Notes under the pieces: model-generated
Database searches by the model: none
Told to the model about the DNA's origin: nothing
What the model saw: only the letters and a program-made list of their open reading frames with translations
In this document: piece by piece, positions 1 to 64,000 of the stretch
How positions within the stretch are numbered: position 1 is the first letter of the stretch
How the letters are laid out: every line of letters begins with the position of its first letter
Assembly (NCBI GenBank): GCA_964016885.1
Contig: OZ024743.1
Coordinates: 267,902,001-267,966,000 of the forward strand
Source of the DNA: Eledone cirrhosa
Taxonomy: Eukaryota
Direction: 5' to 3'
DNA length: 64,000 nucleotides
Position numbers and translations under genes: made by a program

Positions 1-268
1 TAGGTGACAGTGGATCTCCCTGCCCATCACATCATGTCTCCAGCCCTTATAGTGAGTCTGGGCTAGGTGTTTACACTCGGATACAATGTGAGACACAGTC
101 TCCTCTCTCTCTCCACAGATCCTGCACAGTGGGCTAGCCTCCTCCTTGTAAATATGGTGTTTCAAACCACTTCATTTTGAGGGCCTGCTCCTGCGCAGCC
201 ATTAACATTCCTTCTGTAGCGTTTTTAAGGTCTCCTCTTTTTAACCAGTTCCTTGTCTGTGGATCTCT
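1..268 (-). mobile_element. 5'-truncated Dong/R4-like non-LTR retrotransposon fragment (CCHC region), different family from 319-2856; runs off window start
   Basis: Manual minus-strand translation: WLKRGDLKNATEGMLMAAQEQALK..(frameshift)..KHHIYKEEASPLCRICGEREETVSHIVSECKHLAQTHYKGWRHDVMGREIH. This is homologous to WLASSGLKSETEGLIISAQDQ...PLCRVCKKQPETIDHIISMC...RHD of the 684-aa ORF. Abuts (TTA)n at 271. Confidence 0.88.
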
Positions 269-270
269 AA

Positions 271-278
271 TATTATTA

Positions 279-318
<40 letters not shown>
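271..318. repeat. (TTA)n microsatellite, target/3' flank of Dong-like element
   Basis: Direct sequence. Confidence 0.95.
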
Positions 319-319
<1 letters not shown>

Positions 320-2853
320 TGCATTTATCTTGCTTTATGTTTATACGAGTTATCACCAAGTCACAACCAGTGACCTCAAGAGACAACAAGGTCCGCCATG
401 TTCAAGAAAGAACACACATATTCACACATGCATCCTTAGTGTTTAGACTTGTGATGTACTTATATTGACAGGATCTTCCTTAGTATATGGGCAGTTCCCA
501 TTAGTACTATCTTTTGTATTTCTCCTATACGCGGGTTTCCTGGGATTTGCGATAAGTAGTCGTTAGACCCCTTAGGTATCATTCCCAGAGCGCCTACAAC
601 CACTGGTATTGTTTTAGTTCTCAATTTCCACATTTTTCCAATTTCTATCTCCAGGTCCTTATACTTGCTCAATTTTTCAAATGTTTTTATAGATACATTC
701 TTGTCTATTGGAACAGACATATCAATTAGCAGGCATACCCTCCTTTGAAAGTCCTTCAATATTATATCAGGTCTATTTGCATCTATTTTTCGGTCTGTTT
801 GGATGCTAAAGTTCCACAAGATTGAGATGTGATCGTTTTCAAGTATGGGAGGTGGTTGATGCTCCCACCAATTCTTTTGATGGGGCAGGTCAAAATGCTT
901 GCACATTATCCAATGTATGTATTGTGCAGCTCTGTCATGCCTGTTTAGGTATTCGGTTGGAGCTATAGGACTGCACATTGAAATTATATGGTCAATGGTC
1001 TCTGGTTGTTTTTTGCATACACGGCATAATGGGCTGCACCCATTTTTTATTATGTTGGCTTGGTAATTTTTTGTTGGCAGACACTGATCTTGTGCGGATA
1101 TAATCAGTCCTTCAGTCTCCGATTTCAGTCCAGAGGATGCCAACCACTGATGGGTTAAAGAATTGTCAACATCAGGATTGTTAGCTCGCTCTGGGTATTT
1201 TCCATACAGAGGCTTTTCTTGCCATTTCTTAGCCAGTTTCTGTAGCAGTTCTTTCTTTGCAGTTACTTTTACCTGCTTTGCTTTTTCTGTGTTTTCCATT
1301 TCAGCAGTAAATGGGACTTCTGAAATTTGTAGTCCATTACTGTATCTTTGTGCATCTTTTGTAATGGAATATGATCTTTTGGTGCTTTCGTGTTTCAAAA
1401 CGAGTTTGATCATCCAATCATGTGATTCCCTTAGATATGTGGATAATCCAATTGTTGCAGTTTTCAACGCAATGTCTAACTGGATTAACCCACGTCCTCC
1501 TTCTTTCCTAGGGAGATATATTCTATCTATGTCTGCCTTAGGGTGATGCATTCTGTGCATGGTTAAGAATTTTCGGATTTTTGTATCGAGCCTACGGATC
1601 TCTGTGCTTGACCAGTTGATGACATTGTAACTGTAGGTTACTACTGGTATGGCAAGCGTGTTTATGGCATCGATCCTATTCCTTGCATTCAATTCCGTTC
1701 TTAAGATTGCTCTGACTCTGCGGTAACATTCCTTCCTTATCCTTTCCCTCATTGTCGAGTGCTTTATTCCGTCTCCTTCACAAACACCTAGATATTTGTA
1801 AGTTTGTTCTTGATCAAGCTCTCTTATCACGTTCCCCCGATCAAGATTAATGTCTGAACTCTTCAGCAGCTTTCCTCTGGTGAACGTTGCTTTGGCGCAT
1901 TTATCCAGTCCAAACTCCATTTTAATGTCATCACTGAACTGCTTCACAGTGGATAATAGCCCTTGCAATTGTTCATCATTTTTTGCAAATAGTTTCAGGT
2001 CATCCATGTAGAACAGGTGATTAATGGTTTTGTCATAGACTCTATATCCATGTTTTGTTTCATTGAGCATTTTACTTAATGGTATAAGTGCGATGCAGAA
2101 TAAAAGCGGTGATAAAGAGTCACCCTGAAAAATTCCACAATTAATGTTAACTTCTCCAGCTTCCAGTGATTTTGTTTCACTATTCAAAAGGAGTGTCGTT
2201 CTCCATGTCCTCATACTGAATGACAAAAACCTCCTGATAACGGGGGATATTTTGAAAATCTCTAAACATTTTTCAATCCAACTGTGTGGCAAACTATCAA
2301 ATGCTTTTTTATAATCTATCCAAGCAATCGATAGATTTTTGTGTCTATTATGACAATCTTCCAGTATCATTTTGTTAACCAGAAGCTGATCCTTACAGCC
2401 ATATGAGCCTCGTTTACACCCTTTCTGCTCAATGGGAAATAGGTCATTTGTTATCAGGTGGTCATATGTGTATTCAGTTAGGACTGATGTTAAAATTTTA
2501 TACATTGTGGTCAAGCAGGTTATCGGTCTGTAATTTTTGGGATTGTTTGTCTCATCATTCTTCGGTAGCAGGAATGTAATGCCGTTAACTAGCCATGATG
2601 GTATCTTTTCTGGCTCCTTAACTATTTCATTGTAAAGTTGGGCTAACAGCTCATGAGACTCTGTGAAGGCATTTATCCAAAAGTTTTGTATTTTGTCTTT
2701 TTCCTGGGGATTTCCATTTGCTGGTTTTTCTTAGAGCCAAGCGCAGCTGTTCAACTGTTATATTTTCCCATGTTTGTTCTTCAAGGTGAGCTGTTTCTTT
2801 CATTTGTCTGTCTATCCATGGGGCATGTATGTTATGAACTTTTTTTTTATAAC

Positions 2854-2856
<3 letters not shown>
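319..2856 (-). mobile_element. 5'-truncated Dong/R4-clade non-LTR retrotransposon, inserted in (TAA)n
   Basis: RT+CCHC+RLE ORF, ~140-nt 3'UTR ending in (TAA)n, and (TTA)n on both flanks (271-318, 2857-2922). Highly similar to the copy at 17851-21786. Confidence 0.93.
460..2700 (-). CDS. Non-LTR reverse transcriptase with CCHC zinc knuckle and restriction-like endonuclease (C-terminal part; frame open upstream of ORF-track start 2514 to ~2700)
   Basis: Motifs NYRPITCL, WIDYKKAFDS, GIFQGDSLSPLLF, LFYMDDLKL, YKYLG, RKEGGRGL, CRVC-x7-H-x4-C, RHD, RPDII..LIDMSVP, KLSKYKDL, PVVVGALG. Confidence 0.95.
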   Translation of the reverse strand, partial: KDKIQNFWINAFTESHELLAQLYNEIVKEPEKIPSWLVNGITFLLPKNDETNNPKNYRPITCLTTMYKILTSVLTEYTYDHLITNDLFPIEQKGCKRGSYGCKDQLLVNKMILEDCHNRHKNLSIAWIDYKKAFDSLPHSWIEKCLEIFKISPVIRRFLSFSMRTWRTTLLLNSETKSLEAGEVNINCGIFQGDSLSPLLFCIALIPLSKMLNETKHGYRVYDKTINHLFYMDDLKLFAKNDEQLQGLLSTVKQFSDDIKMEFGLDKCAKATFTRGKLLKSSDINLDRGNVIRELDQEQTYKYLGVCEGDGIKHSTMRERIRKECYRRVRAILRTELNARNRIDAINTLAIPVVTYSYNVINWSSTEIRRLDTKIRKFLTMHRMHHPKADIDRIYLPRKEGGRGLIQLDIALKTATIGLSTYLRESHDWMIKLVLKHESTKRSYSITKDAQRYSNGLQISEVPFTAEMENTEKAKQVKVTAKKELLQKLAKKWQEKPLYGKYPERANNPDVDNSLTHQWLASSGLKSETEGLIISAQDQCLPTKNYQANIIKNGCSPLCRVCKKQPETIDHIISMCSPIAPTEYLNRHDRAAQYIHWIMCKHFDLPHQKNWWEHQPPPILENDHISILWNFSIQTDRKIDANRPDIILKDFQRRVCLLIDMSVPIDKNVSIKTFEKLSKYKDLEIEIGKMWKLRTKTIPVVVGALGMIPKGSNDYLSQIPGNPRIGEIQKIVLMGTAHILRKILSI

Positions 2857-2922
<66 letters not shown>
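2857..2922. repeat. (TTA)n microsatellite
   Basis: Direct sequence. Confidence 0.95.
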
Positions 2923-2923
<1 letters not shown>

Positions 2924-3140
2924 GTTCTTTGAGTCTCAGTCATTGATGTTATTTAACTGGAAAGTTTGTTGAAATGAATATCAAGCCACTACCTGCAGCC
3001 TCAGATATTCAGGACGTATCGGAGGGTTCTTGCTGTTCCCAGCAAGCATGCCTTTTGAAGTGTTCCAAAAAGCGGGGCGGGACCAATTTTCTTTAACCAT
3101 TCTTGGAAACTCTTTTAGATAATACCTAGTGCGCCTATAT
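2923..3140 (-). mobile_element. Extreme 3' end of another Dong/R4-like family (RLE C-terminus and short 3'UTR)
   Basis: Minus translation IIIGALGII*KSFQEWLKKIGPAPLFGTLQKACLLGTARTLRYVLNI* (stop at ~3001) aligns with VVVGALGMIPK...IQKIVLMGTAHILRKILSI*. Flanked by (TTA)n on both sides. Confidence 0.85.
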
Positions 3141-4428
3141 TATTATTATTATTATTAATATTATCATCATTATTATTATTATCATTATTATTAACACGGT
3201 GAAAAGGCTGTGTCGGTAAAGCATCCGACAGCATGCTTTGTTGCTGGGGTGGATAAAATAGCACACCATTAACACACTGGGGTCGATGTTATCGACTTCC
3301 CATCCACAAAATTGTTGGGCTTGTGCCTAAATCAGAAACAAATAATTTTATTATTATTCTTTTTATTATCGATACTATTATTATTAACATCATCACCATC
3401 ATTATCACTTCTATTGCCTCACCGTCGTTATTCATATCAAAATGTTTTTGGAGAGAAGTGTTTCCAAGCGAACGAGTGACAGACGTACACACACGAACTC
3501 AAACACACACACACACACGCACACACACACACACATACACTCACATACAACCATACACACATGTACATCTAGGCTATTAAAAGAATATCTTTATATAATA
3601 ATTTAATATGACGTTAAAATAAATCGCATTGCATAAATATCAAGGCAGCACCAAGGGTAATAATAAACAACATCATTGGGCTTGATTCTAGCATATATAT
3701 AGCCGAAATGAATTGACATTGCTCTGCATATGTCATCGTAGCTTTCAGTATAATCTTTATTTCTCAACAGTAACCACTCTTCCCTGTGTCGTCACAGATT
3801 GTATTCGGTTTCTCTTCCTTTATTTTTTTTCTTTTCAACAGACGTTATCAAAAGAATATATATATATATGAAAATAGGGAGAAAAAGATGATTATTAGGA
3901 AGAAAAAAAATTTGTTTTTCCTTTAATTTTTCCTTTTCTCCCTTTCTTCTGGGTTAGAAAATGTTTAAAACGAAATATTTTACTTTGTGTGAAGTGTTAA
4001 GGTATTAGTTAATTTATTTATTTTTTTACAATTGCATTTATTTATTGATATATTTAATAATTGTCTATAACCGGTTTCAGCATGTTATGCATTATCAAAG
4101 GGGGGGGGGGGATTTGTATTGGTGTAAAATGTTGGAGAGAAAATAATGTGATGTTGAGCATGTTAAGGAAATGGGAAAGAAAGAATAATATTATTTACAA
4201 ACAAGGTTTTTGAAGTAAAAAGAAAAAAGAAAAAATATAGTGATGTGGAACATGATAAGGTAATGGGAAAGAAAGAATGATATTATTTACAGGCATAGTT
4301 CTTGTGGATAAGCAGTTCAAAATGTGTTTATATATATATACGTGTGTGTATGGATGTATGTATACTGGATACATAAAACAAACACCAAAACACTAGCAAA
4401 CACACTCATTTATATATATATAAATATG

Positions 4429-4472
<44 letters not shown>

Positions 4473-4525
4473 TATATATATTATTCAAAATTTTAATAAA
4501 TGAAAAATATTCGCCTAATCAAAAT

Positions 4526-4594
4526 ATATACTTTATTATATATATTTCAAAGGTACTGTGATATTTCAGTATGTTTTCATCAGACAAAATATAT
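4526..4594 (-). ncRNA. Type I minimal hammerhead ribozyme (inverted copy)
   Basis: Reverse complement keeps CTGATGA...GAAA-TATATA-TA and stem I; 2 transitions relative to the + copy. Confidence 0.78.
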
Positions 4595-4693
4595 GATTTG
4601 ATATATGACATACCACTACGGTCTTGATTATTCAATTCCAGTATTCCAATACTGGAATTGAATAATCAAGACCTTAGCGGTATGTCATATATC

Positions 4694-4762
4694 ATATATT
4701 TTGTCTGATGAAAACGTACTGAAATACCACAGTACCTTTGAAATATATATAATAAAGTATAT
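4694..4762 (+). ncRNA. Type I minimal hammerhead ribozyme
   Basis: ATATATTTTGT-CTGATGA-AAACGTACTG/aaatacca/CAGTACCTTT-GAAA-TATATA-TA^ATAAAGTATAT. Stem I has 11 pairs including 2 G-U, loop III is palindromic, predicted cut after 4751. Confidence 0.82.
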
Positions 4763-4896
4763 ATTTTGATTATGTGAATATTTTTCATTTGTTAACATTT
4801 TGAATATTAAAAACTCCAGGAAAAACCCTTGTTGAGTGCTTCTAATCTATTGTAAAATTGTATTCGTTGAGTAATCAACGAACCATACTAATCTTT

Positions 4897-4945
<49 letters not shown>

Positions 4946-5009
4946 CATATAGATATAAGAGAAATATGCGACCATATGCGAATATGTATATAGTTAGATT
5001 ATGTTTGAT

Positions 5010-5106
<97 letters not shown>

Positions 5107-6966
5107 ACTGATATGTTGCATGTGGTCATATATGTGGGCACGTACAAGAAATTTCAGCTGACCGACTATTGCTTTCGAAATATGTTAGGGAGAGTACTCA
5201 AGAAATATCACTTGATGAAATATAAATACGATATATAAAAAGATAGAGTGAATATGAAGCTATACTTTGCAAACATTAGAAAGAGAAAAACATCTAAATT
5301 TGGGGGTATTAAGACATTTTAATCAGCAATAAAATGAAGTCACTTCTCCTCAAATGTTCTTGTTTTTGATTTTGTGTTGAAAACAATAAAAACAACAAAG
5401 TAATAATAATAGTTTAAATAATATGTTAGTCAAGGTGAAAAATAGTAAAGAACTGAATAGACATGTAAACAAATGATCACACTGATAATTTCATTTTTTA
5501 ATATCGTGCATGCAGCTTGCCATATATCGTAGTAAATTTGACAAGGTAATATATTCTTTAAGAGAAATGGGAATAGAAAGTCTCCTTGGAGTATACTCCA
5601 GTTGCTGTTGATTTAAAATGAATCAGCTCGCTACTAACTTGTTAACAGAATTATTCAAAGTTGGAATATATCATATCTATCTCTTGACAAAAGTCATAAT
5701 TGTCCAATTACAGAGATCTAACATGTGTTTACATGATGCTGCGTAGCATTTAAATCATTTACTATGATTTATGTAAAGATATAATTTAGACACTCTGTAG
5801 TTGATTTACTTGCTGCTAATACTATATAATGATTTCTATGCAATCTATGTAACCTACTCTCTCGAATGTTTCAATTCACAGTTTTATATAAAATGTGGAC
5901 CATTGCGTGGCTTTAATTTTCACCAGATATTGGATGGCAGAATATATCTGTCGTTCGGTTTATCCATCATTAGGTTATTTGGTATCCTTAGGGGAATCTA
6001 CGCAGTTGTAAGCATTTAAGCCATTTTAAAGATAAATTCTCCTTCATTTAATTTGGTTGTTTCTGATGCATTTCCTACTCAGATTAAGCAATAAAAATAC
6101 ATTGTCTCCCATTCTTAAACTAAAGCGATGTCGATTCATGTGGTAGAGCACTTGTCACTGTAGCGCTATTCATATATACCTGTGTAGAAAGAACAAGGAA
6201 AATTGGTGTTCAAACTCCCTTACAAGACTACCATCAAATAATGTGGAGGGGATTTATGACCTCTAACTGAAAAGGAGATTTTTCCTTACTGCAACTTATA
6301 CTCTAGAGAATCTAATGAGGTTGAGGTATTTGTTTACATATACGAAACCAATGGTAATGCAAGAAGAAGTCCAGATGGAATTACCTTTATTTTGAATTAC
6401 ACTTCTTTTGATTCCGACTTACTTTCAGATGCATGCTCACAAACCACTCTATGTATACAGGCGTGCGTGAATATGTATCTATAAATGTAGATAAGAACGG
6501 CAATTGCCCGAATCTGATCGTAAATGTACTTAAAATTATGCAGGAACACGATGAAATGTAATAATAGCCTAACCAACTAAGATATACTTGTGCCTATCAA
6601 CGAGAATCTCAGTCTAAATGCTATCAAAGTAAGATACGTGTATACGTTATCAAGACTGTCAAATGTCTCAATCGGTAAGCAAAGCTCTCACAAAATCAAA
6701 TCCCAATATGAAAATATAAACTGATCGTATATATATATATATATATATATAATTTCAGCGAGATCGAATTTAGGTAGTGGTCGAAAATAAAGCGAAACGC
6801 AATATCCGAGTTATGCGGCAAGCGCTCCATGGATTAAAAAAAGACCAGAGCAATAAACATAGAGGCCAAAAAAACTGAGAATGGCGATCAAGAATCCATC
6901 AGCCAGCTAAGCCAAAAAAACGAAGCGAGCGAAACATGTCAATCAATATATATATATATATATATA

Positions 6967-7164
<198 letters not shown>

Positions 7165-9216
7165 TACATGCATATAAAATGAGAGAACCCATCGCTAGAA
7201 CACCCGTTAAAATAGCTAAATGTTGTCAAAGAGAGTGATGGGCAAAATGCCTCAGAGGACAGAGACCAGCACCCAATGGTCAACAGAGAGACAATCCTCA
7301 AGGAGGGTGACAGGCGAATCAAATATAGAAAATATTGAGAGAGGAGAACAAAAGAGAAGTGGATTGGCGCACAGAAGTGACCGGACGAGGAAATAAAGAA
7401 AGGCGATGTACAAGACCAGTTTACACACGCATATCACCTTCATCAGCTCTCAAACCAATAACATTGTTTCGCACGATTTAATATATATACATATATATAT
7501 ATATATATACGTATATATATATATATACTAATTTATGCAAGCAAGTTTGTATATCAATACATGTATATATATACATATATGTATGAATACATGAATATAA
7601 AGAGCTGGGAAGAAAGACAGAGGGAGAAAAGGGAGAAATGTATAGATATATAATTAGAAATATTTGTGTGCAATGGTCTCAATTTATAAACTGTTAAAAT
7701 GGTAATGTTGATCTAACAGGCAATATCTCCAATTCTTCTGTGGTTATTTCGAACTGAATGCATTTGGCACTTCTTCAAATGTACGCATAGCAATAATTTA
7801 GTTTCTTTCTGCGGGAGATGATGCAGCTATTGTAGTTGTGAATTGACTTGTGGTCTCCGAATACATGTGTAGTTAAACACCTATTTTCAAAGTGAAATTC
7901 AACCTGTTGATAGAAGGGTATTTTAAATGAGAATTCTTCATAAACCAGCGTGAATATCTGAGATGCTTTTGTTTGACAACGATATCGGACATTTTAATCT
8001 ATTTTTAAGAGCCATAAAGATAATGTTATTGAATATTATAGACTAAAGATAATGATGTAGGATAAAGCCAATCAGTTTAATTACATGATGTATGTGATAA
8101 GATGATAGGAGACAGGATCTGTATGCGAATTATCAGTGATATAAAATGATATCAAACGGGTTTAATAGTTAATGTGGAAGAGATTATATGATAAATCCGT
8201 TCTCTAGAATTATATCTTTACAAGTAGACTTACGAATACGCACATATATATTGACATCCTTCTATATATGTTTCCATTTTAAAAAGATGTATCACATATT
8301 TACTCCAAGCTCTGATGAATAATTAACTGAGCTTGTTTTGTCTGTCAATCCAAGACGAAATGTATTCTCTCTAAGTAACAGAATATTTATAAGATCTACA
8401 GGACAAAGAACTTATTTACGCAGCTTGGAATATGCATAGAATCGATTATATTCATCTTCCGAATGCCTCGCGAGAATTCATCTCCACGTGAATTGGCAGA
8501 ATCATTAGATCGCAAGACAAAATGAATTTTGCAATTTCTCCTGCTCCCTGCGATCTAATCTCAAATTCAGCAGGTGTCAACTGGGTATTTCATCTTTCAG
8601 ATGTCGATAAAATAATTTCTGGAAATGTTAGGGCGTCGGACGAGATATCTTGCAATATTTGTTCTAGCTATTATTTTTCGGATTTCAAATCCTACTGTAG
8701 CCAACTTAATCCTTAGATATACAACGTTGCAAGGTTTAACACCAGCGACTTGAATGTCTTTAGCGAATAAACTGTGTTACAACGGATTGGGCCAGGCTAC
8801 CGGTTTGATGATACCTTCCTCCCATATGTATCTATCTTGGACGTCGTCACAATGTTCATGGGTACTGCAGTTTCCTCTTCAAACGGAAACGAAGCTCTTC
8901 CAAATTGAATTTTAAAAGTGGAAAACTACTTATTAAAGCAAAAATAAAATAATGTGTGTGTTTTATCAATATTTTTAGTGAGTAATCTCTATATGCAGAA
9001 CGAATTCTTTTTAAATCAGACCTCTATAAATTGCATACTGGATAATATTGACAAACTCCAGGTGAGATTGATTGCCAGGGTTCGGCACCTTCTTTTCGTA
9101 TCAATGATGTGAGTGAATATGTACTTCGTGTGATATTTGAGCACTGTATATCCACCGAAGTTGGTAAATTTATTATAGATAAGAACATTTAATACTATAA
9201 GTATAATATATACGAA

Positions 9217-9308
<92 letters not shown>

Positions 9309-9824
9309 GTGTCCGATGTAATATTATGTCAGTTGTTCTGAGATAGAACTGTAAGTACCACCGATACGGGTAACGTGTTTGTAGTTGTAACAAAAATACA
9401 GAAAAAATATCAAGTACATTTTATCAACACACGTCATGTTTATGACTTTCTTTTACACCGTCCCCTAAAACTAAAAATCTTTTTTTTTTGTAATTTCTGC
9501 TCTCCTCTCAAACAAACTAGGCTCTTAATTTGCTTACTATAGGAATTATTCCTCAACTCTCTCTTTTCTATATATTGACCCTTTTTCTTTTATAATTATT
9601 TAATTTTCTAAATATGTTATCACATTCCAACCTCCATCTAATTTTTACTACATTTCCCAATAATTGTATTCATTCTTTGAGGCATCGTCAATGGAAACCG
9701 ATTGTATTTATAATTGTTTTGTTATTGTAGTCTCAAGATATATTCTAAGAAGAATTTATTTCACTTCTCCGAAATACTCACAAACAAGGATTAAGTCAGG
9801 ATGCGTGTGTTTATAAAAAAAAAG

Positions 9825-10014
9825 ATAATTGTTTCGACTTTTGGCACAAGGCCAGCAATTACCTAGTACATTACTGGTACTTTATTTTATCGACCCCGTA
9901 AGGATGAAAGGCAAAGTTAACCTTGGCGGGATTTGAACTCAGACCATAAAGGGCCGTAACTCTTTGCTGTAAAGCATTGCGTCCGACTCTCTTCTGATAC
10001 TGCCAATCCACCGC
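9825..10014 (-). mobile_element. tRNA-derived SINE family 1 (Nin/Deu-like central domain)
   Basis: A-box-like TGGCAGTATCAG, B-box GAGTTCAAATCC, central GCCTTTCATCCTTACGGGGTCGATAAAAT.AAGTACCAG, flanking TATAAAAAAAA duplication; multiple copies in window. Confidence 0.85.
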
Positions 10015-11679
10015 TGTATAAAAAAAATAATAATGTTAGTATGTTCACCATGGTTGCTCAATGCACTCGGTTAGAAATTGATGCCCGCAAAGTTCTATCT
10101 CAGGTGTTTCCATGCTAATTTAGGAAGTAGCATATGTTTGATGCAGTTTATGCTAAATATAGTTTGTGCAAGGGAGGATAAAATAAATAAAATACATTTA
10201 TTGAATTTTCAATAGGGAATGTGTTGTGATTATTGTGTTGTGTGAGAAAAATATTGATTTAAAAATGGTTTTAAATGATATGGACTAGAGGGGTGGAAAC
10301 CTAGTCAAACGGAAAACTGATAAATTTCGTGAATTTTATTTTATATGTTTCTATTTCTCTGTGGTTATTAATTGACTTTTACATATAGTATCGAGTCTGA
10401 AAATCTACGAATTTTCACATCATTGGAATGATTTTAAACATCTGCTAAGGCATATTCATTGGATCAGAATATACAACAATTCACGGAAATATTTTCATCT
10501 TGATTGTTTAAGATAATTTTTCGGTGCGATGAAATTCGTGGGGTGTATGTGAGTGACTGCTGGGCTTTCCCTTAGCAGAAGTACAACGAGTCTTTGTGAT
10601 TAAATATGTTGTCGACAAAGTAGATTATCTTAGAGTTGGTCATAAGCGTATTTTTTAAGCTTAATTCTTTGAAGCAATTGCAAAGTTCGTTTCTAAATCA
10701 ATGTCTTTCGAATAGTAATATTTGAGGGTAAATAGAGCTGTCCTCGGTAAAATCCTTTTCGAATATATGGTAGATTGAATATAAGGGATTTAGTATATAT
10801 AATCCATCCATCTAATTTTGTAAAGTCGGTTTATCCATATGTTTATACCGTTGAATAAAATGGATTTCCTTGCGTGTAGAGAATTATTAATTCCAGAAGG
10901 AATAATGGAGAGGCGCCTTTTATGATGTTGAATATATCCATCATGAAACTCGCAGAGAGAGAAGGATGGTAATACGTAATGCCAAATTGGATCTCTTTTC
11001 AAGCATCCTTGGCTGAAAAAACTGGGAGTTAAACAGAATTATTATTATTATTTTTTTTTTTTTAGCTAATTAGAAAACTGGCTTAAGGTTCCTTACTATA
11101 TGCTCAGGAATGTACTTACTGATAATCTAAATATCTCTTTTGGTTGGGTTAATATATATAGTTGACGTGTTGCTTTAAAAACTATACTTAGGATCATTGA
11201 AAGTAAAGTACGTGGTTCACCTTGCTAAAATTGCTACTTAATACTGCTGTTCTCTTTTTGCTTTCGTATTCATGCTATTTAGTATTATAAACTTTACTTT
11301 ATTTTTATATCTATGTTAATATTATCGTTAAAGTATAAATTGGAAATAAAAACAGGTAAGTTTATCAATTTCATTGATACGGATTGTATGGCAATGTTGT
11401 TGTTCGCATTAAATATATTCATTTTTTATTTCATGTCTTCCTGGAATTGTTTTATGGTGCATTTGAACTTAATGTTCTGCAAAATATAGAACTATTTGTG
11501 AAAAAAATAAATACATGGATATAAATAATGTTAGATACATATTGGAAAGGAGTGGGAGATAGATGAACAGTGGGGGAGTAAAGCGAGAAAAGGAAAGAAA
11601 TATCTAGTGATGTATTAGGGAATAAAGATGAAACAGGGACGTGGTGGATATGTTGTCAACAGTGTATATGAATATAGTC

Positions 11680-12545
<866 letters not shown>

Positions 12546-12546
12546 A

Positions 12547-12681
12547 AACGGAGGAAGTGTGGTAAGGAACCAGATGGACCATAACGCACCAGAGTACTCA
12601 ATACTTAGGGTAGTAGAGTGGGTAATCGGAAAATGTTTAACCCCGACGGCAGAGCTTAAGTCGTTTCGACGGCTATTTCTG

Positions 12682-12685
<4 letters not shown>
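12547..12685 (-). mobile_element. (TA)n-embedded short element family B
   Basis: Homologous to 16573-16733, 29967-30177, 30227-30354 and 59598-59726. Shared 3' terminus ..TATGGTCCA(T/C)CTGGTTCCTTACCAC..CCTYCGTT then (TA)n. Confidence 0.8.
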
Positions 12686-12744
<59 letters not shown>

Positions 12745-12765
12745 TGGATATATATAGATATATAT

Positions 12766-12855
<90 letters not shown>

Positions 12856-12951
12856 GGTTGTATAGGTGCATAGATAGCTAGAACAAGAACATTTGAAGCG
12901 TAATACAAATGGCGAAAGTGAGAGAGCGAGAGGGGGAGGGAAAGAGAGAGA

Positions 12952-13029
<78 letters not shown>
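12686..13029. repeat. (TA)n-(GA)n-(GATA)n-(GA)n compound microsatellite
   Basis: Direct sequence. Confidence 0.95.
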
Positions 13030-13034
<5 letters not shown>

Positions 13035-14429
13035 ATAAAATAAAAAAGAGTGTACCAGGGAAAATATGGATAATAGAAAGTTATAAAAGAAAGACAAACA
13101 GAAAAGAATTGGAAACAAAGAAGAATGAATTAAAGCAAGGATGAAAGAAGTAAAGATGGGTGGGCTGGAAGAGACATGAGATAAAGGGACAAAGGTGAAA
13201 TCCGACTGAAAGCCACGTTAAGGCGTATTAGAAGACTTCAATAGAGAGTTAAGCTAATCTCTTAAACATGTTTTATCACTTGCTGAAAAGATCTTAATAT
13301 GTGATGTGAGGGGCGGTTTGAGATAATCTTTTGATGGCAAAGATGAGAGCTGTTGGTATGATGGAGAACATGGAAGTTGGAGAGATAAGATAGTGGTGAG
13401 TAGAGAAGAAGTGAAGTGATAGAAAGAAAGAGGAAAAACAATGGCATACGTAATGTGACAGTTACAGAGAGAGGAAGAAAGCGAGTGAGAGAGTGAGAGA
13501 GGGAGAAGTGGAAGAAAGCGAGAGAGAGCGAGAGGAAGAAAGTGGGAGGGAGAGGGAGAGGGAGAGAGAGAGGGCGAGTGAGAAAAGAGTGACAGATAGT
13601 CAGAGATAGGGGATTTGTATGAGAAAGAAGATTGGAAGCAAAGACTGATTATATGTAAAAGCTTATGTGCCGAAGGACAGAGAGTACCTGGGTTCAATAA
13701 TGAAATATATATTATATATATATACATGCATACATATATACATACATACATATGTACATATATACATACATGCATACAAATATACATTCGTACATACATA
13801 CATATATCCGTACATACATACACATACAACATTGTAAACGGGATAAAGTGAAATTCTATGAAACCCTTCGCAACAATCTATCTCCATCTGTCTGTCTATA
13901 TAGGTCTCTTTTTTTATCTCTCTGTCTATAAATATATCCCAGCATGGCTTCAGCCGGATGGCTGGAACAGGTAAAAGAGGTAAAAGAATATGTAAAAGGT
14001 AAATATAAATAACAACACAATCAGTACAGTACGTAGAGAGAGACAGAGCAAGGGAGGGATAGATTTAGTTAAAGTTGCTTAATTATATATCTGAGATTAT
14101 GGTTTGTAAAAATGTTCACAGATGTATTAGAAACGGAAAAAATATAGTAGATTTTTTTCAAAACCTCGTTTACGTACAATTGCGTCTGAGATAAAACTAA
14201 ACATGTTATTATAAGCAAATTTGCTATGCCATATATCATTATACATATTAATATACGATTAGATGTATCTAGCAATATCGCTTGAATGCTAATAAGATAT
14301 GATTAATTAGATCCTCTAATTTTTTAAAATTATATTATATTTTCGTGTCAATTCTTGTTTGAATAGGTCATTCAAATACTATTTTCTCCGTCTGTGTCAC
14401 TGAAGTATATAACCCGAGGAATATGTTAT

Positions 14430-14700
14430 CTCACGTTCCCGATTGTCACAGCAGATAGAATTGCGTATGTGTTTTCCTGGAGGATACCACGGAAATACCT
14501 CGAGAAACCTGCTGGTAAGGACCATTTTTGCGGGTGACCAAAACCGTCATAATTACAATAAAAAGGGCAGTTATCCAGTGGACCCAGGATGCTAGAGGAT
14601 TCCACAACCAAAGATTTGATGATAAATTATCAGAGAATGACCATTACTTGATCAACTTGCGAACCTCAGTTTGTCGGGCAACGAAACCTAGACCTGCCAC
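14430..14700 (-). pseudogene. Highly decayed CRE-like RLE endonuclease C-terminal remnant
   Basis: VVESSSILGP...ILQENTYAILSAV resembles AVETTGVLGP...ILRGNALAILSA at 28790-29030. Confidence 0.5.
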
Positions 14701-15153
14701 TGAATTGCTTCTGGAGAAAATATCACTTCTGCAGTTCTCACTAACGAAAAGTGAATATATATGCCCTACTTTAATGTATAAATTGGAAAATGGAGAGTCG
14801 ATTATCAATAAGGTAATCTATTTTTAAAAAGTTTTGGGTTTACATAAATATATGAATAAAATGTACGCTTCGTACACATCGTAAACTTGAGTTCGATCAA
14901 GGAATGAGCAAAATTAGGCGTATCACTTCTTCCAGACACACAAGTTCGCAATACGTTATGAATTAAATATTCGTGAATATTTCATTCACAACCTATTTGT
15001 GAACAAGTGGCTTTCGAAGAAGTAATATAACCTGATCGAACCCACCTTTACGATGATATTTATCCACATAGTTATGTAAACCTAAACTATTGTGGAGGAT
15101 AAACTATTATAAAAAATAGATCCTCTTATTGTCATCTCTCCCATAGATATTTG

Positions 15154-15219
<66 letters not shown>

Positions 15220-15221
<2 letters not shown>

Positions 15222-16488
15222 TTAAAAGCAAAAAACAAAATCAATAACGAAGAATGCAGTAAAAACAGCGTAGGTATTAGGTTCAGCTTGAGAGTGGGGG
15301 ATGGGGGACGTCGTTGCGGGCATAAGCCCTTCATCAGAAGAAAAGTGGGAAGGAAAAGAGTTCCGAGGGGTTGAGGGGGAGTGGTGGAAAGACATTAAAG
15401 GGGGGAAAGAAATTAAAGGGAAGGAAAAAAAATTAAAATGAGGGTAAACAATTAAAAATGAAAACAAGTGGTGAAAGGGTGTTCGGCATATAGAGGTGGT
15501 GGTGGGTGGATGGAGGGGAGAGGGGAGAAGGAAACAGGGGTCCGAGCGAGGAAGCAGAATTTGGTGTGTGTGTGTATGTGTGTAGGTGTACGTCTGTTTG
15601 TGTATGTGTGGATGTGAGTGTGAGAGTTTGGGTAAGAACGATGTTCCATGTTCGGGTAATAGGAAAACCAGTGTGTACATGGGGTGGAGTCTAAGTCAGT
15701 ATCAATGTGCGTGTGGATGGAGGGGTGTCGGAGGGGGTGGCGGAGAGAGGATGTGCGGAGTCCAGAGGCCGAGTATGTGTATGTGAGGATACGCACGTGT
15801 GTGTGCGTGTTTTTGTGTAGTGTGGATACCTGGGAATGTACGGTTGCGTGTGTGCGAAAAAAGTGTAAGTGTTTTTGTGTGTGTGTTCCTGAATGTTTTG
15901 CCGGTGAGTGTATGGACAGATGGTGAAACAATCGGAGTATAAAAAGGTGGATGTCTGGAGCGTGTGACCAGTGGTGTATGATCCGTGGAATTGTGAGGAA
16001 GAAGCAGAGAGTTGTGGGGCGCGCGCGCAACAGGAAGTGGTCAAGAACATCAAGGCGGGCGGTGGAGAAGGCAGGGTGAAGGATGTGAGCGAGAGGAGAA
16101 AGCAGTGATGAGGAACACAGAGAGGCGAGTGATAATAGGCAGGGATTGTCTGTATGTGTGTGTGTATGTGTGTGCGGAGGTGTCGTGGAAAGGAGAGGAG
16201 GTGGGTTAGTGTGAAAAGAGGAGGGAGAGGGTGGCGGCGTCTGTGTATATTAGTGGAGGTGTTAGTAGGATGATGCGGGGAGTGTTGGTAATACGGAGGG
16301 AGAGAGAGAAGGTGCTGGGTACAGTATGAGTTAGTGTAATATACTGGTGTGTGTATGCGTGTTTGGGTATGAGGGTGTGTGTGTGTGGTAGAGTAGGTGT
16401 TATTATTATTAATGGTGGGGGGGGTCGAATACGGGTGTGTGTGTGAGTGGGAGTTGGCGGAGGTTGTGCCGGTGTGGTCTGCGTTGGG
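15220..16488 (-). mobile_element. Probable Penelope-like 3' non-coding remnant (CA/CT-rich region, degenerate hammerhead, tail into (TA)n)
   Basis: Island between (TA)n tracts. Minus strand near 15305-15345 reads CTGATGA-AGGGC TTAT GCCC-GCAA-CGACGTC (GAAA mutated, stem I lost). Confidence 0.5.
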
Positions 16489-16572
<84 letters not shown>

Positions 16573-16574
<2 letters not shown>

Positions 16575-16733
16575 AGTAAGTAAGACGGCTAATTCTATAC
16601 AGAATTAGCCGTCGAAACGGCTTGAGCTCAGCCGTCGGGGTCTTACTTACTCCTATTACCCACTCTACTACCCTAAGTATTGAGTACTTTGGTGCTTTAT
16701 GGTCCACCTGGTTCCTTACCACTTTTCCTTCGC
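16573..16733 (+). mobile_element. Family B element with fold-back
   Basis: GGAGTAAGTAAGAC...GTCTTACTTACTCC inverted pair, internal hairpin GACGGCTAATTCT/AGAATTAGCCGTC, family B tail. Confidence 0.8.
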
Positions 16734-16751
16734 TATATATATATATGAGTG

Positions 16752-16881
<130 letters not shown>

Positions 16882-17850
16882 ATATATATAGTGTTAAGTA
16901 TTTCCGTAGAAAATGCAAAGGAAAGAACAGTGCTGTATGAATAGTGCAGAGCTGTTTAATTACATAATAAACAATACAATATAATTATTCCATTACCAAA
17001 GATTTCAGGAAACTCGACGATCCTTAAATAAATGCTCTACTCGTTCATCAGATGAAATGGTTATATTTTGCATATAAGTTTTGAAATCGATTTCAATTAA
17101 AAATTAAAGTGAGGCTGAGTTAAATATCAACTTATAATGCACGTGTATGTGTGCATGTGTGTGTGTATGCGTGTGTATATATGTGTGTATGTCTGTGTCT
17201 GTGATTGTGTGTCTGTGTATGTGTGCAAATCTCTGTGTGTATGTGTGCGTCTGTGATTGTTTGTGTGTGTGTAATCGAAACTTTTTTTTAACTAAACTGC
17301 TACGTGAGACATAATTAACATGCAAGATTCAGGTCCGCCCTAATTGCATCATTTGTTTCGATGATAATAAATATATACGAAATAATGTAGTGGTGTAGAT
17401 TCAATCCAACAAAAACCATTGAAGTTAGTGCCACAACATAACTAGTGTTAAATGAATGAAACAAGTAATAATAGCGGTAGTAGAAGTAGTAGCAAAAGGA
17501 GCAGCACGACTGTCCACGATATGTGACAGAAATATGAAAGTTAAGTTTACTGAGAGAAACACATATAAATCAATGACAAAAAAGACCTTACACTTGAAAC
17601 TGAATAAAGAACAATAAAGAAAAGAAAAACGCTTAACGATTACAGTTGCAGCAGCATTTGTTTTAATAGGGAGATGTCAAAATGAAGAGATTAGAAGGGC
17701 TTCGAATTGGAGCTCTGCTATTAGACAATATGGCACCAAATACTTCATAGGAACTAATCTTATTGCTTCCTCATTTCATATGTCTTTATGTTTGCACACA
17801 ACAAAACGCATTTAATTTCACTCCAACAAGAATTATTATTATTATTATTA

Positions 17851-20800
17851 ACGTTGCATTTATGTTCATACGAGTTATCACCAAGTAACAACCAGTGACC
17901 CAAGAGACAACAAGGTCCGCCATGTTCAAGAAAGAACATACATAAACACACATGCATCTTTAAGTGTTTAGACTTGTGATGTACTTATATTGACAGAATC
18001 TTCCTTAATATATGGGCAGTTCCCATTAGTACTATCTTTTGTATTTCTCCTATACGCGGGTTTCCTGGGATTTGCGATAAGAAATCATTAGACCCCTTAG
18101 GTATCATTCCTAGAGCGCCTACAACCACTGGTATTGTTTTAGTTCTGAATTTCCACATTTTTCCAATTTCTATCTCCAGGTCCTTATACTTGCTCAATTT
18201 TTCAAATGTTTTTATAGATACATTCTTGTCTATTGGATCGGACATATCAATTAGCAGGCATACCCTCTTTTTAAAGTACTTCAGTATTATATCAGGTCTA
18301 TTTGCATCTATTTTTCGGTCTGTTTGGATGCTAAAGTTCCACAAGATTGAGATGTGATATTTTTCAAGTATGGGAGGTGGTTGGGCTCCCACCAATTCTT
18401 TTGATGGGGCAGGTCAAACTGCTTATGTGCAGCAATGTCATGCCTGTTTAGGTATTCGGTTGGAGCTATAGGACTGCACATTGAAAGTATATGATCAATT
18501 GTCTCTGGTTGTTTTTTACATACACGGCATAATGGGATGCATCCATTTTTTATTATGTTGGCTTGGTAATTTTTTGTTGGCAAACACTGATCAAGTGCTG
18601 ATATAATCAGTCCTTCAGTCTCCGATTTCAGTCCAGAGAATGCCAACCACTGATGGGTTAAAGTTTTGTCAATAACAGGGTTGTTAACTCTTTCTGGGTA
18701 TTTGCCATACAGAGGCTATTCTTGCAATTTCTTAGCCAGATTCTGTAGCAGTTCTTTCTTTGCAGTTACTTTTACCTGCTTTGCCTTTTCTGTGTTTTCC
18801 ATTTCAGCAGTAAATGGGACTTCTGAAATGTGTAGTCCATTACTGTATCTTTGTGGATCTTTTGTAATGGAGTATGATCTTTTGATGCTTTCGTGTTTCA
18901 AAACGAGTTTGATCATCCAATCATGTGATTCCCTTAGATATGTAGATAATCCATTTGTTGCAGTTTTCAACGCAATATCTAACTGGATTAACCCACGTCC
19001 TCCTTCTTTCATAGGGAGATATATTCTATCTGTATCTGCCTTAGGGTGATGCAATCTGTGCATGGTTAAGAATTTTCTAATTTTTGTATCGAGCCTACGG
19101 ATCTCTGTGCTTGACCAGTTGATGACATTGTAACTGTAGGTTACTACTGGTATGGCAAGCGTGTTTATGGCATCGATCCTATTCCTTGCATTCAATTCCG
19201 TTCTTAAGATTACTCTTACTCTGTGGTAACATTACTTCTTTATCCTTTCCCTCATTGTCGAGTGCTTGATTCCGTCTCCTTCACAATCACCTAGATATTT
19301 GTAAGTTTCCTCTTGATGAAGTTCTCTTATCACATTCCGTCGATCAAGATTAATGTCTGAACTTTTCAGCAGCTTTCCTCTGGTGAACGTAGCTTTGGCG
19401 CATTTATCTAGTCCAAACACTATTTTAATATCTTCACTGAAATGCTCCACAGTGGATAATAGGGCAATTGTTCATCATTTTTTGCAAATAGTTTCAGTTC
19501 ATCCATGTAGAATAAGTGATTAATGGTTTTGTCATAGACTTTATATCCATGTTTTGTTTCATTGAGCATTTTACTTAATGGTATAAGTGCGATGCAGAAT
19601 AAAAACGGTGATAAAGAGTTACCCTGAAAAATTCCACAATTAATATTAACTTCTCCATCTTCCAATGATTTTTTTTCACTATTCAAATGGAGTGTCGTTT
19701 TCCATGTCTTCATACTGAATGACAGGAACCTCCTGAAAACGGGAAAATCTCTAAATATTTTTCAATCCAACTGTGTGGCAAACTATCGAATGCTTTTTTT
19801 ATAATCTATCTAAGCAATTGATAGATTTTTATGTCTATTATGACAATCTTCCAGTATCATTTTCTTAACCAAAAGCTGATATATGGGCCTCGTTTACACC
19901 CTTTCTGCTCATTGGGAAATAGATCATTTGTTATCAGGTGGTCATATGTATATTCAGTTAGGACTGATGTTAAGATTTTATACATTGTTGTCAAGCAAGT
20001 TATCGGTCTGTAATTTTGGGGATTGTTTGTCTCATCATTCTTCGGAAGGAGGAATGTAATGCTGTTAACTAGCCATGATGGTATCTTTTCTGGCTCCTTA
20101 ACTGTTTCATAGTAAAGTTGGGCTAACAGCTCATAAGACTCTGTGAAGGCATTTATCAAAACATTTGGTATTTTGACTTTTCCTGGGGATATCCATTTGC
20201 TGGTTTTTCTAAGAGCCAAACGCAACTCTTCAACTGTTATATTTTCCCATATTTGTTCCTCAACGTGAGCTGTATTTTTCATTTGTCTGTCTATCCATGG
20301 GGCATGAATATTATGAAATTTTTCTTCGTCCAAGATCTTTTCCCAGAATTCTTGCACTTCCTCCTTGGGTGGTATTGATTTAGCAGTTATTGTTGACTTG
20401 CCAATTTTTCTGTAGAAGTTTCTTAGGTTGTTTTTGAACATATTATTGTCCTTATAGAATCTAGATCGTTTTTCAAAGCGCCTTATACGAGAAGCTTTGG
20501 CTGACACTTTTTGCTTGATTATTTCTATCAGCATGTCCATGTCACTTGGCGATTTTATACTGTATTTTCTTTTCAATTTTCTAAGTTTAGTTTGTTTAAC
20601 ATGTTCAGCTACTTTGTAGTTTGTTAACATTTCTATGTCAGATCGGAGAAGGTTCATTTGGCGATTGATGTTCTCTTGCCAAGAAGATTTCTTGTGGGAA
20701 TTCCTTTGTTTTTTTATTTTCACTCCACATAAGTGAGTGGTGACTTTAGCGGATGCATAATAAAGATGATTTAAATCAGTAATGGTTAGTTTGTTCATGA

Positions 20801-21786
20801 GGATAATGTTTTTGAGAATTATCTTAGTCTTGTGTATTATCTTTTGGTTTTGTTTGGAGTTCTGGATCTTAGGGAGAGTGTATCATTCCCCCATGTCAGA
20901 TTCTGTCATTTTCATCCATTCGATCATAATTTCATCCTTCAAGTTGGCAAGTTCATTCTCATTGTTTTCATTTTGAGTTTCATCTTGAGCATGCACTCCC
21001 TCCACTTTTACGATTCTTTCTTTAATTTTTTCTGTTGTCAGTGATTCCGCCCCAACCCTGGGATTCGAAGTGTTACAATTTACCTCGTTTTCCCTGACAC
21101 ATGTTTTATTTTCCTTTCGCTGACTTTGTGCTAATAGCTTGATCTGATCAATTTGTATATCAGTTAGTAACTTCTTTTTAACAATATTTCTTCGTATATT
21201 GGCTAGTTTGTTACTGTCAATATAGCCTCTGTTTTCGGGATGTTTCTTTTTCCAGTTGATATATGTCTGTTCTGTAATCGATGTATTTGATGGGTAGTAC
21301 ATGGCAGTGTAGAAGGCCTCAAGGACTTCTTAATTGTCTTCCCTTGACCATTTTTCTCTATTTTTCTTTGGATTTCTTGGTGGTGAGCATGGAGGGCCAA
21401 CAGTAGGAGTATTCCGGTTATGGGAGGTCTCCAGCCCCGAAATGATGGGAAGGTTTGAACCATTATCTGATTTTTCGACCCCAGTCTGGTTCTTCTCTGA
21501 GGGACGCGGCCCTTTTTGACCCGGGTGACGGCCGATCCGGTATGAGATTTTATCATTTGACATTTACTTTATTTTGTCCTTAACCGCCAAGGGGTAATCA
21601 TTTCGTGTTACCACGTCTAGGACGAGTGTCAACCAAGACTAGAGGAGTCGTCCTCCCCTAGACACACGGCTATTCCCCGCCGGCCGCCATCCCAGTATTT
21701 TTTGGTCACGGGGTTTTCTTTTTTGTTGTTTTTTAAATTGTTATTATCATGAGTGGTTCCTTAATGTGGGCATTGCGGGGCTTAAG
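17851..21786 (-). mobile_element. Near full-length, frameshifted Dong/R4-clade non-LTR retrotransposon
   Basis: ORF pieces 21563->17985 give an N-terminal KWSREDN..YINWKKKHP..KLANIRRNIVKKKLLT motif, RT, CCHC and RLE. 3'UTR matches 319-459. (TTA)n at 17832-17850 and a short TTA at 21790. GC-rich 5'UTR. Confidence 0.93.
17985..21563 (-). pseudogene. Disrupted single ORF (RT-RLE) of Dong-like element
   Basis: At least eight collinear ORF fragments matching the 684-aa ORF, with frameshifts/stops and YMDD->YMDE. Confidence 0.92.
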
Positions 21787-22779
21787 AAATTATTATTAAT
21801 AATATAATATACTTTTTGTTGAAGTTGCCTGTTATTGTTGTTGGCTATGTCGGTGGTGGTGCTGGGGCTTTTTCTATTGTTGGTGGGGAAAGGGGGTGCC
21901 AGCAGTGTCATAGTCCTTGACGCTTGACCGGGTATTTATTTATATCTTTGGCTAGACTCTCCCATGTCTAGTGATACCGCTACCTTCCCCTTTTTTAAGT
22001 TAACAGAAGGTAGTGGGGGAATAGTGGTGGTAGCAATGAAGGAGTGGTGGCGGCGGTGATGGGATAGTGGTAGCAATGATGGAGTGGTGGTGGCGGTGAC
22101 TATAGTGATGGCGTTGTCGTTACTGAGTTTTGTTTAATAGACTGCAGTAGGTTGCGTTTGTTTGATCTGTGTATCTATGCGGTTTATCGCGTATGTTGAC
22201 TATATGTGCTGACATATTACCTTAATATTTGAATTAAACATTTTGAGAAAACTTGAGATACAATAATAGTAATTATTATTATTATGCTGGGATTGGTGGT
22301 GCTGGTGGTTAAATTGCCGTTATCTGGCTGTTATATTTAGTGTACACAGAGGGGTGATGGGATAGGTGGTGAATCTAGTTTGTGGTGTGGGTGAAATTGC
22401 TATTATTTGGCTGTTCTATATAGTGTAGACAGAGGGGGTTTTCTGCCATTTATAACCATTTTCTTTTTTTAATATAACATTTATAATACAAAATTGAATA
22501 GTTGAGCGATATAACAGGATATTATGGATACGAATTTCCTGAGAGCGAAGCCTGGCGATTTATGTCCCATTTTTACTACGAATTGTTATATCACAATTGT
22601 TTTAAATATGTTAAAAATCGAAAACTTAGGGGAGCGATTCCATAACACACTGTCCACCACGTGCGTCCTCTTCTCTTATCATTATTATTATTATTATTAT
22701 TATTATTACAATTATTATTATCATTATGTAATGTTATGTTAACCCTCGTGGTTAATAAAGAAATTAGTATTATTATTAC

Positions 22780-22780
<1 letters not shown>

Positions 22781-22839
<59 letters not shown>

Positions 22840-22868
22840 CGTTGTTGTTGTTGTCGTTGTTGTTGTTG
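22781..22868. repeat. (GTT)n microsatellite
   Basis: Direct sequence. Confidence 0.95.
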
Positions 22869-23849
22869 CTGTTTATAATGTTTTGTTGTTATTCGATTCA
22901 ATATCGAAGGTCGATTATATAATCTGCTAGTGGAGCATAGGGATCAATATAATTGACCGTTCTTCTTTCCTTAAATTTCGGTGGAAAGGCAGCATCCTCA
23001 AAAGGGAGACAAAATGTATTTCAGTATTTCTACTAGTTCGTTCCGTACTGAGTTTAAAATTACTCCGAGTTAAACTTAGCTATGCCTCATTTGGCTTTGA
23101 TAAACTAACGTACAAGTTCAATACTGGTGTCAATTTCGTCGACTAATTCCTTTCCAAATCCCGATCTTACTGTGTTTAGGAGAAATGGAGAGAAAACCCT
23201 CTCTATGGTCAGTATGCCATATGGCGCGAGAGAGATGAACTAACAATTGTGAAAAATCTTTCTAAAAAATTTGATTTGAAAACGACTGAGTAGTATAAGC
23301 ATAGTTGGTACACAGCAATTACAAGAAAATCAACATCATTAAAAAAGCAAAGGTCTTTAAAATACAACAGCAACAACAACAACAAAAACACTGATGTTGC
23401 ACAAAAGAACATAAACCGAAATAAAGATGTATAATAACATGGTCAGAATAGAGTCAATATAATCACAACTACAATAACATCATATTTATCCCCCCCACTC
23501 CTCCTTCTCCTCCTCCTCCTCCTCCTCTTCATCCTCCTCCTCCTCCTCCTCCTCCTCCTCCTCCTCATCATCATCATCATCATCACCATCGTCATCATCA
23601 TCATCGTCATTGTCATCGTCATCATCATCATCATCATCATCATCATCACCATCATAATTGTCATCATTATCGCCATGGACAACGTGATAATCAGTACATC
23701 ATAACCATTACTGGTTTTCTCACCATCATCATTAAAATTAGCATGGCTCACATTACCATTAGTAGAATGAATAAACCACAATACATCACCAATAACACAA
23801 ACAAAAACAACAGAAAGCAACTTCAACTATATGTGTTTCTGATTTTGGC

Positions 23850-24050
23850 ACAGAGCCAGCAATTTTTAGGAAAGAAACAGTCGATTATATCGACGACACT
23901 ACTAGACGGGCGTTTTACCTTATCGATCTTGGAATGATGAAGGGTTAAATTGATCATAGCGTGATTTGAACTCATCACGTAAACAGCCGTAGTCAAATAC
24001 CGGAAGGAATTTTGTACTCCGCTATTAACATCTCTGTCAATCCACAGCCT
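23850..24050 (-). mobile_element. Old degenerate SINE family 1 copy
   Basis: TTTTGGCACAGAGCCAGCAATT, ATCGA..GGAATGATGAAGG, GATTTGAACTCA, CTGTCAATCCAC motifs. Confidence 0.65.
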
Positions 24051-24179
24051 TCAATAATTAAAATGACAATATTTGTGTGTTGAAACAAAATATGCTTCTA
24101 GCCAAATTGAAATGTGTAAGTATCGTGTATATATGTATGAATATATGCATTATTGTATATATGTATGTATTTATGTATG

Positions 24180-24211
<32 letters not shown>

Positions 24212-24627
24212 TGTATGTATGTATGTATGTATGTATGTATGTATGTATATATGTATGTATATAAATATGTATGTATGTGACTGCATGATTATATGAAATA
24301 TTCTGCCTGTTTGTAAGTGTCAATGTTCAAAAGTACACATTAGAGTTGGCGGCGTACATGGATGCAGATAATATTGAAGTGATCTATAAAAATGCTTCAA
24401 GGGCTTCTTCCTGCATAAGAAACTGTGTGTCGATGAGGTGGTGGTTCAAGTGTTATTGATCTATGTGTTATCGTTCATGGTGGAGTTGGTAGAGATTATG
24501 GCGTCGCTAGAGTTGTGAACAAGATGGGTAGGTAGAGCAAGGTAGTGAGGTAAAGTTATATCAGAGAGAGAGGGAAGGAGGAAAATTAACAAGAGAAATT
24601 GTTATAATATAAAGTGGATATGAAAGG

Positions 24628-24840
<213 letters not shown>

Positions 24841-24861
24841 ATATATATATATATTATATAA

Positions 24862-24892
<31 letters not shown>

Positions 24893-24900
24893 CAGTATAT

Positions 24901-25074
24901 ATGACGGCGATGAATTAGTTTTTCAATTTTTTTTTATATGATATCGTGTGTTGTAACCAATATTCTCATATTCGGGGAAGGTTATATTCTTATAATATTA
25001 TAACAATATGACCCTCCCCAAATATAACAATATTTGTTTCAATACACGATTTCATATAAAAAATCTTGCAAAAC
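24901..25074 (-). mobile_element. Fold-back element family D
   Basis: Imperfect ~75-bp arms centred on TATAAT|ATTATA (~24996). Terminus ACGGCGATGAATTAG matches 59557-59571. Between (TA)n tracts. Confidence 0.78.
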
Positions 25075-25138
25075 ATATATATATATATATATAGTGACGA
25101 AACATAAGTCAATCGCATGAACTCATAATCCTTTATTC

Positions 25139-25194
25139 ACTGCTATATATATTTCGATGATAGCCATTGAATGGCTATGACCTCATCAGGCAGT
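25139..25194 (-). ncRNA. Type I minimal hammerhead ribozyme in a (TA)n-embedded island (25094-25258)
   Basis: ACTGC-CTGATGA-GGTCATAGCCAT/tca/ATGGCTATCATC-GAAA-TATATA-TA^GCAGT; perfect 5-bp stem I. Confidence 0.85.
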
Positions 25195-25262
25195 TAGTCA
25201 GTTCTTAGATATTCCACTTCTGTGTTTATGGTGTTGATGGTATGAGAACCTTGGGACATATT

Positions 25263-25373
<111 letters not shown>

Positions 25374-27058
25374 CTGTGTGTGTGTGTGTGTGTGTGTATA
25401 ATACTCAATTTCCTGACACATATTGTCTCTAGCAGTAATTTTTGCACATAAGTCCAATCCCCTCTCCTCACCAGAACTTCATATGGAAAAATGTGTGCGG
25501 TGACACGTTTACGTACTCCATCACACAGAAATAAGTTATGTTCAGAATGAGCCAAAATATCAGGAGCTCAAATATGTCTGATTGTATTTACTCGTTAATA
25601 AAATCTTTGTAAAACTGGTTCAATCTCGGATAGCTGCTTTTAATATCGTCTTTAAATGTAATTTATTAGAAGTTTCTGTTACACCTGTTATATGTATTTC
25701 TGTGTGTTTATCCTTGTTTATATGAATATTGATGGGTTTGCCTTTGTGTTCGTTGGAATCTGTGTGTATGTGTGTGAGTGTGTGTGTGGGGGGGCGTGTG
25801 TGCGTATGTCTACGCATGTATTAATGTGTATGTGTCCGCGTGTGTATGAATCTGAATGTCTGTCCATGTGTGTTTGAATTTTTATGAGTATAGGTTTGAG
25901 CTTCTGAAAGTTTATCAATAAATGCGTATGTGTGTATCATGTATATGTATGGACATATGTGTAATCATGTGTAGGTATGACCTATGCTTATGTCTATATG
26001 TGTATGACTGTAAACGTCTGAATGGATATGTAAATATGTATGACTATGATGTAATAATTTGTATGTGTGTTTATCCTCAACTGTATTAGTGTGTCAACGT
26101 GTGCTTTAAAATAAGTTTCTGCATCAGCATCACCGCCTGTGTGTGTTTATGAAGACGTATGTTTATATCCTTCTGTCTATGAATGTTTGTGTCTCCATGA
26201 TCATGCGTGAAAGTGTATATGTGTACATCTATGCTTTCATAAATATTGATGTGTGTTCGTATATGAATAATCGTGCATATTTCTGTGAGAGTATAAAAGT
26301 GTGTTTATCAATGTGTGTATGAAAGTGCGTGGATATATGTATAAATGAATGTGTACGTGAGCATGTGTTTCTCAATGTGAATGTCTGTCCATAGATGCAT
26401 AAATGTGTGTGTGTGTGTACGAGTGTCCAAGTAAATATGAATGTGTATGTGTTTGTCCACGTGTGTATAAACGTGATTATCTGTATGTCCACGCGGGTAC
26501 GAGGAAGTGTGATTCCTAGGGTGTATTACTGTGTATGTTTAAGAGTCCATCTGAGTATCAATGTGTATATATTTTGCCATATGATTGTAAATGTATATTT
26601 GTATGTACATTTATGTCAGGATGCGCATACGTTTTTATGTTTCTGTGACTCTGTGTAGCTATGTGTGTAAAAATATGAATGCGTCTATTAATGTGTTCTG
26701 GAGCTTGATTTAAATTAAACAATCTAATCGAAGATTGTTATTCTTATATTTATGTTCTTTTCTCCCGCTTCTCCTATCGTTCTCTCCGTCTCTTCTTTAT
26801 TGATAATAATGTTGTTGTTATTGCTGATGTAGTTATTGATCATTTTCCAGTTGTCGAAAAGTTAATGATGATGCTGTTGATTGTAGACCACCCCTATCAT
26901 CCTCATCGTATTCCCTCCACCTCCTCCACCTCTCCTCCTCATCACCCACATCATCATCATCATCATCATCATTATCATCGTCCTCATCAAATTCAACAAC
27001 ACCATATTTGTTGTCATCAAAATTACCGTCACCATCGTCGTCGGTATCATTATCATCA

Positions 27059-27107
<49 letters not shown>

Positions 27108-28789
27108 CGGCAGCAAGAAATACAATATAACGCTACACACACAGCACAATACAATAATCTCATACAATAGAGAGGGTGGCAGAGATCGATATTTACCAAT
27201 CTTAGGATTTTATCGATTTCACGTAGTTGTGTTTGTGGCTATGTGGCTATCGAAGTTGTGTGAACCACATGGTCCGTTGATGAAAACAATTAACGGTTAG
27301 TTTTGTAATGGCAGACCAGGTAAGAAGAACGGACAACTGTGCGTGTAGATTAGTTTCCGTCGCAGTCACAGTCGACACAATCTTCATCAATTGTTAACGT
27401 CGTCAGCGTTATCGACGCAGTTGTTCGTTGTTTAATGTCGGTCATTTTGTTTTGGAAGAATTCGTTTGCGTTGACAATGAAATGGCGAAGCCTAATTAAA
27501 ATATCGTTAAAGATCGGAATTGCGTTCATGTTTGTCGAGCGTGATGCCACAACGACAATTGTTGTTGTCCTTTTACAGTATTCCAATGTCACATCAATGT
27601 TGTATTTCGATAAGTTTTGTTATCTTTTATATTCTTATTATAATGTGTTATGATATTACTGTCGTTGTTGCTGTTTAACTTCAGATCAGCCCTGCTTGAG
27701 CAGGCATATGATCTAAAGATTTTCTTCCTTGGCTATCTTGTCTTTTGAGTACATATAACTACACTATACAATGGGCAATCCCTTTCATAAGACGATAGTG
27801 TGAAATTAGAAGAATTTTGCCTGGCCTTTCTAGAATATTTAGTGATCACTTAAGTGTTCCTGCGTTAAACATGTAATTAAAAGTATTGTGTTTTAAACAG
27901 AGGTGGTGTTGTATTCGGCATAACTATCTAGAAATAATAACAAAATTACTGAGATAACCAAATGCATATTAAATGAAACCAACATTGTTTTCAGCTTTTA
28001 GATTCGAACATACACGGGTAACAATTCATATTCGTAAAATTCAGTTCTCAAGGCTGTGTAATCTATAAGAAGCGTTAGACTGCTATTCAATGTTATTGGT
28101 GTTATATTTTAGCCCCAGGTCAGCTTCAATCGTCAGACCCATAATCATAATTATTCCAACAGTGACAATTATAAAGGAGCTTCAAATCTGTTGTAATCCA
28201 CCAAATTCGCGACGGACTGTTGAAATGTTCATACATCTGTACATCTCCACCGTTGTGAGTTACCTAACCACACTTAATATATCTGAATGCTTTCACACGA
28301 GATATCCCCATACTATCCTACCTTCATTACCAATATTGAAGACTGCAAAGAAGCAGAAGTTACCAGCATGGAAGCCGTTATATTATTGATGTATCTGTGC
28401 AAATTCATGCATGTTTCCTAGATGGAGAACTCAAAATATATGCAAAAGTCAAAGCCATTAGTACACATGTATAATCTCAGGAATTGTAATCAGTGAGAGA
28501 GGTACTATATGGTGTCCCACCATCCTTGAAATACTAGCCATGTTAGGATACTCACAACAGGAGTATCTTCAAATGAGAGCCTATTAAGGTCTAAACAATA
28601 TGAAAAGATAAACAAGTTGTATGGTCAAACCCAATGGAATGTAATTACTTCACTAGGGCTTGATGAAGACAACCACAAGAATATGGTCCGAACGGGGAAG
28701 AGTCGAATTCCCACTGTCATCGCATCCATCTCTCTCGCCCTCCACATCTCTCCGTATGGTGATCAAATGGATTCCCACGTGCTAGCCTC

Positions 28790-29030
28790 CCCACAGACCC
28801 GGCGGACAGAATGGCTAAGGCGTTTCCCCGTAGTATGTTAAGGGAGATGGGCTGGAAGAGACATTCTAACTCACGAGGCTCACACCTGCGGCTGTCCAGC
28901 TCTGCGCCTATAGTGGTGAGTAAGGAGTTAGCCCTAGGACCAAGGACACCAGTAGTCTCCACTGCCAAGGGCACGACCGTGAACCTGTCGGAGAGCGACC
29001 GCTACTCGGAGAGTTTGGTTGATCGGGTCT
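28790..29030 (-). pseudogene. CRE-like non-LTR retrotransposon RLE C-terminal fragment
   Basis: KLSE*RSLSDRFTVVPLAVETTGVLGPRANSLLTTIGAELDSRRCEPRELECLFQPISLNILRGNALAIL fits the P-AVET-G..RE..LFQ..S..RGNA signature of CRE-type RLE ends. Confidence 0.75.
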
Positions 29031-29272
29031 GAAACAAACGTCCATTTTATCATCTCCTCTGCTAATGTACCTTGTAGTGAAATTGATATTTGGATATTCT
29101 TTTCCCTGTTTATCAACATCTTAATATAAATATATCGATATATATATATGTGTGTGTGTGTGTTATTGTGTGTGTGTGCGTGTGTGTATCTATCTATCTA
29201 TCTATATATATATGTATTTGTCCCCTTCTTTTGTGCCCCTGTGGCTAATAAAGAAACATATCTATCTCTCTC

Positions 29273-29363
<91 letters not shown>

Positions 29364-29720
29364 ATGCAGGTAAATTCTGTAAGTGGGTAAAACAACAGTA
29401 AGGCATTTAGATTATTTCAAGCGTAGATAGGGTTTATTCCATATCCAGATTAGCGAAAGGTATTTCCGAGTTAAATCCAGTTGGTATAATTCCGTTCCTC
29501 TTAGATTTATAATCACAAGCCATGTATTAACACACAAATTAGATCACCGAGTTTCAACAATTAATACGTTATTTATTTCATCTCTATATGTTCCATTCTC
29601 TAAAAGTATTCTTTACAATACCTTTATAGAGGAATTATCAGGATCAGTTATGTTCTATACAACGTAGGTATTGTAAACAATATTTTTTACAGAATGAAAC
29701 ATGTAGATCAAATAAATAAT

Positions 29721-29899
29721 TGTTTCTACATTTGGCACAAGGCCATCAATTATCCAGTACATTACTGGTACTTTATTTTATCGACCCCGTAAGGATGAAA
29801 GGCAAAGTTAACCTCGGTTGGATTTGAACTCAGACCGTAAAGGGACGTAACTATGCTGGAAAGCATGGCATCCGACCCTCTACCAATACTGCCAATCCC
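29721..29899 (-). mobile_element. SINE family 1 with 19-bp target-site duplication
   Basis: TSD TGTAGATCAAATAAATAAT at 29702-29720 and 29900-29918; same core as other copies. Confidence 0.9.
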
Positions 29900-29966
29900 T
29901 GTAGATCAAATAAATAATGTATTAATTCTAGAACCTTAGTGATCTATTTCTTGTGTGTATATATAT

Positions 29967-30177
29967 ATGAAAATATTTAACCCCGACGGCAGAGCTCAAG
30001 CCGTTTCGACGGCTATTTCTGGACTCACTTAGATAAAGAGTCCAGAAATAGCTGTCGAAACGGCTCGAACTCTAACGTCGGGGTTAAACATTTTCATATT
30101 ACCCACACTACTACCCTAAGTATTGAGTACTCTGGTGCGTTATGGTCCATCTGGTTCCTCACCACACCTCCTTCGTT
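29967..30177 (+). mobile_element. Family B element with ~60-bp fold-back
   Basis: Arms 29967-30026 / 30038-30098, then family B tail into TA. Confidence 0.82.
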
Positions 30178-30226
30178 ATAAAAAAAAATAAATATATGCA
30201 TGTGTGTATGTATATATATATATATA

Positions 30227-30354
30227 AGAAAAGGTTCAGGACCCCGACGGCAGAGCTCAATCCGTTTCGACGGCTATTTCTGGAATCTTTATCTAAGTAT
30301 CGAGTACTCTGGTGCGTTATGGTCCACCTGGTTCGTTACCACACTTCCTTCGTT
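30227..30354 (+). mobile_element. Family B element, inverted part joined to tail with internal deletion
   Basis: ACCCCGACGGCAGAGCTCAA..CGTTTCGACGGCTATTTCTGGA then CTAAGTATCGAGTACTCTGGTGCGTTATGGTCCACC. Confidence 0.75.
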
Positions 30355-31735
30355 GTCACGTTGCCCCAGTCCAACCTTGTCACGTTCAGTGGCACGCTGA
30401 ATCTCCTAGAAAATACGTTAAGGGTACTCGTGTCTGTAGAATGTTCAGTTACTTGCACGTTAATTTCAGTAGCAGGCTGTTCCGTAGATCGGGTCAATTG
30501 GAACACTCGTCGTCTTTTCTGAAGGAGTGCCATCATATATACATATATATGGACTGCATTGCAGAATGTAGGGTGCTTCAACATCAGTTTTGGAGCATTT
30601 TGAATGGGAGCTGACTGTTATTTCTAACAAAATAATGACTACATATGGGCTCCTTTTCAGGTGTTATTTCTAAATACACAGCCATAAATAGATATTACCT
30701 GCGTCTCTGAAAACTTAGACCAAATATATTCCGTATATCTTTCGTAATAGTGGGTAGAATAAATAAATGTTTTCATTAGATGTAAACGTAGCCAGAATTT
30801 AGTACATGAGAAATAATAAGGTATGGTTTTATGGGCATTTTTGAAAGCAGCAAAATAAGGGAATATTTAGTCAAAAAATAATTTAAACGCTGCTACTTGT
30901 GATCAGGAATTTTAACAACTTTATAAACACAACTCGGTCAGGAACTTGACACACGTTAAACGGCAGCTATTGCAGGTTAGATAAAGTATTATCCTTATTT
31001 ATTATCTCTGAAAGGAAATATTACTAAAATATTATATATTAATGGGAGTATATACATTAATCGTATGAGCATCGTTATCAATCTTTTTGTTTTGTTTTAC
31101 CTATTCTGTATTTCGATCGGTTCAAAAACATTATATTGCATTTTGATTAATGGAATTACGTAAGGTTATCGGGAATATATTTTTCCTGTAATGAATCTTG
31201 AACATTTTGTCATGTTCATCGTATGTAAAATCAATAACAGGCAATATCCTAAAGATCCTGATAGTAATTTTAAAACCACAGGATTATTTTGCTTCTTTGG
31301 AGCTTGTTTTGCATATAGTGGGGAGGGAATATGTAGAATCGTTAGATTGTCAGATAACTTCCTTTGCTTTATTTGTTCCGGATTTTATGATCTGAGTTCA
31401 AATCTCCTCGATATATGCTATGCTATTAATCATATATTTCTGACAACTGGGAAGATTCCAGTTGTTCTATGTGAAGTGTGAGCGATATATAAGATAATTA
31501 ATATTCCGAGGAAAATATTTTATTCATTAGTTGTTGAAGATGTGTAAAGCAGTATGCGTTCTACAAATGAAAGTGGGGATTTTATGTTGGAAATCATGAA
31601 AATTCAAGGATACGTAGCTAATATGTTTAAATCATAAAGTTACATGAGGTCTTATTTAATTTATTTTGGTTAACTGAAAACAAATTCATGTTATTAGGTA
31701 TGGTATCGAATTAAATTATAAAACACATCTACGTC

Positions 31736-31778
<43 letters not shown>

Positions 31779-33299
31779 AATGGAAGTTCAGCATAATCGA
31801 AGCTCTGGCTGCAGCTAAGCTAACGAAAGCAATAGGAATATATATATAAGTTCTTTGACGACGAGATTACGATCTTTAAGTGAAGGAATAAATTAATAAA
31901 CAATATTAAAAGTGGAAAATGTACATCAGCTGAAGCGAGTTGTATTTGTAAACACTAGAGTAAGATGAATTAGTATCCTCAGAACTGACAAATAATATTC
32001 TATAAAAACAGTATAATAACAAATATGAGTTATTTTATCAAACCGAATACTTTAAAAAGTTTGTTTACAAAGTACAATGTTTAAACAAGCGTATACATCA
32101 CGATTGAAAAATCAACAAATAGAGGATGTAATATTTTCGCAGTGTAGTATTCGTATAAATATTTTATATTTTTGACTGAATGTGTTTGTAGAGTTGACGC
32201 AGCAGAGCTGAATGCTTAAGTATTTCGTTTCGTAATCATTAGCAAGTTTTAATCTCACTGCTTTCTATCTGGATTAAATGTCATTTATCATGGCCAGAGT
32301 GAAATTGTGTAAACCAAAAATTATTGGAAACCCGTCGAATGGACTGTACCTGCAATTTGAATAGCCAGACATATCACATATTCTGCTGAGCTGAATATCC
32401 TCGAGGATTACGTTGAAAGTACGTGTCTTGGCAATGCTCAGTCGCTCGCACATTACTTTCAAGAGCAGCCTATTCCGTTGACGTGGCAATTGAAATGTTA
32501 ATCTTTGAAATCGAGGGAGGTGCATTCACTTGTTAGAGGTGTGTCTCTAATCTAAGGTCCTTAAATGTGTTGTATTAAATTATAGTTATATGTAATATAG
32601 TTAACAATTACTATTCACTTTTTGGAGTTTGGGATGAGGACAGATAAACAAATAAAGTTAAATATGAGGAAAGTACAAAGACCAGTGTACCAATTGTTCA
32701 AACCTCATAATTTAAGGACACATGGCAGTGTGGCATTACCTCATATTGAGCTCCTAGACACAGACACAAGCAGTAAGAAATATAGGGACAAAATAAATTC
32801 TGGAATGAGGTTTCCACGCTGTTGTTCGATCAAGAGAAAGTCTACTCCTGAAATTAATGGGTAAGTGGGTATTACTTATACAGTCAACGTAAAACTAAGG
32901 CCGCTTAACATATTCATTAATTTCACTGTTAGTTTCCTTTATTGGACAACAGATATGTCTAGGGGAAGAATTCGAGGACTAAGTGGATTATATTGTAAGT
33001 CTAGCACATATTTCACAATCTACGAATTTGCAGAATCATTAGAACTTCGGATTTTATATTTTTTGGTATTCGATGCGACAGTCGGCAGCTCTGAGATACA
33101 ATCCGGCTGGCGATAAACATTGATTTCCCTTCCACCTGAGATCGATTCAAAGTATTCTATATCACTTTCCTACTAACCCTCTCTCATTCTCTGGATATTC
33201 AAATCGGGAGAGAAGATGGATGCCGCCAAGTTTAATATGTTCAAAGCACCACCCGCAGACGGCGCTGGTACAGTTGCACATACTTACAGACAAACACAC

Positions 33300-33340
<41 letters not shown>

Positions 33341-33362
33341 CACATATATATATATATATAAG

Positions 33363-33536
<174 letters not shown>

Positions 33537-34097
33537 TTCACACAAATGTATACAAATATATATATATATATATTTCAAGAAATATGGACACATAAAATAC
33601 ATACATGCAAAAGAATATATATATATATATATATATATATAAAGAGTGCGAGGGAGACAGAAGAAGAGAGATAGAGGGAAGCGGGGGATGGAGACAATGG
33701 GAGAGTGAGAGAGATGGATGGCTCCACATCAATAATTGGAAAGTAGAGATAATTAGCAGAATGGGAGTAGAAGAAATGTTGATGATGTTATAAAGGTGAA
33801 TGATGAAAGGACGCGTGAATGGAAAGAAAGAATATACGGGGCAAAAAAAAGTTGTCCTAGATTATCCTTAATTAACAAATTAGGATCTTTAAATAATTGA
33901 TGTAAACAGATAATTGTTTATTAATGCTGTATTTATTCTAGGTTTTAATCGATAAATTTATAGGAGTCTCCATTCATTGTCTTAATACAAAATATAACGG
34001 TAGAACTTAACTACATGAATAATTATTACACACACACAAACAGACACATGTATATATATTCTTTTTTTCACAGTCAAGGAAGCACATACATATGCAT

Positions 34098-34164
<67 letters not shown>

Positions 34165-35804
34165 CGATCGTCTTTGTAAATGAACTGTTAAAAATCTTAA
34201 TTAGACCATTTTTCAAATAAATATTTTTCGAGTTTATTCATCTTCTCAAGTGTTGATATGTTTTTCGCTTCGTAAATTTCATCACTACCACCACGTTATC
34301 AAAGTATTGTGGAGAATTTGGATATTCACAATACGAAAATCATGATCTCAAATTATAATAGATTACCTTAGTATATGAACAAATAGAGACGATAATCACA
34401 TATGTCCAAAGAAATAATGTTTTCGTTGCTCTAGCTTCAGATCGAAAGTGTAACTTGAAGTATATTATTTTGCTCAAGAATACAACGCATAACGCTGTCT
34501 GTGAATCAACATTTGCCACCCATTTCTTTCTCTCTTCCTATATATATATAGGTATCTATATATACAATGATTGTATTCTGTTATATGTTATTATTATTTA
34601 CCGTTTAGTGCTTTGACGGAGTTTTAGCTTAACAATGACAATTATACTGCACACCAAATTTTAGATAATAATATATTTTATTTCAATAGAACATATAATA
34701 GGTCAGTTGAAATAATGATATACAATAACAATACGGTATTGAAATTTAAAATAATTCGCTGATTCTATTGATAATATATTATTTCTCATGATAAACAAGT
34801 GTAAGATAATGCAAAAAATCAGATTCAGACAACAACTGTGCCACTTATGAAATTAGAATAACTGTTGTGTCGTGTATATCTCAACTGCGGTGATTATTAC
34901 TCTATCTTCCGATGCATAACTCGGACATATTTTACCCCAAAATTGTATGTCAATATCTGTCTGCACTCTGCATTCAGACGCTATGAATACAATAACAATA
35001 ATGTACTATACAAAAATTATGTATAAGTAGAACTTAATATTTTAATTATTTTTGCTAAACTATTTTCTTGAAAATATCGATGAGTTTTATATTCGAAAGA
35101 AAAATCATGATATATTAGTTGTTGCCTGCTGGCATATGAACGCAAATGATGTTTGCGTATATAATTACCTCGGATTATGTTACTAGTTCAAATCCCACCA
35201 AAGTCAAGTCAATCATTTTTCTTCTTGGATGGATTAATTATGAAGTAGTTAATTACTTGTGATCATATATAACCATATATCCCACTTTAATTATGTCTTT
35301 GCACTTTTGTCTGAAATTATATTAATTATTATTTTTGCACCCAGTTATGCCATATTCAATAATGTGTAATAGATTACTTAATGTAGTATACCCTTGTTAA
35401 AGATATTGAGGCATAGTTTAAGCACGAGGCCAAAATGTTGGTGAAACTGTACGTCGATTAAATTGTCCCCTGTACATTATTTTATTGACTCAGAAAGGAT
35501 GAAATGCAAAATGGACAACAGTTTGATATGAGCACAGGAGGTAAGAGCCAATAGTTAAATGCTGGAAATCATTTTGTCCAATGCTCTAATGATTTTGGCA
35601 AACCCCCACACAGAAAAAATAGCACAATAGTATCTTTTACAATAGCGTATCTTTTATCAATAGATAAACTATTGTTCTTAAATAATATTAAAATGGATTC
35701 TAAATTTCAAAATAATGACGTAAATTATCATAGATTCTTCGTCGTATTCAAGAATGATAATTAATTTTTAGATAAATTGAATGTCCGACACATAAATTAA
35801 TAAT

Positions 35805-35951
35805 TATTTCTACTTTTAGCGCAAATCCAGCAAATACCCAGTACATTACTGGTACTTTATTTTATCGACCCCGTAAGGATGAAAGGCAAAGTTGAGCTCG
35901 GCGGGATTTGAACTCAGAATGGAAAGGGCCGTAAATCTATGCGTCAAACCG
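35805..35951 (-). mobile_element. SINE family 1 (head truncated)
   Basis: Core match; TSD AAATTAATAAT at 35794-35804 and 35952-35962. Confidence 0.85.
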
Positions 35952-36068
35952 AAATTAATAATGTTTACCTGGTCGAGTATTTTAAATATACGCAACGAAT
36001 ACAGCTAATTAAATGTATGTATATATAACAAAGAAGGTGTAGTAAGATACCGGGTTGATCTTATGTAC

Positions 36069-36114
<46 letters not shown>

Positions 36115-36118
<4 letters not shown>

Positions 36119-36860
36119 AAAATAACAGATTAAAGTTTAAGCAAAGAATCGCTGCTTTCACCCTTAATGGGATCTTCTGAAACTAAAAAAGTCAATCTGT
36201 GAACGCAGAAGTAAAAATTTCTAAAATAGGTCGCAACCGAAGGAAGACAGGAAGACGATACTTTGGTTCGTGGAAACGTTACCTGGCAAAGAACGGAAAA
36301 AACGAAGATAATACGTCAATATTTGGAGCGGTGAAAACAATTACACGCAAAGACAAAACCACGTTTATGGTATAAATGGTGTCGTACACTAATATTCTAT
36401 TAGGTGGTTCATGGAGACGTTCTCAGGCAATGAACGGAAAAAAACGAAGATAATACGTCATTATGTGGATCATAGAGAACAATTACACGCAAAGACAAAA
36501 CCACGTAAATGGTATAACTGAAGTCGTAGACTAAAATTCTATTTAGCGAACCGAATGATTCTCGGCTTCCGAGTTAAGAATAAAGTAAATAAAATACAGA
36601 GGTAAAGGAAATATATATATACATACACACATCCATATACGTACATACACAAGCATACGCGAATACCCTCGCCATGGGTATGCAAATACAGGCACGTACA
36701 CAAATAAAAAAAATAAAAAAACACGCAACAGGACCCACGCAACGCCTGTACCTACACACATACTAACGTATACACCAAATATGGTTCTTATATATCTGAT
36801 ATATATTTATCCTTATCGAGCCCTCTTTTTATTTTAGTCTTCAAATGTATTATTATTACT
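36115..36860 (-). mobile_element. Longer family C element (3' end at 36115 into (TA)n)
   Basis: 36115-36190 is the reverse complement of 24770-24840; internal tandem duplication. Confidence 0.62.
36270..36543. repeat. Tandem duplication, ~141-bp period
   Basis: GAACGGAAAAAACGAAGATAATACGTCA..ACAATTACACGCAAAGACAAAACCACGT..GTCGTA.ACTAA.ATTCTATT at ~36291 and ~36432. Confidence 0.85.
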
Positions 36861-36875
36861 ATATATATATATATA

Positions 36876-39342
<2,467 letters not shown>

Positions 39343-39384
39343 TGAGAGAGAGTGAGAGAGCGAGGGAGGGAAGGAGAGAGAGAG

Positions 39385-39433
<49 letters not shown>

Positions 39434-39917
39434 TAATAAGGGTTTAGATCGATTGCCAGTGATTTCGATCTCGTTCACAATTTACTGAACAAATTCATTT
39501 GCAGCACAATCATAGGATTAATTGTAATACAACATTCCCAAACAGAAGGCTAAGCTTTGCAAACAGTATAATTATTGTATCGAGTGATTAATATATGAAG
39601 ACGTTAAAGTACTTACAATTAGTGCGAACAAAATGCACCGGAGTACAAAAATCCACGTCTAACCCGATACAGTTCTGAATGCATAATGAGCAAATTCCGG
39701 ACAAGCGAATTCGCATCGGTCAGCTGTCCTATGAGGGATTTCCGAAAATCGAAGCTACTACTAAATTTTCAAGTCGGTGCCGACATCCCACGTTTGGCCC
39801 TGACTGCTTGTTGGTCAGTAAATGACAGCAGCAGTGGAGCACTGGCTGGGATTGGCGGTAATGCTTAATATAGCAACATGAGTTTACCAATACGGAGCAT
39901 ATATATATATTAACTTA

Positions 39918-39992
<75 letters not shown>

Positions 39993-40086
39993 ATAATAAT
40001 AAATTTGAAGACTTTAATCTGTTATTTTAATTATATATATATATATATATAGTAATAATAATAAATTTGAAGACTTTAATCTGTTA

Positions 40087-40158
<72 letters not shown>

Positions 40159-40730
40159 TGGCTAGCGCCAATTACTATAATAACGCGCTTTCTAAAGCCG
40201 GTTATCCTGATAAAATCAAATATAGTAAAGAAACAAATTCTAGAAGATCTTACAGTAGAATAATTAATCATGATCATTCCAATAACTTTAATAAAAGACC
40301 TAGATACAAAAACATAATCTGGTATCTCCTTTCTCCATCTCTATTAATAATAATATTCCTAAATTATTCTTTAGTGCCTTAAATAAATGCTTCCCTCCCT
40401 CAGATATCTATAGTAAAATATTTAACAAACACACTATAAAATTTTCATATTCGACCTCCTCCAACATCTCCAACATTATATCTAAACACAACAATAAAAT
40501 ACTAAATACTAAATATCTTCCTTCCAACACTGAATATCATAATAATAGTAATAGTACTCCCGACGTCATTGTAAACTCTAGGCTAATTTCTGCAAACCCA
40601 AATACAATGTCAAACGCAACTTCGTTAAATGCTCTTAATCCCAATCTAAATCAAGAAACTATTATTCCTATCGTAAATAACTTCTCCAATCCAATCCCTT
40701 CTATAGATAACACTAGGTCACTTGTTAATC

Positions 40731-41075
40731 ATCATTCATCATCATCATTTCATTTTACGTCCGCTTCTTCCCTGCTTGCAAGGGTGGGACGGGAACTGAT
40801 TCTGGCTTGATTTCTACAGCTGGATGCCCTTCCTAACACCAACCTAATTTACAGTGAGTGCTGGGTGCTTTTTTGCCGTGGCACCTCCACGACCACTTTA
40901 CAGTGGAATGATAGGGACCCCAGTCCTTATCATCTCATTTCTACAGCTGAGTAAACTGGAGCAATGTGAAATAAAGTGTCTTGCTCAAGGAAACAACACA
41001 TCACCCGGTCTGAGAATTGAACTCACAACCTTTTGATTGCATGGCCAATGCTCTAACCACTAAGCCATGTGCCTC
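40731..41075 (-). mobile_element. tRNA-derived SINE family 2 nested in the Penelope ORF
   Basis: Head TGGCTTAGTGGTTAGAGC..GAGTTCAATTC, core CCTTGAGCAAGACACTTTATTTCACATTGCTCCAG, tail GTTGGTGTTAGGAAGGGCATCCAGC..GGACGTAAAATG(ATG)n; TSD TGTTAATC. Confidence 0.87.
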
Positions 41076-41526
41076 TGTTAATCTCTCTAATCGCAATTGC
41101 AATTGCCCTGTTAAAAATAAATGTCCTCTCAACAACCATTGTCTTGAAAAAAACTTAATCTACGAATGTAAAGTTATAACTGACACCAATTCCTTTACCT
41201 ATTTTGGCTCCACTTCCACCTCCTTTAAAGCTCGTCTTTATAATCATCATTCGTCTTTTAAATACCAACTCAAAAGAACCAACACGGCACTCTCAGTACT
41301 CATATTGTCCTTGAAAGACAAAAATATTAACTATAACATCTCTTGGAAGAAGGTTTTTTCTGCTTCTACATATTTTAACAGTTCTCTATTGAAGACATGC
41401 AATCTCTGTTTATGTGAAAAATTTACCATTATATCTAATTTAGATTCTATAATAAATAGACGCACTGACTTGTTTTCTCTATGCTTGCATAAATTCCACA
41501 GAACATTCCTTAAAGTATACAGCTAA
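41075..41526 (+). CDS. GIY-YIG endonuclease domain of Penelope-like element (fragment of disrupted ORF)
   Basis: CNCPVKNKCPLNNHCL..LIYECKV..YFGSTSTSFKARLYNHHSSF..TALS..LK..ISW..CNLCLCEK..INRRTDLFSLCLH. Confidence 0.88.
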
Positions 41527-42481
41527 TATCTAATACTTTATCAATTTAAAATCCTTTTCTCAAAGGCACATATATATTTCTTTAAAAATATACCCATCTT
41601 TCTACCTTATTTCAATGTTATTTATTATACATTATATAATACTAGTTACTCATTCTATATCAATCCTATTTATCACTTCCCTTACTTTCTATTTTTCTTT
41701 TTCTTTTAATTTCTAACCCCTAATCTGTACCTTTTCTTCCTAGATACTTCTCAATTATCATTGTGCCTAACGTAGAAACAATTATTACTCAGCACAATAT
41801 ATTCTTACTTTATATCACCTTGAAAAAATCCTTCGTAAACATAAACATTTTTTTTACGTTAGATTATTGATCCCCAATTCATTATTTTTTTCTCCCTTTC
41901 ATGCTCATCTAACTTATACATATTACACTTATTCACCCACTCTTCTACTTCTTTCACAATATATCCTTAATTACATTACTATTGCTATATTTTTTATATT
42001 TTATAATAATACATATCAACAATTTCTTTCCATTGCACATATTATTAAACCCTTAAATATTATTCTTAATACATATTAAAAATATCTGTTCATCGCACAC
42101 ATTATTAAACCCTTAAATATACAAACCTTAATTTAACATTATTCTAAATTTTTCTCTTCGTTAATTTTCAAATTCTTTTAATTTATATATTATCTTCCAA
42201 CGGTTTTTCAACCTCTCTATGTAAAACAATATATTTTTCTCAGTTATAAAAGCTATCTCTCTCTATCACCCATCTCTCCTCCTATCTCATCCTTCCTCAT
42301 TATACGCCTCCCCCTCCACTTTTAACTCTCATCTCCTCCTCTTTTTCCTCCTTTCCACCCCAACCCCCCACACTCAAAATTTTTTTCCCAATATCACACA
42401 TCAATCTAAAACTATTTTTCATATGTTGATTTAAAACTGCACTATTCACAAGTGTGTTTTAACCTTCATATCATGTCTCCC

Positions 42482-42552
42482 TATTTTATCTGACGAAAAC
42501 GCATATGTGATTGCATGATGATATTTGTTTTTGAAATGCGCATAATAAAATA
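42482..42552 (+). ncRNA. Type I minimal hammerhead ribozyme at Penelope 3' end
   Basis: TATTTTAT-CTGACGA-AAACGCATAT..ATATTTGTTT(TT)-GAAA-TGCGCA-TA^ATAAAATA; perfect 8-bp stem I, palindromic loop III. Confidence 0.88.
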
Positions 42553-42581
42553 CATGGAACTTTTTAACCATCTTTTGATCT

Positions 42582-42693
<112 letters not shown>

Positions 42694-43057
42694 CTTCTGT
42701 GCTTGCTCGTGCGTGCGTACTTTGGTATTACTTGTGCAACTAACGGCCAGAATATTGTTAAGAGATATGGGAATATTCATTGTGATTTTACTAAAAACAT
42801 TTATCTCTTTTACAGTCTTACTATGCTGGCCTCTGAATTTGTGCCCGAGGCAGTTTTGATGGAATATGAAATTGGTTGTATCTCCTCTGATCTGATTTTG
42901 TTAGACTAATCTTTACGCTATCCGTTGAGAGTTGTTCTTCGCTGTCTTTTTTTTTTATCTCGACCATACTCATATATTTGTTTTGCTATTGATTCCTAAA
43001 GACATTTTGAAATTGGAATTGAAATATGAGAGACAGAATGACAAAATAATAATAATA

Positions 43058-43120
43058 ATAATTGTTTCTACTTTTGGCACAAGGCCAGCAATTATCCGAG
43101 TGCCTTACTGGTACATTATT

Positions 43121-43121
<1 letters not shown>
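43058..43121 (-). mobile_element. SINE family 1 3' tail fragment between (AAT)n tracts
   Basis: ATTGTTTCTACTTTTGGCACAAGGCCAGCAATTA..TTACTGGTAC. Confidence 0.7.
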
Positions 43122-43166
<45 letters not shown>

Positions 43167-43261
43167 CAATAATTATAATATGTTAATATAAAAGAAAAGA
43201 ATACAAATCTCCATATCATCAAGCCATAGAATCTCTTCATATTGTATTCGATTTTACAGAC

Positions 43262-43297
<36 letters not shown>

Positions 43298-43530
43298 TGG
43301 CAGGTTGGGTGTAAAAATATTGGTTACCAGGAAGAGACAAAAGGGACAGCCCACAAATACAATACTATCATTTAATTTTTACATTGAATAAATAACATTT
43401 TAAAAATATCCTCTCTATTTCTGTGTATGCAATTGACGGTAGGATTGTAAAGTAAAAATACAGATTACAGAATATATTACGAATTTCTTACCGTATCCAA
43501 TAAAAATGATCTTGTGAAATATGCACATTC

Positions 43531-43635
<105 letters not shown>

Positions 43636-44024
43636 CATGATGATCATGGTTGCAACTCGATTTCGAGTAATGTTATCGCTTGATACTTAAGCATGAGTAT
43701 GCATCAGAGACGTGGCTTTTTAGTCCTAGTAGGGATTTGCCTGTAGCAAGCAATGCCTTACATCGCAAAAGAAATGTCATATCAAAGGATGCCTTTGCTT
43801 GAAACTCTTTTAAGTGAGGAAAGGTTTTGCACGGGTCCAATCTCACTCTCTGAACATTGAATGTGTTTAACCAAAAAGTAGAACTGGTCTACATCATTGG
43901 ATTCAAACGAAGTCGCAGGTTTTATATCAGAGTGACCTTCTAGAGAGAGTTTTTTTACGTGTTTTGTTTTTCATCTCACAGGGTGTCCAAAATCCTTCTC
44001 CTGACTTGAAGAGCGACCTGCATA

Positions 44025-44109
<85 letters not shown>

Positions 44110-44121
44110 AACACACGCACG

Positions 44122-44166
<45 letters not shown>

Positions 44167-44220
44167 ACACACACACACACACACATACACACACACACAC
44201 ACAGGTGATGATGGTGATTT

Positions 44221-44268
<48 letters not shown>

Positions 44269-45058
44269 AGAATATAAATAAAATTTCGTTTGTGTTGATC
44301 AAATGAAGTATTTTTTTGTATGTATGCATGTATGCATTAATTGTTTTACTTGCTTGTTGTTATTTGTTTAATTTTCCTTTTCTCTGGGAGTTGTGATATT
44401 TCCTTTTAAGGCAAAGTTTTTGCAATGGCCTCTAAAATACTACCATACTAAACTGTTTATTTTAAAGTTTTTTTATTTATCTAAAATGATTCTGTCATAA
44501 TTTTATATAAGAACATTTGTTAAGTTATAATCCAAATACCAAATAAATAATGACAAAGTTAGTTATGTTACTGTCGTTGCTGGACCAACCTGACCGTGAA
44601 ATTAATGTCGGGCTAAACGTTCTAAAGACTGGTGTACTTTTTAATGTAATTCTCAAGGATATTCTACATGACAGAGTGACAAGCCTGACCCTTGGAATCC
44701 AGCTGAGGGGACAAGGGCAACATAAAATAAATTCTCATGCTCAAACTCACAACGTAATGATAATGAACAGAACACTCTAAACAGAAAGTCACCCATTTTC
44801 ATTTATATTACGTTATTACATATCCTCTATAAATTAGAAATACGGTAATAAAAGAGAGAATAAACTTTCCCACTTGTTTAGAGATTCTGCCCCAGAGATA
44901 CCATACACACAGACACATACTGTCAAGGCGAGGTGAGCGGTGTACGGCCCAGAGATGCCAATGTTAGTTCTAGTGAGTTACGCAAATCTAGGATAAGTTT
45001 ATCCTGAGTTCAATCGGGGGTAACCGCAGTAAGTAGGGTACTCAATAGTATAAATATC

Positions 45059-45168
45059 TAATGTAGAAATGGCTTCTACAGGACTAGAACTGTTTCATTC
45101 GGGAGAAATCATCAGGAATATTTCTCCCGAATGAAACAGTTCATGTCCTGTAGACGCCATTTCTATAT

Positions 45169-45170
<2 letters not shown>
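45059..45170. repeat. Inverted repeat (~50-bp arms) abutting (TA)n
   Basis: ATGTAGAAATGGC..GTTTCATTCGGGAGAAAT / ATTTCTCCCGAATGAAAC..GCCATTTCTATAT. Confidence 0.88.
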
Positions 45171-45241
<71 letters not shown>

Positions 45242-45262
45242 AATATATTTAATTATATGAGT

Positions 45263-45514
45263 AATAAAGAAAGTACCCAAGCGCAGAAATGCTATAAAGG
45301 TAGAATATAAAATATGCTGAGAACCCCTAAAAGACGGAAAACAAATTCGATGGGAGAGGAATTGAAGCCCATATCTTCTAGCCAGTATCTGGAATAAAAG
45401 GGGTTCAATTCCTCATAGCAGTCGTTGGCAATTTCTTTTTCCGTCTTTTATTGTTTTTACCCTATTCTATAGTCTATGTTTATAGCCTCTCCACACTTAA
45501 GCACTTTCTTTATA
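45263..45514. repeat. Degenerate inverted repeat between TA tracts
   Basis: Nested mirror blocks ATAAAGAAAGT/ACTTTCTTTAT, GCTATAAA/TTTATAGC, TAAAAGACGGAAAA/TTTTCCGTCTTTTA, GAGGAATTGAA/TTCAATTCCTC. Confidence 0.8.
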
Positions 45515-45716
45515 TTTATATATAAAAAGGCGAAAATTCATGTAAAATTGACCTTAATTGTTTTCTTTATTTTTTCTGTATTTCTTTATTCTTTCTCTAG
45601 GACTTCAGAAATTTTCTTTTAAAGCAAATGTTTTGCATTGGCCCCTAAAATACGATGGTAGGCCACAGAGGGGCCCGCATGCCATAAGGCAAGTTGACGA
45701 TCTGGCCCGCCTACCA

Positions 45717-45752
<36 letters not shown>

Positions 45753-45894
45753 ATACTTTGGGAGGGTCATGTTGCCAATAAGAAACACACGTACCAGTTG
45801 CTTTCACTTCAATTTATTATAATACATTTATAAATTTAGGAATTTATAAATTTCCGGATGGTTGGTTCCACAACCAGATGATTGTTTATATATT

Positions 45895-45937
45895 GTCAAA
45901 GTTCTTTCGTCACACATTATGTGACCTCTTCAGTGAC
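45895..45937 (-). ncRNA. Type I minimal hammerhead ribozyme in family D island (45748-45964)
   Basis: GTCA-CTGAAGA-G-GTCACA/taatg/TGTGAC-GAAA-GAAC-TT^TGAC; island ends in the family D motif GACCCTCCCAAAGTATAACAA. Confidence 0.75.
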
Positions 45938-46434
45938 TCCAGTTGCATTTTCGATTTCATCCTTTATATATATATATATTATATATATATTATATATATA
46001 TATATATTATATATATATTATATATATATTATATATATATATACATATATATATATATACATATATATATACATTCCAGAGAATACACATTTAAGTGGGT
46101 CTGTGTGTGCGTGCGTCTCTGTGTATGTGGCTGTGTGTATTGTGTGGCTGGGATGTGTGGGTATATTATATTTTTATTATATCGAAAAATGCATAGCCAG
46201 TTAAGATTTAAAACATTATGTTAACCTACGCACGTTTCAATGTAGGATGGTGGGCTGTGCTGCATAAGATATACGTGAGATGGTTTGCTCTACATATCGT
46301 CAGGAGCATAGATTACCGATTGACGAAGGATACTGAATAGCATCGAGCTTTTACAATATTAATCAGGATATATATTGGTAAACTCTAATATTACCATGCA
46401 TATATAAGTATATATATATATATATATATACACA

Positions 46435-46493
<59 letters not shown>

Positions 46494-46762
46494 CGTTTGT
46501 ATATGTATAATAAAGCCAAAACAATGCAGGTATGGACATAGAATAAAGAATGCAAATGCAAAAGATATTGTTGACAATTAGTCTTTTACCTTCGATATAT
46601 TTAAATGTCCTTAATTTTCGAGATAATATCTCTTCTCCGGAGGGAAGTAAAGCGGTTAAACCAGTGTTCTAAATAGCTTGCCAAGTCTTGTTTTGGCTTT
46701 ATTATACATATACAAACGTTTATACCTCATTACACAATGCTTCAAGTGAACTATAACTTCCT

Positions 46763-46764
<2 letters not shown>
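46494..46764. mobile_element. (TA)n-embedded island with 31-bp inverted repeat and one-sided tail
   Basis: CGTTTGTATATGTATAATAAAGCCAAAACAA (46494-46524) and its reverse complement (46688-46718); tail 46719-46764. Confidence 0.72.
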
Positions 46765-46814
<50 letters not shown>

Positions 46815-47726
46815 TATATATTATACGTTTCACGTGCATGAGTGTATATGAGTATGTGCATATTCATCTCACCTATTTAATCCATCTGATCGTTTTTCTA
46901 TTCAAATAAGTGCGATCGTGTGTGCCTGTGTACATGTGAGCATAAAATAGATATATAGATATATTGGCTGCTCCATATCTCAAGTTCCCTCATACTTTCC
47001 TTCTTCCTTCTTTATAACTGTTATCTACCATTCCTTATCTGTCCCTCCCATTCTCTCACACTCAAACCTCTCTCCCACTCAAACCTCTCTCCCACTCTAG
47101 TCTGATTCTGTCTCAGTTCCTGCTTCCTACGTTTCCGTCTCCAGTTTACTCATTTTTTTTTTTAAACTCTACCCATCATTCCGCCACTTTGCCATTACGC
47201 CTGGAAAACTCTAGTCACGTGGTCAGCTGATTTGTAATCAGTTCCGATAGCAATCAGCGTATTTCCAAGCAAGATCTGTATGGTTGCAAAGATTCTCTCT
47301 GACCTTTTCTAACCCAATCATACATCTCCGCTCACTATTTATTCCTGATCTACTTCTTTAATTCCCTCATTCTTTCCTCCCCTTTCCTCCCTCTCCCTCT
47401 CTGTCTGTCACTCTGTCTCTCTTTTTCTCTCTCTTTCCCTCCCTCTCTCTCTCTCTCTTTCTCTCTCTTCCATGCTCTTACTTTCTCTCTGTCACAAACA
47501 TTTTCACTTTCTCTCTCTCTAACTGTCTTCATATCTATCTCCATACACAAGCACACACGCACCCACACACGCATCCACACATACAAACACATATATATAT
47601 ATACTCGCACACACACTATATATACATACATATATATACACATACATCTGTGTATTTATCCATACAAATAGACACACATATACACACACACATCCAGCTA
47701 CACCCCTACACACACACATATATATT

Positions 47727-47759
<33 letters not shown>

Positions 47760-48044
47760 ATATTTATATATATATCCTTTCCGTTTATGTCTTTCAAATT
47801 GCTACTAACAGGATCGCCTTCGATTCTACCCCATCGAACCCCCCACCTTCTATATCTATTGATGTATGCAGCGCGTGCGTTATTCATTTCATTTGCATGT
47901 CCAAATAATGTCGAACGCTCGACTTAATTCTATCCGAAAGCTAAATTAAACATTCAAAGAATGACTATTAGGAACATTATGAATGCAATTAGAAGAGTTA
48001 TACACCCCACTCCAATGTATACAAGCATATATTAAACATATATC

Positions 48045-48174
<130 letters not shown>

Positions 48175-48255
48175 TGTGTGTGTGTGTGTATATAGATATA
48201 TATGTATAGATATATGCATACACACACTCACAAACACACACACACATATACACAA

Positions 48256-48345
<90 letters not shown>

Positions 48346-48879
48346 ATATCTGCATAGATACAGTGTTGAATCAATATGTATAAATACATACACATGTCTA
48401 ATATGTAGGCATGTACACATGCCAGAATATACTAATTTCCCTGTGCATTGAAAAAATGATAAACATCTTTAATCGATTTTCTTATTGGACCCGCATCATC
48501 ATACGTGTATATTACCCCATCCACTATAGGGAAACAAGTATTTGATTGCTACATATACCCGAGCGCACTTATATATATGTTTCGAATAATTATGATTTCT
48601 GAAGGACTAGACCAGTTACTTTCTGAAATCGGCAGAAATACACACACATATATAAATAGCTTTTGGAGAGAATTACCCCACACGTCGCATATATAATGAA
48701 TAAGGCTTGTGCTGCATACAGCAATAGTTACATTGGGTGGGGTTATTGATGGTGTTGCGTTGAATACGTTTGTGGTTGTGGCAACTTGATCTATCTATAT
48801 CTATACATTCTACTTTATATATCTATATAAAGCACGTAACACTCTCCATGAATTAATAATCCAGATACCCCGAGAAAAT

Positions 48880-49090
48880 GTACTCAGGGCACTTTGTAAA
48901 ATGTTAATGCTGGGCCACAATAAATGCACCCAGTACTCTCTGCAAAGTTATTGTTAGGAACATCAACCAGCAGTGAAAAATATCTTATAATGGAAAGTAT
49001 GGTCAAGATGTGTTTCCGAAATGTCTAGGCTTTTGCCATAACAGCCCATCCAGCCAATGCTAGCGTGAATTCGGACGTAAAAGGATGTTG
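48880..49090 (+). mobile_element. Old remnant of SINE family 2 tail, followed by (GAT)n
   Basis: GCACCCAGTACTCTCTGCAAAGTT..TGTTAGGAA..CCATCCAGCCAATGCTAGC..CGGACGTAAAAGGATG. Confidence 0.6.
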
Positions 49091-49169
49091 CTCCAGCTAT
49101 TTCTAAGGATGATAAAAATGCGGCTGCTACTGCTGTTGATGGTGATGATGGTAATGCTGACGATGATGG

Positions 49170-49220
<51 letters not shown>

Positions 49221-52200
49221 GGAAGAGGAGGAGGAGGAGGAGTAGGGGGAGGCGCTGCAGTATCGTGACGTTGATGATGATACCTCCCCAGTTGGTGAAA
49301 CAATCTCATAAAACTTAGGATTTCCGAGAGGCTTAGGTAAGGAAATTATATAGTTTGCCTGTTTAGTAACACAATTTATAGGGACTGTAAATAAAAATAG
49401 ACAAAAATGTTCAAATTATTATGTTCTGCATTATTTGCTTGATCGTAATATTCTTTCCTTGATACATGTAGAGACACTAAGTCAAATTATCAAGGTTCAT
49501 AGACATATGTCAGCAATTCTCCCTCAAATATCCTTTTGATGAGTTTTTTTAGTTACTTATTAAAAAGCTAATCAGCTCCGATGATTAATTTCGAACAAAT
49601 TTAACGTTGGTCTATAAGTTTAAGATTCAATTATGTAAATGGGGTAAAATTCTATCATAAGCAGTGGGTTGCAGAAAAGCGGCTGATATATTTGTTTTCA
49701 TTGACTCCATTATGTTACTGGAAATCATCTTATGGACTGAAATATAGTAATATAGGGAATAGCTGTCTTGGTTTGAGGCCAATTTTGTCTCATAATATTC
49801 CGTGCTATATAAACTATCAACGAAATACTGGGGGGATTCATTGATCACTCTCTCTGAATCAGCTATGCTTCACCGTAAAAATGTGACTTCTGAGAAACCT
49901 GTGTGTACCCTTTTCTTCCGAAATGGAGGGTTGTTAAACAAGGGTATATTGCCTACTTGTTTTATAGACCTCTCACCAACATATGTGCAAGTTGATTTTA
50001 CAAATATTTCGTGAGTGATGATGGAATGCAAAAATGTATTAGATGTCGTGGATTTTATGTAATGTTTGTAAGATCCTGTGGCTGTAACACTACCGAGGTA
50101 TGTCCAAAACCTTTAATCGCACGACCTTTCTGTATGAATGTTTGATACATACTTTGTCGCAAGAAACCTAATACGAAATAGTTCATGTCAATCATCATAT
50201 GTACAGAATCCCTATATATCTCCAATAAGCATCATGGAATTTCACATTTCTGAAATAAACAACACAAATAAGAAAACCTACAATCGCTTAAAATGCTAGG
50301 TCTGGCCATAGCTTATGATCACGTCTGACGAAAGTACATATTCAAATGATTCCCGCCAAAAGATTGACTTTACTTCTTTGGTGCTATTAAATACTTCAGT
50401 ATTCAACAATTTCTAAAGTCTCTACCGCACGCGAATTAGAATCACGATGAGTTAATGTTTACACACACATGTGACACTTTACTGTTGCACACATAGTAGA
50501 TAGATTATCAAATATTATGCCCTCACCTGAAGGTTATGAAATGTCCCAATGAAATATTCCAGCCTCTACGCCACAGACGTATTGTTAACATTCTCTCGTT
50601 TTCTCTCTCACTTTATGTATCTATCAATTTATCTATCCATTGTTCTGATTATCAATACTTGCCTCTTGCAGTCCTTTCTATTGCTTCTACAAAGTCCACA
50701 GCTGTTCTGAGATAGCTGATCAATCGTCGTGTTTCGTCAGAAACACCTGACTCATTTCTTCCCCTCCCGTCAAACTTATAATGACAAGTACCGGGCTCTG
50801 CCCACTTCACTTTGCCAATATGTGTCTTCTTAGAATGAAACATAGTTAGGTAATACGGCCATACGATTTTTATAGGAAACTCGACTTTCTATTTTACAGA
50901 ATAATGAAAATATAAGGAACTGATATTTATCCGGTGTTTTGTGATTTTATATTTTCTTATATTATAATTGATTGTACGATTGATCTAAGATCAAGCCATA
51001 TAATTAACTAGTTATTTTACTACATAGACCAATATATCTATCATTTATCTTAAAAAGGTAGAAAAAAGCTGTATAATGTAATATGCAATAATTTACACAG
51101 TAACTGACTAACTATTTAAATTATCGATATTATTAATAGACTTATTTAATAATTAATAAATTGACATCATAAATAAAAGAAGAAACAAACGCATTTGTTA
51201 TTATATTAAACGTATTAATTAGCCCAGTTCTGTGAGAGATGTCTCTCGTTAACAGAATCATAAACACTGAAGAGAGTATCAATAAAGACACATTTAAAGT
51301 TCCAGCAATCACAGAATTGGAGTTGAATTATCAATATTTCTACAATAAATGGATTTTCAGTCATTCACTTAAACATAGCAATAATTTAGTCATGATTTGT
51401 TAATACAGCATGTCAAATAATTCCAATATGATTTACAGATGTTTCATTAGATCACAGAACGGAGATTAGATCGTGCCAGGAATACAATAATGTAATATGA
51501 TCACTGGTATTTTTTATTCCCAGTTTAGCTCTGATCCAAGAACCGATGATCGAAGGGATTTCATAGACATACCAAATAAAATATTGGGCCATTATCAAAG
51601 CTGCTCCATTTTATGAGATGCTAGCTCATAATTTAGGATATTTACCTGCTATGGCTAGCGGCTCTAATAAACATATGCAAGCTATATAATTTGGAGGCTT
51701 ATAAAATCTACAATTATATACATGTTTGTAGTATCGCTCATCTGTGAGTTTCTGGGTTTTGTCAAACATCAGTTATATCGTAAATTCTGATTTTCACATT
51801 CTCAGAAATATACGTTGGTCTAATATTAACTACGATAAATTCAATTCAGAGGTATTTGGTTTGACGAGTGAAAAGATTTTCTGAAACCATTAAAGATGTA
51901 TGTCATGTACAACAGAACTTCGTTTGAGAATAGAAACCACCCTATTGCCTTACCCTTTACTGTAAGGTTTTCATATGTTTATATCCATAACTAAATATTT
52001 TTACTCTAAAATAAGTGAACAATCTACTCTTCATACACTCTCTATCCCATTTATCTCAAACATGTAAAAGCTACATAGTGTTAAAACCTGCTACGGTGAG
52101 AGCGTCTACTTCCTTAACCAACGGTATAATCAACCAAATCTGCGTTAATTAACAATATGGTATTTTTCAAAGGGATGAATGCCTTGAGATATATAGTCCT

Positions 52201-53067
52201 AGATATACAGCAATGTCTGATCGTGTGTATACTTTAACAGACTTGAGGATCAACAGCAACAATACCAACAATTGCAGCTAAATTCGTTAGCAACGTCAGT
52301 AACAGAATTCTATTGAGAAACGCTGTTTCTTTTATTAGCCGTTTACCATTTTAATTAATATATTTAAAATAAGAGACATTGCCATTGATTTTCAAATACT
52401 TTTGAAAATAACCAAGGATATGGATGGATTTTTTAATATAATTGACACACCCATTCCTAAGCTGGTGTTTGAAACAAGAGAACAAAGGTTCTTACATGCA
52501 ATTTTAAGGGGATGCTTTTAGATAAAAATGAACAGTTTAAAACAAAACAATGTTGTATCATAGAACCTGGTGTGGTTTCTGTCAGTTTTTACCAAAGGGT
52601 TAAACAACCATACAAATATAACCTCCAGAATGAAAAGTTAAGTGAAATCCTGCGGATTATTGTAATTTCGAATAGATTAGATTTTCCGTCTTGAAGGCAA
52701 AATTAGCTTAGGCTGGATTTTAAATGATAGGCCAGCAAAGAGGAACATAAAGTACAACATTCTGTATTTTTCTATGATCTCTTCTTGGTGGTATATTGAC
52801 ATGTATATCACGTTTATCTATATTAATCATGCTGATAACTTATAGTCTACATTTATTATTCTACTGTTAACACGTACAGATTATGACGCAAGAAAAGTTC
52901 AATTCGTCTGTCATATATTGTCCCCTTAAAATCACAGCTATTTAAGACGGGAAAAACACAGGCGAAATTGATATGTAGCATGAAAATTACAAGTTCGCTG
53001 ACTCATCTAAGTACGTCTGTAAGTAAAAGAATCGCTTATTTGCGATTAGGCACTAAAAATAAATTAA

Positions 53068-53235
53068 TAATTGTTTCTATTTTTGGCACAATAACCCAGT
53101 ACATTACTGGTACTTTATTTTACCGACCCCGTAAGGATGAAAGGCAAGTGAACCTCGGCGGGATTTGAACTCAGATCGTAAAGGGACGTACCTATGCTGG
53201 AAAGCATGTCCGACCATTGCCAATTCAACACCCTC
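53068..53235 (-). mobile_element. SINE family 1, adjacent to a second tail fragment (53248-53303)
   Basis: Core match; AAAATAAATTAA duplicated at 53056-53067 and 53236-53247. Confidence 0.85.
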
Positions 53236-56200
53236 AAAATAAATTAACAATTGTTTCTACTTTTGGCACAAGGCCAGCAATTACCCAGAGCATTACTGCT
53301 ACTTAAACGTCATTTGTTTCCAATTTTAACTAAATATGCAGTTGCTACTACAATCATTCGTTTTAATTTTCCCTGTTGACTATATCATTTTACCTCACTT
53401 GTTTTAATAAACAATAAAATTTAAAAGTAATTTCGCCCACAAAAGAAAACATTTTTCACTAGTATTTTTAAAGAAATTAAATCTATTTTGCTTTTAACTT
53501 AATCGTGTTTTCATATCAAATATGCATGAATTGGCTAGATCACATTTACTTATTTGCATTAGAAAATACATCATTCATGATGTAGAAGGAATATGTGCTA
53601 TGTTCCATTCGTAGCTACTTCGAAACGTGGGCAACACTGGGTATTTCGCTAGTAACCCCCCCCCCAACACACACATGCGCGCGCATATATATATATATAT
53701 ATATAAAACGAAGTAATTAAAAAAAAGCAGACAGCATGTGAATAGTGGAGTCATAAACAATAATAACAAATAAAAGAAATACATATTAACTCAATTTCTC
53801 TCTCTCACTGTCTCCGTCTTTCTCTTACACCCACATGCACATATATGTGCACAAGCATTGCCTCTTGTATATAACCATTCACACAGACACGCTATTACTG
53901 GGGCAGCCAGAAAGGCATACACATGTATTTACGCAAAAGTTACCCAGATGTCAAATATGATAGATTGCTTTACATTTATATCATCTGCCGCATTTTTTTA
54001 TTTGGTTTTTGCTACTTGCTGTTTTTGTAGGTGTTGCCATTGCTCTTGTTATTGTTGTTGCTGTAATTGTAGTTTTGTATATATTGATGCTTCCGATGTT
54101 ATTCCTCCTGCTGTGGTTGCAACTGAGATGCATGTTGTTGTTGCTATTATTAAAGTTAGGGTTCTGGTTGTTATTGTTGCTTATGTTGTTGTTGTTGTTA
54201 ATGTTCTTATGTTTCTTTTTGATCGTGGTTATTGTTGATAGAATTTTATTGAATGTTGTTAATTCCAATCAATGGTAGAATTGCGAAGGTGGCCAATCTA
54301 GTAACTGTGTGTCTGCTTCGCTAAATGTTATTACAATATTGAACTCTTGCTTTGACTGAAAAATCACAAAATTATGGATGGCAGATTATATTTTAGAATA
54401 TATCTGCAATGATATATAACAGGTACATATCGATACTATCGAGAGTGGAATGAATTGAAAAAAGGAGAAGACATCTTGGACGGTAGTTGCTCTAAAATAT
54501 TTGAGATATCAGCCTTTTGTTTATTGTAATATTTATTTAATTTCTTAATACCAATGAACGGATGAAAGCATAGATAGTTCAGTCAACGTGGGAGAAATTT
54601 TAATCTCAGAACATTAAGAGATAAGACTATATATATGGCATTTTATCTTTTCCCTTTGGGGTATTTCAGTTTGTAAAGCTACCTTAAATATATTACAAGA
54701 TTATGAATGACAAACATAGAGTGCTGCCTTACAGAGTTTAGTTAGAATCATTCCAAGTTCAAAATCTTTCAGTTACACATTTTCTTACTTTTATATATTC
54801 GCTGTGTATACGATGCGTTTATGCAATGATTACATTCGTTACTTGCAGATTAATATCTACCGAAGCTTGATATTTATATTTCAAATGCGATTGAATGCGA
54901 CGTAAATCGATCATCGTTTAAAAAGTATTTTACTTCGTGTGGCTGTTATGTTTGTTGTTGGTATTGCAGCACCACATTTCATGTGATCGAGTTATATGTG
55001 AGACGTAACGTAACGGATAGTCAACTGACCAATTATGAGCGACTGACCTGGATATATGATGCTTCCATCTAGATGACGATAATACTAGATACATACTACA
55101 TGCAATTGTGAATCACATGGAGCGCGATGTTAGTGTTTAGTTATGTACATACTTGCCTTTTATAAATTTCATTTCTCTGTTTACTTTCTGGTAATGATTG
55201 AAGAAGCATTGAAGGCATGTGTGACCTGCTATAATTAGCAACCACATCTTAAAATGGTTAAACTATACAGTCTTAGGAGGAAATAAATATTCTGAATAAA
55301 TATCAATGTAAAGATCAGAAAATAAGACTTTCTCTGAAGACTCATTTCGAATGCCTCACAAGTGATGAACGAATGACATGCATGGTCAATTTTATAAATG
55401 GTGTAGGATGGATTTTGAAGGAGCTGACTTAGAGAACAAAACATCAAATACTAAACTTCAACGAATAAAACATAGTGAATGTTTGTGGCTGGATTGTCTT
55501 AAACATTAGACTTGCTGGGTCAGTCATTTAATAAAAACAATATATTAAATCTAAAGTTAGTTAAACCGGATAACTTACATTCGAAACGTACAGATTTTTA
55601 ATTCTTATTTTCTTTTTTTTCACATTCCATACTTTACTTGTTGAAAAGTGTATCAAAGAAATTAAAAATCAAAAAATTAGAATATAGAAATGCAAACATA
55701 AATAAATAAAATACATTAATAATGAAAAATAACTATGATTAGCATATTTTCAACTGAAGTAAGTTATGCTATGATAATTCAAACGAAAATAAATTAACGA
55801 TATGACTAAAATAAAGCAAAGCAAATCCTGATAAGGTATGATAGAAAACAAAATACAACGAACGAGACATATTTTTTCCATGACTGACCAAATGCTTCTC
55901 AAATTATAAATCATTCAAATAATTTTGAGGTTAAATCAAACATCAGATGTGCAAATGAAACAACTTTAATGTTGTCTTTATTCATTTTCTGGTTACTGAA
56001 CGAAGCTTGGTAAATTTATCTGTAAATCAAAGAGGACTGCGTTTGATGATAGTGCTATTAAACCAGCAACGTTGGCCTTAATTTATATTTAACTATGATC
56101 ATGAAAATATAGTGCAATATATGTGTGGGTTTGCAAATAGTCTTAAAACTAAAGAGTTCATCAAACACGTTTACCTTTAAGAGTATCAATTACAAACATT

Positions 56201-56436
56201 ATATCTGAACGATACCTTCTTAAGCAGGAAATGTGATGTGTTTTGCATGTCAATGATTTATTTATTTCATTCTCACACACACATATACATACACACACGC
56301 ACACATAAACACACACACACACACATATATATATGTATATAAATATAATGAAAAGACCACCAACTCGTATAATTTATCTTATATATATATATATATATAT
56401 AATATATATGTGTGTGGGTGGGTGTGTGTGTGTGTG

Positions 56437-56932
<496 letters not shown>

Positions 56933-56986
56933 TATATATATAGGAATGAAAATGACGTGCTGTGTTGTTGCAAATGTGATATACAC

Positions 56987-57860
56987 ATTAAAATGAAGAA
57001 TTAGAAATAGAAGCCAGGACTATCCATCGTCAGTGGTCTACTAGCCATCATATGTATTTCTTCGCATTAAAGACCAGATACCTCAGGCTAGCGCTAACAA
57101 TAACTAAAATAAGTTATTGGGATAAAAAGAATTGGGTGGCGAATGAGGGACAGGTAAACAAACACGAATGGTGGGGCAACGTAAAGAGAGGAAAAAATGA
57201 GAAAATCAAGTCAATGATTCATTTGAACATAAGAACTTGCGAATATTGACGAGAAGATGAAAGACACATCTTAACTGTGCGAAAAGTAAGCGAGGGGAGA
57301 ATTTCGGCAACGACACAGCACGCCCATTTTTCATTCCCATATGCTTTCCCCTTCCATGTGACCTGTCTTGTTCTCTTCCCTTACTGCTATCCTCTTTCCC
57401 CTTCTCTCTCCTTCTCCCTCTTACTTTCATTCACCCCCTCTGCTAGTCACCCTCTCTCGGCTATCCTCTTCCTCACACTTTCACTCATTCACTCTCTGCT
57501 ACTCACCCTCTCTCTCACTTCCTCCATCGTCCCACACTGTGCTAAATTCTTTCCTCGCTTACTTTTCGCACAGTTAAGATGTGTCTTTCATCTTCTCGTC
57601 AATATTCGCAAGTTCTTATGTTCAAATGAATCATTGACTTGATTTTCTCATTTATTCCTCTCTTTACGTTGCCCCACCATTCGTGTTTTTTATCTGTCTC
57701 TCTTTCTCCACCCAATTTTTTTTATCCCAATTACTTATTTTAGTTATTGTTCGCGCTAGTCTTATGTATCTGGTCTTTAATGCGAAGAAATACCTATGAT
57801 GGCTAGTAGACCACTTATGATGGATAGTCCTGGCTTCTATTTCTAATTCTTCATTTTAAT
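56987..57860. repeat. Large inverted repeat, ~320-bp arms with 230-bp CT-rich spacer, between (TA)n tracts
   Basis: 56987-57309 vs 57540-57860; mirror ORF ends FSPRLLFAQLRCVFHLLVNIRKFLCSNESLT. Confidence 0.92.
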
Positions 57861-57861
57861 T

Positions 57862-57900
<39 letters not shown>

Positions 57901-57930
57901 TAATAATAATAAATTTGAAAACTAAAATCC

Positions 57931-57965
<35 letters not shown>

Positions 57966-58361
57966 TACATACATACATTCTTATATATACTTATATATTA
58001 TTTTTTTTACTTGTGTTTGAATTTGTATTTCCGCCTGTTCTGCCGTTCTTTACAGTCTGCAGCCATACTCTTATCTTAAATTTATCTATAAATCACCCAA
58101 TTTAAAATTCTTCCTTTCCTCCTCAATTTCTCTCCTTTTATCCCCAGAATACAAACCACCTCTTACCCTCAATACTAGTTCTGAACATTCGTCCCTTACC
58201 CCGATTTTACCACATGCTTTTCCTATTTTTATCCCACTCAATTGAGAGGAAGGGAAAGAGTGAGAGAGAGTGAGAGACAGAGGTAGAACAAGAGTAAGAT
58301 AATTTATGTGGTGAGGCAGATGGCGATGATGCAATTGTTAGTGGCGTTGATGACCATGTTG

Positions 58362-58406
<45 letters not shown>

Positions 58407-58446
58407 TGAGTATTAGGAGTAGTAGTTGTTGTTGTTGTTGAAGTAA

Positions 58447-58494
<48 letters not shown>

Positions 58495-58531
58495 CAGTAA
58501 TTGCTGTAGTAGTTACAACAGCAGCAGCAGC

Positions 58532-58590
<59 letters not shown>
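58362..58590. repeat. (TAG)n microsatellite cluster
   Basis: Direct sequence. Confidence 0.95.
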
Positions 58591-58597
<7 letters not shown>

Positions 58598-59260
58598 TGA
58601 AATGGTTGTGGCAGTAGTGTTACTAATGATAACAGTTGTGGTATAATTGACAGTGATAATATTAAAGCTCACCGGGATGGTGGTGATGGTGATGATGATA
58701 GTATTGGTGGTACGAGGTTCTGTATATAAATCTATGTGTGCTTACGTGTGCGTGTGCGTGTGTGTATGTGTGTGTGTGCGCGCGTTTGTGTGTGAGTGTG
58801 TGTGTATTGGATGCTGTTTGATGGTGTCAAAATGTAATGAGGTGTAGTGAGAATTTAAACACAGAACACAACACATGAAAACACGTGATAGAATTGGGGG
58901 TGTATTATATTATGATGGCGATGATGGAGGGGGTGTCGGTGAAGGTGGAGAATGTAGTCATGTTGGTGGTGTCATCGATGGAGTCGGTAACGTTGAACCT
59001 CTCACTCTCTCATTGATAAAAATTGGGGGATAGAAATTTACAGAAGGAATTAGGTAAGAGGAATGTGCGGTAAAGTTGAGCTTTATATGATGATGTGACT
59101 CTTAGGAGTGTTAAAGGATGAGTAGAAGTGGGGCTCTTGTTATTGTATTTAGGGAGGGCAGCTGAAATAAAAATAGTATGTCCTTAGAAGAGGAAAATAG
59201 ATATATTTGTGCAATAACTCTGTGTTGCATCGTATAAATATATGTATATATATATATATA

Positions 59261-59572
59261 TGTTATACTTGGGGACGGTAATATTTGATGTGCAACAAAA
59301 GAACTTTGATAGACTATATATATGATGTGTTTGTGTGTATATTGTATCTGTATTTTTGACCGTTGGTCAGTCAATGGAAACATTGAGGTCCGAATAAATT
59401 AAATTAACCGATATAAAGGACACAGAAGCGAAAACCAGCCAAACAGTGAGTGTGTTCTGTTATTAATTCTGGCAATATTATTACACAAATAGGACCCTCC
59501 CCAAGTATAACAATATTTGTTTCGACACACGATTTCATATAAAAAACCTCGCAAAACTAATTCATCGCCGTT
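59261..59572 (+). mobile_element. Family D element with short inverted 5' arm
   Basis: TGTTATACTTGGGGA.GGT / ACCCTCCCCAAGTATAACA inverted pair; remnant AAAAGAACTTTGA of the 45895 ribozyme; tail ..CTAATTCATCGCCGT then TA. Confidence 0.75.
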
Positions 59573-59597
59573 ATATATATATATATTTATATATATA

Positions 59598-59725
59598 GGA
59601 AAAAAGTCAGGACCTCGATGGCTATGCTCCGGCCGTTGCGACAGCGAGATCCGAACTCTTCGGATCTAGCCATCGAGTACTCGGCAGATTATGGTCCACC
59701 TGCTTTCTTACCACACTTTCTTTGT

Positions 59726-59726
<1 letters not shown>
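59598..59726 (+). mobile_element. Diverged family B element with hairpin
   Basis: CTCGATGGCTA..TAGCCATCGAG and AGATCCGAA/TTCGGATCT hairpins; tail TTATGGTCCACCTGCTTTCTTACCACACTTTC. Confidence 0.68.
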
Positions 59727-59760
<34 letters not shown>

Positions 59761-59761
59761 T

Positions 59762-59826
<65 letters not shown>

Positions 59827-60211
59827 CAGAATTCGGATCTAACTGTTTAAACGGCTGGAGCTTAGCCGTCAGGGTCCCAAATGTTTCATACATAAAGATT
59901 AAGGAAAACAGTGCTCCATCTGTTGAAAGAGAGCTTATTTAGTGTAAACAAAGTTTCATACACTTAACAAGTATGTGTTGAATTGTGATGTGAGATTTTA
60001 AAATACGGTGAGAGAACAGATTTATATCACACGGAACTAAGGATGATTTAAGATGTGTTCTCTCCAAAATGTTTAGTATGGCAGAAGTCAAGTGTTCAGA
60101 TCAGGGTGTTTGCTAAGTATTTCTGGACTGATTGGAGCTACAACGGTCTGATTTACATGCATATGGTAGTGTGAGGGTGTGAGTGCATGTGTGGTTTGTG
60201 CGAATGTGCGC

Positions 60212-60256
<45 letters not shown>

Positions 60257-60613
60257 ACGTAGACGAATACCGGAGAAATCTAATACTAATTTCGCCCTTT
60301 AGCCGCACACACAAGAACAGACAGAATCATTAAAATGTCTGAATCTAACTGAAGAAACCCTGAACCGGAAGTTTTCAGAAATATTTGAACGTATGATTAA
60401 ATGCTGAAGGCCTCAGTCAGAAAATAATTAAGAATTATTTGAAAACATTAATGCTTCATAGAAATTAAAATGAGGGGAGAAAGCAAGACATTTAAGCAAT
60501 AATAATAAATGAATATCTTTCAATCTTCTTTTATTTTAAATTAAATGTTCAAAAGTTATCGTTTTTCTTCGCAATCACTAATTTTCAAAAATGAACCAAT
60601 GCTAGACCTCCTC

Positions 60614-60758
60614 CTTCTTCTTCTTCTTCTTCTTCTTCTTCTTCTTCTTCTTCTTCTTCTTCTTCTTCTTCTTCTTCTTCTTCTTCTTCTTCTTCTTCTT
60701 CTTCTTCTTCTTCTTCTTCTTCTTCTTCTTCTTCTTCTTCTTCTTCTTCTTCTTCTTC
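60614..60758. repeat. (CTT)n microsatellite
   Basis: Direct sequence. Confidence 0.97.
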
Positions 60759-60843
60759 CACTCTCAAGCGTGAAACTAATATTAACATTTTGTACTGTCA
60801 CTTCGCTTCCACGTTGTTGTTTTTTTGTTTACTGTTTCAATTA

Positions 60844-60926
<83 letters not shown>

Positions 60927-60928
60927 TT

Positions 60929-61133
60929 GTTTGGCAATATTGGTAGATCGTCTGAAACCAAGCAGAGAGTTACGTCACTTTACGTTTTCAGTTCAATCAC
61001 CGGTCAGTTTAGCTTTGCCTTTCATCATTCGAGGGTCGATAAAATAAAGTACCAGTAACAAACTGGGGGCGATTTAATCCATTTTCTCCTTCTCCAAAAT
61101 GGTTGGCCATGCGCCTAAATTAGAAACTATTAT
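60929..61133 (+). mobile_element. SINE family 1-related copy
   Basis: TTGGCAATATTGGTAG, AGTTCAATCACC, CTTTGCCTTTCATCATTCGAGGGTCGATAAAATAAAGTACCAG, TTAGAAACTATTATT. Confidence 0.8.
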
Positions 61134-61466
61134 TAATATTGTAAAAATAAATAAATTTAATAAAATATATATCCCTCATTAAGCGCTCATACGAAATCAA
61201 TGAAACACACGTACATATGTGTGCATAGTTGTTTACGTGTGTGTGTATGCGCTTCTGTATGAATAAAGTCGTTCGTTTTCAATATGATTTGCTGATCCAG
61301 GAAATGGTTCCAATACCGAATGTAATAGATCAAGCCCTGTAAATTTCACCCCTCACTAAAAGAATGTACCTTCTATACTTTAGGTAGAGTATGATTATTT
61401 TTGTATAACGGAACATCGTTGCACTATACATACATATGCACAAACACACACACACACACATATATT

Positions 61467-61524
<58 letters not shown>

Positions 61525-61650
61525 AAGTTTTATTTAAATTGTTGGGTTACAACGAGTAAATATTTATAACTGATATAAAAGCACTCAACAAGTATTTGGA
61601 GTATATTTACGATATTAAATAAATGGAAACTATACTTATAAAACCATATT

Positions 61651-61715
61651 TATTTCATTATATATATTTCAGGGAGTCATATTAAAAATATGGTATGCCT
61701 TCCTCAGACAAAATA
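61651..61715 (-). ncRNA. Type I minimal hammerhead ribozyme (inverted copy)
   Basis: Reverse complement of 61867-61932 with core intact. Confidence 0.78.
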
Positions 61716-61866
61716 CAATATAAACAGTCTTATAAATAGATAGATTTGACATACCTTTACGACTTCAACTTCCATTTAAAAATCAACCACCAAATCAACT
61801 TTTTAAATGGAAGTTGAAGTCGTAAAGGTATATCAAATCTATCTATTTATAAGACTGTTTATATTG

Positions 61867-61932
61867 TATTTTGTCTGAGGAAGGCATACCATATTTTTAA
61901 TATGATATCCCTGAAATATATATAATGAAATA
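61867..61932 (+). ncRNA. Type I minimal hammerhead ribozyme
   Basis: TATTTTGT-CTGAGGA-AGGCATACCATATT/ttt/AATATGATATCCCT-GAAA-TATATA-TA^ATGAAATA. Confidence 0.82.
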
Positions 61933-61973
61933 AATATGGTTTTATAAGTATAGTTTCCATTTATTTAATATCG

Positions 61974-62004
<31 letters not shown>

Positions 62005-62009
62005 TTATC

Positions 62010-62048
<39 letters not shown>

Positions 62049-62050
62049 AT

Positions 62051-62259
62051 ACAAAATTAAGGTAAATCAAAATTATGAGTGTCATGCCCCGAAAGGCATG
62101 CGCCATATCACCCGTTAAATAAGCTCCAAGATTCTAATGAATAGGTCCGAGCATTTTATAACAACTAGAAATTGATTAACATATAAATAAACATATGAAT
62201 TAATCCCCTGTGATTGTTCCATATGTTTATTTATATGTTAATAAATTTCTAGTTGTTAA
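62051..62259. mobile_element. (TA)n-embedded fold-back island (arms 62159-62197 / 62220-62258, one-sided tail)
   Basis: TAACAACTAGAAATTGATTAACATATAAATAAACATATG and its near-perfect reverse complement. Confidence 0.78.
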
Positions 62260-62284
62260 ATATATATATATATATATAAAGAAT

Positions 62285-62695
62285 GAATAATAACAGGTAG
62301 ACATCATCAAAAAGGTAATTATTTGCAGAAACTCAATTTTCAAATGCTGCTTCTACGGTTTCCTCAGAGCAGAATTCTGCTCTGAGGAAACGGTAGAATC
62401 AGCATTTGAAAATTGAGTTTCTGCAAATAATTACAAATAATTACCAATTTGCACATAGCATGACTAGGCTGTATAACTTCTGTTGAAACATTTGTAAACA
62501 CTCGGAATAAATTACCTTTTATATGATGTCTACCTGTTATTATTCGGAATACAGAAGGATCAGAAACTGAGTTTCTTGAACTATTCTTCCATAACTCGTT
62601 GAGTAACCCCTCACCGTACGTCAACTCTATCTAGTGTAGTATTTAACCATTACTGCATTCAGGATAATCCTAAGCAGTTCTTGTATAACCTAATA

Positions 62696-62698
<3 letters not shown>
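62285..62698 (+). mobile_element. (TA)n-embedded fold-back island with spacerless palindrome and tail
   Basis: Centre CAGAGCAGAATTCTGCTCTG; outer arms GAATAATAACAGGTAGACATCAT / ATGATGTCTACCTGTTATTATTC; tail with TCGTTGAGTAA as in family A. Confidence 0.78.
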
Positions 62699-62748
<50 letters not shown>

Positions 62749-62891
62749 GAAGTTGTATTTAATTTGTTGGAAATCGACAAATATAAATGTTCATAACTGA
62801 TTTAGAGCTCTCAAAAGATACTGGAGTAAATATTCCATGATATTAAATAAATGGAAACTATATTTATAAAACCATATTTATATTATTATAT

Positions 62892-63074
62892 GGTGGATTG
62901 GCAGTATCGGTAAGGGTCGGACGCCATGCTTTGAAGCATAGAGTTACCTCCCTTTATGATCTGAGTTCAAATCCCGCCGAGGTTAACTTTGCCTTTCATC
63001 CTTACGGGGTCGATAAAATAAAGTACCAGTAATGCACTGGAATAATTGCTGGCCTTGTGCCAAAAGTAGAAACA
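62892..63074 (+). mobile_element. SINE family 1 (full length)
   Basis: GGATTGGCAGTATCGGTAAGG..GAGTTCAAATCCCGCCGAGGTTAACTTTGCCTTTCATCCTTACGGGGTCGATAAAAT; putative TSD ATTATAT. Confidence 0.88.
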
Positions 63075-63171
63075 ATTATATATATTTCAAAGGCAACCAA
63101 CTATCCAGGGAATTTCCGACCGATAAGGTTGAATCTTCGTGGGTAGGTCTTTATTTATAAAACAAACTTTG

Positions 63172-63236
63172 TATTTTATCTGATGAAAGCGCACCAAGGT
63201 TGGCTTGGTTACCCTTGAAATATATATAATAGAATA
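63172..63236 (+). ncRNA. Type I minimal hammerhead ribozyme
   Basis: TATTTTAT-CTGATGA-AAGCGCACCAAG/gttgg/CTTGGTTACCCTT-GAAA-TATATA-TA^ATAGAATA. Confidence 0.84.
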
Positions 63237-63920
63237 AATATGGTTTTATAAATATAGTTTCCATTTATTTAATATCATAGTATATCTATATATATATATA
63301 TAAATTTCCCTATATTTTCGAAACGGAGTCACCAAATTGGAGTTACTGCTCTTCCGCCCACCCTCCCAGTCTTAGGAGAGTAAGTGAAAAAACAATTAGC
63401 TTTAGGCGAGAAATGAAAACACGAAAAAAAGAATGGTGACTACGCCAATTTCTTCTCACCTAACTCCTTCTTTAACGAGACAGCATTTACCAGCAAGTGT
63501 AGAACAGAAACCTGTAACCTTACAAACCATGATTCTGTCATCTTAAGTCAAGTGGCCACTATATCACTGCTGCTTTGTCAAATAAAACATTGAGAGGACA
63601 TACAACGAAATAAACACTACACACAAACGGGCAAAAAACACCCATGCAGACACAGAGACAGACACTGATACTCGGATACACTCACACACACACACACATG
63701 CACACACACACGCGCGCGCACACACGCACAAACACACACAAACACACATATATATTTACATATATGTGTGCGTGTGTTAATATATACATACCCTCTCCTA
63801 TATGTAAATATGTATATGTATATATATATATATATATATATACATCCATCTTGACGTTATAGTCGCATATATGTTATAGAATGCTGTTAGCTTCTCGCTA
63901 AAACAATCTCTATACCTCTC

Positions 63921-63964
<44 letters not shown>

Positions 63965-64000
63965 TCAGACGGAAATACTTCATATATATATATATATATA

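Follow-up and report, generated by a model that had tools for sequence, protein, structure and literature searches.

Penelope-like retrotransposons (PLEs) of the Hydra clade are described in PMC8557442 by RWK-like and DKT motifs, a CxCX5C motif, and CxxC and CxH motifs flanking E and N, with no CCHH; their octopus member, Hydra-1_Obim, has a hammerhead ribozyme (HHR) of its own according to the same source. PLE HHRs have been assigned a dimer model (PMC4209133; review PMC6765202). The closing pair G10.1–C11.1 is called highly conserved (PMC4209133); among published HHRs it is a preference. For the Anolis PLE, the experiments described in PMC11167929 are reported to place the tail between two internal sites of RT start; insertion in vitro was normal with HHR mutants, and no ends of RNA-seq reads were seen at the cut site. 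Here we compare with these systems a set of motifs from Eledone cirrhosa (assembly GCA_964016885.1, contig OZ024743.1, positions 267,902,001 to 267,966,000 of the forward strand). This stretch of 64,000 nucleotides is called the window, and its own numbering is used below.

Hammerhead motifs of the window

The preliminary description placed three ribozyme copies at 4694, 61867 and 63172, and the motifs are indeed there, these coordinates being the starts of helix I. The cores are CTGATGA at 4705, CTGAGGA at 61875 and CTGATGA at 63180, each accompanied by GAAA-TATATA-TA and a helix I of 8–11 bp. The type I HHR core CUGANGA...GAAA...UH is present with the cleavage triplet AUA, and helices I and II surround the core, helix I being open. 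The view that such motifs are not due to chance also holds: with helix III TATATA, the pattern CTGANGA-N20-45-GAAATATATATA has 48,589 intact-core matches in the 3.0-Gb genome versus 140 for the reversed pattern. Two other helix III variants, TGCGCA and TRYGTA (the latter searched with two more positions fixed), yield 22,329 and 28,762 intact-core matches, with zero control matches in both cases; the three disjoint sets total about 99,700 matches, or ~33 per Mb. The microsatellites and the SINE tail suggest an octopod-like genome.

In the window, the descriptor scan of both strands detects type I HHR-like motifs at seven places (+4705, -4583, +61875, -61707, +63180, -25189 and +42490), and at -63088 the 3′ half of a motif only. 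The inverted minus-strand partners (4583, 61707 and the half motif 63088), as well as the C·C at position 4 of helix II, had been passed over earlier. The motifs of the 4.6-kb and 61.7-kb loci form foldback pairs, with two HHRs per locus pointing away from each other, arms that agree in 153 of 167 columns at the former and in 170 of 176 at the latter, and (TA)n on either side.

The left arm of the 61.7-kb locus (61522..61782, minus strand) is the element 3′ end of an inverted 5′-truncated PLE insertion. It includes an extra tail of ~80 nt (61522–61601) that adjoins (TA)n, and the stretch 61515–61747 is 97.9% identical to the long 3′ end in loci L012/L013. The type I HHR of this arm (61651..61715, minus strand, core C3 at 61707) has a helix II damaged by a private deletion and a substitution. 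The right arm of the same insertion (61790..61972, plus strand) has the short 3′ end, followed by (TA)n, and carries the type I HHR 61867..61932. Helix I of this HHR is formed by 61867–61874 and 61925–61932, the core is at 61875–61881, and helix II occupies 61882–61912 with C·C at 61885/61909; then follow GAAA (61913–61916) and the palindrome A-TATATA-T (61916–61923), and cleavage is predicted after A61924.

The second inverted PLE insertion starts with a left arm consisting of the tail and 3′ flank (62746..62891, minus strand), delimited by BLAST to related loci and identical to the right arm in 50 of 54 columns. Next to it is an interspersed, putatively SINE-like repeat (62892..63076), which interrupts the minus-strand HHR where cleavage is predicted; of this HHR the 3′ half remains, TTGGTTGCCTTT-GAAA-TATATA-TA (63077..63100, minus strand), with the 5′ core missing. 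The right arm spans about 63100–63280 and carries a plus-strand type I HHR of a second subfamily (63172..63236; core 63180–63186, helix II 63187–63216, predicted cleavage after A63228); its helix II has the C·C (63190/63213) and also a C·A private to this copy (63192/63211). The third insertion of inverted PLE ends (4479..4895) has HHRs at 4583 (minus) and 4705 (plus); in the latter, helix I is 4694–4704/4752–4762 and the predicted cleavage is after A4751. At three separate loci, the window (62892–63076), L050 and L070, a SINE-like repeat is inserted exactly at the HHR TATATATA and the predicted cut, which may reflect a preference for AT-rich targets.

Decay is visible in the window copies: the C·A of 63180 falls at pair II-6, where the inverted partner keeps G, and 61707 has the helix II deletion. 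When the window units are folded alone, the HHR fold is the minimum-energy fold for just one of six. The foldback copies have one HHR per strand, and the transcript of 61522–61975 is predicted to form one hairpin of -270 kcal/mol. Since the read-through RNA would fold into one long hairpin burying the HHR, these copies are probably inert. The near-perfect inverted repeats themselves are ~160–180 bp long (61602–61975 and 4479–4809), and tens of thousands of such foldbacks, if transcribed, could feed long dsRNA into editing or small-RNA pathways.

Four other regions of the window should be mentioned. An HHR of the GGTCATAGCC family (core 25189, region 25075–25260, minus strand) has a G-C-rich 5-bp helix I and also a C·C mismatch. 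The degraded longer PLE at 40167–42600 contains ORF remnants (40167–40504 and 41098–41508), an unrelated insert (~40740–41075) and a TGCGCA-type HHR at 42490. The region 62270–62580 belongs to a separate foldback repeat family and has CTGAGGA at 62382, resembling an HHR core, with GAAA after it. If this is read as GAAA-AT-T-N, the family (1,870 first-look candidates, 40 of them scored) would have G, which is non-canonical, at position 17 in 10 of 11 rows; its locus L184 has a PLE ORF remnant upstream (27% identity). Finally, the repeat at 62050–62258, between (TA)n tracts, has a short GC-rich hairpin at ~62085–62102 and a foldback at ~62160–62258; it matches four fetched loci and no Rfam family at gathering score.

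The carrier element

The carrier, unnamed in the preliminary description, is seen where pairs of motifs 3–4 kb apart flank an ORF (loci L031, L033–L036 and L175–L177). This is a single ORF (L035:2441–4189) with RT followed by a C-terminal GIY-YIG endonuclease. It has 784 homologues among 5,576 candidates, and its atlas neighbours (0.94–0.98) carry HTH_animal, RVT_1 and GIY-YIG; Pfam returns zero families for three pieces of the PLE ORF. The motifs of the Hydra clade are represented by RWR and DKT in L034, and by CNCRDRSKC (CxCX5C), CDLC (CxxC) and CRH (CxH) in L035. CCHH is absent in L035, with one Cys only between IIY and YVG. The pLTRs with HHR, the inverted truncated copy, the tail and the (TA)n targets are all present.

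The subtypes of the window differ in their links to this ORF. PLE ORFs with the 61875 type on their flanks occur in L031 and L033–L035; these ORFs are 81–95% identical to L035. In L036, direct repeats of the 63180 type enclose an ORF that is 51–75% identical by segment. For the 4705 type, one of 29 other loci (L360, extended as L424) has same-strand downstream ORF fragments, 38–49% identical. The candidate link of this type to the ORF comes from this one locus, with no second HHR beyond the ORF fragments of L424, and is weaker.

The 3′ ends fall into two classes: the first (TA)5 past the predicted cut is at 30–69 nt in 154 and at 120–169 nt in 111 copies, together 265 of 322 distinct copies, and both classes are found in all five named subtypes. 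Both are seen at the 61.7-kb locus, the long end on the left arm (from 61522) and the short end on the right arm. The bimodal ends match the optional PLE tail, which in Anolis is bounded by two internal sites of RT start. At L177:1039 and 4729, the long tail is on the inverted upstream copy and not on the 3′ pLTR, which is the reverse of L031, L033 and L034.

Hence we assign the window motifs, by sequence, to terminal repeats of Hydra-clade PLEs as their HHRs. They could instead be retrozymes or SINE-like elements, non-autonomous and replicating through small circular RNAs cut by the HHR, as most window copies are short and have no ORF, and animal retrozymes have type I HHRs for which descent from PLE pLTRs is argued (bioRxiv 10.64898/2026.07.22.740005, in the part available). 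However, the window copies are inverted pairs in (TA)n with variable 5′ truncation, and their 3′ ends are those of full-length PLEs. Moreover, among them there is no head-to-tail tandem array of 170–400 nt units, nor are there the head-to-tail units, each with an HHR, by which retrozymes are recognized. A retrozyme origin is thus very improbable, and the Hydra-clade PLE is retained as the carrier.

Pairing and covariation in the helices

The structural claim had been based on three copies, with stem II called almost unrelated in sequence and stem I said to vary while staying paired. When aligned in register, the 5′ strands of helix II are identical at 6–7 of 10 positions, and the quoted stem II hairpins are not homologous, being differing segments of helix II (about pairs 5–10, 9–14 and 7–12). 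The quoted stem I changes are not compensatory: all are one-sided A<->G changes opposite U. On the other hand, the three core-proximal base pairs (AAA/TTT, AGG/CCT and AAG/CTT), overlooked at that time, do contain real double changes, which among the three named copies are found at II-2, II-3, II-5 and II-9.

Alignment A1 is formed by the three window copies and 43 of 55 cluster medoids. The 12 left out comprised mis-anchored or truncated ones, those interrupted by an insertion or indel, one that probably matched by chance, and the damaged copy at 61707. Pairing is observed in 83.9% of cells versus 68.0% in shuffled alignments, and slid controls do not exceed 51.4%. The covariation score is 0.571 versus 0.272 shuffled (0 of 500 shuffles), in a control that ignores relatedness. 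RNAalifold, unaided, predicts 5 bp of helix I, and for helix II 3+5 bp separated by a 1x1 loop.

Relatedness is taken into account by a tree-aware test that is R-scape-like and not R-scape itself (APC-corrected G-test on variable columns only, no filtering by pairing), with a null in which the substitutions of each branch are re-placed on the same tree, for samples of 194, 69 and 27 rows. In each of the three samples, E is below 0.005 for the pairs II-3 and II-6, the tree being built from short sequences, most loci coming from the start of contig C1 and some helix II letters having been fixed in two copy searches. The E-values in the order of the samples are 0.2, 0.04 and 0.36 for helix II pair 2, 0.04, 0.47 and 1.8 for helix II pair 9, and 0.55, 0.057 and 2.5 for helix I pair 1. 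No helix I pair, and no pair at all beyond II-2, II-3, II-6 and II-9, has E<0.05 in any of the three samples. Thus, the covariation expected in a larger alignment is there for helix II, significantly so under the tree-aware null, but not for helix I (best E 0.057). A tertiary pairing of helix I with helix II, or one involving II-4, was rejected, as no non-helix pair falls below E of about 1.8; the signal between II-4 and helix III was likewise rejected as a tertiary contact, as it follows the single TGCGCA lineage.

For the 13 core-proximal pairs in 194 rows, the changes on internal branches comprise 17 compensatory doubles, 46 singles that keep the pair and 32 that break it, compared to null means of 1.7, 30 and 48, respectively, and a null maximum of six doubles. 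The terminal branches show 6 double, 46 pair-keeping and 131 breaking changes, that is, 131 of 183 break pairs. Compensation on internal branches and breakage on terminal ones point to selection on replicating lineages, with decay of the inserted copies. Hence the stem covariation likely reflects selection on active transposons rather than on the host.

This has to be weighed against an artefact of shared ancestry combined with U-rich stems tolerating A<->G, or host co-option of single copies. The artefact does account for the stem I examples quoted earlier, and helix I fails the tree-aware test, whose tree comes from short sequences; however, the helix II pairs pass a null that keeps both the tree and the substitution counts. 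Chance pairing is also too low: in 54 stretches of viral contigs we found 37 distinct pattern matches, none with HHR pairing, with on average 2.2 of six helix II pairs versus 5.6 in 230 genome copies, and none of the 37 reached 9 of 10 pairs. Co-option disagrees with the breaking majority among terminal changes and with the private lesions of two window copies. The chance that either of these explanations is right seems negligible, and selection in master lineages is supported, as the preliminary description concluded, given the branch counts and the unaided fold, although its own three-copy evidence was weak.

Other features of the class vary in their conservation. Helix III is self-complementary in all four common variants (TATATA, TATGTA, TACGTA and TGCGCA), and its pair covariation, L2–L5, is not significant (E 1.7–5.1). 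The first helix II pair is A-U in 104 and G-U in 55 of 197 rows (together 159), and purine–pyrimidine in 179; with G-C in only 20 of 197, G10.1–C11.1 is not the rule here. Core constancy is partly imposed by the search patterns; in a flank-only search, which gave 26,657 matches, core changes scattered over positions were seen by eye in 9 of the first 100 matches listed. N7 takes all four letters across multi-copy subfamilies. BLAST with the 4705 copy gave 29 copies, whose shared variants are A/G opposite U in helices I–III and changes in the loop and its closing pair. A conserved distal bulge of helix I was rejected as a shared feature, as by eye the distal helix differs between subfamilies. 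Rfam gives nothing at gathering score over the whole window and no hammerhead match at E<=10 over 61500–63350, where only hairpin-driven miRNA-type matches below gathering score are obtained.

The helix II mismatch, proposed mechanism and known systems

Of 137 copies from searches leaving position 4 of helix II free, 131 have C·Y there (96 with C·C, 35 with C·U); four have C·A and two U·C. Over the whole genome, C is the 5′ base in 81,631 matches, versus 3,531 with some other letter (95.9% C). The C·Y mismatch persists in families whose endonucleases are only ~30–50% identical to L035, and no covarying partner for it was found. Among 78 metagenome loci of related PLEs (L262–L339), 40 have an HHR; none of the 32 distinct motifs has C·Y at this position, and 31 are paired there. 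The helix III of these metagenome Hydra-type HHRs is of the 6–8-nt C...G type, with loops such as CAGATCTG and CTCAGAG. C·Y is also absent from the 26 Hydra rows of Craig File S2, including Hydra-1_Obim, a table whose descriptor may not admit a mismatch (PMC8557442). In a quick tree of the endonuclease region, built without named references, a single branch (SH-aLRT 92; not starred; long branches) divides the 25 own-genome rows from the 66 of the metagenomes.

The occurrence of HHRs in PLEs, those of the Hydra clade among them, has been published, as has their covariation; it is the near-invariant C·Y mismatch that is new here. Among the papers listed on ribozymes and on octopus or cephalopods, Craig et al. 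2021 alone joins the two subjects. A literature search for a C-C mismatch in hammerhead stem II found no paper, with the proviso that the class may be contained in the figures or supplements of Cervera 2014, Lunse 2017 or the 2026 retrozyme preprint. It is conceivable, although we would not count on it, that these HHRs form a distinct subclass in which the obligatory C·Y 1x1 loop is a new tertiary contact or protein dock replacing the loop I–loop II interaction. If so, about 100,000 copies would constitute a natural mutational scan. A non-core position held as firmly as the catalytic core is a testable lead on the activation or recognition of weak dimer-type HHRs.

Overall, we are fairly confident that the motifs are type I HHRs of Hydra PLEs, with a fold likely kept by selection in the masters, and that they likely self-cleave as dimers in the full-length RNA. 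The calculated energy of helix III is +4.7 kcal/mol as a monomer hairpin versus -2.2 to -10.5 as a dimer duplex for the four common variants. Since the hairpin is too weak, two same-strand HHRs of the tandem pLTR-ORF-pLTR transcript would pair via the 8-nt self-complementary helix III, which fits the dimer model for PLE HHRs; same-strand pairs able to dimerise do exist, e.g. in L036. The cut after AUA would then trim or regulate the element RNA. For reverse transcription, the start may lie beyond an uncut 3′ HHR, at either of two internal positions some 50 or 140 nt after the cut site, and the addition of a truncated inverted copy at the 5′ end would produce the foldback insertions in (TA)n seen in the window. 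An essential role of the HHR in insertion is counted against, because the Anolis HHR mutants inserted normally in vitro.

The same Anolis result, that cleavage is not needed for insertion in vitro (PMC11167929), bears on an alternative that we consider unlikely: selection in the masters would keep the fold chiefly as a signal that binds or positions the PLE RT/endonuclease (setting the internal start sites of RT, for instance), while cleavage would be weak or dispensable. This alternative agrees with the two fixed distances of 3′ ends from the HHR in all five named subtypes, with the poor in vitro cleavage of minimal PLE HHRs (PMC4209133), and with C·Y being as constant as the core, yet at no known catalytic position. 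On the other hand, the rarity and scatter of core changes among the matches listed, with N7 free between subfamilies, fit catalysis, as does a helix III that stays self-complementary from TATATA to TGCGCA. Self-cleavage as dimers remains the preferred reading.

As far as the cited sources describe them, three groups of systems may be compared with the present one. The Hydra-clade PLEs of Craig et al. 2021 (PMC8557442) are alike in the C-terminal GIY-YIG, the RWK-like, DKT, CxCX5C, CxxC and CxH motifs, the (TA)n targets, the HHR near the 3′ end, the inverted 5′-truncated copies and the optional tail. However, in the 26 Hydra rows of File S2 helix III opens as A-C...G-U, whereas here it is A-URYRYA-U, and the tail is about 90 nt compared to 30–40 bp described for PLEs (PMC8557442). 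Unlike the minimal or small PLE hammerheads of Cervera and De la Pena 2014 (PMC4209133), the HHRs described here have no unpaired base after A9 and no conserved G10.1–C11.1, and instead have the 1x1 C·Y loop at position 4; the number of copies is about 100,000 versus about 9,000 HHRs quoted for Xenopus (PMC4209133), with 126,247 HHRs in axolotl (PMC7229834). The non-LTR retrozymes (PMC7229834) share type I HHRs and very high copy number, the amphibian ones being dimer-dependent, but they are head-to-tail repeats yielding 170–400 nt RNAs, whereas here we see truncated inverted PLE ends. With many families and about 100,000 copies, the function of PLE HHRs is testable by RNA end mapping in this animal. 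As covariation in PLE hammerheads is expected and published, the finding is largely ordinary: this is a real selected structure in a known kind of element, set apart from the described ones by the C·Y mismatch, the AU-rich helix III and the copy number.
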